Origin: an uncultured Vicinamibacteraceae bacterium
GTDB lineage: Bacteria > Acidobacteriota > Vicinamibacteria > Vicinamibacterales > UBA8438
Reading direction: 5' to 3'
DNA: 64,000 nucleotides
Assembly (NCBI GenBank): GCA_964624855.1
Contig: CAZUZW010000003.1
Span: 18,883-82,882, forward strand
Part shown: one piece after another, positions 1-64,000 of the stretch
Numbering within the stretch: the stretch's first letter is position 1
Layout of the letters: each line of letters begins with the position of its first letter
Notes under the pieces: generated by a model
Told to the model about the DNA's origin: nothing
Database searches by the model: none
The model's input: the letters and a program-made list of their open reading frames with translations, nothing else
Program-made: the position numbers and the translations under genes

Positions 1-14
1 AATGATATATATTT

Positions 15-32
15 ATTTTGAACTATCAAAAT
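15..32. promoter_or_regulatory. Candidate DtxR/MntR-family operator palindrome ATTTTGA-ACTA-TCAAAAT
   Basis: Perfect 7-4-7 inverted repeat in an AT-rich stretch about 90 nt upstream of a DtxR-family gene. A second, weaker repeat ATTTG-N8-CAAAT lies at 36-53. Confidence 0.5.
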
Positions 33-123
33 TTAATTTGTCAAACATCAAATAAATATCTTTCGTCGCGAATGGTAGACAAGTTGGTCGTAGGACTTAT
101 TAACAGGCTGTGACGCTAGACCG

Positions 124-1167
124 ATGCCAGAACCAAGGTTTGCTCTTGTTTTGTTTGTTACGGTCGTGGTGCTCTTAGCACTTCTGTTGTGGCCGAAAAC
201 TGGTCTGGTACCTCGTCTCTACCGGTTGTCTCGTTTCGGTCAACGTGTTCGTCTGGAGGATGCACTTAAGCATGTGTTTATGTGCCAGCAGAGCGGCCAG
301 ACAAGTTCATTACAGAGCCTTGCTGGCCAATTAGAGGTGTCAACGGGACAGGCCGCGTCGTTTCTGTCGCGATTGACGGAGATGGGACTGGTGCAGATGG
401 AGGGTGATGGTCCCAAACTGACTCAAGAGGGTGCGCAAACTGCTGTCCGCATAGTACGCACACATCGGCTCTGGGAACGATACTTGGCTGATCGTACTGG
501 CGTTCCTCCTGTTGAATGGCACGACGAAGCGGAACGAATGGAACATTCGCTGTCTGCTGAACAGGCGGACCAACTAGAAGCGAGACTGGGGCATCCTGCC
601 TGGGACCCGCATGGGGATCCAATTCCTTCCTCTGCAGGCGAAATTCCACCAGTTCCCGGTATCGAGATACTTGCTGTGGAACCTGGTCGAACTGTGGAGA
701 TTGTTCATCTTGAAGATGAACCTAGAGAGATTTACGATGCGCTTCTGGCTGATGGACTTGTGCTTGGCGCGCGGGTTGAAGTGGTCGGACGGAGAGGTCG
801 TGCTGTTTATGTACGTGCAGGAAGTCGAGAGTGGACTTTGGACCCTGTGACCGCACGAAACATCAGTGTTCGCCAATTGCCGATTGGTGAATTGCCGGAC
901 TCAGATCGGCCGACGCTCCTTGAGGTCAGACAAGGTGAGACGGTTCGTGTTGTTGAGATCTCGCGGGCGTGTCAGGGGCCGCAGCGTCGACGATTGTTGG
1001 ATCTGGGAGTGGTGATTGGGACCGAGATCACACCCGAGTTGATGAGTGTTGCCAAGGACCCAGTGGCTTATCGGATACGCGGCGCGCTTATCGCTCTACG
1101 GAAGCAGCAGGCGGCGTGGATTAGCGTCCAACGGCTTAATGGTCGCGATACGGTAGAGGTGACATGA
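124..1167 (+). CDS. DtxR/MntR-family metal-dependent regulator with N-terminal hydrophobic helix and two C-terminal FeoA-like domains
   Basis: EDALKH, HRLWERYL, HDEAERMEH and DPHGDPIP DtxR motifs; RRRLLDLG...DPVAYRIRG FeoA motif; N-terminal FALVLFVTVVVLLALLLW. Confidence 0.9.
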   Translation: MPEPRFALVLFVTVVVLLALLLWPKTGLVPRLYRLSRFGQRVRLEDALKHVFMCQQSGQTSSLQSLAGQLEVSTGQAASFLSRLTEMGLVQMEGDGPKLTQEGAQTAVRIVRTHRLWERYLADRTGVPPVEWHDEAERMEHSLSAEQADQLEARLGHPAWDPHGDPIPSSAGEIPPVPGIEILAVEPGRTVEIVHLEDEPREIYDALLADGLVLGARVEVVGRRGRAVYVRAGSREWTLDPVTARNISVRQLPIGELPDSDRPTLLEVRQGETVRVVEISRACQGPQRRRLLDLGVVIGTEITPELMSVAKDPVAYRIRGALIALRKQQAAWISVQRLNGRDTVEVT

Positions 1168-3380
1168 TGTCTGATTTGTCGTCAGGTTCATGTGGTGGTT
1201 GCTCCCAACATCGGACAGAGAGCTTGGTTCGACTTGGCTTGAACCCAGACAAATGGGACATCCTGATTGCTCTTGCCGGAAATCCTAATGTTGGCAAGAG
1301 CACGGTATTCAATGCTCTTACCGGTCTGCGCCAACATACTGGGAACTGGCCGGGTAAAACGATTGTTCGTGCAGAGGGGGCGTTCGCCCATCAAGAAAAA
1401 CGGGTAAAGCTGGTTGACTTGCCGGGAACATACTCTCTTCAAGCTGGAAGTATGGATGAGGAAGTGGCTCGAGACTTCATACTTTTCGGCCGGCCGGATG
1501 TAACTATTGTGGTCGTTGACGCAACACGTCTCGAACGAAACCTCAATTTGACACTCCAAATTCTGGACATCAGCGACCAGGTTGTGGTCTATCTGAACCT
1601 GATCGACGAAGCTCGTCGGAAAGGTATCGCTATAGACGCGAACCAATTGGAGCGGGAATTGGGAGTACCTGTGGTCAGCGGAGTTGCCAGAGATAATGTG
1701 GGGGTCGAAGAACTTCTCGATAGGGCTCACAGCCTAGCTGTCGGGAAAACATCAACGACACCTTACCGGTTACAAAGTTATTCCGATGACGTTGAGAAAA
1801 CAGTGGCTTCTCTGGCACAGTCGGTGAAAAGTATCTTCCCGAATGTTCCAAATACGCGATGGGTCGCCCTCCGTTTGTTGAATGCCGACGAAGCAGTGGT
1901 CGAGAGCGTCCGGACAGGTGAGTTAGGTCAATTGGGTGAGGAGTCTGACCGTCCGGCGGTTCTCACGAATCAGCGGACACAGCTGGTCGATTCGGCTCGC
2001 AGGATGCGGTGGGATCTTCCGACAGATTTTCACGACCGTATTAGTGAGCGTCTTTACGACGCGGCCCAGAAGATCGCCGATAAAGTTCAGATGCGAGGAC
2101 TTAGTAAGGCCCGTTTCGATTTCGACCGGGCCCTCGATGGCGTTCTTACCAGCCGGCTATTTGGGTTTCCGTTGATGTTGGCGATACTTGCAGTTGTTTT
2201 CTGGATCACCATTGAAGGAGCGAACGGACCGTCCGGTTTTCTTGCAACTCTTCTCATCGATAATGCCCATCCATGGCTGAAGAATCTTGCCGACACGGCA
2301 GGATTACCTTGGTGGCTGAGTGGGTTTGCTCTCGATGGAGTCTATTTGGCTACCGCTTGGGTGGTGGCCGTCATGCTGCCACCCATGGCCATCTTTTTTC
2401 CGATATTTACTTTGCTTGAAGATTTTGGATATCTCCCGCGTGTTGCTTTTAATCTTGACGCTCTCTTTCGGGCGGCGGGTTCACATGGGAAGCAGGCACT
2501 CACCATGTGTATGGGGTTTGGATGCAACGCGGCTGGCGTGGTGGCAACCCGAGTTATTGACAGTCCGCGAGAACGTCTTATCGCCATCATTACCAACAAT
2601 TTTTCTCTTTGTAATGGTCGGTGGCCGACTCAAATCTTGATCGCAACAATTTTTATTGGGGCGGTAGTGCCGGCACACCTTTCAGGGATTGTATCGGCCG
2701 GCGCGGTTGTTGGGATTGCTGTTTTGGGTATCGTGGTGATGTTTGGCACTTCGTGGCTGCTTTCACGGACCCTGCTCCGGGGCGAAGCGACCAGTTTCAG
2801 TCTTGAGTTGCCACCGTATCGTCCACCACGCATTCTTCAGACTTTGTATACGTCCGTGATTGACCGGACGTTGATTGTGCTCTGGCGCGCGGTCATATTT
2901 GCCGTGCCGGCGGGTGCGGTGATCTGGTTGGCTTCTAATCTCAATATTGGGGACGCGAGTTTCGCTGAGCATATGGTGTCTTGGCTAAATCCATTTGGGG
3001 TTTTGATTGGGCTTAATGGTGTCATCTTGTTGGCTTATGTACTAGCGATTCCGGCTAACGAGATTGTCATTCCTACGGTCCTGATGTTGACAGTCTTAAC
3101 AGCTGATGTATCCAGTGTTGGTTCTGGAGCTGGCATTATGTTTGAACTTGATAACAACGATGCTACTGGAGAGTTACTCCGCTCTGGCGGTTGGACTCTC
3201 CTCACAGCGGTCAATTTGATGTTGTTCAGTCTCTTGCATAACCCTTGCTCGACAACGATTTATACGATCTACAAGGAGACGCAGAGTGCGAAGTGGACGA
3301 CTGTGGCGACCCTTCTTCCCGTCGTCCTTGGCGTCGCGATTTGCTTTCTTGTGACTCAAGTCTGGAGGTTGGCAGTTTGA
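1164..3380 (+). CDS. feoB: Ferrous iron (or manganese) transporter FeoB
   Basis: G1 GNPNVGKS, NWPGKT, G3 DLPGTYSL, gate motif GFGCNA, ELPPYRPP; polytopic membrane C-terminal half. Confidence 0.95.
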   Translation: MMSDLSSGSCGGCSQHRTESLVRLGLNPDKWDILIALAGNPNVGKSTVFNALTGLRQHTGNWPGKTIVRAEGAFAHQEKRVKLVDLPGTYSLQAGSMDEEVARDFILFGRPDVTIVVVDATRLERNLNLTLQILDISDQVVVYLNLIDEARRKGIAIDANQLERELGVPVVSGVARDNVGVEELLDRAHSLAVGKTSTTPYRLQSYSDDVEKTVASLAQSVKSIFPNVPNTRWVALRLLNADEAVVESVRTGELGQLGEESDRPAVLTNQRTQLVDSARRMRWDLPTDFHDRISERLYDAAQKIADKVQMRGLSKARFDFDRALDGVLTSRLFGFPLMLAILAVVFWITIEGANGPSGFLATLLIDNAHPWLKNLADTAGLPWWLSGFALDGVYLATAWVVAVMLPPMAIFFPIFTLLEDFGYLPRVAFNLDALFRAAGSHGKQALTMCMGFGCNAAGVVATRVIDSPRERLIAIITNNFSLCNGRWPTQILIATIFIGAVVPAHLSGIVSAGAVVGIAVLGIVVMFGTSWLLSRTLLRGEATSFSLELPPYRPPRILQTLYTSVIDRTLIVLWRAVIFAVPAGAVIWLASNLNIGDASFAEHMVSWLNPFGVLIGLNGVILLAYVLAIPANEIVIPTVLMLTVLTADVSSVGSGAGIMFELDNNDATGELLRSGGWTLLTAVNLMLFSLLHNPCSTTIYTIYKETQSAKWTTVATLLPVVLGVAICFLVTQVWRLAV

Positions 3381-3498
3381 GTGCCGACAAATAGTCGGAG
3401 GCATGAGGTCACAGATTACGGATTTGAGTAAGAGACAGTTTTAAGATAGGGACTGTGCATCCACAGACCCTTTTCTGTCTCGTGTACTCTTTATTGCT

Positions 3499-3945
3499 AT
3501 GGCTCCTCATCTCAATCGGGACCAGTGGTCTGGAGAAGGTGACTTCACTCAGACATTGGTCGACTGGTTCTTAGAGTGCGACATGATCACTTTTGTGCGT
3601 GTCGAGGATTCAGAGTCAACTCGGACGGATGTTGACTACAACCTACTTAGCAATGAGATCTTTGTAGAGTTTCGAACGCGTGACCGTGTAGAGCGAGAAT
3701 TATTATGGGGTGTTATTCCCCGTAAGCGAGTCGTGACTGAGAAATTAATGACCCTTGATCAGCTTGATGCCGCACTAGATGAAGACGAGAACATTGGCAC
3801 TTCTGATTATGCTGACGAAGGAATGATTCAGTTCTTGAAAACCGAGCGCGTAATTCCGCCATATCAAACAAAGGGCTACAAGCTCATAGAGCTGGTTCGG
3901 ATTTACGAAGTGGGAACATCGCGCCAGACAGAAATGGATCACTAG
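3499..3945 (+). CDS. Hypothetical protein
   Basis: 148-aa ATG ORF filling the intergenic space, tandem with the next ORF; no motif recognised. Confidence 0.65.
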   Translation: MAPHLNRDQWSGEGDFTQTLVDWFLECDMITFVRVEDSESTRTDVDYNLLSNEIFVEFRTRDRVERELLWGVIPRKRVVTEKLMTLDQLDAALDEDENIGTSDYADEGMIQFLKTERVIPPYQTKGYKLIELVRIYEVGTSRQTEMDH

Positions 3946-3948
3946 TCC

Positions 3949-4377
3949 ATGCTTGAAAACTCAGAAATCAGAAGACAGGTTCGCCTCATGATTGCGGAGT
4001 CTAAACGGGGGGCCGAGGAACGTCGTGCGCGTGCGGAATCCGAGGTTCGTGTTGGTAAGAGGTTGTTAAGGACTGTAGTTGTACCGATGTTTAAGACGGT
4101 TGCCGAGGCCCTAAAAGTCGAAGGTTACGCTTTTAGGATCTCAACGCCAGTTGATTCTGTTCGGATCTCAGTAGAGGGTTCTGGTGAAAACTTTATCGAA
4201 ATGATCTTCGATTCAGCCCATGATCAACTAGCGCTTCGAGGTCGAGTGAGTCGCCTGAGAGGTCGACAGGTACTGGTTGATGAAAGGATCATCAGCGCGG
4301 GTTCAGAATTGTCGTTGCTAGAAGATGAACAGGTGTTGGAATTCTTGCTTGCTGAACTTCAACCTTTTGTCGATTAA
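3949..4377 (+). CDS. Hypothetical protein
   Basis: 142-aa ORF 3 nt after the previous stop, converging on the CoA-transferase gene. Confidence 0.65.
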   Translation: MLENSEIRRQVRLMIAESKRGAEERRARAESEVRVGKRLLRTVVVPMFKTVAEALKVEGYAFRISTPVDSVRISVEGSGENFIEMIFDSAHDQLALRGRVSRLRGRQVLVDERIISAGSELSLLEDEQVLEFLLAELQPFVD

Positions 4378-4383
4378 AGATTG

Positions 4384-5586
4384 CTAGACCACGCCTTTTT
4401 CTTTAAGTTGAACGATCTCTTTCGCGCTGAGGCCGAGGTCATCACCAAGAATCGTCTCAGTATGTTGACCCAATGTCGGTGGCGGCGTACGTACATTGCC
4501 AGGTGTATCGTCTAATTTTACCGGAACGCCCAATGTTCTGATTGCGCCTGCGATGGGGTGGTCAAGTGCCACTACCATGGCTCGCTCGATAATCTGTGAG
4601 TCCGAAAAAACTGCTTCAAGATCCCGAACGGCACCACAGGGGATTCCGCCGTCAGTCAGCAGTTCAATCCAATCTGTGGCAGGTCTGGATTTCAGGTATT
4701 CGACGAGAATGGGTCTCAGGGCCTCACGTCTTTCGACGCGGTCTTTATTTGTTGCAAATCGTACGTCGGTAGCCAAGTCGTCGGCTCCGAGCAATTGGCA
4801 GAACGAATGCCAAAGTTGGTCATTTCCGACGGCAACTACTAGTTCGCCATCGCCTGTTTCTAGAGTTTCGTATGGCACAATTGTTGGGTGTCGGTTACCC
4901 AGCCGTGTCGGCGCTTGGTTGGTTGCGAAGTAGATTCCTGCTTGATATGTGAGTAGTGCAGCAACAGAATCCAGCATTCCAACATCAACGAATTGACCCC
5001 GACTGGTGCGATGTCGTGCCAGCAGTGCCATGGCTACACCATAGGCAGCAAACATGCCTGACGTTATGTCAGCGATGGCGACTCCGAGGCGATAACCAGG
5101 TCTGTCACGGTCCCCGGTTATACTCATGAGCCCGCCCTCGGCTTGCAGCACTGCGTCGTATCCTGGTTGAGTTCGACGCGGTCCCGTGTGACCAAAACCT
5201 GAGACCGAGCAGTAAATCAGGCGAGGCCAGCGGGGTGCTAGGTCGGCATATCCTAATTGCATACGTGCTAGCGTGCCTGGCCTGAAATTTTCCACAAGCA
5301 CATCGGTCTCATCTAGCAGACTATTCAGTAGTGTTCGGCTCTCGGGGTGTTTTAGATTGAGGGTTAGGCTTTCTTTGTTTCGGTTGACACTCATGAAGTA
5401 GGAGCTCTCTCCCTTTTCAAACGGTGGCCCCCATCCACGAGTATCGTCGCCACGACCTGGTTGCTCAACTTTGATTACACGTGCGCCCATATCGGCAAGC
5501 ATCATTGTGCAGTAAGGTCCAGACAGGACACGTGTTAAGTCCAGAACATTGGTGCCGCTTAACGGGCCGCTCGTTTGATTAGGCAT
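4384..5586 (-). CDS. CaiB/BaiF family III CoA transferase
   Basis: LDLTRVLSGPYCTMMLADMGARVIKVE, NRNKES, ENFRPG, GYDAVLQAEGG, PPPTLGQHT. Confidence 0.93.
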   Translation of the reverse strand: MPNQTSGPLSGTNVLDLTRVLSGPYCTMMLADMGARVIKVEQPGRGDDTRGWGPPFEKGESSYFMSVNRNKESLTLNLKHPESRTLLNSLLDETDVLVENFRPGTLARMQLGYADLAPRWPRLIYCSVSGFGHTGPRRTQPGYDAVLQAEGGLMSITGDRDRPGYRLGVAIADITSGMFAAYGVAMALLARHRTSRGQFVDVGMLDSVAALLTYQAGIYFATNQAPTRLGNRHPTIVPYETLETGDGELVVAVGNDQLWHSFCQLLGADDLATDVRFATNKDRVERREALRPILVEYLKSRPATDWIELLTDGGIPCGAVRDLEAVFSDSQIIERAMVVALDHPIAGAIRTLGVPVKLDDTPGNVRTPPPTLGQHTETILGDDLGLSAKEIVQLKEKGVV

Positions 5587-5648
5587 ACTTAGTCCAAGAC
5601 CCGGCAGCTGGCGTCTTTGCAGGACAAGCTACCGAGTATTAATAGATC

Positions 5649-6734
5649 TTATTCCTTGTCGGACACACGTAGTTGATGTGTGTGTCGATTAATTTCCAAT
5701 AAATCGGTCATCAACGCATACGCTGTATGGTTCACACCTGACTGTGATTTTCCCAGTTGAATTCGTCCAAGCACGTCGGTCTCGAATTCGATAGTTTTGG
5801 CCGTCCCGTTACAGTCGATCAAAGAGTCATGCCTCGCTAGAGTGACCGGTGTCACCTTTGCCTCGATCTCATCGTTTTGAAATTGGGCTGACGCAATAAG
5901 TTTTACTTGCTGTCCTTCTTTTCTTGCACTGACGAGTTGGTTAACGCTGAGGGACTGAATTCCAGTGCAGTCGACGTCGTAGGGCGTTATAGCGCCACCC
6001 ATTAACGAGTTGACCAAAATAGCAGTTTTAGCTGCTGCATCCCACCCGTTTACATCATTGGATGAGTCTGCTTCGCTGATTCCTTCAGCTTGAATATGGC
6101 TTAACGCTTCTTCCATCGTCCGGCCACCTTCCATCGCGGACAGAATATGGTTTGTTGTGGTGTTAACAATTCCACGAAAAGATTTCACACGTGCGGTTGG
6201 TAACAAGTGGCGAAAAAAACTGAACACCGGAAAGCCATCGAGAACCGAGCCTTCGTACAGGAACTTGCGCTTTGACCTCTTGGCGAGATCTACTAGCTCT
6301 CGGTGGGCGAATGCGGCTGGTCCCTTGTTTGCAGTAATCACGTGGGCTCCTAACGTCAAGGCAGTCCGCACGTGATCTACGCCAGGCTGACCATCCCGAG
6401 GTCCCAGCGGGGTGTTCTCCACTACAACTAACCGAGTTGAGTATTCACGTAAATCTAAAGCGTTTATTGCAGTTTCAAGAAAACTGAATGTATCAGGCAC
6501 ACTCGGACGAACATTCCGTGAATGTAAGTCAGGCAATGCATTGTTGCGAGCAGCTTGGAGGGCTTGGTCAGGATTAATTCCATCCGGATCCACGGCCAAA
6601 CCATGGTGCGCTGTAGCAATACCAGCAATTATCCAACTAGGGTTGCCTTTGGGGTCGAGCAGAAACTCCTGTTTGAGAAGTAGCTGAATGAAGCGTTGCG
6701 CGACGAGCCCAAACCCCACGAGTATGAGTTTCAG
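5649..6734 (-). CDS. hom: Homoserine dehydrogenase (probable CTG start at 6734)
   Basis: Rossmann KLILVGFGLVA, HVITANKGP, YEGSVLDGFP, GIVNTTTNHIL, DVNGWDAAAK. AGAGGA SD lies 6 nt before an in-frame CTG; an in-frame TAA is further upstream. Confidence 0.88.
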   Translation of the reverse strand: MKLILVGFGLVAQRFIQLLLKQEFLLDPKGNPSWIIAGIATAHHGLAVDPDGINPDQALQAARNNALPDLHSRNVRPSVPDTFSFLETAINALDLREYSTRLVVVENTPLGPRDGQPGVDHVRTALTLGAHVITANKGPAAFAHRELVDLAKRSKRKFLYEGSVLDGFPVFSFFRHLLPTARVKSFRGIVNTTTNHILSAMEGGRTMEEALSHIQAEGISEADSSNDVNGWDAAAKTAILVNSLMGGAITPYDVDCTGIQSLSVNQLVSARKEGQQVKLIASAQFQNDEIEAKVTPVTLARHDSLIDCNGTAKTIEFETDVLGRIQLGKSQSGVNHTAYALMTDLLEINRHTHQLRVSDKE

Positions 6735-7101
6735 TGGTTTTCCTCTTTGCGTTTTGTCTTAGTTGTAGGGGAGTTGATGGTAGAGACAGTACCCACACGG
6801 TCGATTAATCGAAGCATTCCAGCTCAGAATAAGCGAACAGAGTCACTCTTACAACCTATGCGGATCGCGTTCCACAGAGAGCTGAATGAATGCTACGATC
6901 AACTGGTGCCAGTGGCTTACGAGGCACGACAAAAGTTAAGCCTAACATTGTTACAGAGGAACGGCCTTTTCCGTCTCGGTGACCAGGTTTTTGGTGGCCT
7001 GCCATATACTGCAGGTCGCTGGAACGACATCAGACTTCGAGTGTCGACAGAGCAATATGAGACAGAACACACTTTTGGGTTTGGCGAGGATCAAATAGGC
7101 A

Positions 7102-8439
7102 ATGGATGATCATGTTCTGCGTGTTTACGATTCTATTCTCGGGCTTCTTTCCGGTGCCGAAAATCCGACACCGCTAGTACGTCTGAATCGAGTGTCTCCA
7201 TTCAAGCACACGAAAGTCTACGGGAAGCTTGAGTGGTATAACCCATTTGGTGCGGTGAAGGATCGTGTCGCCGCGAACCTGATTGCGGATGGCGAGGCTC
7301 GGCGCACCATTCACGGTGAGCAAAAATTAGTAGAGCCAACTTCTGGCAATACAGGGATGGCGCTTGCGATGATAGCGAACGCCAGAGGTTATTCGCTTAC
7401 GACGCCGTTATCGAGCGAAGTTCCGCTTGAGAAACGTACCATGCTGCGCTTTTTTGGTGCGGACGTGATGGAGCTTGAGGACACTCTTTGTCCGGCCCCA
7501 GGGGCACCAGAAGGAGCTATAGCAAAGGCGAGTGAAATCGCTGATCGGCCAGATTTCCACATGCTGAATCAGTACGCCAACGAAGCAAATCCTGAGGCTC
7601 ATTACAAAACTACAGGACCTGAAATATGGCGCCAGACGGATGGTAAGGTGACGCATTTTGTATGCGGTCTAGGGACGTGCGGAACAATCACGGGGACTGG
7701 TCGATTCCTGAAAGAGCAGGACGATTCCGTCAAGGTCCTCGGGGTGCATCCACAAGAAGGACACGACATTCCCGGTGTTCGAAGCATTCGGCAACTGCAG
7801 CAAACTAAATTGTTTTTTCCTGACGAGTACGATGGACTGATTGAGGTTACAAATCAGGAAGCGTTTGACCTCTGCCTTCGTTTAAATAGAGAGGAGAGCA
7901 TTATTGCTGGTCCGAGTTCTGCTATGGCTCTTTCGGGAGCCTTCAAACTGATCGCTGACGAGCCTGGCAATTCTGTGGTTGTGATCTTCTGCGACAGTGC
8001 GTTTAAGTACGCGTCTTCGGTTGTGAAACATTTGCCAGGTTTGTCAAGTGGACAGGTCAAAAACAGTGGTCAAAAAGATCCGCTACTCGACAAGATGGTG
8101 GCAAACGTCCGAGGGAACGAAACTCTAAATATCGATGTTGATACTGCTCATGCCCAATGGCAGGATGGTAGGTCGTGCGTAATAGACGTTCGACCAAACG
8201 ACCAGTACCGCGAGGGTCACATTCCAGGCGCTTATAACATGCCGCTTCGAGAACTCGGTGAGGACCTTACGGTTCTTCCCGAGGACCTTGACACTCCGAT
8301 TCTCAGCGTGTGCCAGCGTGGGAATGCTTCGTTATCAGGTGTGTTGGTTTTGAAGTCGCTAGGCTATCGAGATGTAAAGAGCATTGCCGGAGGGACTCTT
8401 GCTTGGCGTGAGAAGGGTTTTGATACCGAACCTGACTAG
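7102..8439 (+). CDS. PLP-dependent cysteine synthase family (CysM-like) fused to C-terminal rhodanese
   Basis: KLEWYNPFGAVKDR (PLP Lys), EPTSGNTG, GLGTCGT, IPGVR; rhodanese IDVR...GHIPGA, active loop CQRGNA, GGTLAW. Confidence 0.9.
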   Translation: MDDHVLRVYDSILGLLSGAENPTPLVRLNRVSPFKHTKVYGKLEWYNPFGAVKDRVAANLIADGEARRTIHGEQKLVEPTSGNTGMALAMIANARGYSLTTPLSSEVPLEKRTMLRFFGADVMELEDTLCPAPGAPEGAIAKASEIADRPDFHMLNQYANEANPEAHYKTTGPEIWRQTDGKVTHFVCGLGTCGTITGTGRFLKEQDDSVKVLGVHPQEGHDIPGVRSIRQLQQTKLFFPDEYDGLIEVTNQEAFDLCLRLNREESIIAGPSSAMALSGAFKLIADEPGNSVVVIFCDSAFKYASSVVKHLPGLSSGQVKNSGQKDPLLDKMVANVRGNETLNIDVDTAHAQWQDGRSCVIDVRPNDQYREGHIPGAYNMPLRELGEDLTVLPEDLDTPILSVCQRGNASLSGVLVLKSLGYRDVKSIAGGTLAWREKGFDTEPD

Positions 8440-8488
8440 AAGCGGTTGTAAAACAGAAGAACCCTTTGGGCTGGTGGAAACAGTAGCG

Positions 8489-8923
8489 ATGTCGAAGGAT
8501 CGGGAGCGATCATTGATTGTCAGTGATGTTGTCGCGGCGCATATTCAGAACCACGGCCGCGAAGCTTATCCAAACGAGTGTTGCGGGGCCTTGATTGGGA
8601 CGGATAACGTTGTCCAAGAATGTTTTTCTCTGTCCAATCGGACAGAAGAAGGGCCACGTCGGCGGTTTTTGGTCACGCCCCAGGACTATCGAGTGGCTGA
8701 AGGGTACGCAACGAACTCTGGCAACGAGTTGATAGGTTTCTATCACTCACATCCTGACCATCCCGCTCGTCCGTCCCAGTATGATCTTGATCACGCATGG
8801 CCTGTGTTTGCCTATGTGATCATTTCTGTTGAAAAAGGTGAACCCCGTGCGATGACCTCGTGGCGACTTCGCGAAGACCGTTCGGCATTCGACGAAACAT
8901 GTATTAAACGACGAAACGAATAG
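8489..8923 (+). CDS. JAMM/Mov34 (M67) metalloprotease, Mec-like sulfur-carrier peptidase
   Basis: YPNECCG and FYHSHPDHPARPSQYD (E...HxH-x7-S-x2-D JAMM motif). Start moved to ATG 8489. Confidence 0.92.
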   Translation: MSKDRERSLIVSDVVAAHIQNHGREAYPNECCGALIGTDNVVQECFSLSNRTEEGPRRRFLVTPQDYRVAEGYATNSGNELIGFYHSHPDHPARPSQYDLDHAWPVFAYVIISVEKGEPRAMTSWRLREDRSAFDETCIKRRNE

Positions 8924-8932
8924 GAAAATCAG

Positions 8933-9217
8933 ATGGCCAATGATGTGCTAATACCGACGCCGCTCCGCGTGTATGCGGATAAGCAGGAGCTTGTACAGGC
9001 TGAAGGAAATACGGTCGGTGAACTCTTAGAGGATCTGACGGTCAAGTACTCGGACTTGAAGAAACATCTATACAACGAAGATGGTCGCCTGCGCAGTTTC
9101 GTTAACATCTACCTTAACGACGACGACATACGCTACTTGGACAGGGAAGCAACGATCGTGAAGGACGGTGACACAATCAGCATTGTGCCATCTGTGGCGG
9201 GCGGTGGAGATGAATGA
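8933..9217 (+). CDS. MoaD/ThiS/CysO-family ubiquitin-like sulfur carrier, ending VAGG-GDE
   Basis: IPTPLR, FVNIYLNDDDIRYL, GDTISIVPSVAGG beta-grasp signature. Confidence 0.92.
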   Translation: MANDVLIPTPLRVYADKQELVQAEGNTVGELLEDLTVKYSDLKKHLYNEDGRLRSFVNIYLNDDDIRYLDREATIVKDGDTISIVPSVAGGGDE

Positions 9218-10370
9218 AACCAAACCGGAGCTGAACAACGACGAGGTCGCGCGCTATAGTCGTCATCTCATAATGCCGGAAGTTGGCATGAATGGCCAAC
9301 TCAAGCTGAAGTCAGCCAGTGTCCTTTGTATCGGAGCCGGAGGTCTAGGTTCCCCTGTAGCGATGTATCTCGGCGCCGCCGGAGTTGGCCGAATTGGAAT
9401 AGTTGACTTTGACGTCGTTGATTACAGCAATCTTCAGCGTCAAGTGATTCATGGCACCCCGGATGTTGGTCGGTCAAAACTTGACTCGGCACGCGATCGA
9501 CTCAACGCGATTAATCCGGAGGTTACAGTCGAGACGCACGATGTCGCGCTGTCGTCTGAGAACGCGCTTGAGTTGCTCGCCAACTATGACGTTATCGTTG
9601 ACGGTACGGACAATTTTCCAACCCGATACCTTGTTAATGATGCTTGCGTTATCTTAGGAAAACCTAACGTGTACGGTAGCATCTTTCGTTTTGAAGGGCA
9701 GGCATCTGTTTTTGCCACCAAAGATGGTCCTTGTTATCGATGCTTGTATCCTGAACCGCCACCACCCGGCTTAGTACCAAGTTGTGCAGAGGGTGGCGTC
9801 TTGGGAATTTTGCCTGGTGTCGTCGGAACAATTCAGGCTACAGAGGCAGTTAAACTAATCATTGGTGTAGGTGAACCATTAATCAACAGGTTCATGATTT
9901 ACGATGCACTTCGAATGAAATTTCGCGAGCTCAAACTTCGAAAGGATCCCGACTGTCCGGTTTGTGGTGAAACACCAACCGTTACCGAGCTGATCGACTA
10001 TGAACAATTCTGTGGCATTACAGGCGCCGCGACAGAGGATGTTTCGTCAGAGGCGCTCGATACCACCGTCGAGGATTTGAAAACCCGTATTGATGGAAAA
10101 GATGAGGTGTTGGTTTTGGATGTTCGTGAGCCACAGGAATTTCAAATCTGCCGGATTCCGGGCTCGACCTTGATTCCATTAAATGACTTGCCACAGCGTC
10201 TGGCTGAGCTTGAGGGATACAAGAATATGGTCGTGCACTGCAAGTCAGGGGTTCGAAGTGCGAAGGCAGTGAAACTGCTCCACGAGGCGGGTTTCTCAGA
10301 CGCTAAGAATTTGCGGGGGGGGATACTTGCTTGGATTGACGAAATCGACCCATCGCTTCCAAAATATTAG
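9210..10370 (+). CDS. moeB: MoeB/MoeZ adenylyltransferase with C-terminal rhodanese
   Basis: RYSRHL, GAGGLG, SNLQRQ, DGTDNF, CYRC...CAEGG, CPVC; rhodanese HCKSGVRS. ATG 9210 overlaps the carrier gene's 3' end. Confidence 0.93.
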   Translation: MNETKPELNNDEVARYSRHLIMPEVGMNGQLKLKSASVLCIGAGGLGSPVAMYLGAAGVGRIGIVDFDVVDYSNLQRQVIHGTPDVGRSKLDSARDRLNAINPEVTVETHDVALSSENALELLANYDVIVDGTDNFPTRYLVNDACVILGKPNVYGSIFRFEGQASVFATKDGPCYRCLYPEPPPPGLVPSCAEGGVLGILPGVVGTIQATEAVKLIIGVGEPLINRFMIYDALRMKFRELKLRKDPDCPVCGETPTVTELIDYEQFCGITGAATEDVSSEALDTTVEDLKTRIDGKDEVLVLDVREPQEFQICRIPGSTLIPLNDLPQRLAELEGYKNMVVHCKSGVRSAKAVKLLHEAGFSDAKNLRGGILAWIDEIDPSLPKY

Positions 10371-10527
10371 GAAGATCTAATCGGTTCGGGTCACACTAAT
10401 GAGATACCCTGTTGCGCGTGAACCGATTTCCGAAAGCGTCTGGTTATTATCAATTAACGCAATCTAAGTAACGGATTCGTATAACCATCGACTGGTTCCG
10501 CTCTCGGCGCTATACTGACGTTAGCCC

Positions 10528-11013
10528 ATGTTACGTTTGTCCAAGAAAACTGACTACGCACTGATAGCCTTGAAGGACTTAGCTTCCAGTCCTACGGCGA
10601 CGTCGTGCAGTGCCCGCGAGATCGCCGCCCGATACGACATTCCCGTAGAGTTAATGGCTAAAGTGTTGCAGCGGTTGGCGCGGCGGGGACTATTGGAGTC
10701 TCATCAAGGTACACGTGGGGGCTACAAACTATCTCGACCGGCCGACCGCATTTCAGTTGCGGATGTTATTCAAGCGATTGATGGACCTGTGCTGGTAACA
10801 GCCTGTTCGGACGAAGACGAGACGTGCGAACAGTATTCCAAGTGCAACGTGCGTGACCCATTGTGGCGTCTCAAAGACCGGATTGTTCAGGCGCTTGTTT
10901 CATTTACATTGCAGGAACTTGCCGAAGACGATGATGCCCAGTCGACCTTCCCCGTCTTGATGGCGTCAGGTGAGATAACCTCGGCGTCGACTTCAGAACG
11001 TTCTGCCGACTAG
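10528..11013 (+). CDS. iscR: Rrf2-family regulator, IscR-like
   Basis: DYALIAL, GTRGGYKL, three-Cys motif C-x6-C-x5-C; immediately upstream of iscS. Confidence 0.8.
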   Translation: MLRLSKKTDYALIALKDLASSPTATSCSAREIAARYDIPVELMAKVLQRLARRGLLESHQGTRGGYKLSRPADRISVADVIQAIDGPVLVTACSDEDETCEQYSKCNVRDPLWRLKDRIVQALVSFTLQELAEDDDAQSTFPVLMASGEITSASTSERSAD

Positions 11014-11040
11014 CCAACTGTGCGGCTTCGAGCTTGACTC

Positions 11041-12201
11041 ATGGTTTCGTTGCCTATCTATATGGACCACCATGCTACGACGCCGACCGACCCTAGGGTC
11101 GTTGACTCGATGCAGCCGTTTTTCAGCACGAAGTTTGGCAATCCAGCTAGTCGACACCATGCCTTCGGGTGGGAAGCAAGGGACGCCGTGGATGAAGCCC
11201 GAGTGCAAGTGTCTCGCCTCGTCGGATGCGATGCGCGAGAAATAGTTTTCACAAGCGGGGCCACAGAATCTAACAATTTGGCGATCAAAGGTTGTCTCAA
11301 ATCCGTAGGTCGACCAGCTCGGATAGTGACGGTAACTACCGAGCATCGCGCGGTACTCGATCCGTGTCGGCAATTGGAGAACGAAGGAGTGCGTGTGACC
11401 TATGTTCGCCCAAGAAAAGATGGTCTTGTTGACGTCAAAGAAATTGAGAAGGCACTAACTCCAGAGACCGCCTTGTTGAGTGTGATGGCGGCGAACAATG
11501 AGATTGGTGTACTTCAGCCGATCGCTGAGTTGAGCGCTCTGGCGCGTAGCTATTCGGTGTTGTTTCATACAGATGCTACGCAAGCGGTCGGGAAGATTCC
11601 CTTTAGTGCCAGAACCCTTGACGTGGATTTTGTATCTCTAAGCTCGCACAAGATATACGGGCCCAAGGGGGTGGGCGCACTCTGTATTCGCCGGCGAAAA
11701 CCCAGGATCCCGATCAAGGCGATGCTTGACGGTGGTGGGCATGAAAACGGCCTGCGGTCGGGCACTTTGAATGTTCCTGCGATCGTTGGGTTTGGGCGAG
11801 CAGCCGAACTTTGTATGACTGAAATGGTCGAGGAGACAGCGCGTATTCAAACGCTGAGGGACGATCTATGGCGCCTACTTTCAGCAGGTTTGAGTGGGTT
11901 GAAAATCAATGGTTCAATGGAACGAAGGCTACCTCAGAATCTGAACTTTAGCGTTGCCGGCGTAGATGGCGAAGCATTGCTTCTCGGCTTGGATGATGTG
12001 GCGTTGTCGTCAGGAGCCGCCTGCACGTCCACGCATCCGGAACCATCCCATGTCTTGTTGTCATTGGGTCTTTCCGAAAGATTGGCTGTGGCTTCGATTC
12101 GATTTAGCTTGGGCCGCTGGAATACGGCTGAAGAGGTTGACTACGTAGTTGAGAAGGTCAAGCGGTTAGTTTGTCACTTACGCGAGATGTCCCAGGACTA
12201 A
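11041..12201 (+). CDS. iscS: Cysteine desulfurase IscS/NifS
   Basis: YMDHHATTP, FTSGATE, HTDATQ, SSHKIYGPKG, SSGAACTS. Confidence 0.95.
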   Translation: MVSLPIYMDHHATTPTDPRVVDSMQPFFSTKFGNPASRHHAFGWEARDAVDEARVQVSRLVGCDAREIVFTSGATESNNLAIKGCLKSVGRPARIVTVTTEHRAVLDPCRQLENEGVRVTYVRPRKDGLVDVKEIEKALTPETALLSVMAANNEIGVLQPIAELSALARSYSVLFHTDATQAVGKIPFSARTLDVDFVSLSSHKIYGPKGVGALCIRRRKPRIPIKAMLDGGGHENGLRSGTLNVPAIVGFGRAAELCMTEMVEETARIQTLRDDLWRLLSAGLSGLKINGSMERRLPQNLNFSVAGVDGEALLLGLDDVALSSGAACTSTHPEPSHVLLSLGLSERLAVASIRFSLGRWNTAEEVDYVVEKVKRLVCHLREMSQD

Positions 12202-12254
12202 GGGCCTGAGTCACATGTCTTACACAGAATCGGCTACACTGGTGGTGAGAACAG

Positions 12255-12581
12255 ATGATCGAAATCACAGAAGCAGCGGCAAAGCTAATCCGACAATCGA
12301 TGAGCAGTGAGGGTATGACTGATGGCGGGTTGCGCGTTGGTGTTAAGGCCGGTGGTTGTAACGGTATGAGTTATGTATTTCGGTGGGAATCCTCACCAAA
12401 GCCAGATGATGAAATCTTCGAAACTCAAGAAGGCACACCTATCTTCGTTGACAAGAAAAGCTACACATATTTGAAGGGAACTGTGCTTGACTGTGATTCA
12501 GAGATGCTGGGTCAGTCGCTGATTTTTCGAAACCCCAACGCGAAAAGCGAGTGCGGCTGTGGATTGTCGTTCAATGTGTAG
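12255..12581 (+). CDS. iscA: A-type Fe-S carrier HesB/IscA
   Basis: GGCNGMSY and C-terminal NPNAKSECGCG. Confidence 0.92.
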   Translation: MIEITEAAAKLIRQSMSSEGMTDGGLRVGVKAGGCNGMSYVFRWESSPKPDDEIFETQEGTPIFVDKKSYTYLKGTVLDCDSEMLGQSLIFRNPNAKSECGCGLSFNV

Positions 12582-12657
12582 TTAGATAGCTGTGACGGTT
12601 AGGTTTTGATGGTATTCGTCTCGACGGTTTGGCGACGAGGTGTGACGCTATCGACTC

Positions 12658-13191
12658 TTGACCAGTGACTCCTATACACTCCCAGCCATGGCGGCATGGA
12701 CAGGCCTGCACAACGCACTTCAACACAGTATGCGAGCATACTATCTTCCGCTCATTAGTGGCGTGGCCCTTGCTGCTAGCGCGTTCATGCCGTGGATGAA
12801 GATGGACGATCAGGGATTTGGTGGATTTCCGAGTGTAGCCGGATTATGGGTATTAGGGCTTGGTCTATTGGCGGTCGTTTTGGCTTTATTGAGTGTTGTG
12901 ACACGCCGCAATTCTAGACACCCACTGTTACTCGTGGGACTTGCGGCTTTCGGTATTCTTTGGCTTGGGGAGCGCTTCTTGGAGAAGTCGGCTGCGGATC
13001 AACTTTGGGCTCGCTCCCAAGCCCAAGCTATCGTGCAGGGTACTCAGGCGGTAGATATAATTCCGCCTGTCATGGCGATAGGTGCCTATGTGGGTTTGGC
13101 AGCATCGCTAGTGATCACGCTATTCGGACTGACGATAGTAATTCGCCAGGCTACACAGCCTTACGCTGAAGTTGAAGATGATGATGAATGA
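12658..13191 (+). CDS. Hypothetical integral membrane protein (about 4 TM helices)
   Basis: Several hydrophobic segments; stop overlaps the mqnD start; true start uncertain. Confidence 0.7.
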   Translation: MTSDSYTLPAMAAWTGLHNALQHSMRAYYLPLISGVALAASAFMPWMKMDDQGFGGFPSVAGLWVLGLGLLAVVLALLSVVTRRNSRHPLLLVGLAAFGILWLGERFLEKSAADQLWARSQAQAIVQGTQAVDIIPPVMAIGAYVGLAASLVITLFGLTIVIRQATQPYAEVEDDDE

Positions 13192-14026
13192 GACGCCGAA
13201 AAAAATAACCGTTGCACACAGTCCAGATTCTGACGATGCTTTTATGTTTTATGGATTAGCGTCTGGCGCAGTCGACATAAGTGGCTTTGATGTTGGTCAG
13301 GTGCTCGCCGACATCGAGACGTTGAACCGAGAAGCGTTCGAAGGTCGCTACGAGGTAACGGCTGTTTCATTTCATGCTTACGCTCACCTTGTTGAGCGGT
13401 ACGCGCTTCTGCCTCACGGTGCCAGTATGGGTGATAGGTATGGTCCAGTGCTTGTGACACGCGAAGACGGACCATCACAACTGGATGGGGTGACGGTGGC
13501 GATTCCTGGAACGCTGACAACTGCGTATCTTGCGTTACAGCTATATTTTCCAGGCGTAGCGTACGAGGTCATGCCGTTCGACGAAATCCAGCCAGCGGTG
13601 CAAGAAGGGAAAGTGGAGGCTGGCCTACTTATCCATGAAGGCCAGTTGACTTATGCGGAGGACGGACTACGTGCGATTGTCGACTTGGGTGTCTGGTGGG
13701 CCGAGAGAACCGGTGGTCTTCCTCTGCCGCTCGGGTGTAACGTCATCCGACGAGATCTTGGCACCGACACGATGCGGCGGGTGTCGCGGTTGCTTCACGA
13801 CAGTATTGCGTACGCACTTAATCACCGGTCAGAAGCGATTGACTACGCCCAAGAATATGGTCGAGGTCTAGACGAAGATAAGACGGATCAGTTTGTAGGA
13901 ATGTATGTCAATGAGCTGACTCTCGATTACGGTGAAAGGGGGCGATTGGCCGTCAAACGGTTGTTCGACGAAGCGTATGAGAAACGGCTTATACCTAATC
14001 CTGTTCCGGTTGAGTTCGTTAATTAG
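13184..14026 (+). CDS. mqnD: 1,4-dihydroxy-6-naphthoate synthase (futalosine pathway)
   Basis: HSPDSDDAFMF, DIETLN, YGP, PGTLTTA, IHEGQLTY, LPLPLG, MYVN. Confidence 0.88.
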   Translation: MNETPKKITVAHSPDSDDAFMFYGLASGAVDISGFDVGQVLADIETLNREAFEGRYEVTAVSFHAYAHLVERYALLPHGASMGDRYGPVLVTREDGPSQLDGVTVAIPGTLTTAYLALQLYFPGVAYEVMPFDEIQPAVQEGKVEAGLLIHEGQLTYAEDGLRAIVDLGVWWAERTGGLPLPLGCNVIRRDLGTDTMRRVSRLLHDSIAYALNHRSEAIDYAQEYGRGLDEDKTDQFVGMYVNELTLDYGERGRLAVKRLFDEAYEKRLIPNPVPVEFVN

Positions 14027-14060
14027 AATGACGGTACGTCGCTATCACGCGTAACTGATT

Positions 14061-14957
14061 CTAGAACGCATCGGGGTGAATCATTCTTGCTAACTCTTCG
14101 GTCGCTTGGGCCACTCTGGGTCCTGGCACGACAAAACGATTCCCGGTGACGAAATAAATTCGATTGTTTCGTACTGCAGGCAGTGTTGAGAGTTGGGTCC
14201 AGACGGCTCGTTCGTCTTCAACAATGTTGCGTGGAAGGTTTTCTCCGTATCTGATTTCAATAATAATTTCAGGTGCCGCTGACAAGATTGACTCCGAACT
14301 CACTTGTGAAACGTTTTCGCTGTCGATTTCGCTGAAGACATTATTTCCACCTGCGACTTCGAGCATATCCTGCAAAAAACCGATGCCGCCGCTGGCGTAG
14401 ACGTTACGTAACGTCAGGGGTTCACGTCCGAATACAAGCAGCGTTCGGGGTTTAGGGCGACCTGCCACCCGCCGCTGGATGGCAACGAGGCTGGCTTCAA
14501 GCTCTGTGGCGATTGTTTCGGCCTCGGTGGAATGACCCGTCCGAATACCCAAAAGTCGAATCATGTCGGAGACTTCGGCAAGTCCTTCATGCGTGTAGGT
14601 CAGAATTGGGATGCTGGCTTTCTCTAATTGGCTGCGTAGATCAGTCTGAGTGTCATAAAGAATAACGAGGTCAGGGCGAAGCGTGAAGATCCGTTCTACG
14701 TTGGGGTCGAGAAGTCCACCAACCCGAGTAACGGAACTGTCTTGGTTCGGTCCGATAGGTATTTGGTCGAAGCTTCCTATCCCTACCAACTCGGAACCTG
14801 CACCGATTGAAACCAGAATCTCCGTAACGGCAGGGACCAACGAGACAATTCTTTGTGGTAATGGACTCTGTGTGATCGCGGTCCCGATTGTCATAAAAAT
14901 CAGAATTGGGACGAGTCGATGTCGTGCCGGTCTTAGCGGTTTCGTATTAGTAACCAC
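14061..14957 (-). CDS. btuF: Cobalamin ABC transporter substrate-binding protein
   Basis: RIVSLVPAVTE, PNVERIFTLRPDLV, PAVRNNRI, PGPR helical-backbone binding-protein motifs; operon under a B12 riboswitch. Confidence 0.85.
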   Translation of the reverse strand: MVTNTKPLRPARHRLVPILIFMTIGTAITQSPLPQRIVSLVPAVTEILVSIGAGSELVGIGSFDQIPIGPNQDSSVTRVGGLLDPNVERIFTLRPDLVILYDTQTDLRSQLEKASIPILTYTHEGLAEVSDMIRLLGIRTGHSTEAETIATELEASLVAIQRRVAGRPKPRTLLVFGREPLTLRNVYASGGIGFLQDMLEVAGGNNVFSEIDSENVSQVSSESILSAAPEIIIEIRYGENLPRNIVEDERAVWTQLSTLPAVRNNRIYFVTGNRFVVPGPRVAQATEELARMIHPDAF

Positions 14958-15979
14958 AAGAAGAATGGTCCTCCGAGCATGGCGGTGATGACGCCAACCG
15001 GTAGTTCAAGTGGTGCCATTATCGTCCGGGCGCCTACATCGCAGGTGACTAAGAATGCTGCACCAAGGAACGTAGCGGATGGTAGGACTACTCGGTGGTC
15101 GGCTCCGACCAGTAATCGGACTATGTGTGGCACGATGATACCGATGAAGCCGATAGGGCCGCCTAGGGATACAGCTGCACCGGTCGCTAGGGACGCAGAG
15201 AGGAACGCGAGGCGTTGGGTGTTTAGAACGTCTACACCTCGGGTAGCCGCATATTCAGTACCTAATGTAAGGAGATTAAGTGAGCGTGGAAGATAGGTAA
15301 AACCAGCTAGGGCAGCCATCAGCAGAGGAAGGGCCCATAGGATAGGTTCGTAGCCGCTTACATCAAGATTACCCATCAGCCACCGGACTGCCTGAAAGTT
15401 CTGTGAGAAGTCTGCGAGATACTGAACAAACATGATAATGGCTGAAAAAAGAGAGTTGAGTGTTACTCCAGCCAGTAGCAGCACGGTGGTAGATAGTCCT
15501 TGGCGGCGAAGTCGAGCTAGGAAATAAACAATTCCAACCGCAACCAGCGAACCTATGAAACTGGCCAGAGTTACGGCGGGTAGTCCAGCTAAGGCGAAGG
15601 GTATTCCCAAAACTAAGACGACCATCGCACCTAGGGATGCACCTGCAGAAACTCCAAGCGTGAAGGGGGTCGCCAAAGGATTTCTTAGAAGCGCTTGTAG
15701 TACAACACCGGCGGCAGCCAGTGAGCCGCCCACGAGAGCTCCAGCAAGCACCCGTGGCAGTCGGGCAATGAAGAAGATCTGAGCATCCACGTTGTCAGCG
15801 AAGGAGACTGAATTGTCAAAGACGCGGCTTAGTTTGATCGGCGTGGGCCCGACAAGTGGCGCCAGTAGGCAAACTAAGATTGCTAGGCTACCCAATACCC
15901 AAGGCGTTGCCAGAAACTTCAATTGAAGTTGTCGAACCCGAAGAGTGTTCATCGGCGTGACATGAGTTTTCTCAGTCAT
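14933..15979 (-). CDS. btuC: FecCD/BtuC ABC permease
   Basis: RLPRVL, LRNPLATP, GPIGFIGIIVPH, ELPVGVITA. Start set at ATG 15979, overlapping the ATPase stop. Confidence 0.88.
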   Translation of the reverse strand: MTEKTHVTPMNTLRVRQLQLKFLATPWVLGSLAILVCLLAPLVGPTPIKLSRVFDNSVSFADNVDAQIFFIARLPRVLAGALVGGSLAAAGVVLQALLRNPLATPFTLGVSAGASLGAMVVLVLGIPFALAGLPAVTLASFIGSLVAVGIVYFLARLRRQGLSTTVLLLAGVTLNSLFSAIIMFVQYLADFSQNFQAVRWLMGNLDVSGYEPILWALPLLMAALAGFTYLPRSLNLLTLGTEYAATRGVDVLNTQRLAFLSASLATGAAVSLGGPIGFIGIIVPHIVRLLVGADHRVVLPSATFLGAAFLVTCDVGARTIMAPLELPVGVITAMLGGPFFLWLLIRNR

Positions 15980-16802
15980 ACGGTTCGCGGCGGTGTTGTC
16001 GCATGGGCACCACAAGCAGATGACCTGCGGCGCTGTTATGTGCAATGTGAACATTGACACCATACAAGTGTCGAACGGTCTCCTCGGTCAAGACATCCTC
16101 TGTCTTGCCGCACGCGACTACTTTCCCATCGCGTAGGACTATCAAGTCACGACAGACACTTGCTGCCAGATTAAGATCGTGGGTCGAAACCACCATGGTG
16201 ATTCCTGTCTCGTTTAAATTTTGCAGTAGCGAGCCAATCTCTAGTTGATAGTTAAGATCAAGTGATGTCGTCGGTTCATCTAGAAGAAGGATATTCGACT
16301 CGATGACGGTCGGATTTGTTGAAGAGAGTTGGGCCAAAGCGCCGGCTATTACTACGCGTTGTTTTTCCCCACCACTGAGTGTCGAAAAGGCACGGGATGC
16401 AAGATCAGAAGTGCCGGTTGCTGCTAATGCCTGTGTGGCAAGTTCAAGATCTAATGGACCTTCGATGCCGAAGTTCTCTAAATGCGGGTATCTACCCATT
16501 AGAACTATTTCCAGCACTGTGTAATCGAAGGTTGTTTCAGTCTGCTGTTGAACGGCAGCCAACCGCCGTGCCAGTGTCTTACGGGAATAGTTCGCAAGAT
16601 CTTGACCCTCAAGGGTGACTTGGCCGGTCGTGGGAGGATACACACCACTAAGGAGTCTTAGCAGACTTGTTTTGCCGGAGCCATTTGGTCCAATAATTCC
16701 CGTCAAACTACCACGATGAATACAAACGGAAATATCATGCAGGACTTCTTTCGTGTCGTATCCAAACGAAACGGTATTGGTTCGTAGCACGGTGCTAGTC
16801 AA
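15972..16802 (-). CDS. btuD: ABC transporter ATP-binding protein (BtuD/FecE-like)
   Basis: GPNGSGKT, LSGGEKQR, LLLDEPT, THDL. Confidence 0.9.
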   Translation of the reverse strand: MTSTVLRTNTVSFGYDTKEVLHDISVCIHRGSLTGIIGPNGSGKTSLLRLLSGVYPPTTGQVTLEGQDLANYSRKTLARRLAAVQQQTETTFDYTVLEIVLMGRYPHLENFGIEGPLDLELATQALAATGTSDLASRAFSTLSGGEKQRVVIAGALAQLSSTNPTVIESNILLLDEPTTSLDLNYQLEIGSLLQNLNETGITMVVSTHDLNLAASVCRDLIVLRDGKVVACGKTEDVLTEETVRHLYGVNVHIAHNSAAGHLLVVPMRQHRREPYD

Positions 16803-18832
16803 AACTCCAAAGTGGTTCCTACACGGACATTGATACCCGGAGAAGGGAAGAAAGCTCGTTCAACGGGAAATCCACCAAGCACACCGTAATCGGCATATTC
16901 ATGGTCCGTTAGATTTCTCACCTCGATGAAGGTGTTAACCCGGTCCTGTTCATGTCTGAGTTTCAGGTTGATGACAACATAGCGATCTTGGTTCCCGAAG
17001 GTATTCTGGTAATCACTTTCAAATAGTCGTGTCCCCACGTAAGTTCCGTTCATAATTACGCCTATTGCCTGTGTTGGTTGGAAGGCAAATTCGATGGTGG
17101 AGCGATGACGGGGAACATTTGGGATGGTTCGACCAACGAACACACCTTCTAAGATCTTGGCATTCGTGTAGGTGTAATGTCCGCTAACGCTAAGTGTCTC
17201 TGACCGCCCAGCGGCGGACAACTCAACGCCCTGACGTTTCGATGTTCCGTCAAGGTTTTCGTTTGCGCCAAACCCGAATACCCCGCCAGTCGGATTGAAA
17301 AACAGTTCGTTGTGGCTATGTACGTGAAAATAATTAAATTCTCCAGAAACTGTGCCAGTGGATGCACGCAAACCTGTTTCGTAGCTATTGGACCGCTGTG
17401 GACGGAGGGTAGTATCGATGGTATTGGAAAAGAAGTTAAACAGCTCGTCTAGCAAAGGGTAACGAAAACTTTTTGCGGCGGACGCATAAAAATGGCTTGC
17501 ACCGGCTATGTTGAAGTTGACGCCGACAGTAGCGAGATGTTGGTCAAAATCGGTGCCGGCGGGCGAACTTGGTTGGAAGTGGTAATTAACGTCGTCGTAG
17601 CGATAGCCTCCTGAAATCCCTAGGCGCCAGTGAGGAAAAATTTCGTCATGCAGATAGAATGCCGAATTCTGTTTCTTGAGTGTGAACATCCCGACGGTTT
17701 CTGTTCCGTCGAAGATCGTCGTGTTGAGAATGGTTTCAGTCGATTGACTAGCGTCAACACCCAATACCAAAGTGTTACTTAACTGAACAATAGGACCAGA
17801 AACGTTGATTTGAGGAGAAATGGCAATAGTGTCGATTGTGGTGTTGCCATTAAACGTTCCACCGGCAAAAGAACTGAAGAACGCAGAATCACGCTGCCGA
17901 AAAGAAAAGTCGACTTGTGCCAAAGCAGAATCACCGAGTATGACGCTCGGTCTCGCTATTACGTAAAGATCATCGACTTCAGCAAACTCGCCTGGTTTCA
18001 ATGTGCTGCGCCGAAGAGCTCCAGTTATCAAGTCGCTTTCTTTGAGTTCTCCGGGAAGGCCGGTGACGTCGCTGTGGAACCCAGCACTGGTGAAGATATT
18101 CAAGCGCTGATTTGGAGTTACAGTGAAGCTCGTTCCGAGGTCGCCCCCGTTTGTATCGCCGTTATCTCTATAACCGTCCGACGTGTTGTAACTTCCATCA
18201 ATCGCGTACGATACCCCGGAAGTTGACCCACTCAGATTGGTAGCTACATTGAAGCTCGAATAGCTTCCGGCTTGCAGCGAGACAGACCGGTCCGTGTCAG
18301 TGCGGTCCTTGGTAATTATGTTGATAGTGCCAGCCGTCGCGTTGTCTCCGTAGAGAACACTCCCTCTACCTCCTCGGGTGACCTCGATGCGATCGACACG
18401 ACTCAACGGAATCTGGAGCCAATCAGTTCCACTTAAGTCGGGCAGGGTGGCACGACGTCCATCGATTAAAACGAGAGTGTTCGAAGATGCTGTTTCTCCA
18501 AAACCTCGCAAGTCAATGCGATAGTTCCGTCGATTACCTGTGATGTCGGCCACGTGTACGCCTGCGTAGGATCGGAGTAATTCAGGGATGTCCCGCGCAG
18601 TGGATCGTTTGATTTCGTCAAGTGTGACAGCTGTAATTGGTGCGGAAACCTTCGCGATCGATTCTTCCCGTCGTGAAGGGGTGACGACAATTCCTTGAGT
18701 GAATCGAAGTGAATTCTCAATTGTTTCGGAGTCAGGATCGCGATCTTGGGCAGTACTGATAGCCGAGAAACAATTTAGTATTAGAATGACAATCGGGACA
18801 AGTAAGATGTTACTGGGGCGAACTTTCATCAA
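16799..18832 (-). CDS. btuB: TonB-dependent receptor, BtuB-like
   Basis: Signal peptide, VVTPSR plug start, LRGF, DRIEVTRG..SVLYG, C-terminal Phe; directly downstream of the cobalamin riboswitch. Confidence 0.85.
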   Translation of the reverse strand: MMKVRPSNILLVPIVILILNCFSAISTAQDRDPDSETIENSLRFTQGIVVTPSRREESIAKVSAPITAVTLDEIKRSTARDIPELLRSYAGVHVADITGNRRNYRIDLRGFGETASSNTLVLIDGRRATLPDLSGTDWLQIPLSRVDRIEVTRGGRGSVLYGDNATAGTINIITKDRTDTDRSVSLQAGSYSSFNVATNLSGSTSGVSYAIDGSYNTSDGYRDNGDTNGGDLGTSFTVTPNQRLNIFTSAGFHSDVTGLPGELKESDLITGALRRSTLKPGEFAEVDDLYVIARPSVILGDSALAQVDFSFRQRDSAFFSSFAGGTFNGNTTIDTIAISPQINVSGPIVQLSNTLVLGVDASQSTETILNTTIFDGTETVGMFTLKKQNSAFYLHDEIFPHWRLGISGGYRYDDVNYHFQPSSPAGTDFDQHLATVGVNFNIAGASHFYASAAKSFRYPLLDELFNFFSNTIDTTLRPQRSNSYETGLRASTGTVSGEFNYFHVHSHNELFFNPTGGVFGFGANENLDGTSKRQGVELSAAGRSETLSVSGHYTYTNAKILEGVFVGRTIPNVPRHRSTIEFAFQPTQAIGVIMNGTYVGTRLFESDYQNTFGNQDRYVVINLKLRHEQDRVNTFIEVRNLTDHEYADYGVLGGFPVERAFFPSPGINVRVGTTLEF

Positions 18833-18899
18833 ACCTCCTGCGGCGTGACCACGCGCCGGGACTGCGACTCTAAGAGCCGACAGTGAAGAGGACGCCTGA

Positions 18900-19078
18900 T
18901 GATCAGGTCTCCTGACTTGCGGATCGTGATGAGACGGTCGTACCTTCCCAGGCTCTGTGTCTCGTTACATTAGGCCCAGTGGCTGATGCGCGCTGCACCG
19001 ATACCGTCCCACTCCCCGCTTACAGTGGCGGGACCGTGTGGGATTTGCACCCACTTCCCATGCTCACCAGGAAGCGTC
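18900..19078 (-). ncRNA. Cobalamin (B12) riboswitch
   Basis: Minus strand reads GGGAAGTGGGTGCAAATCCCACACGGTCCCGCCACTGTAAGCGGGGAG...CCACTGGG...GGGAAGG...AAGTCAGGAGACCTG (B12 box), upstream of btuB. Confidence 0.95.
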
Positions 19079-19215
19079 GAACAGGGCATAGTATAACTGA
19101 GACGCCATTTAGCAAACGTTCCTGCAGTTGATGAACGCAGTTTTTATCGCATAACATAGTTATTCGACATTAGAAACGAGACCAGTTCCGGTCTCGTTTA
19201 CGCCTTCAGGTACTC

Positions 19216-20307
19216 ATGCTGGATCGGCTCGCCGCGAGTGGGCTTCAAGAGATTAAATTAAAGCTTGACGACGGGATCCGCCTGAGTCTGGCGGACGGAG
19301 TCCGCCTCTTTGAATGTCCGGACTTACTGGCTGTTGGCTGGTTAGCGAACCGTGAACGTGAGCGGCGGTATGGCGCCCAGACTTTTTTCAATCATAACCT
19401 TCGTCTCGAAGCTACTAATGTCTGTGTAGCGAGTTGTCTGTTCTGTTCTTTTGCTCGGCTGCAACCAGGTGATTCTGGAGCCTACACAATGTCGCTCGAG
19501 CAGGCATGGCAGAAGCTTCGAGATCGCGGTGACCAGGCCTTGACAGAAGTACATGTTGTCAATGGTTTACACCCGGACCTACCTTTTGACTACTACACCA
19601 AATTGCTCAAAGGCTTTAAGGACATTCGGCCTGATATCCATCTGAAATGTTTTACAGCAGTTGAAATTGCGTTCTTTGCCGATCTCTATGGTAAGACTGA
19701 CGAACAGGTATTACTTGAGTTGATAGATGCGGGGCTTGATTCATTGCCCGGTGGTGGCGCGGAGGTTTTTTCTGAAAGAGTTCGCCAAAAGATCTGCCAC
19801 GACAAATGTGGGACGACGCGGTGGCTTGGAATCCATGCGACGGCTCACCGTCTTGGCATGAAATCAAACGTCACGATGCTCTATGGGCACATTGAGACGG
19901 TTGAAGAGCGTGTGGATCATATGCTGCGGGCTCGCGCATTGCAGGATGAGACTGGTGGGTTTCAGGCATTTATTCCTTTGGCGTTTCACCCTGAGAATAA
20001 TCAGATGAAGAAGTTGCCGGCGCCAACGGCAATTGATTCATTGCGTGTCCATGCGGTCGCCAGATTGATGCTTGACAATATTCCCCACGTAAAAGCTTTT
20101 TGGATTGCTACGGGTTTAGAAGTTGCACAAACGTCTCTCTGGTTCGGTGTTGATGATCTAGATGGCACTGTCCAAGAGGAACGGATATACCACATGGCAG
20201 GTGCGTCAACGCCAGAAGCAATGACGCCGGAACAAATCGGTGTTCTGATCTGTGATGCCGGGCGTCAACCCATCGAACGGGACACCCTATATAACGTGGT
20301 GTCCTGA
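19216..20307 (+). CDS. mqnE: Aminodeoxyfutalosine synthase, radical SAM (CofH/MqnC/MqnE family)
   Basis: TNVCVASCLFC, GLHPDLP, FTAVEI, PGGGAE, QDETGGFQAFIPL, HVKAFW, EERIYHMAG. Confidence 0.88.
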   Translation: MLDRLAASGLQEIKLKLDDGIRLSLADGVRLFECPDLLAVGWLANRERERRYGAQTFFNHNLRLEATNVCVASCLFCSFARLQPGDSGAYTMSLEQAWQKLRDRGDQALTEVHVVNGLHPDLPFDYYTKLLKGFKDIRPDIHLKCFTAVEIAFFADLYGKTDEQVLLELIDAGLDSLPGGGAEVFSERVRQKICHDKCGTTRWLGIHATAHRLGMKSNVTMLYGHIETVEERVDHMLRARALQDETGGFQAFIPLAFHPENNQMKKLPAPTAIDSLRVHAVARLMLDNIPHVKAFWIATGLEVAQTSLWFGVDDLDGTVQEERIYHMAGASTPEAMTPEQIGVLICDAGRQPIERDTLYNVVS

Positions 20308-20355
20308 CCGTTTGAAACAGCGCGGAATCGTTTCTAAGCGTGGTAGACTAGCTCT

Positions 20356-20409
20356 AGGTCAGGTCGCTCCCGGCCTTGTTCAAGAAGCCGGGTGAGATTT
20401 GACCTTTTT
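20356..20409 (+). terminator. Long hairpin plus U-tract in the mqnE-nadA spacer (terminator or attenuator)
   Basis: AGGTCAGGTC pairs with GATTTGACCT and CCCGGC pairs with GCCGGG, followed by TTTT. Confidence 0.5.
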
Positions 20410-20447
20410 AGTGTCCACTGCTTGAGAAAAGTTTCACAATATTTGCC

Positions 20448-21578
20448 ATGAGTGTGAACTTGTTGACTGATTACGAGAAGCTGCACATTGAGGAGCGGCA
20501 ATCATTGCCCGATGCCTACCTAGGGTTGCCGGATGACGAAATGCGCAGCAGAATCGCCGCGGCTCGTAAGGTACTTGGACAACGATTATTGATTCTCGGT
20601 CATCACTATCAGCGTGACGAAGTGATTGAATTTGCCGACCACACCGGAGATTCGTTCAAATTGTCCAGACAGGCTGCGGCTCAGCGGGACGCCGAGTATA
20701 TTGTTTTTTGCGGTGTTCACTTTATGGCTGAGAGTGCAGATGTGCTCAGCGGTCAAGACCAGCAGGTTATTCTTCCCGATTTAGCCGCCGGATGTTCCAT
20801 GGCCGACATGGCGGCGTCGGACCAGTTGGAGGTTTGCTGGTCTGAATTGGAGACAATGGGCGCCCATCGGGTGATACCTGTTACCTATATCAATTCAGCT
20901 GCGTCGATTAAGGCGTTCTGTGGAGAGCGAGATGGTGTTGTTTGCACCTCAAGTAACGCAGATGCGACGCTGCAATGGGCTTGGGAACGTGGCGACCAGA
21001 TTCTTTTTCTACCTGACCAGCATCTGGGTAGAAACACCGCCTATGCCATGGGTGTTCCGTTAGACCAGATGGTCGTTTGGGATCCAGATATCCCATTTGG
21101 TGGAGTGGATCCTGAAGCATTGAGGCGAGCGAGAATGATTCTTTGGAAGGGTCACTGCTCGGTTCATACGAAATTTAACGTACAGCAAGTGAACTCCGTG
21201 AGGCAACGTCATCCAAATGTTCGGGTTATTGTTCACCCCGAATGTACTTGGGACGTCGTACAGGCGGCGGATGATTCTGGGTCGACCGAATACATCATCC
21301 GACAGATCCACGACAGCCCGGAAGGCTCTGTCTGGGCGGTGGGCACAGAAGTTCATCTGGTGAGTCGGTTAGCAGAGACTCTGGCTCCTGATCGGACGGT
21401 GCTGACGTTGGATCCAATTGGCTGCCTATGTTCGACGATGTTCCGGGTGTCGCCCAATCATCTTCTGTGGGTGCTTGAAGGTCTGCTCGAAGGTGAGGTG
21501 CGTAATCAGATCATTGTGTCCGACCGTGAGAAGCGATGGACTCGTGTCGCGCTCGACCGAATGCTTAGCATCCACTAA
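20448..21578 (+). CDS. nadA: Quinolinate synthase
   Basis: GHHYQ, GDSFKLS, FCGVHFMAE, GCSMA, CTSSNA, PDQHLG, CSVH, HPEC, GSTE. Confidence 0.96.
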   Translation: MSVNLLTDYEKLHIEERQSLPDAYLGLPDDEMRSRIAAARKVLGQRLLILGHHYQRDEVIEFADHTGDSFKLSRQAAAQRDAEYIVFCGVHFMAESADVLSGQDQQVILPDLAAGCSMADMAASDQLEVCWSELETMGAHRVIPVTYINSAASIKAFCGERDGVVCTSSNADATLQWAWERGDQILFLPDQHLGRNTAYAMGVPLDQMVVWDPDIPFGGVDPEALRRARMILWKGHCSVHTKFNVQQVNSVRQRHPNVRVIVHPECTWDVVQAADDSGSTEYIIRQIHDSPEGSVWAVGTEVHLVSRLAETLAPDRTVLTLDPIGCLCSTMFRVSPNHLLWVLEGLLEGEVRNQIIVSDREKRWTRVALDRMLSIH

Positions 21579-21671
21579 ACTGTCGTCTTTCTAGCGTGGT
21601 TCTAGACCGATGGGATTTAGACTGTAGCGTTAGAGATTAAGTTCCGTTGTCCTCGAAAGGAGAAATCATCC

Positions 21672-22271
21672 ATGGCCTATGAATTGCCGCTGTTGCCCTA
21701 TGATTACAATGCTCTTGAACCGCACATTGATGAACAGACGATGCGGATTCATCATGACAAACACCATGCGACGTACATCGCGAAACTTAACGCGGCGCTC
21801 GAGGGCCATGATGACCTAGCGGCTAAAAATATCGATCAATTGGTTTCTGATCTTGGAAGTGTTCCCGAAGCGATTCGAGGTGCTGTGCGGAACAATGGTG
21901 GTGGCCACGCAAACCACGCTATGTTCTGGCAGTTGATGGCGCCGTCTGGTGGCGGGTCCCCAACCGGAAAGGTGGCTGAAGTAATCACCAGTGTATTTGG
22001 ATCGTATGAGGCCTTCACAGAACAGTTTGCTACCGCCGCGGCTACCAGGTTCGGAAGTGGCTGGGCGTGGCTAGTCGACGGGGGTGATACTTTGAGTGTT
22101 GAAAGTACCCCAAATCAGGATACGCCCTTGATGGAAGGGAAGAAACCAATTCTAGGGATTGACGTATGGGAGCATGCCTACTATCTGAACTATCAGAACC
22201 GGCGTCCTGACTACGTGAAAGCTTGGCTCAACGTAATCAATTGGGATGAGGTAAATCGACGTCTGGGCTAA
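21672..22271 (+). CDS. sodA: Superoxide dismutase, probably Mn type
   Basis: [39 protein letters not shown] and QD residues are typical of Mn-SOD. Confidence 0.93.
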
Positions 22272-22310
22272 AGTTATCGGTAGCTGAGAAGTCGGAAATC
22301 TCGCAAGACA

Positions 22311-23111
22311 ATGTCCTCTGTCCTCTTTCTCTTCTTGGCGCATCTTGGGATTGGTATTGCTGCAACCCTTCTGATTGTTGCGAGTACAGCTGGCACGCAG
22401 TTCTTTCGGTTTAACGCCGGACTTGCTGCGGTGCTACTGTTGGTCGCGTTGGCCTTTCGACCCACCCCGGTCTCGGTTAATCTTCTAGAGTCGGCTGGGT
22501 TTACTGCTCTTATAGTGGCCACGGGTTCCCTGCTCGTCTACTGGGCGTCTTTTGGTCGAGGATTGGCTAGTTTAAGGCCGTGGCTCCTGTGGACGACAGT
22601 GGTTGTCGGTGGTCTGGCACTGGTGTTTCAGGGGATGGGTTTGTCCTCGGGACAGGTGCCGTCATTTGCGGCACTGACCGTGGTCAGCTTCCTTTCTTCC
22701 GCGGCGCTTTTGGGTGGAGCTTGTACCGCCATGATTCTCGGGCACTGGTATTTGGTCTTGCCGTCCATGAATGTCTCGTTGTTACAGTCGATGGTCAAAT
22801 TTCACATTGGATCGACTGTTGTCCGAACGGTAGTTGTGGTGACCGTAGTCGCGGTCGCGTTGTCTAGTTGGCAAGCACCGTCTGGGGCCGGGTACGGTCA
22901 GTATGCAGTTTCACTTGATGGCGTGTTTCTCTGGCAGCGTTTACTGTTTGGATTAGCTTCTCCCGCGGTATTGTCGTATTTGGTATGGCAAACGGCCAAG
23001 ATCCAGTCGACGCAGTCGGCCACCGGTATTTTGTATGTAGATTTCTTTACGGTTGTGGTTGGAGAAGTCTTAGCGAAATATCTGCTTTTGTCGACACAGG
23101 TTCCCGTATGA
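22311..23111 (+). CDS. Hypothetical polytopic membrane protein (GHWYL motif)
   Basis: About 8 hydrophobic helices; AMILGHWYL and TQSATGILY. Confidence 0.75.
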   Translation: MSSVLFLFLAHLGIGIAATLLIVASTAGTQFFRFNAGLAAVLLLVALAFRPTPVSVNLLESAGFTALIVATGSLLVYWASFGRGLASLRPWLLWTTVVVGGLALVFQGMGLSSGQVPSFAALTVVSFLSSAALLGGACTAMILGHWYLVLPSMNVSLLQSMVKFHIGSTVVRTVVVVTVVAVALSSWQAPSGAGYGQYAVSLDGVFLWQRLLFGLASPAVLSYLVWQTAKIQSTQSATGILYVDFFTVVVGEVLAKYLLLSTQVPV

Positions 23112-23128
23112 GCGGGGACTAGGATTGT

Positions 23129-23644
23129 ATGCGAGTCATTCTGAAATGTCCGGATTGCTCGGGCAAACTTCCATTCGACGCGGTTAATGCTCCCGATGCG
23201 GCAACTTGTGGGCGCTGCGGTCTTACGATCCCATTGGCTGTTTCTGAGACGATTCGAGGTGATCAGGCCGTCGATGTGTGTCCGGTATGCACAGGGTCTG
23301 ATTTCTATGTACGTCGGGATTTTGATCCGAACCGTGGCCTGTCGGTGATTATCATCATGATCTTGACCAGTATGGGGTTTTATTGGTTTGGACTTGATCT
23401 AATTGCTTACGCGGTTCTCGGTGTATTTGCTCTTCTTGATTTGCTCGTTTATCGCCGGCTGAAGGACGTCACGGTTTGCTACCGTTGTCACACGGTGTTC
23501 CGCGGTGCTTACAAGCCAAGTGCGCCAGTCTTCGATCTTGCCACGGCGGACGAACTTGAATTGGAATGGGCAAGAACGCTGGAAAAGCGGGCCAAGAATT
23601 CCGACAATCAAAATACAGAAATTGGCAAGCAGATTCGGGCTTGA
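23129..23644 (+). CDS. Hypothetical Cys-rich (zinc-ribbon) membrane protein
   Basis: Four CxxC motifs (CPDC, CGRC, CPVC, CYRC) around a two-helix hairpin. Confidence 0.75.
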   Translation: MRVILKCPDCSGKLPFDAVNAPDAATCGRCGLTIPLAVSETIRGDQAVDVCPVCTGSDFYVRRDFDPNRGLSVIIIMILTSMGFYWFGLDLIAYAVLGVFALLDLLVYRRLKDVTVCYRCHTVFRGAYKPSAPVFDLATADELELEWARTLEKRAKNSDNQNTEIGKQIRA

Positions 23645-23713
23645 AGTCCCGTCGTTTCTGGAATGCTTACTAGTGTTACGGACGTGGTTCCAGCTACCTC
23701 TATCCAGTAATTA

Positions 23714-24955
23714 CTAAAACAATTTCACCTCTACTGTTTCACCTTGTTCCACGATGTCGGTTTGCGCGCCAATCTCGATAAATCCGTCTGCCTGCGACAT
23801 GCTCGTGATGTCCCCAGATGCCTTGAAGGCGGCGACTGCTTTACCGTTTTCGATTCGTACCGTGAAAAATTGATGGCGGCCTGTTGTGGAGACAAACCGC
23901 TGGGCAGTACGAACCTCAATAATTCGCATCTGATTCGCAGGGAGATTCGCCATTTGCCGAAGCATTGGAATTAACAGCATGTACGCGTTGGAAAGGCACG
24001 AAGTGGGATAGCCAGGCATGCCAAGCACCGGTGTGCCATTAATGTGTCCAAAGATAGTTGGTTTACCTGGCTTGACGGCGATGCCGTGAAACACTACGGT
24101 GCCTTTCTGTTCAAGTACGTCAAGAGTAAGATCGTGCTCGCCAACAGAACTTCCACCAGAAAAAACGAGGATGTCACTGTCGAGACACGCGTCAACCGCT
24201 GCTGCCAAGGAAGGAAGTGTGTCGACAACTGTTGGGTAATTCATGGCTACACCACCATGTTCACGAATGACGGCTCCGAGCGTAAAACGATTAATGTCAT
24301 AAATTTGACCTGGGCCAAGAGGTTGACCGGGTTGAACGATTTCATTCCCGGTTGAAAGAATGGCCACATTGGGCCGATCAAATACGTCAACATTGGCGAG
24401 TCCGAGTGCTGCGAGTGATCCCAATCGACTTGGTGTCAAGATGTCTCCTGTATTCAGGATGACTTCACCATGTGAGATGTCAGCACCTCGTTGGCCAACA
24501 TGCTGGTTTGGATACACAGGAGTGAATACTTGGATGTCGCCGTCTGAAGTCCGAGCCGTTTCTTCGACCATGACGACAGCATTGGCCCCATCCGGCATGG
24601 GGGCGCCGGTTGCAATCTCCGTACAATCGCGTTGAGATAAAACTTTCGTCGGAACGTTTCCGGTGTGCACGGCTTCTACGCAACGTAAAAGTTGTGGCTT
24701 CTGTCGACTAGCACCAAAAGTATCTTCGGCCATCACTGCAAAACCATCCATTGCAGCGCGATTGAAAGGAGGAACATCCTGCGTTGCGGTGATGTTTGAT
24801 GACAATACACGTCGGTGAGCATCTGTCAGGGCGATGCGTGATGTTCTCGTGACTGGCAGTACGGAACTCAGAATCAGTTCCAGAGCTTCGGCGATTGGGA
24901 TAGTGTCCCGAATTGGTCGCATCTTGGTATCGGAATGTTGTTTTGAATGCGTCAT
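23714..24955 (-). CDS. moeA: Molybdopterin molybdotransferase MoeA
   Basis: PPFNRAAMDGFAV, IATGAPMP, STGNE, SGGSSVG, KPGKP, PGYPTS; start at 24955 or 24922. Confidence 0.94.
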   Translation of the reverse strand: MTHSKQHSDTKMRPIRDTIPIAEALELILSSVLPVTRTSRIALTDAHRRVLSSNITATQDVPPFNRAAMDGFAVMAEDTFGASRQKPQLLRCVEAVHTGNVPTKVLSQRDCTEIATGAPMPDGANAVVMVEETARTSDGDIQVFTPVYPNQHVGQRGADISHGEVILNTGDILTPSRLGSLAALGLANVDVFDRPNVAILSTGNEIVQPGQPLGPGQIYDINRFTLGAVIREHGGVAMNYPTVVDTLPSLAAAVDACLDSDILVFSGGSSVGEHDLTLDVLEQKGTVVFHGIAVKPGKPTIFGHINGTPVLGMPGYPTSCLSNAYMLLIPMLRQMANLPANQMRIIEVRTAQRFVSTTGRHQFFTVRIENGKAVAAFKASGDITSMSQADGFIEIGAQTDIVEQGETVEVKLF

Positions 24956-24962
24956 CGTTAAT

Positions 24963-25466
24963 TTAGCGTGAGACTTCTCTGACAAGATGTCCAAGTTCAG
25001 GAAGCACTAGTTTCGTCATTGCGAGACGGACTGCATTCTCCGATCCCGGAATACTGATGATGATCTTTCGACAAGCAGTCCCTGCTAACGCCCGAGTTAA
25101 CATGGCGGCGGTACCGACTTCCGCGTAACTCAAAGCTCGAAACAACTCTCCAAAACCGTCAATGCGCTTTTCGAGAATACCGCTAATGGCTTCATACGTC
25201 TGATCTCGCGAACTAATACCAGTGCCACCGGTAGTCAAAATGGCTTGGACGACGTCATTGGCTAATTGTGCTTGGACTGCCTCTCGGACTCGTTCGGGGT
25301 CATCGGGAATAATTGTCTTTCCCACTACGTCATGTCCCTTATCAGTCAAAAGATCCACGATAGTTCGTCCACCAGAGTCTGTGTCATTTGTGCGTGTGTC
25401 ACTTATCGTTAAAACGTAGCAGTGAACAATTTTTGGTGCTGCCTGCCGATGCGCTAGGTGACTCAT
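24963..25466 (-). CDS. moaB: Molybdopterin adenylyltransferase MoaB/MogA
   Basis: LTISD, IPDD, TTGGTG...DQT, GFGELFR, PGS. Confidence 0.92.
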   Translation of the reverse strand: MSHLAHRQAAPKIVHCYVLTISDTRTNDTDSGGRTIVDLLTDKGHDVVGKTIIPDDPERVREAVQAQLANDVVQAILTTGGTGISSRDQTYEAISGILEKRIDGFGELFRALSYAEVGTAAMLTRALAGTACRKIIISIPGSENAVRLAMTKLVLPELGHLVREVSR

Positions 25467-25534
25467 AGACCGATTATAGCCACTCTATAGGCTAAGGCCT
25501 CGTTTGAGACGGTGGTTGACTTGCGCCCATTGCG

Positions 25535-27394
25535 GTGAGCCCCTACTATCGAAGTGTGTCTAGGAGCCTGCGGAACCATTTAACGGCGGCGGCGTGGGTA
25601 ATAGCGCTTCTGGTCGCGTCGGTTGGCCTACGTTCTAATCCTGTCTCTGTGGCTCTTAACGAAGAGGCACGAGGTTGGGTCGACGACACGATCAGTGGGA
25701 TGAGCCTAGACGAGAAAGTTGGGCAGCTAATTGTGCCCTCATTTTTCTCAGAATTTGTCAGCAGTGATAGTGGTACCTACGACGATCTTGTCAAACTAGT
25801 GCATGAATTTCATGTGGGAGGCATGCTGGTTTTTGGCACGCCTCAGGCGCCGCCGGATGTACTTCTAAATCAAGCCTACACGCGAAACACACGCGGCCAA
25901 CCGTTAAATGCTGCCTCGTTAATAAATCGTCTTCAATCTATCTCCGCCGTACCGTTACTAGTGGCGGCCGATTTCGAAACTGGAATTGGCTTTCGTCTGA
26001 ACGGTGGCACGACCTTCCCGAGGGCGATGGCATTTGGAGCCACGGGTGACCCTCAACTCGCCTACGAAGCGGGCCGGATCACCGCCAGTGAGGCCAGGGC
26101 AATTGGTATTCATCTCAACTTGGCGCCGGTGGTCGACGTCAACAACAATCCAATGAATCCTGTTATCAACACACGGTCATTTGGAGAAGGTCCTCTCAAG
26201 GTTGCCGAACTCGCGAACGCCTATGTGTCTGGACTTAGAGATGGTGGCATGCTGGCGACACTGAAGCATTTTCCAGGGCATGGCGATACGGATGTTGATT
26301 CACATTATGGCTTGCCGCTTATCACTCACCCGCGTGACCGGTTAGATCAAATCGAGCTGAGACCTTTTCGTGAGGGTATCTCCTCCGGCGTCGACGCAGT
26401 GATGACTGCACATATTGCTTTACCGAGTCTTGAGCCTGCTGCGTCGACGCCAGCGACATTCAGTTCTCGCATCGTTCGGCAACTGTTGCGGGAGGAATTA
26501 GGGTTCGATGGCTTGATTTTGACGGATTCTTTACGAATGCGGGCGGTGACCGAACTGGCGACGCCCAGCGACGCCGGTCTTCGCGCGGTCCAAGCCGGCC
26601 ACGACCTAGTGTTGCACTCGCCGGATGAAGCTGGGGTATTTGAGAGTATCAAGGAAGCGGTGTTGGTCGGTACGATTGAGGAAAGTCAACTTGACGAGTC
26701 AGTGAAACGTATCCTCAGTGCAAAAGCGCGATTAGGGTTACATCGGTCCCGCTCGGTTAGTCTCGACACGCTGCCTTTGATTGTTGGGACTCGTAAAGCT
26801 TTGACCATAGCTGAAAAGATCAGTCAAGAATCCCTGACACTCATCAAAGATGACCAGCAAGATGTTCCACTTCGAATTCCACGGTCTGGTGACATTTTGT
26901 ATTTATCGGTCGTTGATCGTCCGTCTGGTTGGGGGGGGACGACTCCAAGCGCAGCATTTATCCCAGCACTTCGGCAGCGGTGGCCTAATGTGACGGCAGC
27001 GGAGCTCTCTAATCGAACTCCTGTGTCTGAAATAGAGCTCATTAGAGAAACTGCCGCACACTTTGATGCCGTTATTGTAGGAATGTTTGCACGCGCGTCG
27101 TCGCTCAACGGTCGTGTATACCTCTCTGACCAGTTGACCGCCATGCTGAAAAGAATTGCAAAGGAGTCGACGGAGATCGGACAGCCATTTGTCACGGTTA
27201 TGTTTGGAAATCCGTATGCAGTACTGACGCTCCGCGAACTTCCGTCAATTCTGTTGACGTATGACGTCGCTGACCTAGCCCAGGAATCAGTTGTACGGGC
27301 GATTTCTGGAGAACGTTCCATTAGGGGACGGTTGCCTGTTGCCTTAAGCGCGGAGTTTCAACTTGGTCACGGCCTGATACGGGAAGCTCCCTGA
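25535..27394 (+). CDS. Exported glycoside hydrolase family 3, beta-N-acetylglucosaminidase-like
   Basis: MSLDEKVGQL, ADFETG, APVVDV, KHFPGHGDTDVDSH (NagZ motif), ILTDSL; hydrophobic N-terminus. Confidence 0.9.
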   Translation: MSPYYRSVSRSLRNHLTAAAWVIALLVASVGLRSNPVSVALNEEARGWVDDTISGMSLDEKVGQLIVPSFFSEFVSSDSGTYDDLVKLVHEFHVGGMLVFGTPQAPPDVLLNQAYTRNTRGQPLNAASLINRLQSISAVPLLVAADFETGIGFRLNGGTTFPRAMAFGATGDPQLAYEAGRITASEARAIGIHLNLAPVVDVNNNPMNPVINTRSFGEGPLKVAELANAYVSGLRDGGMLATLKHFPGHGDTDVDSHYGLPLITHPRDRLDQIELRPFREGISSGVDAVMTAHIALPSLEPAASTPATFSSRIVRQLLREELGFDGLILTDSLRMRAVTELATPSDAGLRAVQAGHDLVLHSPDEAGVFESIKEAVLVGTIEESQLDESVKRILSAKARLGLHRSRSVSLDTLPLIVGTRKALTIAEKISQESLTLIKDDQQDVPLRIPRSGDILYLSVVDRPSGWGGTTPSAAFIPALRQRWPNVTAAELSNRTPVSEIELIRETAAHFDAVIVGMFARASSLNGRVYLSDQLTAMLKRIAKESTEIGQPFVTVMFGNPYAVLTLRELPSILLTYDVADLAQESVVRAISGERSIRGRLPVALSAEFQLGHGLIREAP

Positions 27395-27438
27395 TATAAT
27401 GCTTGTCTTCCGACTCGCCGTGAAGTACCGGCGACCGT

Positions 27439-27515
27439 GCGCCCTTAGCTCAGCTGGATAGAGCGTCTGGCTACGAACCAGGAGGCCGCAGGTTCGAGTC
27501 CTGCAGGGCGCGCCA
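27439..27515 (+). tRNA. tRNA-Arg (anticodon ACG)
   Basis: GCGCCCT acceptor pairs with AGGGCGC; D arm AGCTCAG..GGATAGAGC; anticodon loop CTACGAA; GGTTCGAGTCC; encoded CCA. Confidence 0.97.
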
Positions 27516-27653
27516 TTCTTCTTAATCAATTACGGAAACCGACTATTCGGCTCTGAATAAAAGGTCTTTAATTTTGTGAGTTGTCTTTCCCGCTGCTGTG
27601 CTGACGTTATCCAGCGCAGTGATTGCAGATTGTCATTACTAATCTACGTTTAC

Positions 27654-28673
27654 TCAAGGAGTGACGGTGACCACAATATCCGAGTCAACGTTCAAGGCGC
27701 CGTCGGATGCGAGGGCCCGCAGGACGTAGGTTCCGGGCTCGTGAAAGATAGCGTTTGCCCGCCAAGTGTCGTCCTCTGGTAACGCGGGCGTTTCCCAGAA
27801 ATTGGCCCAAGGCGAATTGGCGTGTGCGCGACTGTCCTCCCAGACTTTGGTCTGGAGCGGATCGAACGTCACTTTCCCTTCCCCGCGGTAGACATACCAA
27901 GAGAATCTCAGTCCGCGGGCACTGCCAGGAGTTGTTTGGGACGGTCTTCGCCAGAGCGGGTTGTCAAACGGGCTGTCCGGTGCTCCTGTGCTGGTTCGCC
28001 GACCTCGGCTCACTCTGCGCCGACGTGGTGCTGGAACACCGTCATCGGTCGCGACCGCGACCAATGTCAAGCGGTCACCCACGCGGACAGTCCGCTGCGA
28101 CGGTCCTTCGACCCTCAGCACCGGTGCTATGTTTGCGCGAATCGTTGGGTTGGAGGTGCCTGCACCGATCGCGCCCTGTTCGGATGCTCTAATAAGACCA
28201 TCTACCCGATAGTCGAGTGAAAGAGTTCCATGCGCGGTGATGGTCTCGCCGTGCGTTGTCAGGCTCCAGACCATCTCATCGTCGAGTCCATAACCCTCCG
28301 GTACCGGAACTCGAAACACGAATCGGTTACGTCTCGGCAGGAACCGGGTCGGTTGTCCTTGGTCAGCTGTCTCCTGGTCGAACGCGCCAACCTCTTGACC
28401 GGCTTGGACGGCCACTACGAAATTATCTGGACCGATCGGGACATTAGGTTCTTCCTCCCAATTTTCGTTCATATAACCGAATACGAAGAAGCGGGACCCA
28501 TCTTCGTCCACCTCCCATCCTTCGTACGCGGCATAAACCGCCTGTCCCGATCTGTACGAACCCTGCGCCATCAGCCCAGGTTGGGTCATCACAACTGCGA
28601 CAATCGCGAGCAACGCCGCCGCCATTCCCGATCGTTGCGTTATCCGACAAAATGTAACGCTCTTCAGAAGCAT
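27654..28673 (-). CDS. Exported hypothetical protein with Ig/PKD-like C-terminus
   Basis: Signal-like AAALLAIVAVV...MAQ; C-terminal FHEPGTYVLRALASDG beta strands; start abuts the stop of the upstream monooxygenase-like gene. Confidence 0.75.
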   Translation of the reverse strand: MLLKSVTFCRITQRSGMAAALLAIVAVVMTQPGLMAQGSYRSGQAVYAAYEGWEVDEDGSRFFVFGYMNENWEEEPNVPIGPDNFVVAVQAGQEVGAFDQETADQGQPTRFLPRRNRFVFRVPVPEGYGLDDEMVWSLTTHGETITAHGTLSLDYRVDGLIRASEQGAIGAGTSNPTIRANIAPVLRVEGPSQRTVRVGDRLTLVAVATDDGVPAPRRRRVSRGRRTSTGAPDSPFDNPLWRRPSQTTPGSARGLRFSWYVYRGEGKVTFDPLQTKVWEDSRAHANSPWANFWETPALPEDDTWRANAIFHEPGTYVLRALASDGALNVDSDIVVTVTP

Positions 28674-30203
28674 CTACTGCCCGCCGGTGGAGTTGGCCGC
28701 TTTCTTTGATGCCTCTTTGGCCTCAGCATCCCTCACGGCACGTTCCGCGTCTTGTAGGGCCAGCTGTGCCTCTTCAAGTTCGGTCAGAGGTGTCACCATG
28801 CAGAGCGGACATCCGATGACATGGTCGTTCTTTGTGAGGTTGTGCATCTCGCGTCGATTGTCCATCTCCTCTTGGAACTGTTCATCAGTCATCGCTACGC
28901 CGTGTCCCAAGTCGATGAACATGTTGCCAACCGAGCGATTTCCTGCCCCTTGCCAGTTGCGTGGGTCGGGAATATTGCGGTTGCCAGCTGTGTTATCCAT
29001 GTACCCGACAATATGGAGGATCGTTCCCTTTGGCAGCAGCGGCTCGTAGCCGCGCGCATACTCATATCCGCGCACCCAATTGTGGTCGTACCCTGCACAG
29101 GTGAGTGTTTCGATGTTGTGGCCCCAGATTGCTTCCAAACACATCCGCGCCCCTGGGGCATGTAGGTGTGGTTCAAACGTAGTGATTTTTGTGTTTTCCC
29201 CAAGTACCCGATATGCGTGAAGTTCTTGGCCCTTCATGTTCGGTTTGATCGAGATATCAATGCCGTTGGCCAGTCCCCGTGACGCACGGCGATACTTTGG
29301 CTTGTAGTCCCGTGGATGGAAGCGCCATCCGATCTCCAGCCGGGCTTTCGTGTCTTTACCGTTCGAGTGCAGATGGACAGAGTTGGACACAACCGTTGAG
29401 TTGGCTGGCAACAGTCGTGCACCGTCAGGGTCGAAGGTGTCGGCGTTGCGGCCAACTTCGTGTACTGGCCATCCCGTACTGACTTGACTGTCCGAACCGC
29501 GCGATTCTGATGCGTCGCCCGTCACATCGAGTACGCGTGTACTCCAGATCATGTGATGAAAAATAAAGCGTCCACCGACCGTCTCTCGCGTGTCCTCGGT
29601 ATCGAGTACATCATTGACCTCACGGATTTCCACAGACTCCACGTAGCGATCTTCGGTGTTCCCAACTGGTACCGACTCGATCTCACCCCACCAGTCGGGA
29701 GCATCTCCCGGCATCACGAGGTCCTCGGTCACCGTGATTAGGTCAGGTTCGCCTGCCGTCCAGACCTTTGCATTTAGATCAATTGGTGGTGGCATGTCAG
29801 CGGGATTGCCCTGTGGCGCGCCATTGTCAGCCCAGCTGGCCATCATCGCGATCTCTTCATCGCTGAGCGATGGATCCAGTTGGTATTCCTGAATGCCGAT
29901 GTTCCTCTCAACATACCAAGGTGGCATCACGCCGGCTACAGGCCCCATACCGGTTCGCATCTTTATGGCTCGCGCCCAAGGGCGAACTTCCTCATACGTG
30001 ATCAGAGACATTGGTGCGACCGAGTCGGGCTGGTGGCATTGCTGGCAGCTGCGCTGCAAAATAGGTGCGATATCTCTGGTGAATGTCACGTCACCGTCGT
30101 GGGCTGTGCGCGGTTGTGCAGACACCGGCGACACGAACGCCATCCCTACTAAGAGGGTCAGTGCCATCACGAGGGTTATAGCAGTGTTTCTGGTGCACAG
30201 CAT
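28674..30203 (-). CDS. Exported cytochrome c / copper type II (PHM/DBH-like) monooxygenase fusion
   Basis: Signal peptide; CQQCH heme motif and MPPW distal Met; FHHM, VHLH, PHLH and GNMF as candidate CuH/CuM ligands. Confidence 0.75.
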   Translation of the reverse strand: MLCTRNTAITLVMALTLLVGMAFVSPVSAQPRTAHDGDVTFTRDIAPILQRSCQQCHQPDSVAPMSLITYEEVRPWARAIKMRTGMGPVAGVMPPWYVERNIGIQEYQLDPSLSDEEIAMMASWADNGAPQGNPADMPPPIDLNAKVWTAGEPDLITVTEDLVMPGDAPDWWGEIESVPVGNTEDRYVESVEIREVNDVLDTEDTRETVGGRFIFHHMIWSTRVLDVTGDASESRGSDSQVSTGWPVHEVGRNADTFDPDGARLLPANSTVVSNSVHLHSNGKDTKARLEIGWRFHPRDYKPKYRRASRGLANGIDISIKPNMKGQELHAYRVLGENTKITTFEPHLHAPGARMCLEAIWGHNIETLTCAGYDHNWVRGYEYARGYEPLLPKGTILHIVGYMDNTAGNRNIPDPRNWQGAGNRSVGNMFIDLGHGVAMTDEQFQEEMDNRREMHNLTKNDHVIGCPLCMVTPLTELEEAQLALQDAERAVRDAEAKEASKKAANSTGGQ

Positions 30204-30420
30204 TGCTTACACTCCTTTGGTCTCAGAAATTTCCCACTGAACAACAGCGATTATTCACTAGAACTGTACGTCTAGATTATATCGTTGTCAATCACTATAA
30301 CTTGTTGAAATGTAAACGATTACAGACGTTCTCGAGCCTTTCAGTTCACGCTAGCATGTATGAGCCTGCAAGGTTCTTTTTACTGAGCTGCAGGTCAGGC
30401 CATTGTAAGATTATCTTCGT

Positions 30421-31551
30421 ATGCGACATTTAAAAGTTTTAGCCATTTTAGTGTTGGTGTCCCTGTCGTTCGACTCGCTGTTAAGTCAGGACTTGGGGCC
30501 GACAGGGCCGAGTCCGTATGACGTCGTTGCCAATTGGCATAAACCCTTTGCCGAAGAGGGCTTTGCATTTGGCGGAAATTCTGGTGTGTTTGCCGAGTCT
30601 CCCGACAGGATATTTATCTCACAACGTGGAGAGACGAGACTCCCCAATCCGGTCCCGCCCGAGTTTGCCGGCTATGCGGGGTCGATTGGTATTAACGTGT
30701 TGAGTGATTCTGAATTTCGAACATGGCAGAACTGCCTGATGGTGGTTGACGGAGATGGCAATGTCCTTGAGGTGTGGGACCAGTGGGACCACTTGTGTGA
30801 CAGTGGGGAGGGGGGGCCCGGACCTCACAGGGTTCGAATCAGTCCCTATGACCCAGAACGTCGGGTATGGGTTGTCAATGAAACAAGACATCAAATTTTT
30901 GTGTTCTCTAATGACGGCAGTCAGTTGCTCATGACACTGGGTGAGAAAAACGTAGGTGGGAGTGACCAGACTCATTTTGGTCGTCCCCAGGACGTGGCGT
31001 TTCTACCTGACGGCAGAGTGTTGGTCGCGGATGGTCTTGATAATCACCGTGTGGTGATTTTGGATGGTCAAGGTAACTATCTGTCAGAATTCGGTGAATT
31101 CGGAGAAGGTCCAGGGCAGTTCAATGGCATACATGCGTTAGCCATAGGTCCTGACGGGCTAATTTTTGCTTTGGATCGGGCAAATGGTCGTGTCCAAGTG
31201 TTCAGACTGACGAGTGAAGCATCTGGAGATTACCACCCGGAAATCGACCATATTGATGTTTGGTCTGGATTCGGTCTTCCGCTCGACATCATTGTGAACA
31301 ACGAGCATGTTTGGGTGTCTGATCTGGGCCCCCTCAAGTTAGTAAAACTCGATTTTTCAGGAAATCGCTTATACACCTGGAATGTGTCGACCGAAGGGCC
31401 GACTGGATACTTAGAGGTACACACCATATCGGTAGATTCTGAAGGGAACTTGTATGGTGGGGACAACCAGCATGGACGCACACAAAAATTTGTGCCCAAG
31501 ACGGGGGCGGACCCGGCACTCATTATTGGCCCGCCATTTGTTGCCCGATGA
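30421..31551 (+). CDS. Exported NHL-repeat beta-propeller, peptidyl-alpha-hydroxyglycine lyase (PAL)-like
   Basis: Signal peptide; GPHRV, FGRPQDVAF, ADGLDNHRV, FNGIHALA, DRANGRVQVF, EVHTISVD. Confidence 0.78.
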   Translation: MRHLKVLAILVLVSLSFDSLLSQDLGPTGPSPYDVVANWHKPFAEEGFAFGGNSGVFAESPDRIFISQRGETRLPNPVPPEFAGYAGSIGINVLSDSEFRTWQNCLMVVDGDGNVLEVWDQWDHLCDSGEGGPGPHRVRISPYDPERRVWVVNETRHQIFVFSNDGSQLLMTLGEKNVGGSDQTHFGRPQDVAFLPDGRVLVADGLDNHRVVILDGQGNYLSEFGEFGEGPGQFNGIHALAIGPDGLIFALDRANGRVQVFRLTSEASGDYHPEIDHIDVWSGFGLPLDIIVNNEHVWVSDLGPLKLVKLDFSGNRLYTWNVSTEGPTGYLEVHTISVDSEGNLYGGDNQHGRTQKFVPKTGADPALIIGPPFVAR

Positions 31552-31698
31552 GTCACGGTAAACAATCGGCCATCGCGAATTAAATCGACGAATGACGGTG
31601 AGACCGGTCAAGAGTCTATGGTGGTTCAATACAGTCAAACCACTATTATTGTTCTTGAATCATCGATTCAGCTTGTTTGGTCAGTTTGCACGTAAGCA

Positions 31699-32634
31699 TT
31701 AACGGCGCGCTAACCGTTCCAGTCGCTCGAGTTCTTCAACAATAACTTGAATGTTTCGTCTGACACTGCCCGCATTTGAAGAGTCGTAGTCCGCGTACCG
31801 GCTTGGCTTTACCCAACTACTAGCGATTTCATCGACTGTCTTTCCCGCAGTTCGTCCTGCTCGTACCATTTCTAGGAAGTCGCGATTAAAAGCAGCCCAC
31901 TCGTTAAGATCTTCCCATGTCGCCTGGGTGCTGTGGCCGGTGATGATGGTGTCGACGTTTTCGATTGTATCGTGCGCCTTTTGTAGCGTGTCAGGGATGT
32001 CCACTCCGCTGCCACCGTTAGCTGCATCGAGAAACGGCACGCGTTTACCCAAGAAGGCGTCGCCTGCATGCAGCGTCCGGAGGGACGGAAAGACCACCCA
32101 TGCATCACCCCCTGTGTGGGCACGTCCAAAGTAATACAAGTCAATTTGGTCGCGACCGGTACCGAGTGACATTCGATCGGTGAAAGTGCGAGTAGGAAGT
32201 CCTTGGCCGTCCGTCTCTTCAAACACATTCACGGGTGGTTCAGTGCGACCCGTATACGGTCTCATTGCCTCCATATTGGCTTTTGTAACTTCATGCGCCG
32301 CGAATTCGACCGTGTTCGCAAACGCGGCGTTCCCGCTGACGTGGTCAGCGTGGCTGTGGGTATTGATGACGGTCGTGACTGGGTTGGACGTCAGTGTTTT
32401 GATTTCGTCAAGAATGGGTTGGCCCCAGCCAGGATTTTTTGAGTCGACAACGACGACCCCTTCTGTTGTGACGAAAACGGCAACGTTTCCACCACCGCCC
32501 TCTCCTCTGAATACGAACAAGTTGTCTCTCAGTTGTTCAACTTCGATGACTTTGGCTGATTCTTGTGCTCCGACGACCGACAGGCACAGTGTGCCCACAC
32601 CTAGTAACAAGGCAAGAACGATGTGCCGTTTCAT
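31699..32634 (-). CDS. Exported metallo-beta-lactamase-fold hydrolase
   Basis: AGGAGG SD before ATG 32634; signal peptide; THSHADH, AHTGGD, HAGD, TGH. Confidence 0.88.
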   Translation of the reverse strand: MKRHIVLALLLGVGTLCLSVVGAQESAKVIEVEQLRDNLFVFRGEGGGGNVAVFVTTEGVVVVDSKNPGWGQPILDEIKTLTSNPVTTVINTHSHADHVSGNAAFANTVEFAAHEVTKANMEAMRPYTGRTEPPVNVFEETDGQGLPTRTFTDRMSLGTGRDQIDLYYFGRAHTGGDAWVVFPSLRTLHAGDAFLGKRVPFLDAANGGSGVDIPDTLQKAHDTIENVDTIITGHSTQATWEDLNEWAAFNRDFLEMVRAGRTAGKTVDEIASSWVKPSRYADYDSSNAGSVRRNIQVIVEELERLERLARR

Positions 32635-32924
32635 ATGATGCCTCCTGTGTTTTTCTTCCAATCGTCCGACGCGTGCCGTCTGGAGAATACCTATGGTCAT
32701 CAGTGTACTCCTTCTAAATGTCTAATTTCACTTGATTAGCCTGATTTGGCTCCATAGACTGAGTATTGGTAGCACCTTCATTCGTGAGAAAAACTTCAGG
32801 CGTTCGGCAATCTCGGCTAAAATCAAGGGCTGAGATACAGGAAGGAGCGGCGCTGCCGTAGATCGGTCTAGGCAGGGTTAGTAGATAAATACTGCAGGAA
32901 TAAACGTTTTAGTGAAGGCCATTT

Positions 32925-33620
32925 TTGGTGGATTCTAGAGTGTTGTCTTCGTCGAACATTTCTCAAACTCACGATTTCGAACACATCGCACCTCCGCTGA
33001 CCGCGGATACGGTGTCAAACCATCGTCGGTTTAGATGGCGAGGTATCGTCGCAGCGTTGGTGTTGCTACCGTCCTTGGTAGTGATGCTGTTCTCAACGCC
33101 CTTTGTATTAGAAGGGTCGTGGATTGCTGGCGCAATTGAGGTAATGGCGTGGGTGACGTTTGTTGCCGGTACTATATTTCGGTTCTGGGCAACTTTGTAT
33201 ATCGGTGGCAGGAAAGAAAATATTCTGGTCACGGATGGCCCCTACTCCATCTGCCGCAACCCACTCTACTTAGGATCTTTTTTGTTAGCGTTGGCTACAG
33301 CTCTGTTTTTGCAGAGCTTGCTATGCGTCGTGGCCGTACTGATTGTGACGCTCATCTACATGCTGACCACTGTGCCCGTGGAAGAAGAATTTCTTAGAGT
33401 AAGGCATGGAGAGGAATACCAAGCTTACCTCGATACTGTGCCTCGCTATTGGCCGTCGGTCCAGCGGTTTGAGACGCCTGCTAACCTGACGATAGACATT
33501 CATCGCCTTAGACTTGAGTGCGCACGTGCGTCGAGATGGGTGTGGCTGCCCTTACTCGGCGTGTTACTGCCCTACCTTCGGGCTCAGCCGTGGTGGACAA
33601 TTTTGTTTCAAGTGTTTTAG
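32925..33620 (+). CDS. ICMT/PEMT-family membrane methyltransferase
   Basis: LVTDGPYSICRNPLYLG, EEEFL...GEEYQAYLDTVPRY. Confidence 0.85.
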   Translation: MVDSRVLSSSNISQTHDFEHIAPPLTADTVSNHRRFRWRGIVAALVLLPSLVVMLFSTPFVLEGSWIAGAIEVMAWVTFVAGTIFRFWATLYIGGRKENILVTDGPYSICRNPLYLGSFLLALATALFLQSLLCVVAVLIVTLIYMLTTVPVEEEFLRVRHGEEYQAYLDTVPRYWPSVQRFETPANLTIDIHRLRLECARASRWVWLPLLGVLLPYLRAQPWWTILFQVF

Positions 33621-33632
33621 TGGGTTTGGTGC

Positions 33633-35567
33633 TTAGCGGTTTCTCAATTCGAGTTCTCGTGCTCGATTGAGGGCTTCCTGCGCTTCTGTCTGTTTTCCCT
33701 GTTCGGCTAGAGCCTGACCCAGGCCCTCGAACGCCTCGCCAAAGTCTGGCCGTAGCTCGAGAGTTCTTCTGAATTCCAACTCGGCATCCGAAAATTGTCG
33801 ACGAGCTAAGAAGATATTTCCTAAATTGAAATGGGCACCGCTGTGGTCAGGGTCTAGATCGAGAGTGCGGCGATAATATCGACTGGCTTCATCAAGGTTT
33901 CCAGCCAAATGAAACAGGCTGCCTAAGTTGTTGTTGGCCTCAACGAAAGTTGGGTCCAAGTCGAGGGCGCGCTGGTAGTAGTACATCGCTTCATCCCTCT
34001 TGTCTTGAAGCGCTAAAGCAGTTCCCAATCGGTAATAAACGGTCGGTTTAGTCGGGTCTAGGCGAGCAGCTTCTTCCAGGTGTCTGATCGCCTCGTCTAC
34101 TCGCCCCACCGCTGCGAGACTGGTCGCAAAGTTTTCATGGTTTTCACTACTGGGATTATCAGTCAGCTTCTTTTGTGTTCCCGCTAGTATGATCTCAGAG
34201 ACCTTTCGCCGGACGTCTTGGGCCAGTGTGGTTCGGTCCGTAGATCTCACCGGAACTACCTGTAATGTCAGTTCGGCCATTTCGTCAGTAGACCGGGGGC
34301 CAAAACGTACGCGTTTTGGAGGAGTGTGCGGGTTTCTGTGATTGTTCGTGGAGTTGTCAAAAACATATCGCATACGAATTGTTGTTCCTGCTGGTAAGCG
34401 GATGTTTTCGGTATATCGGTATTCGTCTTGCCAATTAAAATCCCAGTCGTCGATTTGAATTAGTTGCCGAACAGTACCGTTGGGCAATCGTGCTGATGCT
34501 CGGATTTGCTTCGCTAGAAAATGAGCGTGCGGGTAAATAGCAAGCAAGTCGACGTCAACAGGTAGTTGATAGGTGTCTTCGACCACGTGAGTGGCATCTC
34601 CAGCTGGAACATCAATTGTTTGTGATCCAAGTTGGATGATGGCGGGCGTGACGGTTGGTGGTTTGTCAGTAAAGAAGAGACCGACAGACAGTTGGAGGTT
34701 CACCGGTATATTACGTGACACAAGGTGTGTCTTAACGACTAAGTCGGTGCCGGGCTCGAGTAGCCAGGCCAACTCCTCTGGAGCATTACCCGCTAGTGTG
34801 CCTGGCGCCCAACCTAGAAAGTGGCCGTCTGGGAACTCGGTGCCATCGGTGGACGGTTCGTCATACCCGACTAAGTCGTCGGCATTGTCCTGACGTTGCG
34901 CTCTGCCGGTTGTATCGATCATTAATCGGGCGTGATGGATTCCTTGGGTTGTGGAGGGTTTTAGTTCGATTGCGGCAACGAAACGTCGTTCTTCAACTGG
35001 AATCGGGATCACAAAATTTCGATAGATCTCACTGTCTGGCGCCAGAGCATACGACGTTGGCATCGTTACAACGAGGTCGGGGATTCCCGAGTGCCACCCT
35101 TCAGGCCACACCGGTGATACTGGAGTTATCTGTGGGTTACCTTCCGGCGCACCAGCATCAACCCACCGGCGAATCAGTTCAACGTCGTTGTCTTGCAGAC
35201 GGCGTTCTCCTCGAAAGCGTTCACTGACTGATTCAGGTTTCCACGGGGGCATGTTGCCACTCTGTACAACTTGGGCAATCTGCTCGGCGCGACCTTTAAC
35301 AGCGTCGAACGTTGTCAGACTGAACGGAGCGATGGCACTGGGCCGGTGACAAACCACGCAGTGGGTGTTCAGAATCGACGCAATTTGTCCAGCGTAGGTA
35401 ACTGTGCCTGACGATAGGTCTTGAGCAAGACCCCAATTAGCCCACAGACATATGGCGACAATGCCGGCGGTTGTAGCCAACGGTTTTCTGGGGGCAACTG
35501 CTCGGTCTAATTGCTTTGCCACGGTGTTCCCTCTGGCCGTTAAGCGAAGTGTCACCAACACTAGCAC
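33633..35567 (-). CDS. Cytochrome c / copper type II monooxygenase-like protein with C-terminal TPR repeats
   Basis: CVVCH, MPPW, IHHA, KTHL, PHAH, WDFNWQ, DEM; about 5 TPRs (e.g. ANNNLG..LF, AHFNLG); start uncertain. Confidence 0.8.
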   Translation of the reverse strand: MLVLVTLRLTARGNTVAKQLDRAVAPRKPLATTAGIVAICLWANWGLAQDLSSGTVTYAGQIASILNTHCVVCHRPSAIAPFSLTTFDAVKGRAEQIAQVVQSGNMPPWKPESVSERFRGERRLQDNDVELIRRWVDAGAPEGNPQITPVSPVWPEGWHSGIPDLVVTMPTSYALAPDSEIYRNFVIPIPVEERRFVAAIELKPSTTQGIHHARLMIDTTGRAQRQDNADDLVGYDEPSTDGTEFPDGHFLGWAPGTLAGNAPEELAWLLEPGTDLVVKTHLVSRNIPVNLQLSVGLFFTDKPPTVTPAIIQLGSQTIDVPAGDATHVVEDTYQLPVDVDLLAIYPHAHFLAKQIRASARLPNGTVRQLIQIDDWDFNWQDEYRYTENIRLPAGTTIRMRYVFDNSTNNHRNPHTPPKRVRFGPRSTDEMAELTLQVVPVRSTDRTTLAQDVRRKVSEIILAGTQKKLTDNPSSENHENFATSLAAVGRVDEAIRHLEEAARLDPTKPTVYYRLGTALALQDKRDEAMYYYQRALDLDPTFVEANNNLGSLFHLAGNLDEASRYYRRTLDLDPDHSGAHFNLGNIFLARRQFSDAELEFRRTLELRPDFGEAFEGLGQALAEQGKQTEAQEALNRARELELRNR

Positions 35568-35727
35568 AGGCCATGATGTTGCAATGAAACCGAATCTCGG
35601 TGCAAGCCTCTAGCGAGAATCCTCGAGTCGGTCCGCGGTCGGTGCATTGTCTAGTCTCGTGGTACCATCCGCCAGACGGTTGAGTATCCAGTTGGCGGTC
35701 GTCCAGAGTGGAGTATGTATCGGTTGT

Positions 35728-37527
35728 ATGAGTAACCAGACAGTTATGCGTCTCTGTTCGTACACAGTGGCTATAGCCATGTCCTGTCTGGGGTGTGCAG
35801 GGGAGTCTGTTCAAGAGTTTTCTGACGAGTCGGTGACCACCGGTGGTCCGGTTCTTACTGATGGTCCTCCTGGGGACGACACACCCGGCTGGTTTACGGA
35901 AAGGGCCGAGGCGACTGGCTTACGGTTTACCCACCTCAACGGCATGTCTGGTGAGTTCTTTTTTCCAGAGATGATTCCTGGCGGTGTCGGGGTGCTTGAC
36001 TACGACAATGATGGTGATCTCGATGTGTATTTGGTTCAGGGACGTATGCTTGGGGATCAGGTTGGCTTGGACCGGTCACTCCTTGAACCGGATTCTACAT
36101 TTGAGCTTGGCGGTCGATTGTTTCGCAACGACTTAGACCCGACGACCGGTGACCCAGCTTCACTCCGGTTCACGGACGTCACCGAGGAGAGTGGAATTGA
36201 AACGTTTGAGTATGGAATGGGGGTCGCAGCCGGTGACGTCGACAATGATGGGTGTATAGATATCTATTTGACGAATTTTGGACCGAACCAGTTATTACGT
36301 AATAACTGTGACGGTACGTTTAGTGATGTTTCAGCTGAAAGTGGCACTAACGATCCTGGTTGGGCTGTTTCAGCGTCGTTTGTTGATTACGACCGTGACG
36401 GTTGGTTGGATCTATATGTTGGTAATTATCTGCAATACCAAATTGAAACGGACCAACCCTGCACTGGCTTGACCGGTCGTCGTGACTACTGCACGCCCGA
36501 CCTCTACACACCACAAGCGGATCGTTTGTATCAAAACCAGAGGAACGGTCAGTTCGTTGATATTACGTCTATGGCTTTGTTTGGAACCGATCATGGCCCG
36601 GCGTTAGGGGTATCGACGGCGGATTTTGATTCTGACGGTTGGGTCGATATTTATGTGGCGAATGATGGCGGTGACAATCTTCTCTGGATGAATCAAGGGG
36701 ATGGCACGTTGTCTCACTTGGGTTTGCTGTCGGGTGTTGCGCTAAGTGGTGACGGCACTGCAGAGGGCAGTATGGGTGTGGATGCGGCTGACTTTGACAA
36801 TGATGGCGATCCAGACCTGTTCATGACTCACTTACCGGCTGAGGGCAATAACTTGTATCTCAATAACGGGTCAGGCGTATTCGAAGATGTCAGTGGCCGA
36901 GTGGGCCTTGGGCCCTTGAGCCTCGGGCGGACTGGTTTTGGTACGGCGTGGCTAGATGTCGATAACGACGGGTGGCTTGACGTTGTAGCTGTGAACGGTG
37001 CCATAGAGGCAATTGAGGGGCGCCTAGGTGAAGCTTTTCCTTACGACGAGCAAAACTCGCTTTTCCTAAACCTTCGAAACGGCCGGTTCGACGACGTGAC
37101 GAATCAGGCTGGTGCGGCCTTTAATCTGTCTGAAGTCAGTCGCGGCGCAGCGGTCGGAGATCTCGACAATGATGGTGATACTGACATTGTTGTGAGTAAC
37201 AATAGTGGACCCGTTCGACTGTTAATAAATGAAGTTGGTCAGCGTGCGCACTGGCTCGGATTAGACCTTCGCCAAGAAGGGTCGCGATATGCCATAGGTG
37301 CGCGAGTTGAGGTAACCCGATCAACCGAGCCACCGGTCTGGCGGCGAGTACGGTCCGATGGTAGTTACGCCTCGGCAAGTGACTCCAGAGTGCTGGTCGG
37401 GTTGGGTCAGTCGTCTGAACTTCCTGCGGTTCAGGTGTTTTGGCCGAGTGGTCGAGTGGAACTGTGGCCCGATGTTGAGATTGACCGTTACGTGACGCTT
37501 GCCGAAGGGCAGGGACTCGAACAATGA
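35728..37527 (+). CDS. FG-GAP/VCBS repeat plus ASPIC-UnbV (CRTAC1-like) probable lipoprotein
   Basis: Repeated DxDNDGxxD Ca-blade motifs; C-terminal AIGARVEV...GSYAS...GLG...WPSG; lipobox-like CLGC. Confidence 0.88.
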   Translation: MSNQTVMRLCSYTVAIAMSCLGCAGESVQEFSDESVTTGGPVLTDGPPGDDTPGWFTERAEATGLRFTHLNGMSGEFFFPEMIPGGVGVLDYDNDGDLDVYLVQGRMLGDQVGLDRSLLEPDSTFELGGRLFRNDLDPTTGDPASLRFTDVTEESGIETFEYGMGVAAGDVDNDGCIDIYLTNFGPNQLLRNNCDGTFSDVSAESGTNDPGWAVSASFVDYDRDGWLDLYVGNYLQYQIETDQPCTGLTGRRDYCTPDLYTPQADRLYQNQRNGQFVDITSMALFGTDHGPALGVSTADFDSDGWVDIYVANDGGDNLLWMNQGDGTLSHLGLLSGVALSGDGTAEGSMGVDAADFDNDGDPDLFMTHLPAEGNNLYLNNGSGVFEDVSGRVGLGPLSLGRTGFGTAWLDVDNDGWLDVVAVNGAIEAIEGRLGEAFPYDEQNSLFLNLRNGRFDDVTNQAGAAFNLSEVSRGAAVGDLDNDGDTDIVVSNNSGPVRLLINEVGQRAHWLGLDLRQEGSRYAIGARVEVTRSTEPPVWRRVRSDGSYASASDSRVLVGLGQSSELPAVQVFWPSGRVELWPDVEIDRYVTLAEGQGLEQ

Positions 37528-37746
37528 GGAGCGGCTGGAGAAGAATAGAATCCTTAAACGAGATTCGCTTGTCCCTCGAATTCGGTCGCACCGGTGGTCT
37601 TCGGAAGTAACGATCTTCGTATTCCCCAACAAACTGGTATCGCACTAGTGAGTCGCCTGTAAAGGAAGTATCTGTCTGATCGCTTGCATTAGACAGGGAG
37701 ACATCAGACCGTGTTAGCATCGACTAGAAGTCTTTTCTTGTGTCGT

Positions 37747-39396
37747 ATGCGAATTCGAATCTGGTGCCAAACTAGTTGGGTAGCTTGTGCTTTGCTGAGT
37801 AGCGGGTGTGCCGGTTCTGACCCGGACCCAGCGGAGCAGAATGTTGTGGCCGTGCCCGGTGATACTTCAAGAATTGAACCTCCAACTGGCCGAGATCTGC
37901 AACCCGTCGTACTGCCTGATTTTTCTGTCATGGCTGAATCTGTCCGAGAGCAAATGCACGTCCAACTTGCTCTCGTGAGGTCTGCCATTGAGGATGGGAG
38001 TCAAAGTTCTGCAGCTCTCGGGGTTGCCTATGGGGATATGGGCAACCTGTTGCTAGCAGCGTCATTTTTTGAGGCTGCCGGGACATGCTACGGCAATGCC
38101 CAGACACTTCTTCCTGATGACCGACGATGGCCCTATTATCTGGGTCATGTCTACCGGAACACCGGTCCCATTGATGCCGCTGCGACTGCCTTTGAGCGTG
38201 CGCTAGAACTTGCACCGAACGATGTGGCAACACTCGTTTGGCTCGGTGACATTTATCTTGATCAGGGTCTGGTTGAAGCTGCTGAACCGTTATTCAGTCA
38301 GGCATTGGCCATACGACCGGCGTCAGCCGCGGCCCGGTTTGGAGCAGGTCGTGTGGCGCTCACTAACGGTGATTCTGCCCAAGCAGTTCAGGACTTTGAG
38401 GCGGCACTCGCATTTCGGCCCCAGGCGTCCACCATCCATGTTCCGCTGGCCATGGCTTATCGGAACTTGGGAGACCTTGACCGCGCGGAGACACATCTTG
38501 ACCAGCGGGGAGATGTAGAAGTCACTCCCAGGGATCCCCTGATGCAAGAAGTTGCTTCATTGCTTGAAAGTGCCGAAGCCTACAACGTCAGGGGGGGGCA
38601 AGCCATGGATGTTGGCAACTGGGCTGATGCTGCGACTTGGTTTCGTAGAGGATTGGAACTCGCGCCGACGGATCCGTCACTGCAGCACCGCCTCGGGACT
38701 GCACTCTATCAACTGGCAGACGAGGCTGGTGCGGAAGCCGCATTCGAAGCGGCGATTCGTGCGGATCCTGGCTATGTTGGCGCGCGCTACAGTCTGGGTG
38801 TCCTTCGCGCGGCAGCGGGGCGGCATCAAGAGGCCATTGACCATTTTTCAGTAGCGCTGGAACACGATCCGGTCAACATTCAAGCACGGGCGCAACTTGC
38901 CGGTGTCTTGGGGCGGAGTGGACAACCCCGTGAGGCGCTGGCGGAATACGAACGCGTGCTTGAAATGGATCCGGCACATCAGGACGCAGCGTTTGGCTAC
39001 GCAATGACCCTCGTGCGATTGGAGCGTTACGCCGACGCGCGAACCAGACTGTCCGCCGATAGCGAACGGTATCCTGATCATCCATTGTTTACGCATGCGT
39101 TAGCGCGCTTGTTGTCAGCGGCTCCGGATGACCAGGTGCGAGATGCTAGTTTGGCGCAACAGCTGATTGAACGACTTCTTGAGCAGCAACAGACCATTGA
39201 ACTTGGCGAAACGACCGCGATGATGTTGGCCGAACTTGGTGAGTATGGTCAGGCTGTCGCTGTGCAACGCGACCTATTGATTGCTGCCCAACAAGCTGGT
39301 CTTGTGGAAGTCACTGCGAGACTCGAAGTGAACCTCGCTCGGTATGAACGTGGTGAACCCTGCCGTATCCCGTGGACGCCGGAAGAACTTCCCTAG
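37747..39396 (+). CDS. TPR-repeat probable lipoprotein
   Basis: LLSSGC lipobox-like sequence; many TPRs (WPYYLG, ARYSLG, ALELAP). Confidence 0.85.
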   Translation: MRIRIWCQTSWVACALLSSGCAGSDPDPAEQNVVAVPGDTSRIEPPTGRDLQPVVLPDFSVMAESVREQMHVQLALVRSAIEDGSQSSAALGVAYGDMGNLLLAASFFEAAGTCYGNAQTLLPDDRRWPYYLGHVYRNTGPIDAAATAFERALELAPNDVATLVWLGDIYLDQGLVEAAEPLFSQALAIRPASAAARFGAGRVALTNGDSAQAVQDFEAALAFRPQASTIHVPLAMAYRNLGDLDRAETHLDQRGDVEVTPRDPLMQEVASLLESAEAYNVRGGQAMDVGNWADAATWFRRGLELAPTDPSLQHRLGTALYQLADEAGAEAAFEAAIRADPGYVGARYSLGVLRAAAGRHQEAIDHFSVALEHDPVNIQARAQLAGVLGRSGQPREALAEYERVLEMDPAHQDAAFGYAMTLVRLERYADARTRLSADSERYPDHPLFTHALARLLSAAPDDQVRDASLAQQLIERLLEQQQTIELGETTAMMLAELGEYGQAVAVQRDLLIAAQQAGLVEVTARLEVNLARYERGEPCRIPWTPEELP

Positions 39397-39421
39397 GGCC
39401 GTTTACTCAAAACATCCGTAC

Positions 39422-39466
39422 AAAAAAACCGCGCTGAGGTGGCTCCGAAGAGCCGCCCCAGCGCGG
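39422..39466 (-). terminator. Rho-independent terminator of the TonB receptor gene
   Basis: Minus strand CCGCGCTGGGGCGGCTC-TTCG-GAGCCACCTCAGCGCGG followed by T7, just after the stop at 39489. Confidence 0.9.
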
Positions 39467-39488
39467 AAGATGTAATCAGACCGCTCGA

Positions 39489-42400
39489 TTAGAAGTCGAT
39501 CTGTCCACCGAACTCAAGAATCCGTGGGTCGATAATTGAATTCGGGTATCCCCAGCGTGATCCGTAGGTGCTGTTGACTGTTCGGATGGAGCTGGAATTC
39601 ATCAGGTTATACGCATCAAAGTTAATCTGGAACCTGAAGCGGTTGTAGTTGATGATCTTGCTCGCCCGGAAATCAAGCCTCGTGATTCTGTCTTCAAACA
39701 ATGTTGACGGAGCCACGATCGGCACTGAGCGATAGCCACCACTTGAGAGCGGCCGACCCAATGACGGTTCGATTTGTGCACTCGAGTAGAGCAAGTTGGC
39801 CGCATACTCAGGACCGGAGAGGTTCTGATACGCGAAACTCACCAGGAAGTCACCCGGTAACGGCACTGACCCGAACGCCTTCATTTGAGTCTGCGCACTA
39901 AACGGCGTTACGTCGTTGCAGTAGAGCAACTCCTGCGGGGTGTCAACCACGAAGCACCGGTTCGATGTTGACGTTCCGGTATCGACACCGCCACCGAACT
40001 GAATCCCGTTGGGGAGCCGTCCGTCGAACGTGACGTTGAAGAAGTGGTTGCGCATAATCACATCCCCAAAGTTCTGGCTCTGCGTAATGTAGCTGTCGAC
40101 ATTTCCGAAACTGGACGGTTTGATGTCATACAGGCCACACAGCTGTTGGCCGCTGTTCGGGAGGCGACTATCGGTCGGTATCGTGACGCAATACTCGTCG
40201 TAATCGGCAGTACCAACGGCGGTATTGTCGGTCACGCGGTTCTTGCTGTTGTTCTCCTGCGAGTAGCCAGCATTGTTGAAGTAGTAGCCAACCGTCATCG
40301 ACAGACCGTCAGTGAGTTCCTGCTGGATCTCAGCTGACATATCCCAGTTGCTGTCGCGAAGACCATTCAGCACAGCGTCGTCCCAACGGACCGCGTTTGG
40401 ATTTCCCGCACCGAAGTTCTTGTTCGAGATAGCTCCGCACTCGCCGTTGGCACTGAAGTTACCCAAATCGCAGGTCGGGATGTAGTCGCCGTTCGCGTCG
40501 TTCCACGAGCGATTGACTGAGTTAATTGACCGAACGATGGGGTTGTTCTGGTTGGTGATTTCCGTTCCGATCTTGGCAACGTATCGGCCAAGCGACCATT
40601 TGAGGGCTGTACGGCCGTTGCCAAATACGTCGTAGGCCAGACCGATACGCGGATTGATATCTTTCCAATTCGGTGTGCCTTCACGTCGGGCATACGAACG
40701 TTCACCGAGCCACTCATTGACGCGTTCGAATCCGCCCCAGGGGTTGGGTTCATCAGGTGCGCCTGGCAGATCCTGTGCCGGCGTGTAGCCGTAGAGCGTA
40801 TCGAATCGGACACCCAAGTTAAGAGTCAACCGGTCGATAACCCACTGGTCCTGTGCGTAGAAACCAAGGTCTCGCGCACGGTCCCGCTGGAGATACGGTG
40901 TCGAATATTGCGTGATGCGGTTTGGGACAGCATTTCTGAAGCGGTACTGAACCTCACCAGACCTGAGGAGGTAGACATTGTCGACCAACTGCTCAGAGGC
41001 CATGCCCGCCTTGAAGTTGTGCGAACCCGTAACGTAGGAAACCGAGAACCGCTGACTGTAACGGTCAGTGTGGTTCGGGTCACCACGCAACCAGGCATAG
41101 TTCCCGTAGGTCAAACCAAGACCCTGGTCGGCAACCGTGACGTCACTTGCGTCAACACCTGGCATCAGGAACGTGTTCCACTGAGAAATAGCAAATGTTG
41201 CACCCGCTTCGATCAGCAGACGGCTGGTCTGAGTCGACGTCCACGACAGCTGTGTCAGCCTGTTGGGGTCAAATCGATAGCCAGGTGACGTTTCCTGCAA
41301 TCTCGAACCGTTCGTCGAACCGCAGTTGCACGCACGCTGTTCGTCGTAAGTGACATTAAATTTGTTCTTCTGAGAGGCCTGCCACGTGAGACGGCTCAGG
41401 TAAGAGTCGTACCACTCAAGTCGGCCACTGTAGCGGTCCTTCGGACGGTCGGTGTAATTTTCGAGCCGTACCACCTGCCGCTTTGTTCCTTCGGACGCAC
41501 CCATGTACCGTCCGTCAGCACACGATTGGCCGGGATGCGTGCACCGGTTCCAGTAGACGTTAGCACCCTCTCGGCTGAAGCCCCAGCTGCGACCGGCGAA
41601 GAAGAACCACAATTTGTCTCGCTTGATTGGGCCGCCCAAGCTAATCGACTCGTCCCACATCTTGGTCGTCGAGTTTGACTTGGTAATACCCTTGGTTCTG
41701 AGACTATCGGTAACGTTGTCGGACTCCATGCTGTCATTGGCAAAAAAGCCAGCGAGGATACCGCTAAAGGTGTTTCCACCTTCTTTCGGGATGACGTTGA
41801 CGACCGCGCCGTCGGCGTTGGTGTCAGCAGAAATACCCGTGGTCTGCAAGACCATTTCCTGAACGGCCGCGGCATTGATCTGGTAACTGCTGTTACCAAA
41901 GCTATTCTCGACGCCCATTCCGTCCATGGAGACTTTGGTTCCGGCTTTACCGTGATATGCGCCACCGACCTGTGAGCTGTAGCGACCGCCAACGTCAGCT
42001 AAGCCCGTAAATCCAGGCGTCAGCGTGACAAGATTGTTGACGTGCTTGGTGCTCATCGGGAGCGTTGAAAGCACTTCAGCCGTGGCCAGCGTTTGCCGCC
42101 GCACGTTCTGAATATCGACCACCGGACTGGCGCCCGTGACCGTAATGGTTTCTTCAATACCGCCGACACCGAGTTCAACGCTGATGTTAGCGGTAAAACC
42201 AGACGTTAACTCGACGCCTTCTCGGCGAATCTGGTTAAAGCCGGGCAGGGAAAATTCAACTGAGTAAGTCCCTACCGTGAGCCCGGCGAACGCGAATCGA
42301 CCTTCACCGTCAGTGATAGCGATTCGTTGTTGTTCGATTAGGGCTGGACTTGCTGCTGTGACGGTGACACCAGGCAACACACCGCCGGTGTCATCAGACA

Positions 42401-42506
42401 CGACTCCAGAGATACCGGCATCCTGAGCCGATACCACTGCAGGCACTAGCAGCAAGGAGCACAGAACTAATGCGACCTGTGCCACTCCTAGTTGACGCAT
42501 CCTCAT
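39489..42506 (-). CDS. TonB-dependent receptor with N-terminal carboxypeptidase-regulatory-like domain (Oar type)
   Basis: ISGVVSDDTGGVLPGVTVTAASPALI, ETITVTG, SLGGPIKRDKLWFF, LTLNLGVRFD, C-terminal IDF; AAGGAG SD before ATG 42506. Confidence 0.9.
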   Translation of the reverse strand: MRMRQLGVAQVALVLCSLLLVPAVVSAQDAGISGVVSDDTGGVLPGVTVTAASPALIEQQRIAITDGEGRFAFAGLTVGTYSVEFSLPGFNQIRREGVELTSGFTANISVELGVGGIEETITVTGASPVVDIQNVRRQTLATAEVLSTLPMSTKHVNNLVTLTPGFTGLADVGGRYSSQVGGAYHGKAGTKVSMDGMGVENSFGNSSYQINAAAVQEMVLQTTGISADTNADGAVVNVIPKEGGNTFSGILAGFFANDSMESDNVTDSLRTKGITKSNSTTKMWDESISLGGPIKRDKLWFFFAGRSWGFSREGANVYWNRCTHPGQSCADGRYMGASEGTKRQVVRLENYTDRPKDRYSGRLEWYDSYLSRLTWQASQKNKFNVTYDEQRACNCGSTNGSRLQETSPGYRFDPNRLTQLSWTSTQTSRLLIEAGATFAISQWNTFLMPGVDASDVTVADQGLGLTYGNYAWLRGDPNHTDRYSQRFSVSYVTGSHNFKAGMASEQLVDNVYLLRSGEVQYRFRNAVPNRITQYSTPYLQRDRARDLGFYAQDQWVIDRLTLNLGVRFDTLYGYTPAQDLPGAPDEPNPWGGFERVNEWLGERSYARREGTPNWKDINPRIGLAYDVFGNGRTALKWSLGRYVAKIGTEITNQNNPIVRSINSVNRSWNDANGDYIPTCDLGNFSANGECGAISNKNFGAGNPNAVRWDDAVLNGLRDSNWDMSAEIQQELTDGLSMTVGYYFNNAGYSQENNSKNRVTDNTAVGTADYDEYCVTIPTDSRLPNSGQQLCGLYDIKPSSFGNVDSYITQSQNFGDVIMRNHFFNVTFDGRLPNGIQFGGGVDTGTSTSNRCFVVDTPQELLYCNDVTPFSAQTQMKAFGSVPLPGDFLVSFAYQNLSGPEYAANLLYSSAQIEPSLGRPLSSGGYRSVPIVAPSTLFEDRITRLDFRASKIINYNRFRFQINFDAYNLMNSSSIRTVNSTYGSRWGYPNSIIDPRILEFGGQIDF

Positions 42507-42714
42507 GTTTGTCTCCTTCATTCATTTTCGGAGGCACCGGCCCCCGGAAACACTGTGAATGACCCCATCTAACTAACAAACAATTACGATGGCGCAAAAC
42601 GCAGCAACGCAGTATATAGCCTGTGTAAGCACACGAAGTCAAATGGCTCCGCACCCGCCAAGTTCAGTGAATCCGCTTGGCAGGGCTTTCGCCTACATAG
42701 GCAGACGGAATATA

Positions 42715-42730
42715 TGCAAGAATTGGGCCA
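42715..42730 (-). promoter_or_regulatory. Candidate sigma54 (-24/-12) promoter
   Basis: Minus strand TGGCCCAATTCTTGCA, with exact GG-N10-GC spacing and TTGCA. Confidence 0.55.
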
Positions 42731-42840
42731 ATGTATTTTTTTCTAGAAAATTAAGGAATATAAGGAATATTTAGACAGAAAAGCCCAAGTAATTGGTACA
42801 AAAAACCGAGTATTTGGTTTTTGTATAAGTCATAACGGTA

Positions 42841-42853
42841 TAAGTTGTTGATA
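42841..42853. promoter_or_regulatory. Candidate IHF-binding site
   Basis: TAAGTTGTTGATA; its reverse complement TATCAACAACTTA matches WATCAA-N4-TTR; lies in an AT-rich tract. Confidence 0.5.
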
Positions 42854-42994
42854 AGTCACATGCTTAGGAAGATCCAAAAATTTGGTTATTTAAAATGATG
42901 AGTTTTGAAGTCAGAATGTCTCTTTAAAAAAATGACACATTCTTCTGACTTAAGAGCCTGTCAGTATTCGCGGTTGTTCAAACTACGGGCTAAT

Positions 42995-43768
42995 TTAATG
43001 GGTCATGCCGTACAACATGTAATTAATTCCAAGCCTGAACCCGATGTTTTCGGATTCGATTGGGAAGAACCCCGTTCCGGCCATCTGCCAATATTCGGCA
43101 AGGTTGGTATTGTAATTGACGATCGCCATCAGGCGTTTGTCGGGATTGTTGTCTTCGAATAATCCAATATATTCAGGCTTGTATCCGAACAGGTGGTGGT
43201 TAATCGGGTGTGGAGTGTCAATTTGGTCGATACGAAAGAATGAATTAAATATGGGGTGATTCTCCTCCAGGGCCATCCAATCAGCGTTTGGAATGACTCG
43301 GTCCATTTGGGCGGCGAAATTGTCCCACTGCTCACGCTCGAAGTCATCAAAAATGACCAATCCTCCCTTCAATATGTATTCGCGAAGGCGTCCAGCTTCG
43401 TGATCTGTCATCGTCCAAAAACCGGGTTCCCACATCATCACAATTGGATATTTGAAGAGGTCGGGGTCATCAAGTGTGAGGATGAGGCTCCCGTTTGTGC
43501 GAGTGTTGACGAGGGTGAGATCGCCGAGTACGGCCATCAGGTTTTGCTCGGCACGGGGAAATTCATGCAGCCAGAAATTGAAACCTTGGCCGGCCACTGG
43601 AGCACCGTAAGTTCCGGAAGTCCATCGAAGGCGGACGAACGTGAATCGCCCATCGTAGGGAAGAGCTGGCTGCCCCCAACCACTGGACCGCGCTTGCGCT
43701 AGCACCGCTGAATTGGCGCAGAGCGCAGCCACAAGGACCAACAGGATTCGCCGAAACGTGAGCGTCAC
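42995..43768 (-). CDS. Exported DUF4159-like protein
   Basis: Signal peptide; FTFVRLRW, PRAEQNL, EPGFW, GGLVIFDDF, HPIFNSFF, LGINYMLYGMTH. Confidence 0.75.
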   Translation of the reverse strand: MTLTFRRILLVLVAALCANSAVLAQARSSGWGQPALPYDGRFTFVRLRWTSGTYGAPVAGQGFNFWLHEFPRAEQNLMAVLGDLTLVNTRTNGSLILTLDDPDLFKYPIVMMWEPGFWTMTDHEAGRLREYILKGGLVIFDDFEREQWDNFAAQMDRVIPNADWMALEENHPIFNSFFRIDQIDTPHPINHHLFGYKPEYIGLFEDNNPDKRLMAIVNYNTNLAEYWQMAGTGFFPIESENIGFRLGINYMLYGMTH

Positions 43769-43915
43769 ATTAGTGCCCTATCTATTATATGAAGGCCGCG
43801 TGCTTTTGTCGGCCACGACTCGCACGCGGGTCAGTTGGTTGAGATGTTAGGTGAGACAGCGTGGCTATTAACAACACAATGACTCAGTTCAGCACCATCC
43901 GGTGACAGTCCTCTT

Positions 43916-44854
43916 TTAGTCTCTCGCTGTCGCCTTTTCACGTTGTCGCTCACCGCTCAGAATGTTCGACATTGCGTAGTTGCCTTCGTGACACGAGTAC
44001 TCGTAAATCCGATAGTCTGGGATTCTCGGCATCGGTCGAACAGCAGTCCATGCGCTTGTATAGACTGACGGATCTTCCACCGTAAATTGATAGTCGATTA
44101 GATCGGCATTGATTCGCGTGAAGCGTTCCACCGCAGTTGTCTCGGGCGACGACGGAAAACGCAGGCGCGTTTGAGCACTATAGTTTGTGGTTTTAACGAC
44201 CAGTGTGTCGCCTTCCCAATGACCTCGGGAATCACCGTTCCACTGTCGGATTGAAGAATCCAGCTGTGGTTGTCCGTCAAGAGGAATGATCCGAACATCG
44301 TGAATGTTCTCAACCAAAATGGCAACGTATCTGGGTGACTGCACGATGTGATAGGTGTTGTTGTAGCCGGTTGAGACCGGAGGTACACCGTGATACGTGA
44401 TGCATCGATCCCACGGGCTGCGGTCCAGCCACGAATCGGCTGGATGACTATCTCGGTATTCCCGCTCGGAAGCGATCCGTGCTTGTGTTTCCTGGGTCAG
44501 GGGTAGTCGACCGTCCGGGGGGTCGATAATAAGCGACGTTCGCAGACTGGGGTCGATTGTCCCACGATCAAACCATAATGCATTGTAGTTTCCAACACTG
44601 CCTGGCTGGGGAGGTCGATCTACGCTTGTCGCGGCGTTGCGACTTGCAGCCTCCTCAGGCGTGAAGAATTCACGATTGCTCAAGTCAGCTGGTCTTTGCA
44701 GGGGTGTCAAGCTTGCATACGACCAGATCCCCTGGAGGTCAGGGTCTCCCCACGGTGTCCGTGGTGGGTTGGAGGACTGAGCAACGGTTGGCGATGGCAC
44801 CAGTAAAACGACGAGGGTCAAAACGACAAGCAGCCCGGCCACGCGAGTGCGCAT
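43916..44854 (-). CDS. Exported hypothetical protein (PDLQGIW...CHEGNY family)
   Basis: Signal peptide; PRTPWGDPDLQGIW, RTSLIIDPPDGR, GDSRGHWEGDTLVV, YEYSCHEGNY; paralog at 50136. Confidence 0.85.
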   Translation of the reverse strand: MRTRVAGLLVVLTLVVLLVPSPTVAQSSNPPRTPWGDPDLQGIWSYASLTPLQRPADLSNREFFTPEEAASRNAATSVDRPPQPGSVGNYNALWFDRGTIDPSLRTSLIIDPPDGRLPLTQETQARIASEREYRDSHPADSWLDRSPWDRCITYHGVPPVSTGYNNTYHIVQSPRYVAILVENIHDVRIIPLDGQPQLDSSIRQWNGDSRGHWEGDTLVVKTTNYSAQTRLRFPSSPETTAVERFTRINADLIDYQFTVEDPSVYTSAWTAVRPMPRIPDYRIYEYSCHEGNYAMSNILSGERQREKATARD

Positions 44855-45200
44855 TTACTATCTCCTGCAATGATTTCTTGATCTGATACTCGCCACGATA
44901 GATCTCTTTCAAATGTTCCGCAAGCATGTCCCATCTCTGTGGGGCCGACAGACCCTTAACCTCTTGTGGAGTAATAGGTGACGTGCCATGATGAGGTCGG
45001 TACTACTAACCTGTGGGACCGTTCACTTTTTGAAGAAGGCACGCGACTCTTGAATTAATTGAAAATTGGGCGTGACAGAGGACCTGGTTGCCTCGGCACG
45101 ATGGGTGCAAGATTACCGTCCCATCGTCGGAAACCTGAAAGTTTCCTTGTTCTCTAAACTCGACCGGACCTTATTTACAGTCAGCCAGGAGGAATTTCAT

Positions 45201-47171
45201 ATGCCAGGTCGTTGGATCAACATCACGTGGCTTGTGTGGCTTAGTGGGGTTTGGTTAGTCGGATCAACCCAACAACTAGGTGCACAAGGCACCGAGAATG
45301 GTGAGTGGCGCAGCTATGGGGGAGACATCGCCAATACGCGGTATTCACCACTCGACCAGATTAACGGTGACAATTTTGAAGAACTTGAAATTGCTTGGCA
45401 GGTCAAGACGGTGAACTTCGGGCCAAACCCTGAGTTCAATCTGCAGTCGACACCGCTGATGGTTAATGGTGTGGTCTACTCCACGGCTGGGTCACGTCGC
45501 GCGGTTATCGCCTTGGACGCTGGGACCGGCGAGTTGTTGTGGATGCACCGTCTTGATGAAGGCGAACGTGGTGCTGCCGCGCCACGACGGCTTTCGGGCC
45601 GTGGTCTTGCCTACCGGGACGACGGCAGGAACGGAGAGATTTTCTATGTTACGCCTGGCTACCGATTGATCGGACTCGACGCTCGAACGGGACAACGACT
45701 TTCTGATTTTGGTGACAATGGGAGTGTTGACTTGAAGCAAAACTTTGACCAAGACATAGATCTGATCACTGGTGAAGCGGGGCTGCATGCGACACCGCTC
45801 GTGGCTGGCGACACCATCGTCGTGGGAGCTGCGCATTTGCCCGGTGGGACGGCGAAGTCAATGCAAAATGTGAAGGGCTATATTCGCGGGTACGATGCCC
45901 AAACCGGTCAGCGGAAGTGGATTTTTCACACTATTCCAGGTGCCGACGACTTCGGGAATGACACTTGGCTCAATGAATCTTGGCGGTATACCGGTAACAC
46001 CGGAGTGTGGGGGCAGATCAGTGCGGACCTGGATCTCGGAATCGCGTATCTGCCAACTGAAATGCCCACCAACGATTATTACGGTGGACATAGACACGGT
46101 GACAATTTGTTTTCCGATAGTCTCATCGCCGTAGACCTCGAAACTGGAGAGCGATTGTGGCACTACCAGTTCATTCACCATGATGTCTGGGATTGGGATC
46201 TTCCTTGTGCACCGATCTTGGCGGATGTGGTGATCGATGGTGTTGAACGAAAGATTGTGGCGCAACCTTCTAAACAGGCGTGGCTTTACGTTTTTGACCG
46301 AGTCACCGGAGAGCCGATTTGGCCAATCGAAGAGCACCCTGTGGAGGCATCAACTGTGCCCGGAGAGCTGCTCTCTCTGACGCAGCCGTTTCCAACGAAG
46401 CCGCCTGCCTACGATCGACAGGGCGTTAGCCTTGATGATCTTGTCGACTTCACACCAGAAATTCGGAGACGCGCAGAAGAGATTGCGGGTCGACATCGAA
46501 TTGGCCCAATTTTTACGCCAATTACCGTGTCAGATCCCGACGGTGTGATCGGAACATTGATGTTACCGTCAACGGGGGGCGGTACAAATTGGCCGGGTGG
46601 CTCGATCGATCCGGAGACGGGAATCGCCTACCTTTACTCGGTTACCAATGTTTCCGTGCTGGGGCTCGTCAATGATCCAAGACAGTCGGACATGGATTTC
46701 ATTCGGGGTCGGGCGCGGGAGATTCCCGCGGTAGACGCTGCCCTTAATGTTGACGGGATCCCGCTTGTCAAGCCCCCGTGGGGTCGCATCACGGCGATCG
46801 ATCTCACCCAAGGAGAGATTCTCTGGCAGATTGCCCACGGGGAGACCGCCGACAATATCAGGAACCATCCCCTCCTTGAGGGTGTCAACGTACCTCGGAC
46901 CGGCCGGGTTGGCCGTGTTGGGACGCTGATAACCAAGACCCTCGTTATTGCCGGTGAGCCCGGGACATTCACAACGGCGTCAGGTGAGCGCGGCGCGATG
47001 TTGCGAGCTTATGATAAGGCGACTGGTGAGGAGCTAGGCAGCGTTTATATGCCCACGGGGGTTTCCGGTTCACCCATGACGTATATGCATGAGGGCAGCC
47101 AGTACATCGTCGTGGCTATCAGCGGCGGCGGCTTCCCTGGTGAGTTCATCGCATATCGGTTGCCAGAATAG
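45201..47171 (+). CDS. PQQ-dependent dehydrogenase (glucose/quinate/shikimate-like), exported
   Basis: AGGAGG SD before ATG 45201; WRSYGGD..NTRYSPLDQIN, QSTPL, HHDVWDWD, GGTNWPGGS, PPWGRI, PMTY...QY. Confidence 0.88.
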   Translation: MPGRWINITWLVWLSGVWLVGSTQQLGAQGTENGEWRSYGGDIANTRYSPLDQINGDNFEELEIAWQVKTVNFGPNPEFNLQSTPLMVNGVVYSTAGSRRAVIALDAGTGELLWMHRLDEGERGAAAPRRLSGRGLAYRDDGRNGEIFYVTPGYRLIGLDARTGQRLSDFGDNGSVDLKQNFDQDIDLITGEAGLHATPLVAGDTIVVGAAHLPGGTAKSMQNVKGYIRGYDAQTGQRKWIFHTIPGADDFGNDTWLNESWRYTGNTGVWGQISADLDLGIAYLPTEMPTNDYYGGHRHGDNLFSDSLIAVDLETGERLWHYQFIHHDVWDWDLPCAPILADVVIDGVERKIVAQPSKQAWLYVFDRVTGEPIWPIEEHPVEASTVPGELLSLTQPFPTKPPAYDRQGVSLDDLVDFTPEIRRRAEEIAGRHRIGPIFTPITVSDPDGVIGTLMLPSTGGGTNWPGGSIDPETGIAYLYSVTNVSVLGLVNDPRQSDMDFIRGRAREIPAVDAALNVDGIPLVKPPWGRITAIDLTQGEILWQIAHGETADNIRNHPLLEGVNVPRTGRVGRVGTLITKTLVIAGEPGTFTTASGERGAMLRAYDKATGEELGSVYMPTGVSGSPMTYMHEGSQYIVVAISGGGFPGEFIAYRLPE

Positions 47172-47306
47172 AGTCATTGGGTTTCGCGTCAATCTTTTCC
47201 TTGGTCGACTGATTCATTAGAGGTGGTTTAAAAAACTGGCAGCAGCCCTGTCGTTTTTGCGTTAGCATTGCTGGGTTCTGGCAAGCGTGGCTAGGGAGGC
47301 AGAGTA

Positions 47307-48215
47307 ATGAAAAGAACGGTTATTTTTGGAGTGTTGTTAGTCGTTTGTTCGTTATCACTAGCGGTTGGTACGGCACAGCAGGGTGAACAGGTAGTTGAGG
47401 TCGACCAGCTGAGGGATAACCTCTACATTCTTCGGGGCGGTGGCGGGAACTCGGCAGCCTTTGTGACCAGTGATGGTGTGGTGCTCGTTGATACCAAGCT
47501 GGCTGGTTGGGGCCAGCCGCTTCTTGACAAGATCGGTGAGCTAACCTCCAACCCGGTCACGACGATTATTAATACTCATACTCACTTCGACCATGTGAGT
47601 GGCAACGTTGATTTTCCGACGACTGTCAGCGTAGTGACTCACGAAAACACCGAACAGTTGATGGGTGAATGGAACCCGGTCACTGGGTTGGGTCGAGAGC
47701 CTCCAAATGTGTTTGACACAAGTGGTGGACAGGGGATGCCGACCCAGACGTTTACCGATAGCCTGACATTGGGAAGTGGTGCCGACCAGGTTGATCTTTA
47801 TTACTTTGGTCGTGCGCATACGAGCGGCGACGCATGGGTGGTTTTTCCTTCGCTGCGTGTCATGCACGCCGGTGATGCATTTCCAGGCAAGCAAGTTCCA
47901 ATCATGGATGCGAACAACGGTGGGAGTGGTGTTGATTACCCGGTCACTCTTTGGAACGCGTACGCTGGTGTTCCTGAAATCGATACAATTATCACGGGCC
48001 ACAGTGCCCCGATGATGCGAGACGATCTCCGCGAATATGCGACTTTTGTAGGAGCATTTGTCAGTGCGGCCCGATCGGCCAAAAGGGATGGTTTTTCAGC
48101 AGAAGAATTTGCACGTGTCTGGCAGGTTCCGCCGAGGTTCATGGGGTATCGCAAGCCCGCTCCCGAACGGCTTCAGGCCTACGTGCAGGTTGTTTTTGAC
48201 GAAATCGAAGAGTAG
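47307..48215 (+). CDS. Exported metallo-beta-lactamase-fold hydrolase (paralog of 31699-32634)
   Basis: GGAGG SD; signal peptide; THTHFDH, AHTSGD, HAGD, TGH. Confidence 0.88.
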   Translation: MKRTVIFGVLLVVCSLSLAVGTAQQGEQVVEVDQLRDNLYILRGGGGNSAAFVTSDGVVLVDTKLAGWGQPLLDKIGELTSNPVTTIINTHTHFDHVSGNVDFPTTVSVVTHENTEQLMGEWNPVTGLGREPPNVFDTSGGQGMPTQTFTDSLTLGSGADQVDLYYFGRAHTSGDAWVVFPSLRVMHAGDAFPGKQVPIMDANNGGSGVDYPVTLWNAYAGVPEIDTIITGHSAPMMRDDLREYATFVGAFVSAARSAKRDGFSAEEFARVWQVPPRFMGYRKPAPERLQAYVQVVFDEIEE

Positions 48216-48227
48216 CGTGAGGCGTGC

Positions 48228-49331
48228 ATGACGGCACGCTGGATTTTGCAAATTCGTCTTACGCTACTGGCGCTAATCAGTAGTCTCGCTGCCGCAGGGA
48301 TCGCTCAAGCACACCCGATCCCTTTCAGCTACCTTGATCTTCGCCTTGGAGAGACTGGCGGGGGCGAGGCTACCTTGGTCGTGCATATCATCGATCTAGC
48401 GCATGACCTCGAGATTGATCCACCGGAACAATTACTCGACCAAGCATTTGTTGTGGAACAGGCCGACGCAATGGCTGACTTGGTGGAGGGACGCCTGCGT
48501 CTTTCGGCTGGAGGCCGGGTGTTTCAGCCTAACTGGCTTATTCCTGAAGTCCTGCCCGATCGTCAATCGGTGCGACTTCGATTTCACTATGTTTTTAACC
48601 AGACGCCCGGCGTAATTGGGATTGATGCTCTCCTGTTTCCGTACGACCCACGGCACCAGACGTTTCTCAATGTTTACGAAGCAGGTGAACTAAGGAATCA
48701 GGCCATCCTTGATTTAAATCATCCAAGGACGGAGTATTTCTTGGGAACCTGGCAGGGTACGCGCGCTGTGGTGCAGCGGTTTTTACCACTGGGCGTCGAA
48801 CACATTTTGACGGGAGCCGACCATCTGCTGTTTCTTGTTGGGCTGTTGTTGCTGGGTGGCAGTGTCCGGCAGTTACTGATTGTAGTGACCGCTTTCACTC
48901 TGGCCCACAGTGTCACGCTTTCTTTGTCAGTACTAAATGTTTTCAGCCCACCCTCGAATATTGTTGAGCCGGCGATTGCGCTGAGTATCGTCTGGGTCGG
49001 TGCCGATAATCTATTGGTTGGTGGTGGCCGAGATTTGCGTGCGTGGATCGCTTTTGTCTTCGGATTGATTCATGGGTTTGGGTTTGCTGGAATTCTTCGC
49101 GCGATGAATTTACCGAATCGGGACGTAGCTTGGTCACTAGTCTCTTTCAATGTGGGTGTTGAAATTGGCCAACTAGCGGTCGTCATCGCCGCTGCGGCGG
49201 CGTTGGCGGCATTACGGGCGCGTAGCGAATTGTTTGGCCAACGTCTGGCAACGGTTGGTTCGGTTGTCGTCATCGTGGTCGGTGGGGTTTGGTTTGTGCA
49301 ACGTGTTTTCTTCCCTTGGGGGCTGTCGTGA
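48228..49331 (+). CDS. HupE/UreJ-family membrane protein with N-terminal periplasmic domain
   Basis: AQAH cleavage site with N-terminal His; GVEHILTGADHLLF, TAFTLAHSVTL, FGLIHGFGFA, FNVGVEIGQ. Confidence 0.85.
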   Translation: MTARWILQIRLTLLALISSLAAAGIAQAHPIPFSYLDLRLGETGGGEATLVVHIIDLAHDLEIDPPEQLLDQAFVVEQADAMADLVEGRLRLSAGGRVFQPNWLIPEVLPDRQSVRLRFHYVFNQTPGVIGIDALLFPYDPRHQTFLNVYEAGELRNQAILDLNHPRTEYFLGTWQGTRAVVQRFLPLGVEHILTGADHLLFLVGLLLLGGSVRQLLIVVTAFTLAHSVTLSLSVLNVFSPPSNIVEPAIALSIVWVGADNLLVGGGRDLRAWIAFVFGLIHGFGFAGILRAMNLPNRDVAWSLVSFNVGVEIGQLAVVIAAAAALAALRARSELFGQRLATVGSVVVIVVGGVWFVQRVFFPWGLS

Positions 49332-50107
49332 GACACCGTATCTTTCTCGTCATTATCATTCTGGCTTTAACGCCGGTGCATCAGAGCATTTTTGCTCAGG
49401 AACGGTCGCGGGCCGTGCTGTTCGATTCCTACGGGACGCTTGTTTCTTGGGAGGGTGTCGAGCTGGCGGTTTCCAAGGTGTTTAACCGAAAAGGTATCGT
49501 GGCCGACCCAACGACTTTTAACGAACTCTGGCGGTCTAAACAGTTGGTCTACATCATGTACAACACCCTGGTCGATAAAGGGTTTGAACCGTTTTCATTT
49601 GTTACTCGTCGAGCACTTCGAACAGCCGCTAGTTTTCACGAGATTGAACTGACCAAGGATGATGAGGACGAACTGATGCAGGCGTGGCACGAACTCGACC
49701 CATATCCTGATGTCATCGAGGGGCTCAAGAGAATTCGGGCCGTGGGTTATCCGATTATGGGTCCTTTGTCGAACGGTGACAGTGAAATGGTCCGAGTTGG
49801 CATCGTTGATCGTTTTGCGGATATGGGGTTTGATTTTGATGTTTATCTCACCGCAGACCTATGGGGAAAGAATAAAGTACATCCCGACATCTATCTCAAG
49901 TCAATTGCAAAACTAGGACTTAACGTGAGTGAAGTTATATTCGTTTGTCGCGGGCAGTTTGATATTGTGGGTGCTAAGGCGGCCGGGCTAAAGGTTATTT
50001 GGGTTAACCGCGCCGATGAGCCTTTAGAACATCATGGCTACGCTCCAGACTGGGAGGTCCAGGATTTTTTTGAGGTGGCGGAACTTTTGGAGCGCGAGCA
50101 ACTGTAG
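49328..50107 (+). CDS. HAD-superfamily hydrolase, L-2-haloacid dehalogenase-like, with signal peptide
   Basis: FDSYGTL, WRSKQL, LSNG, DIVGAKAAG, WVNR; GTG start overlaps the upstream stop (GTGA). Confidence 0.82.
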   Translation: MRHRIFLVIIILALTPVHQSIFAQERSRAVLFDSYGTLVSWEGVELAVSKVFNRKGIVADPTTFNELWRSKQLVYIMYNTLVDKGFEPFSFVTRRALRTAASFHEIELTKDDEDELMQAWHELDPYPDVIEGLKRIRAVGYPIMGPLSNGDSEMVRVGIVDRFADMGFDFDVYLTADLWGKNKVHPDIYLKSIAKLGLNVSEVIFVCRGQFDIVGAKAAGLKVIWVNRADEPLEHHGYAPDWEVQDFFEVAELLEREQL

Positions 50108-50135
50108 TTGTTGAACTAGCCAGAGAGGCATATGT

Positions 50136-51167
50136 ATGTCTTATCCGGCATGCAGGAGGAGTGTAATGACAGGTCGACGCATGGCAGTTTTACTGATGAT
50201 TTTTGTGATTGGTGCTTCTGTGCCGCTCCCGGCGTTAGGGCAGGAAAGCGATTGGGCGGTCCCCCGCACAGCGGATGGACAGCCTGACCTTCAGGGCATC
50301 TGGGCTAACAACAGTGCAACGCCTCTGCAACGTCCAGAACAACTGGCGGGTAAGACGGTGTTGTCAGACGAAGAACTTGCTGAATTGACCCAGAAGGTGA
50401 ATGAATTTCGCAACAACGAACAAGCTGGAGATTTGTTGGGAGACCGTCTTATTCAGCAAGCGTTGGGCAACTCAGAGTTTAACGATTTCGATGTCGTCAC
50501 CGGAAACTACAATGCTTTCTGGCTAGTCGAACGCAACCTTGATAACCGCACGTCTCTCATTATTGATCCACCGGATGGTCGAATTCCGGCGTTAACCACT
50601 GCCGCCGAAGCACTCGCTTCCTCTAGGCGTGAATATTCGCGGGAGCATCCCTCTGATGGGCCTGAAGATAGAAGTCTCGGCGACCGGTGTCTCCACTTTG
50701 AGGCGCCCCGTTTGAGCGCTGGCTACAACAGCTACTTTCAGATTCTTCAAACACCAGACCACGTAGCTATCATGCAGGAGATGGGGCACATTTCCCGTGT
50801 CATTCCGCTTGATGGGCGCCCCCATGTTGATGATGGCGTACGATTGTGGACAGGTGATTCGCGCGGCCATTGGGACGGCGACACTCTGGTTGTTGAGACG
50901 ACAAATTATTCGGGTGAGACACGCTACAGTGGTGCTTCTGCGGGATTGCGTCTCGTTGAGCGTTTTACCCGTGTGGCACCCGATACCATCCAGCATGAGA
51001 TAACACTCGATGATTCGGATACTTGGACTAAGCCTTGGACTGTGATGTTGGTCTTAAAGAGTACAGAAGATCCAATTTTTGAGTATGCATGCCACGAAGG
51101 AAACTATTCGATGCCAGGTATTTTGGGTGGAGCACGCCTTGATGAACAGGTCGCTGAGGCAAGGTAG
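50136..51167 (+). CDS. Exported hypothetical protein (PDLQGIW...CHEGNY family)
   Basis: PRTADGQPDLQGIW, RTSLIIDPPDGRIP, GDSRGHWDGDTLVVETTN, FEYACHEGNY. Confidence 0.85.
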   Translation: MSYPACRRSVMTGRRMAVLLMIFVIGASVPLPALGQESDWAVPRTADGQPDLQGIWANNSATPLQRPEQLAGKTVLSDEELAELTQKVNEFRNNEQAGDLLGDRLIQQALGNSEFNDFDVVTGNYNAFWLVERNLDNRTSLIIDPPDGRIPALTTAAEALASSRREYSREHPSDGPEDRSLGDRCLHFEAPRLSAGYNSYFQILQTPDHVAIMQEMGHISRVIPLDGRPHVDDGVRLWTGDSRGHWDGDTLVVETTNYSGETRYSGASAGLRLVERFTRVAPDTIQHEITLDDSDTWTKPWTVMLVLKSTEDPIFEYACHEGNYSMPGILGGARLDEQVAEAR

Positions 51168-51191
51168 TTGTCAATTTGAAACGGTCGCCGA

Positions 51192-52856
51192 CTAGCGAGC
51201 CACCGACGTTACTTTCGACCGACGATTTCGCCGAGGACGTTTGGTCCCGGTGCGTTTTGGATGCGGATTACTGTGAAGAGCAACCGCATTAAGGGCATGT
51301 TCAGTTGCCTGGATCGCCGCCGCTAATTGGTCTGTATCGATACCTCGGGTGATTAGACCGCCTTCCCACTGAATCGTAGTTTCGACAATAGCATCGGTCT
51401 TGCCGCCAGGTGGGATTCGTACTTCATAATCGAGGAGTTTTGGTACTACGAAACCGAGTTTTGATTCGACACTCCGCAAGGCTTGCATGAACGCGTCATA
51501 GCCACCGTCGCCCGATGCTGTGGCCTGAACCTCAGTGCCACGGTATCGGACTAGGATGCTGGCGGATGGACGGAGACCTCTGTTAGTGGCGATCGAGTAG
51601 TCTCTCACTTCGAATACCCGTAGTTCTGGTGTTTGTAATAGTTCAGAAATCAAGAATGGAAGGTCGGCGGTTGTAACGTGTCGCTTCTGATCGCCAAGTT
51701 CAACGATGCGCTGCAAGAGCTGATCTTTTTGTTCGCTGGTTAATGAGATATTTAATCTTTGAAGATTAAACTCTAGACTCGCTTTTCCCATGAGTTTGCC
51801 CATGGCATAGCTACGTCGCAACCCAAACCGGACGGGGTGAAGCTTGCTTGCGTAGAGTTCCCCCTTCATGTCGCCGTCGGCGTGCACGCCAGCTGCCTGC
51901 GTAAAGACGTTTTCTCCCACGATTGGTTTATTGACTGCAATTCGCCGACCTGAAAACACTTCGACAAGTTGACTTACTCCGGCGAGAGAACGTTCCTTGA
52001 CGTGGGTTCGAAGTTCGCCATGGTCACGAAGGGAAACGACGACTTCGTCAAGCGCAGTGTTTCCAGCGCGTTCACCCATTCCATTGACGGTGACATGGAC
52101 TCCTTGAGCACCGGCAATTGCGGCCTCTAGAGTATTCGCTGTTGCCAACCCGTAGTCGTTGTGTCCGTGGTAATCGAAGCGTGTTTCCGGAAACGCCGCC
52201 GTGATTTCACTCACATAGCGGCGAGTCAGCATCGGATTCAAAATTCCGAGGGTGTCACAGAGCATGATCCGGGCTGGTGAAAGTTCCACCAATGCTTGTA
52301 TTTGGTCCGTCACATACTCCGGTGAGTCGCGCATGCCGCCAGACCAGTCTTCTAAGTAGACGTTGAACTTCACACCGTGCTTGGTGCCGTATTCAATAGT
52401 TTTTCTGATGTCATCGCGATGCTGTTGAGGTGTGCGCCGCAATTGTTCTTGGCAGTGAAGCAGGGAGCCTTTCGTCAACAAATTAATAACCTGAACACCT
52501 ACCGCCCGCGCCCAGTCAATCGAGGCCTTTGAATCAACAAATCCTAGGATTTCAATCCGGTCAGTAAAGTCTTCTGTCTCGGCCCAACGAATGATCTCTT
52601 CGACGGCTAAACGTTCACCTTCGCTGGTACGAGCTGACGCCACCTCGATCCGATCGACCTTGACGTCTTTAAGGAGTCTATTCGCGATCGTCAATTTCTC
52701 GGCATGGCCGAGGGAAACGCCCTCTGCCTGTTCTCCGTCGCGGAGCGTAGTATCGAGAACTTCGATAAACCGCGTCTTTTGACGACTCTTACGGGTTGGC
52801 CGTCTGGCCACGGCGGAGTTCGACATCTTAGTCTTCTTATCGGTAATACTCGCCAT
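51192..52856 (-). CDS. cimA: (R)-citramalate synthase / LeuA-family DRE-TIM enzyme with regulatory domain
   Basis: DTTLRDGEQ, VDRIEVASAR, YLEDWS, HGHNDYG, NGMGERAGN, GDGGYDA; resembles Leptospira/Bacteroidetes-type CimA (from recall). Confidence 0.8.
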   Translation of the reverse strand: MASITDKKTKMSNSAVARRPTRKSRQKTRFIEVLDTTLRDGEQAEGVSLGHAEKLTIANRLLKDVKVDRIEVASARTSEGERLAVEEIIRWAETEDFTDRIEILGFVDSKASIDWARAVGVQVINLLTKGSLLHCQEQLRRTPQQHRDDIRKTIEYGTKHGVKFNVYLEDWSGGMRDSPEYVTDQIQALVELSPARIMLCDTLGILNPMLTRRYVSEITAAFPETRFDYHGHNDYGLATANTLEAAIAGAQGVHVTVNGMGERAGNTALDEVVVSLRDHGELRTHVKERSLAGVSQLVEVFSGRRIAVNKPIVGENVFTQAAGVHADGDMKGELYASKLHPVRFGLRRSYAMGKLMGKASLEFNLQRLNISLTSEQKDQLLQRIVELGDQKRHVTTADLPFLISELLQTPELRVFEVRDYSIATNRGLRPSASILVRYRGTEVQATASGDGGYDAFMQALRSVESKLGFVVPKLLDYEVRIPPGGKTDAIVETTIQWEGGLITRGIDTDQLAAAIQATEHALNAVALHSNPHPKRTGTKRPRRNRRSKVTSVAR

Positions 52857-52945
52857 TACTTAAACGTTTCTGACAAAACTTCATTATCGCTTCTGGCTAA
52901 GCTATAGCCAAGGGTTAGGGAGAAACCGGATAACATACCGTATCA

Positions 52946-54745
52946 ATGTCATTCCCAGATTTGCGGCATTTCATGGAACAGTTACGGCAAGACAAGGACC
53001 TAGTCGAGGTCCATGTGCCGGTAGATGCAAATCAAGAGGCCGCAGAAATTCATCGCCGGGTTGTGGCAGCCGGTGGTCCGGCGCTTCTGTTTACCAATGT
53101 CATTGGGGCTAAATTTCCGCTAGTTACTAATTTATTTGGTACTCAACGGCGCGCACAGTTGGCGTTTGGTGCGCGTCCTCAGCGTCTGATTCATCGACTG
53201 GTGGACCTGGTCGAAAACCTTCTCCCACCGACGCCGGCGAAACTTTGGGGCGCCCGAGACCTCGGCTTTGAATTGCTTAAGGTCGGGGTCCGAAAAGGTC
53301 GAAGGGGTCCGGTGATGGAGGTCGTGACTGATGACGTTCGACTGGACACTTTACCGGCTCTGACCACTTGGCCGGATGACGGAGGTCCCTTCATCACACT
53401 TCCACTCGTCTATACCGAACATCCTGACGGTCGGGGGCACAATCTAGGAATGTATCGTCTGCAGATTCACGATGGCCGTTCTACTGGGATGCACTGGCAG
53501 ATTGGAAAGGGGGGAGGGTTTCATTATCAGGTAGCCGAGGGCCGTGGTGAGCCGTTACCGGTCACCGTTTTTCTTGGCGGTCCTCCCGCCTTAATTCTGT
53601 CGGCGATAGCTCCGCTGCCAGAGAATATTCCAGAGCTAATGCTCGCATCTCTGATTGCTGGTGAACGAATGAAACTCTCTACGGGACCCTCTGGGCACCC
53701 TCTAGTTTCTAACGCTGAGTTTGCATTTGTTGGAGAGGTTCACCCAAAGGTGAGACGGCCTGAGGGACCGTTTGGTGATCACTATGGTTACTACTCCTTG
53801 AAACACGATTATCCGGTGTTCAAGGTTCAAACGGTTGCCCATCGCCGCGATGCTATCTATCCGGCAACGGTCGTTGGTAAGCCTAGACAGGAAGACTTTT
53901 TCATCGGCGACCTATTGCAGGAACTGCTGTCGCCGCTGTTCCCTCTGGTAATGCCAGCTGTCGAGCGGTTGTGGTCGTACGGGGAGACTGGTTACCATTC
54001 ATTGTCTGCGGCCGTCGTCAAACAGCGATATGCGCGGGAAGCTATGGCAAGTGCGTTTCGAATTCTGGGTGAGGGTCAGCTTTCCCTTACGAAGTTCCTT
54101 TTAGTAACTGACCAGCTAGTTGACTTAAAAGACTTTCCAAGAACTTTGGAACACATATTGGAACGGACCAACCCCGAGACTGACCTATATGTTTTATCAA
54201 ACCTGTCTATGGACACGCTCGATTACACAGGGCCCGAGGTTAATAAGGGTTCCAAGGGTGTTTGGTTGGGATTGGGTGACCCCATTCGCCACTTGCCGCA
54301 TGAGTTCTCGGCGACAGACTTGCCGAGCGGCTTGAGCGATATTTTGGTTTTCTGTGGGGGTTGTTTAGTGGTGGGTGCTGCCGCGTACGCTGACGATGTA
54401 ACCGTTCCAAATCGAATCGCAAAGCATCCAGCATTTTCCGAGTGGCCATTGATTGTAGTAACTGATGAGCCGGTCCGGGCTGCGAAAAGTTCGATGAATT
54501 TCCTCTGGACGACGTTCACGCGATTCGAACCAGCCGCAGATGTATACGCGGCTTCGACTAAAGTCGTACGAAATCATCTGGCATACAGTGCGCCTATTGT
54601 GATTGATGCTCGACTAAAACCTTCGTTTCCCGAGGAGCTTCGATGTCAACCAGATGTTGCGACTCGAGTTTCGAGTCGATGGAGGGAATATTTCCCGCAG
54701 GCTGGGGTTGAAATGGGGGACGCTGAGCGAGGACATTTGGATTGA
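52946..54745 (+). CDS. UbiD-family decarboxylase (possibly the futalosine-pathway decarboxylase)
   Basis: GGPALLF, NLFG, DGGPFIT, NLGMYRLQ, EGPFGDHYGYY, TVVGKPRQED. Confidence 0.88.
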   Translation: MSFPDLRHFMEQLRQDKDLVEVHVPVDANQEAAEIHRRVVAAGGPALLFTNVIGAKFPLVTNLFGTQRRAQLAFGARPQRLIHRLVDLVENLLPPTPAKLWGARDLGFELLKVGVRKGRRGPVMEVVTDDVRLDTLPALTTWPDDGGPFITLPLVYTEHPDGRGHNLGMYRLQIHDGRSTGMHWQIGKGGGFHYQVAEGRGEPLPVTVFLGGPPALILSAIAPLPENIPELMLASLIAGERMKLSTGPSGHPLVSNAEFAFVGEVHPKVRRPEGPFGDHYGYYSLKHDYPVFKVQTVAHRRDAIYPATVVGKPRQEDFFIGDLLQELLSPLFPLVMPAVERLWSYGETGYHSLSAAVVKQRYAREAMASAFRILGEGQLSLTKFLLVTDQLVDLKDFPRTLEHILERTNPETDLYVLSNLSMDTLDYTGPEVNKGSKGVWLGLGDPIRHLPHEFSATDLPSGLSDILVFCGGCLVVGAAAYADDVTVPNRIAKHPAFSEWPLIVVTDEPVRAAKSSMNFLWTTFTRFEPAADVYAASTKVVRNHLAYSAPIVIDARLKPSFPEELRCQPDVATRVSSRWREYFPQAGVEMGDAERGHLD

Positions 54746-54816
54746 GGGCCTCAGAAGAGCCAATTGGTGGTGAAAATTTTTAAGCTGTCCGACCCGAATT
54801 CCCATGGAAACCTCCG

Positions 54817-55209
54817 TTAGGGCCGGCGACCTTCGATCATTCGATCAAGACTAATAGGACCTGACTCTCTGGTCGCGAGATAGAGGAAGACAAAACAGTA
54901 TAAGACTGCTCTTTCGCCATCGTTCTCAATTGGCCATCCTCCTCGAGGGTGGTGGGCAAGAAAGTAGGCAAATGCCATCTGCCCGCTTGCAACGAAGGCA
55001 GCCCATGGTGTGTACAGTCCTACGAAGATTAACCCCCCTGCCGCGAGTTCAATGACACCGGCGGCGCCAATCAGCGAAAATAATTCAGCCGGCTCGTCTC
55101 GAGACATCACACCAAAAATCTTTTCGATGCCATGCAGAGAGAACAAAAACCCGATGACAATGCGCGTGATGGAGTAAATCATTTCCGATAAGGCCTTGAA
55201 TCTTGTCAT
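54817..55209 (-). CDS. DoxX-family membrane protein
   Basis: RIVIGFLFSLHGIEK, IELAAG, SGQMAFAYF, NDGE. Confidence 0.88.
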   Translation of the reverse strand: MTRFKALSEMIYSITRIVIGFLFSLHGIEKIFGVMSRDEPAELFSLIGAAGVIELAAGGLIFVGLYTPWAAFVASGQMAFAYFLAHHPRGGWPIENDGERAVLYCFVFLYLATRESGPISLDRMIEGRRP

Positions 55210-55332
55210 TTTGAATTCCTACTAGAGTTCGAACACACGTGGTGTGATTCTACAGTCACGTTTCGAAGTTCCAAACTCTGGAAATTAATGGTTTTAGAAG
55301 GTGGGTTTCGCAACCATCGGGTAGGATAGCGC

Positions 55333-55827
55333 TTGGTTATGGGCGACACTTCGAAGTTGAAGCATGAGATGTGGATGCGTGTAGCGTACGAACAGGCGGT
55401 GCGTGCTCGAGATGTTGGTGAGGTTCCGGTTGGTGCCGCAGTTGTCGCCAACGGCCAGATAATGGGTGTTGGCTTTAATCAAACTATTGGTGCAATCGAC
55501 CCAACGGCCCACGCCGAGGTTGTTGCGTTACGTAACGCTTCGCGGCGGATGGGCAACTACAGACTGACTGGCACTGCGTTGTATGTGACCGTTGAGCCCT
55601 GTCTGATGTGTGCGGGAGCACTCGTTCACGCCCGAGTAGGAACGCTTGTGTATGGGACCAGCGAGCCTAAAACAGGAGCTGTACGGTCAGTCGCGCGCAT
55701 ACTTGACCACTGGGCGTTGAATCATCAAATAGAGGTTGTTCAGGGCGTGTTAGCAGATGAATGCCGCGAGTTAATACAGTCGTTCTTTGAGTCACGCCGG
55801 AACAGTGCCGATCTCACGGTATCCTAA
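55333..55827 (+). CDS. tadA: tRNA adenosine(34) deaminase
   Basis: GEVPVGA, DPTAHAE, NYRL, EPCLMC, LNH. Confidence 0.95.
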   Translation: MVMGDTSKLKHEMWMRVAYEQAVRARDVGEVPVGAAVVANGQIMGVGFNQTIGAIDPTAHAEVVALRNASRRMGNYRLTGTALYVTVEPCLMCAGALVHARVGTLVYGTSEPKTGAVRSVARILDHWALNHQIEVVQGVLADECRELIQSFFESRRNSADLTVS

Positions 55828-55908
55828 TGATTGTTCCGCGGCTCTGAAGGGGTGAGGCTACAAGGCAATTTGGGACAACTTGCAACTTGCGGCGAAGAAG
55901 TCTTATTT

Positions 55909-55999
55909 GGAGAGGTACCGAAGTGGTCGTAACGGGGGCGCCTCGAAAGCGTCTTGTCGGGTAACCGGCACGTGGGTTCGAATCCCACCCTCTCCGCCA
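55909..55999 (+). tRNA. tRNA-Ser (anticodon CGA)
   Basis: GGAGAGG acceptor pairs with CCTCTCC; anticodon loop CTCGAAA; long variable arm; GGTTCGAATCC; CCA. Confidence 0.95.
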
Positions 56000-56202
56000 A
56001 CCTTTTGCCTTGCCAGCCTTAATTTAGCTAGAGTTTCAGCTTTTAGAGCTGGAGTGTGTTGGCTGGCTACTCGATTGAACGGCGGAGGACTGACGGTGCC
56101 GGTCGTGACGAAAATTACATAACTATTACATTTTGGTTCTTCTTCCAAGGTGTTCTGCCTGTTAGGCTGTTCCGGCAATATTGGTTCAGAGAAGAGGGTT
56201 CA

Positions 56203-57066
56203 TTGAGCGTCAGCCACGTTGATTTCGGCGACAAGACAAAAGTTAACCGAGTTACCTTGACCGCGATGGTGTGTTTTCACATTCTGGCGGTGGCGGCCAT
56301 TTTTTATACGACTTGGCAGGCGGTGATCGTAGCCGTTGTCTTGCACTGGGTCTGTATCTGTTGGGGAATTGGAATGGGGTATCACCGTCTCCATACCCAT
56401 CGATCATATGAAACGCCGAAGGTCGTTGAGTACTTTTTGGCCGTCTGCGCGACAATGACACTTCAAGGGGGTCCGATTTTTTGGACCGCCTGCCACCGTA
56501 TTCATCATCAACACTCTGATCGTGACGGGGACCCACATACTCCAAGGGATGGCCGGTGGTGGTCGCATATGCTCTGGACGATGTTCGGTGATCCAATGAA
56601 TGCCGACACGGTTGTTATGGGGAAGTACGCGCCAGACCTTATGAAAGATCGTTTTTACCGAGTGCTCTCGAAGTGGCACTGGGTTCCGCTTGTCTTCTTA
56701 GGCCTGTCACTATTAGCGCTTGGTGGATTGCCATGGCTACTGTGGGGTGTTTTCTTTAGGGTGGTTTTTGGATTGCACTGCACTTGGCTAGTCAATTCGG
56801 CGACGCACCTGTGGGGTACCCGCAGGTTCGACACGTCCGATGACTCAAAGAATTCGTGGTGGGTGGCTCTACTTACTTTTGGTGAAGGTTGGCACAACAA
56901 TCATCATGCCCATCCCACTTCTGCACGCCACGGACTTGGACGATTCGAGCTCGATCTCACTTGGCTGCAGATCAGGTTGCTCGAGAAAGTCGGTCTGGCT
57001 TGGGACGTTCGGGTTCCAACGGCGACTCAGATCGCGCGCAAGGCACCCGCTGACTTGGCTGTTTAG
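56203..57066 (+). CDS. Delta-9 acyl-lipid/acyl-CoA fatty acid desaturase
   Basis: His boxes HRLHTH, HRIHH and HNNHH; VNSATH; GEGW. Start estimated at TTG 56203 after GAGGG. Confidence 0.92.
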   Translation: MSVSHVDFGDKTKVNRVTLTAMVCFHILAVAAIFYTTWQAVIVAVVLHWVCICWGIGMGYHRLHTHRSYETPKVVEYFLAVCATMTLQGGPIFWTACHRIHHQHSDRDGDPHTPRDGRWWSHMLWTMFGDPMNADTVVMGKYAPDLMKDRFYRVLSKWHWVPLVFLGLSLLALGGLPWLLWGVFFRVVFGLHCTWLVNSATHLWGTRRFDTSDDSKNSWWVALLTFGEGWHNNHHAHPTSARHGLGRFELDLTWLQIRLLEKVGLAWDVRVPTATQIARKAPADLAV

Positions 57067-57144
57067 TCGGCACTCTGGATAAAGCATTCTTCCTGGGTAT
57101 AAGGCATTCCTGTCGAATAGCGCGAAGGCGTTATCCTATAGGTC

Positions 57145-58056
57145 ATGGTACTAAGCGAGATGCGGCGACGGAAAGTCTTGTTTGTCGGTTTGCTTGGTGC
57201 GCTGCTCATCGCGGTTGCTCTAGCGCTCAACATAGGTTGGATCGTAGTGAATTGGCGGACTGGCCTCTGGTTGCTGATTGGGATTATCAGCTTCGCTGTA
57301 CTAATCGCCGGATTGGTGCTCAACACGGCCTTTCTCATCCGAGAGATTCGCACTACCGAACAACATAACGCTTTCATTCACGCGGTTACACATGAACTTA
57401 AGACGCCACTTGCGTCTATCAGGCTATATCTCCAGACGCTGCACCAACGAGACGTTGACCCGACCAGGAGAAAGGAGTTTCTTGAAACGATGCTCGCTGA
57501 TTCCGCACGTCTTCAATCAACCATTGATCAAGTGCTTTTGGCTGGGAAGACGGGTACGGCGACTCGCGTGGCTAACCCGATCGACATTGATTTGGCTGAA
57601 GTTGTCGGTGAATGCGTGACCGTGGCGGGCCGACGGCATCATCTAATTGACGGCGAGGTCGAAGTGATTGACCGGCTTCCGGAAGGAGAAGATGCCGTGG
57701 TGATGGGCGACCGTGAAGAGCTTCAGGCAGCTGTCACAAACCTGATTGACAACGCGATTAAATATTCCGGTGAACGGGTTAGGGTCGCGGTCGAGGTGGT
57801 TAAACTGGGTGCCAGAAGTGTCGCGATTAATGTTAGGGACCAAGGCATGGGGATTACGCGAGATGAGTTGAAACGTATATTTCGGCGATTTTATCGTATT
57901 CCAGGTGCTTTAAGTGCTCGAGTCAGGGGTACCGGGCTGGGCCTGTCAATCGTTCGTGCGGTGGCCAGACGGCACGGCGGTCGAGCCTACGCAGAAAGCG
58001 AAGGTGCTGGGAAGGGAAGCCGGTTCACACTTGAGCTTCCACTGAAGCCGTTATGA
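57145..58056 (+). CDS. Two-component sensor histidine kinase (2 TM helices, almost no periplasmic loop)
   Basis: HELKTPL, NLIDNAIKYS, DQGMG, GTGLGL. Confidence 0.93.
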   Translation: MVLSEMRRRKVLFVGLLGALLIAVALALNIGWIVVNWRTGLWLLIGIISFAVLIAGLVLNTAFLIREIRTTEQHNAFIHAVTHELKTPLASIRLYLQTLHQRDVDPTRRKEFLETMLADSARLQSTIDQVLLAGKTGTATRVANPIDIDLAEVVGECVTVAGRRHHLIDGEVEVIDRLPEGEDAVVMGDREELQAAVTNLIDNAIKYSGERVRVAVEVVKLGARSVAINVRDQGMGITRDELKRIFRRFYRIPGALSARVRGTGLGLSIVRAVARRHGGRAYAESEGAGKGSRFTLELPLKPL

Positions 58057-58781
58057 CACGACTACTCGTCGTCGAGGATGAAGAGCATATTGCAAACGGC
58101 TTGAAGTTCAATCTCGAAGCCGAAGGCTATTGTGTTGATACTGAAGAAAACGGAGAGGCAGCACTACGCAGGCTTACCAGTGAGCCTGACACCATCGACC
58201 TTGTTTTACTCGACGTAATGTTGCCGGGATTGGACGGTTTCGAGGTCGTTAGGCGTTTAAGATCCACCGGAAGTTTTGTCCCGGTTTTAATGCTTACCGC
58301 GAGAGGCGAAACTGGTGATGTGCTTCGTGGCTTCGAACTAGGTGCCGACGACTATTTACCAAAACCTTTCGATCTATCAATACTGCTCGCTCGAATTCAA
58401 GGGATCCTTCGCCGTAAGATGTGGCTCGCGAATAGTGCGGCTGAAGAATTTGCTGAACTACTTGATCAATACAGCTTCTGCGGTCGGCGGATTGATTTTT
58501 CTAAGCAAGTGATGGAGCGCGCCGGGGTTGAACAACCTTTGACGCTGACGGAGACGACACTGCTGCGCCATTTAATTCGTCGAGAGGGACAGGTTGTTCG
58601 CAGGGAAGTTTTACTCGAAGAGGTTTGGGGGGTGCGTCAGGATACAGACACGAGAACTGTCGATAATTTTATTTCTCGTCTCCGTCGAGCAATTGAAGAT
58701 GAACCATCGCATCCCCGCCACCTCCTAACCGTTCGAGGGGTGGGCTATCGATTTGTATCGAAGCCCGGGGATGCGAGCTAG
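58053..58781 (+). CDS. OmpR/PhoB-family response regulator
   Basis: VVEDE, LDVMLP, LTA, KPF; winged helix TRTVDNFISRLR...TVRGVGY. Confidence 0.94.
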   Translation: MTRLLVVEDEEHIANGLKFNLEAEGYCVDTEENGEAALRRLTSEPDTIDLVLLDVMLPGLDGFEVVRRLRSTGSFVPVLMLTARGETGDVLRGFELGADDYLPKPFDLSILLARIQGILRRKMWLANSAAEEFAELLDQYSFCGRRIDFSKQVMERAGVEQPLTLTETTLLRHLIRREGQVVRREVLLEEVWGVRQDTDTRTVDNFISRLRRAIEDEPSHPRHLLTVRGVGYRFVSKPGDAS

Positions 58782-58831
58782 AGACATTAAGGTCGCACAG
58801 CCTCCATCGCGCTCAGACCGGGCAAGACAAA

Positions 58832-58921
58832 TGGCGGAGAGAGTGGGATTCGAACCCACGGTAGAGTTTCCCCTACACACGCTTTCCAAGCGTGCTCCTT
58901 CAACCACTCGGACATCTCTCC
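58832..58921 (-). tRNA. tRNA-Ser (anticodon GGA)
   Basis: Minus strand GGAGAGATGTCCGAGTGGTTGAAGGAGCACGCTTGGAAAGCGTG...GGTTCGAATCCCACTCTCTCCGCCA. Confidence 0.96.
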
Positions 58922-59214
58922 CGCTAAACCGTGTCAATAGATTACAGTCGGCACCGTCAGTGCGACAATCACAACAATAAGCTTTTGTACGCAAATAGAT
59001 TCAAAGGCTGAATGATATGGTTCGTTGATGAACTTTCCCGGCGACTGCAGATAGCAATTTTAATTTGTATCTCAAGGAGTCAGGATCAAGACAATTCTCT
59101 CAAGTGCGGATGTGCTGGTTTGCTGGTTGCGGGGAGTGAACCGCTAGCGGGCGTGTAGTGTTTAGTGCCTTGCCACGCTAATCAGTGCCGGTTAGACTGA
59201 GCGTTCCAACGCGC

Positions 59215-59349
59215 GGTGACGGGTCGCCCCGCGGCTCGGATCCTGTGCAATTTCAGCCTACGAACCGCGTCAGGGCCGGAAGGCAGCAGCGCTAAGTAGT
59301 CACTGACATGTGCCGCAGGTTTATCCGGGTCGCGGTGAGCCCCGTTGCC
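59215..59349 (+). ncRNA. ffs: Signal recognition particle RNA (4.5S)
   Basis: Helix 8 motif GTCAGGGCCGGAAGGCAGCAGC inside a long hairpin (CCGCGGCTCGGAT/ATCCGGGTCGCGG; GGTGACGGG/CCCGTTGCC); upstream of dnaX; ends approximate. Confidence 0.9.
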
Positions 59350-59455
59350 TTGCCGAGAGATTGTTGTTAATGATTCGAGAGCGTCCATGATCCGAACAAT
59401 ACAACTGGCGTTTCTTGATTTCGAACTAGCTGTGAACTCCACCTAAACAATTTCC

Positions 59456-61141
59456 ATGGCCTATCAGGTTTTAGCGAGAAAGTATCGCCCGAAGAGCTTC
59501 GGCGACGTAGTAGGTCAGCGTGGGGTTACCCAGACCCTGCGAAATGCTATCGCCACAGACCGATTGGCTCAGGCGTTTGTGTTTGCCGGCCCGCGTGGCG
59601 TAGGCAAGACCACAACAGCGCGCATTTTGGCGCGAGCCCTTAACTGTGAAAAGGGTCCGACCCCTGATCCATGTGGTGCCTGTGAGTCCTGTAAAGAGAT
59701 TGCCGAAGGGCGCGACATTGATGTTCTCGAAATTGACGGCGCAACTCATACGAAAGTTGAAACGGTCCGCGAAGTCATTATCGCGGGGCTGTCTATGGCG
59801 CCGGTTAGGGACCGCTTTAAGGTCTTTATCATTGACGAGTGCCATCAGCTATCAACCTCGTCCTTTAATGCTCTTTTAAAATCAATTGAAGAGCCGCCAG
59901 CTCATGTGATTTTCATGATGGCTACGACTGAGTTGCGGAAGATTCCAGAAACAATTTTGTCGCGCTCTCAAGTGTACCAACTGCGGATGATTACCACGCC
60001 CGTGATAGCGGATGCACTTCGCAAAATATCGACATTAGAAGAGATTGCGATCGATGATGTAGCCATCGATCTAGTCGCCCGCGCGGGTAATGGCAGTATG
60101 CGGGATGCTCAGAGCGCGCTTGACCAAGTTGTGGCGTTTACAGGCGATAAGGTTGGAGTAGAGGAAGTGTCGACTGTACTCGGGTTGATCGGGCGAGAAA
60201 CTGTACTGGATGTTGTTGAAGTTGTAGCAAACGAAGACCCTGCGAATGTGTTCAAACTGTCCGGACGTTTTGTTGAGGCCGGATACGACCTTCGTTTAGT
60301 GTGCCGCGAACTCACACGCGTGATAAGAGACCTGCTCGTGCTTTCAATTGATGCTACTCGCGCAGATGACCAAGAGATTACCGGAGACGCAGAGCGGTCT
60401 CGGTTAATCAGTTTAGTACAACGATTCTCGCGGGAAGATCTGATGCGGGCCTTCGACGTGTTTGCTGCGGCCGAACTCGCGATCCGAACCGCTGCCCAGC
60501 CAAGATACCACTTCGAAATGGCAGTCCTCAAGTGGATGCATCTCAAGAAACTAATTCCGCTGACCACACTGCTTGCTGGGGATTCTGTTCCCACGAGAAC
60601 GGCTAAAACGGGACGTGGTGGTGGTAGTGTGAAGGCATTAAAACCGTCTCGCTCGACTGCGGGTTTGGGAGACAAGGCGACAACGAGTTTGAAGGGTACA
60701 ACCGTTTCATCGGATTCGATGAAACAAGTAAAAAAATCGAAACCTTCAGCTTCTGTCTCGGAGTCACATGGGCCGGAAGCGGGAACGGCTGAAATCTTGG
60801 TTGAACTTAAGCGTGTAAAAAAATTTTTTTACGGCACCGTCGTTGCGCAGGCACAGAGAGTCGACCTGGAGGGAGACAAGTTAATTTTTGGTTTTACGTC
60901 TGGTCAGCGGACACTTGCTTCTCAAGTTACGCAGAATCGAGCGTGGCTTGAGCAGATTGCATCGACGGTGGTTGGCCGGAAGATTATGGTGAGCACAGAG
61001 CAAGGCGAATCGAGAGTGGATACTGAGTTTGTTGAGGTCGCAGCGGATGATCTTAGGCAACAGGTCATGAACGATCCACTGGTGCAGTCGGTCCTGGAGG
61101 TGTTTCCAGCGGAGATTGCTGATGTGGAAAAGCTTAAGTAG
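59456..61141 (+). CDS. dnaX: DNA polymerase III subunit gamma/tau
   Basis: LARKYRP, GPRGVGKTT, NC...PCGACESC, IIDECH, LLKSIEEPP, GSMRDA. Confidence 0.97.
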   Translation: MAYQVLARKYRPKSFGDVVGQRGVTQTLRNAIATDRLAQAFVFAGPRGVGKTTTARILARALNCEKGPTPDPCGACESCKEIAEGRDIDVLEIDGATHTKVETVREVIIAGLSMAPVRDRFKVFIIDECHQLSTSSFNALLKSIEEPPAHVIFMMATTELRKIPETILSRSQVYQLRMITTPVIADALRKISTLEEIAIDDVAIDLVARAGNGSMRDAQSALDQVVAFTGDKVGVEEVSTVLGLIGRETVLDVVEVVANEDPANVFKLSGRFVEAGYDLRLVCRELTRVIRDLLVLSIDATRADDQEITGDAERSRLISLVQRFSREDLMRAFDVFAAAELAIRTAAQPRYHFEMAVLKWMHLKKLIPLTTLLAGDSVPTRTAKTGRGGGSVKALKPSRSTAGLGDKATTSLKGTTVSSDSMKQVKKSKPSASVSESHGPEAGTAEILVELKRVKKFFYGTVVAQAQRVDLEGDKLIFGFTSGQRTLASQVTQNRAWLEQIASTVVGRKIMVSTEQGESRVDTEFVEVAADDLRQQVMNDPLVQSVLEVFPAEIADVEKLK

Positions 61142-61197
61142 AGAAAGTATTTTCCGAACATAGTTCGTAACCACACCATTGATAATCGAAGATTCTT

Positions 61198-61500
61198 ATG
61201 AATATCCAACAGATGATGAAACAGGCGCAGCAGATGCAAGAGAAGCTGCAACGAGAATTAGCTGAAACTGAGGTCGATGCCAGTGCCGGTGGCGGCATGG
61301 TTACGGTAGTTATGACTGGCCAGAAGCAGATTCGTCGGTTGACGATCGATCCGGAAGTTGTGTCCCAAGACGACGTTGAGATGCTTCAGGACTTAATCGT
61401 AGCGGCAATTAACGATGCACAGCGGAAGGTCGACGAATCGATAGCTGGCAAGATGGGTGGAATGATGGGGGGACTGAATATCCCTGGGCTCAGCGGATGA
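61198..61500 (+). CDS. ybaB: Nucleoid-associated protein YbaB/EbfC
   Basis: [28 protein letters not shown]; located between dnaX and recR. Confidence 0.95.
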
Positions 61501-62093
61501 CGCAGGTCGGTCCGCTCGTGAGACTGAGCGAACAACTTCAACGGTTACCTGGCATCGGTGCTAAAGGTGCCCAGCGCTTGGCATTTCACTTGCTACGTCA
61601 ACCGCGTGTCGAGGTCGATGCCTTGATTGGTGCTATTCGCGATCTCAAAGAACAGGTGACCTACTGCTCAGTTTGTTCCAACATTACCGACACGGACCCG
61701 TGCTTCTATTGTACGGACGTTAGTCGTGACCCAACGGTGATCTGTGTTGTCGAAGATCCGAATAACGTTGCCGTAATTGAAAATACTAAAGAGTTTAAAG
61801 GTAGGTACCACGTTTTAATGGGGGCAGTGTCACCTTTGCAAGGTATAGGTCCTGATGAACTGAAGATTAAGGGTCTTTTACAACGGGTGAGTGAGGGGGA
61901 CGTGACGGTGGTGGTGCTTGCTACGAATCCGAATGTCGAAGGCGAGGCGACTGCTCTCTATCTGGCAAAACTCTTAAAGCCGCTAGGTGTTAAGGTATCT
62001 CGCCCTGCCATCGGGTTACCTGTGGGCAGCGATCTTGAGTATGTCGACGAAGTTACTATGTACAAGGCAATGACCGGCCGCCGGGAGATCTAA
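61497..62093 (+). CDS. recR: Recombination mediator RecR
   Basis: [14 protein letters not shown]4 zinc finger, [21 protein letters not shown]. Confidence 0.97.
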
Positions 62094-62109
62094 GACATAC
62101 AGCTGAAAG

Positions 62110-63831
62110 TTAAGGCGAAGTGGTCTTTTTAAATATTTCCCTCAATATCTTTGTAGTTGTTGGTGCCTGTGCCTGAATTGATAGCGCCTTAACGTCAGAA
62201 CGGAGCCGCTCTAGACCATTTTTGTCATCGACGTCGTACCACTGCGGAAGCAGCTTGACATCTAATCCCGATTGTTCGGCGGCAAGTATGGTGTCGGCTA
62301 GTGTATGAGCGCTACTCCATCTAATGCCGGTGAATAAGTCTGGTACGCTTCTATTGGTGTCACTGGAGAGGGCAATCAGGTAGTAGCCACCGTCCAGGGC
62401 TGGACCAAGCACGATTGTTTTTGGCGTAACTGCGCTAACCGCCTGTTCTATGTAGTCGATTGGAAGGGTAGGCAGGTCGGATCCGACCATTACGATTTTT
62501 GTGAAACCATCCGCAAACAGGTCCTCAAACACACCTTCTTCTCGTTCGCCCAAGTCATTGCCTCGCTGCGCAAGTAGTTCATCGTCGACTAATCCAATCG
62601 GCATTGCAGCAAAGTCGGTCCTATCGCTCTCTGGTGTATACGCCAGTCGGATTGATACTCCGTCTATCGTCCGGCATGCTTGAACGGTGTCACGCAGAAA
62701 GGCCGAGTACAACCGGCGGCGATCGGTTTCGCTGTGAATAATTTCACTCAGGCGTGTCTTTGGTGGGGCACCCGATACGGGTGATCGGGCCATGATTACC
62801 ACGGCGACCTTGTGTGATCCGGTTTTCAATATTTGTTTCAACGAGAGACCGTGTCGCAACAAAAATAAAACGCCGATAGCTATCCAAACTAGAATTCGGC
62901 CCTTACGAATCAAGGCCAACGTCACACCAGTCGCTGTTCCTACAGCAAGAAGTTCGGCAAACATTCCGCTTCCTGCCTCGTCAACACCGACGCGGAGCGG
63001 TACGAATCGAAACGCAAAAGAGATGAATCGATTAGTCGCTTCAAAGATAAACGCGTGTAACAAGTTTGTTGGTACGGGACTCACCACTGACAAGATCAGA
63101 AACACTTCGAGGATTGCGACCAAGTGGAACGAGAACTCTAGAAATGCCAAAGATACCAGTTGATTACGGTGCCTCGGATAGAGCGTATAAACGGTTTCCT
63201 CAATGTTGCGGACACGCGCAGAAAACTGCTCCAATATCTCGGGAGTGAGGCCACGACGTTTAAACCAGTTGAGTACGCCGCTTCCAATACGAAAATTCTT
63301 CCAGATGGTCCAATGAACTGCGACAACGAGACCAGCTAATGTGAGAACCAATATCACCGTGGGTGGTCCCAACTGGGTCGGTGTTTGAAACATCAGAAGC
63401 GTGGCTATCATGCCGCCACCAATTACCAAGATGGCGCTTAAGGTGTAGAAAAGGTTTTCGATGGCTAGTGCCGGCAAGGTTCTGTTGAGGGGTTCACGGT
63501 GTCTCAAAAACATCCCTTTTGCCGGTTCGCTCACCAGAATGCTGAGCGGGGTTAAGTTCCCTAACGAGTCACCGACAACAACGGCCTTGAAAACTTCTGT
63601 AACCGTTAAACGGTGAGGACCGTCCAGACATTTAATCCATGCTGCCGCCCTTATTGCGAACCGGACCCCACCGAGCAATACGACGATGATGAACACTCCG
63701 CCAAGGCGGCGAATTCCTTCTCCGACATCGTCGATACCCGCTCGACGGAGGAAGTATGTGAAGAGTGCGAGTGCGAGCAGTGTCGTCGCAACGCTGGCAA
63801 GCGTTGGACGGCGGTTGAGGTCACCCTGCAT
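62110..63831 (-). CDS. Fusion: LPG-synthase-TM/UPF0104 flippase-like membrane domain plus DUF2064/TIGR04282-like (CofC-like GT-A) domain
   Basis: N-terminal 8-9 TM helices with GNLTP...SEPAK and GVDEAG; C-terminal MARSP...KTRL, QRGNDLGER, GSDLP, GPALDGGYYLI, WS, DVD. Confidence 0.8.
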   Translation of the reverse strand: MQGDLNRRPTLASVATTLLALALFTYFLRRAGIDDVGEGIRRLGGVFIIVVLLGGVRFAIRAAAWIKCLDGPHRLTVTEVFKAVVVGDSLGNLTPLSILVSEPAKGMFLRHREPLNRTLPALAIENLFYTLSAILVIGGGMIATLLMFQTPTQLGPPTVILVLTLAGLVVAVHWTIWKNFRIGSGVLNWFKRRGLTPEILEQFSARVRNIEETVYTLYPRHRNQLVSLAFLEFSFHLVAILEVFLILSVVSPVPTNLLHAFIFEATNRFISFAFRFVPLRVGVDEAGSGMFAELLAVGTATGVTLALIRKGRILVWIAIGVLFLLRHGLSLKQILKTGSHKVAVVIMARSPVSGAPPKTRLSEIIHSETDRRRLYSAFLRDTVQACRTIDGVSIRLAYTPESDRTDFAAMPIGLVDDELLAQRGNDLGEREEGVFEDLFADGFTKIVMVGSDLPTLPIDYIEQAVSAVTPKTIVLGPALDGGYYLIALSSDTNRSVPDLFTGIRWSSAHTLADTILAAEQSGLDVKLLPQWYDVDDKNGLERLRSDVKALSIQAQAPTTTKILREIFKKTTSP

Positions 63832-64000
63832 AATCAGACGTCATGACGTGGGTGTCCTTCCATATCCCGGCGGCAATCATTTTACTTGGAGGAGGGCTTC
63901 TTGCGTGTTTTTTTGGTTATCGTCTGCATCGATTACTTCTTGCTTTTTACGGTTTAGTAGGCGGACTGGCAATTGGCAGTTTCTTGGTGGGAGACTTGCC

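Follow-up and report, generated by a model that had tools for sequence, protein, structure and literature searches.

Does a head-to-head gene pair in an uncultured Vicinamibacteraceae bacterium encode a bacterial counterpart of PAM, or have two proteins of separate function come to lie side by side? Enzymes of the PHM/DBH fold start peptide amidation (PHM) and serve noradrenaline synthesis (DBH) in animals, and homologs of PHM or PAL are reportedly mentioned for bacteria as well. The locus lies within a 64,000-nt stretch of DNA (assembly GCA_964624855.1, contig CAZUZW010000003.1, positions 18,883-82,882 of the forward strand), called the window here and used for all coordinates. An initial annotation, which covered 27654..31551, proposed a dedicated pair of heme-c-fused hydroxylase and PAL-like lyase.

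The first gene of the pair (28674..30203, minus strand, 509 aa), referred to here as the oxygenase, encodes a heme-c-fused copper protein of predicted PHM/DBH fold. Facing it across a divergent intergenic region of 217 nt (30204..30420) is the gene for an exported-type, PAL-type six-bladed NHL propeller (30421..31551, plus strand, 376 aa; Pfam NHL). A promoter scan of the intergenic region gave one sigma-70-like match (minus strand, 30291-30263) against 3.0 expected in shuffled sequences, which is chance level. The same annotated span also holds a third gene (27654..28673, minus strand, 339 aa from the first ATG), directly downstream of the oxygenase gene, and the cassette formed by these two is bordered by a tRNA-Arg(ACG) gene (27439..27515, plus strand). 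Lying 2.1 kb past the propeller, a second, distant paralog (33633..35567, minus strand; 26% identity to the oxygenase) carries motifs for heme c and PHM-type ligands, followed by C-terminal TPR repeats.

A predicted heme-fused copper protein of the PHM/DBH type

Checking of the ORF translations placed every motif reported earlier for the two divergent genes where it had been described. In the oxygenase, the heme motif CQQCH (53-57) and an MPPW at 93 (Met93) are followed by FHHM at 215 (His216, His217), VHLH at 276 (His277, His279), PHLH at 345 (His346, His348) and GNMF at 426 (Met428). Order and homology point to His216/His217/His277 as CuH-type ligands and His346/His348/Met428 as CuM-type ligands. 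A CuH-type His had been read from VHLH, which holds one indeed; the invariant residue is His277 and not His279, the latter being present in 142 of 150 rows. Ligand spacings are 60 (HH-H), 69 (H-HxH) and 80 (HxH-M), compared with 64, 70 and 70 in PHM according to the numbering in PMC12164859.

Twenty-one columns are invariant among 15 oxygenase homologs at 24-70% identity (alignment A3). Since ten of them are the heme and copper ligands (C53, C56, H57, M93, H216, H217, H277, H346, H348, M428), and these ten are kept in 147-150 of the 150 rows of alignment A2, the motifs, judged by sequence conservation, exceed chance expectation. Features specific to the subfamily are His248-Glu249, Cys355, Cys369 and a C-terminal CPLC; His248-Glu249 (139/150 rows of A2) and CPLC (95/150) are additional conserved potential ligands. 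By hydropathy, the oxygenase and the propeller each have a single N-terminal hydrophobic stretch and no later ones, and CcmF- and CcmC-type motifs occur elsewhere in the genome (contig C4). CxxCH, distal Met, helical domain, export-type N-terminus and maturation genes together agree with a His/Met c-type cytochrome, with predicted heme attachment.

The structure model (pLDDT 86.8, pTM 0.85) comprises a cytochrome c domain and a two-subdomain PHM/DBH fold in which the CuH (His,His,His) and CuM (His,His,Met) ligands follow in the expected order. It matches human DBH (4ZEL) with Z 15.8 (rmsd 3.6, 268 residues aligned) and rat PHM (1SDW; see also 1PHM) with Z 15.0 (rmsd 4.5, 248 aligned). All 26 top structural matches are PHM or DBH (Z 12.6-15.8), the next unrelated one reaching Z 7.5. 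Modelled fold (Z about 15), ligand order, similar spacing and apparent export thus make up the likeness to PHM and DBH, and model and conservation together bear out the proposal that a heme c domain is fused to a protein in which no copper ligand is missing. The aligned ranges, like the ligand spacing, agree with two predicted copper sites. Unlike those enzymes, the oxygenase has an N-terminal His/Met cytochrome c domain and a conserved downstream partner gene, and shares only 9-12% identity with them. Searches of Pfam and NCBIfam gave no copper-monooxygenase match, Pfam Cu2_monoox included, while PF03712 is present in 12-13% of the members of related Atlas clusters; PDB sequence searches with the oxygenase returned no PHM or DBH, giving either nothing or only cytochrome c stretches. 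For the N-terminal domain the best match is Geobacter PccH (4RLR), at a modest Z of 7.1 (23% identity, profile E 0.005). PccH is a stand-alone monoheme electron carrier, whereas the heme domain seen here is fused to a copper core.

Predicted changes in the substrate site

According to PMC12164859, Arg240, Asn316 and Tyr318 of PHM hold the substrate carboxylate, and Gln170 is also listed. In the sequence register set by the ligands, Arg240, Asn316, Tyr318 and Gln170 correspond to Glu344, Ile430, Leu432 and Ser275, respectively, so that by register the carboxylate site of PHM proper is absent from the oxygenase; Glu344, Ile430 and Leu432 are each found in 136-139 of the 150 rows of A2. Peptide amidation, one of the functions suggested at first, is unlikely because these PHM residues are replaced.

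The same replacements bear on the chemistry itself. With identity to PHM at 9-12%, the substrate-site residues exchanged and His248-Glu249 and CPLC available as further ligands, the protein might employ the scaffold of PHM in redox reactions without oxygen insertion, be it as an oxidase, as a reductase or in electron transfer. We regard this as distinctly unlikely, given that even very distant paralogs have the six ligands, the CuM Met among them, in the order and spacing known from PHM.

A PAL-like propeller with Leu in place of the catalytic Tyr

The propeller carries GPHRV at 134, DGLDNHR at 204, GIHAL at 236, DRANGR at 252 and EVHTI at 332. Its model (pLDDT 89.9) finds rat PAL (3fvz) as best match (Foldseek E 2.9e-19; VIA Z 31.1 at 25% identity, next match Z 29.4), and Arg69, His136, His238, Arg253 and His334 are invariant in 86 of 86 close homologs. 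Mapping through the homolog L120 to 3fvz shows that the equivalents of PAL His585, His690 and Arg706 are kept, and the range of a phmmer alignment to 3fvz puts His334 at a His786-like place. The three His bind Zn in PAL, and His136, His238 and His334 would be the corresponding ligands here. The predicted six-bladed fold, closest to PAL, with three metal-type His and the Arg706 equivalent, therefore agrees with what had been proposed, as does the altered Tyr position: the Tyr654 column holds Leu206, with Leu in 86/86 aligned homologs and DGLDN in 118 of 120 matches. Tyr and Arg form the catalytic dyad of PAL according to PMC10303134, and of these two the propeller has the Arg. It further differs from PAL in Ala254 for Glu707 and Thr335 for Asp787, and in being a stand-alone gene without a conserved neighbour. 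Glu332, invariant among propeller homologs and two residues ahead of His334, could act as a base.

Oxygenase and propeller are not conserved neighbours

Were the divergent genes a dedicated PAM-like hydroxylase/lyase pair, devoted to peptide amidation or N-acylglycine cleavage, they would have in their favour top fold matches to PHM/DBH and PAL, three His plus Arg253 in the propeller and the head-to-head arrangement across 217 nt, which is found in G000, G010 and L001. As in animal and green-algal PAM, whether bifunctional or split, relatives of both halves adjoin in this genome. Unlike in PAM, both halves have lost residues central to substrate binding or catalysis (Tyr654 by Leu, Glu707 by Ala and, by register, Arg240 by Glu), and the linkage is not conserved.

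Among the 80 best of 422 confirmed oxygenase loci, a propeller of the window type accompanies the oxygenase in one, which belongs to a near-identical genome. None of 17 window-type propellers in nine complete genomes has any PHM-family gene within 10 kb. At other window-type propeller loci such a gene lies within about 6 kb in 3 of 37 cases, against 1.6 expected (P=0.23), and none of the three is head-to-head with the propeller. Outside this clade, then, adjacency is at chance level, and the association that the initial annotation had asked for, given copy numbers, does not appear for this propeller subfamily. When the neighbours of the 37 loci were clustered, no family occurred in more than seven loci beyond the propeller itself and shadow frames.

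The genus is represented by 11 genomes, of which G000 and G010 alone preserve the whole arrangement. In G008, of the same genus, the oxygenase has been deleted and the propeller kept: the segment equivalent to window positions 28682-30380 is missing within one gap-free contig and the downstream partner is a broken remnant, while the propeller is intact (95% identity, dN/dS 0.08). This genome retains the TPR-fused paralog 2.1 kb from the propeller, and 13 oxygenase-family matches in all; since paralogs remain, the propeller may still act in trans despite the loss of a single oxygenase. Taken together, the missing linkage and the loss in G008 leave the dedicated pair unsupported, and we consider it very improbable at this locus. 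More probably, the propeller is a metal-dependent enzyme in its own right, which has come to lie beside the oxygenase in this small clade alone.

A downstream gene as conserved partner

The gene that does travel with the oxygenase is 27654..28673, present at 67 of the same 80 best loci; this, rather than the propeller, is its conserved partner. The probable start is Met17 (about 28625), and the Atlas record likewise begins at residue 17. The product is exported-type and has no invariant His, Cys or Met among homologs; Pfam and NCBIfam searches gave no match for it, and a PKD match is present in 2 of 44 family members. Pairwise identities of the partner track those of the oxygenase (Spearman 0.92 over 73 pairs, related sequences that are not independent). 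An accessory subunit of the oxygenase is its likely role. On contig C51 oxygenase and partner seem to be fused, but the join runs across a stretch of N, and we discarded it as a scaffold gap.

Paralogs and other propellers

The 2.9-Mb genome encodes 13 oxygenase paralogs and 16 propeller paralogs. The oxygenase family is very large: of 8,000 candidates scored, 6,999 fall into it, and nine complete relatives hold 5-31 matches per genome. Such numbers would suit a toolkit acting in trans, in which paralogous oxygenases hydroxylate periplasmic substrates and PAL-like propellers then cleave C-N bonds, the Tyr-less propeller acting on the product of a paralog, a carbinolamine or carbinolamide that is not a peptide, possibly with invariant Glu332 as base.

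PAL-like NHL propellers of other subfamilies, many of which keep the Tyr, do lie near PHM-family genes more often than expected (20 of 172 within 5 kb, against 7.1), and two control families show no enrichment (sulfatases, 3/53 against 2.2; metallo-beta-lactamase-fold proteins, 5/109 against 4.3). This enrichment keeps the PAM-like idea alive in a wider form, and other loci may hold split PAM-like operons. Co-directional partner-oxygenase-propeller rows with the Tyr kept occur at L122, L128 and L129, and these three are better candidates for an amidation-type pair than the present locus. However, the enriched propellers fall outside the clade of the window propeller in the tree, and the 20 include several orthologous copies of a single locus. 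The two window-type subfamilies co-occur in 26 of 33 propeller-bearing genomes, where 6.9 would be expected naively but 23.4 within families, a non-significant difference (P=0.08) based on just 8-9 scored candidates in each genome. With no neighbour family recurring at more than seven of the 37 window-type loci either, we hold the trans toolkit to be rather unlikely as an account of this locus.

Proposed function

We favour, with moderate confidence, a two-copper monooxygenase of the PHM/DBH type that resides in the periplasm, uses heme c instead of ascorbate, works with a probable accessory subunit on a substrate probably other than a Gly-extended peptide, and is probably independent of the propeller. 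What the analysis shows is the sequence, the match in fold, the conserved ligands and the linkage of the genes; the biochemistry built on them is predicted. The protein would be exported and its heme attached through system I maturation, to which the CcmF- and CcmC-type motifs may belong. The fused heme would be reduced by redox carriers of the periplasm and, as ligands and fold suggest, pass them from its His/Met site to CuH and CuM. By homology to PHM and DBH, O2 would bind at CuM, with H abstraction and hydroxylation of the substrate to follow; Glu344, by register in the Arg240 position, suggests that this substrate is neutral or an amine and not a carboxylate. With 13 paralogs in 2.9 Mb, a likely role is the oxidation of diverse small organic molecules.

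PHM and DBH are treated as ascorbate-reduced enzymes of animals or algae in the accessible part of PMC12164859, where electron passage between the two coppers is described as still debated. Literature searches, largely at abstract level, found no characterisation of the oxygenase family. A soluble bacterial heme-fused enzyme of the PHM type would offer a spectroscopic handle on the inter-copper electron step and would be a vitamin-C-free catalyst of C-H hydroxylation; the idea that the two divergent genes here are devoted to amidation is not worth pursuing.

In four runs of marine RNA libraries, contigs cover the oxygenase gene in all four and the propeller gene in two; as the runs were selected by this very stretch and a control stretch is partly covered too, the genes are not rankable and transcription is not proven. 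As a broader and rather speculative picture, which we doubt more than we believe, Vicinamibacterales of sea and soil, along with other bacteria, might possess an ascorbate-free, heme-fed PHM/PAL two-step toolkit, in which dozens of oxygenase paralogs with their own partners hydroxylate carbons next to nitrogen in dissolved organics and propellers, the Tyr-less one included, cleave the products. Given the very large size of the family and the marine RNA contigs over the oxygenase gene, these oxygenases may matter for the turnover of dissolved organic matter.

A heme c-fused relative of PHM and DBH

The genome of the window (2.89 Mb, 161 contigs) has marine Vicinamibacteraceae (Acidobacteriota) as its closest named relatives. 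All motifs quoted in the initial annotation for the oxygenase (28674-30203, minus strand) and for the NHL-type propeller (30421-31551, plus strand) were found in these two genes, which are divergent, head-to-head and 217 nt apart, with a single hydrophobic stretch at the N-terminus of each product.

Database searches with the oxygenase sequence returned only sub-threshold cytochrome c matches in Pfam and no match in NCBIfam, and PDB sequence searches did not reach PHM, the hydroxylase half of animal PAM. The model built from 150 homologs (pLDDT 86.8, pTM 0.85) comprises a helical N-terminal domain followed by two beta subdomains, and its best Foldseek matches are human DBH (E 2.7e-10) and rat PHM (E 1.7e-7). 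A second search, independent of Foldseek and covering 48,161 chains, returned 1sdw (Z 15.0), 5wm0 (14.1) and 4zel (10.7), with the next chain at 7.4; on realignment 26 PHM/DBH entries scored Z 12.6-15.8 and the next entry 7.5. The N-terminal domain matched cytochrome PccH (Z 7.1). Only 21 columns stay unchanged across 15 homologs (24-70% identity), and ten of these comprise the CxxCH motif, the distal Met and all six copper ligands; those of PHM are His107, His108, His172, His242, His244 and Met314 (accessible text of PMC12164859). Model matches and conserved ligands thus bear out the proposal of a heme c-fused PHM/DBH-type protein, and the oxygenase is predicted from model and sequence to work like PHM/DBH. 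That this heme-copper protein instead performs some non-oxygenase redox chemistry appears improbable.

The likeness to PHM and DBH in fold and ligands does not extend to the PHM substrate site. Arg240, together with Tyr318 and Asn316, grips the substrate carboxylate in PHM (accessible text of PMC12164859), whereas the oxygenase has Glu344, Leu432 and Ile430, in a register counted from the ligands rather than from a residue-level structural alignment, each kept in 136-139 of 150 aligned rows. Extra potential ligands are conserved in the oxygenase subfamily, namely His248-Glu249, Cys355, Cys369 and a C-terminal CPLC (28800-28811 and 29457-29462, minus strand).

The genome encodes 13 family members, one of them without the ligands, as well as CcmF-type and CcmC-type motifs. 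A second heme-c/PHM-type member within the window is fused to TPR repeats (33633-35567, minus strand); it adjoins an FG-GAP/ASPIC-UnbV gene (35647-37527), with a further TPR gene nearby (37711-39396). A protein search with the oxygenase gave 6,999 matches among 8,000 scored candidates, and the matches listed are unnamed or labelled only cytochrome c or hypothetical. Automatic annotation already touches the family, since PF03712 occurs in 12-13% of members of related Atlas clusters. No description of the heme-fused family was found in the literature searched, including the accessible text of PMC12164859, PMC10303134, PMC12912966, PMC5461114 and PMC6107167. The oxygenase is a genuine but uncharacterised variant within a known class of enzymes.

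The downstream partner

Behind the oxygenase, in the same orientation, lies a third gene, the partner (27654-28673, minus strand), and a tRNA-Arg ends the block. The partner family was present at 67 of 80 oxygenase loci (the best 80 of 422 confirmed relatives in GTDB genomes), and oxygenase and partner identities covary (Spearman 0.92 over 73 pairs, in which kin are not independent). Apart from PKD, found in 2 of 44 members, the partner family has no Pfam match, and none of its invariant columns holds a His, Cys or Met; this fits a putative structural or substrate-binding subunit. At L083 (G000:C6:53885-59668, in the window's genome), L007 and L009 one oxygenase is followed by four tandem diverged partner copies.

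The oxygenase stop stands directly against an ATG at 28673/28674 in the window; the joint is longer by ~115-117 bases in the congeneric genome G010 and in one RNA-library contig. The true start of the partner is probably Met17. Contigs from all four marine RNA libraries compared partly cover the oxygenase gene, and one RNA-library contig extends over both genes, such contigs being neither proof of transcription nor a ranking of genes. A sigma-70-like site (30263-30291, minus strand) was at chance level in the promoter scan; the ends of contigs from three RNA libraries fall just downstream, at 30233-30256, which weakly hints at a transcript start.

A PAL-like propeller without the catalytic Tyr

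The propeller is an NHL-repeat protein (model pLDDT 89.9) whose best match is rat PAL (Foldseek E 2.9e-19; Z 31.1 by VIA, against 29.4 for the next NHL protein). Residues were mapped by aligning rat PAL to a relative (L120), itself aligned to the window propeller in the propeller alignment A4. PAL His585, His690 and Arg706 are kept as His136, His238 and Arg253, whereas Tyr654 is replaced by Leu206 and Glu707 by Ala254; His334 lies at a His786-like place, followed by Thr where PAL has Asp787. All 86 aligned homologs share Leu206, and DGLDN stands in 118 of 120 propeller matches. As Tyr and Arg form the catalytic dyad of PAL (accessible text of PMC10303134), the propeller represents, judging by its sequence, a conserved subfamily of PAL-like proteins that lacks the catalytic Tyr. 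Of the PAL-like lyase originally proposed, the fold and the His/Arg equivalents stand, with Leu at the Tyr position, as the initial annotation had already read it. Most likely the propeller would be a separate metal-dependent lyase or hydrolase, with its invariant Glu332 as candidate base.

Of 37 additional loci from the wider propeller clade, most have Leu at the Tyr site, two have Tyr and three Phe. Two propellers in the window's own genome keep the Tyr: L086 (G000:C59:3568-9814), with a distant oxygenase paralog 3.5 kb away, and L090 (G000:C95), a member of that wider clade. A further propeller type near oxygenase genes carries His instead of the Tyr and frequently Glu instead of the third His (several loci, e.g. 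L123, L126, L131 and, in G000, C40 and C1).

Oxygenase and propeller are probably not a dedicated pair

The initial annotation treated the two divergent genes as a PAM-like hydroxylase/lyase pair, which the neighbourhoods do not support. Among the best 80 of 422 oxygenase loci, a window-type propeller occurs at one (L001, oxygenase 99% identical) and other propellers lie downstream at four. Among 30 propeller loci with 1.5-kb flanks, the oxygenase is the neighbour only in the genome of the window and in G010 (97% identity). In nine complete same-family genomes (173 oxygenase-family and 189 propeller matches), none of the 17 window-type propellers has an oxygenase-family gene within 10 kb, against 1.3 expected. 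Another 37 propeller loci, with flanks of up to 6 kb, some cut by contig ends, include three with an oxygenase-family gene (1.6 expected from density, P=0.23), none of these head-to-head.

A natural deletion points the same way. In G008, of the same genus (L141/L094, G008:C5, about 72850-73950), the segment 28682-30380 is absent while the same tRNA and flanking genes are present, the partner gene carries stops and an internal deletion, and the propeller is intact (95% identity, dN/dS 0.08). With adjacency near expectation and a propeller intact without the oxygenase, a dedicated PAM-like pair is very improbable. The propeller might also act in trans, serving oxygenase paralogs elsewhere in the genome, and this rival still stands because G008 retains 13 family matches in all and the TPR-fused paralog, which is 2.1 kb away from its propeller. 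We consider action in trans rather unlikely. In a set of 200 genomes belonging to the order, the oxygenase subfamily occurs in 26 of 33 genomes bearing a window-type propeller, against 6.9 expected naively but 23.4 expected within families (P=0.08).

From what is directly seen, namely the sequence, the predicted folds, the conserved ligands and the gene linkage, we somewhat favour a heme-fed copper hydroxylase with an accessory partner and a separate propeller. The oxygenase would be exported and its heme attached, electrons would pass from the heme to the coppers, O2 would be activated at CuM, and a substrate without a peptide C-terminal carboxylate would be hydroxylated, with the partner protein as accessory subunit. 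A PQQ-type dehydrogenase 14 kb away, in a row with a metallo-beta-lactamase-fold protein and a HupE/UreJ gene (45066-49331, plus strand), is a possible periplasmic electron donor.

Other propellers near oxygenase genes

Near oxygenase genes, propellers outside the window subfamily are over-represented: 20 of 172 lie within 5 kb, against 7.1 expected by rotation, although independent cases are fewer than 20, several being orthologous repeats. Neither sulfatases (3/53, 2.2 expected) nor metallo-beta-lactamase-fold genes (5/109, 4.3 expected) were enriched there. Ten of the 20 propellers have DGY and three His-type motifs in the alignment, and a FastTree tree places the enriched propellers outside the clade of the window propeller. 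Partner, oxygenase and a propeller keeping the Tyr and three His form co-directional rows at L122, L128 and L129 (genomes G015 and G017), and at L125 (G016) partner, oxygenase and a PAL-like propeller that likewise keeps the Tyr and three His are convergent. These four loci make stronger candidates than the window for a split PAM-like operon, and these bacteria may have a split PAM-like system, but not with the window propeller.
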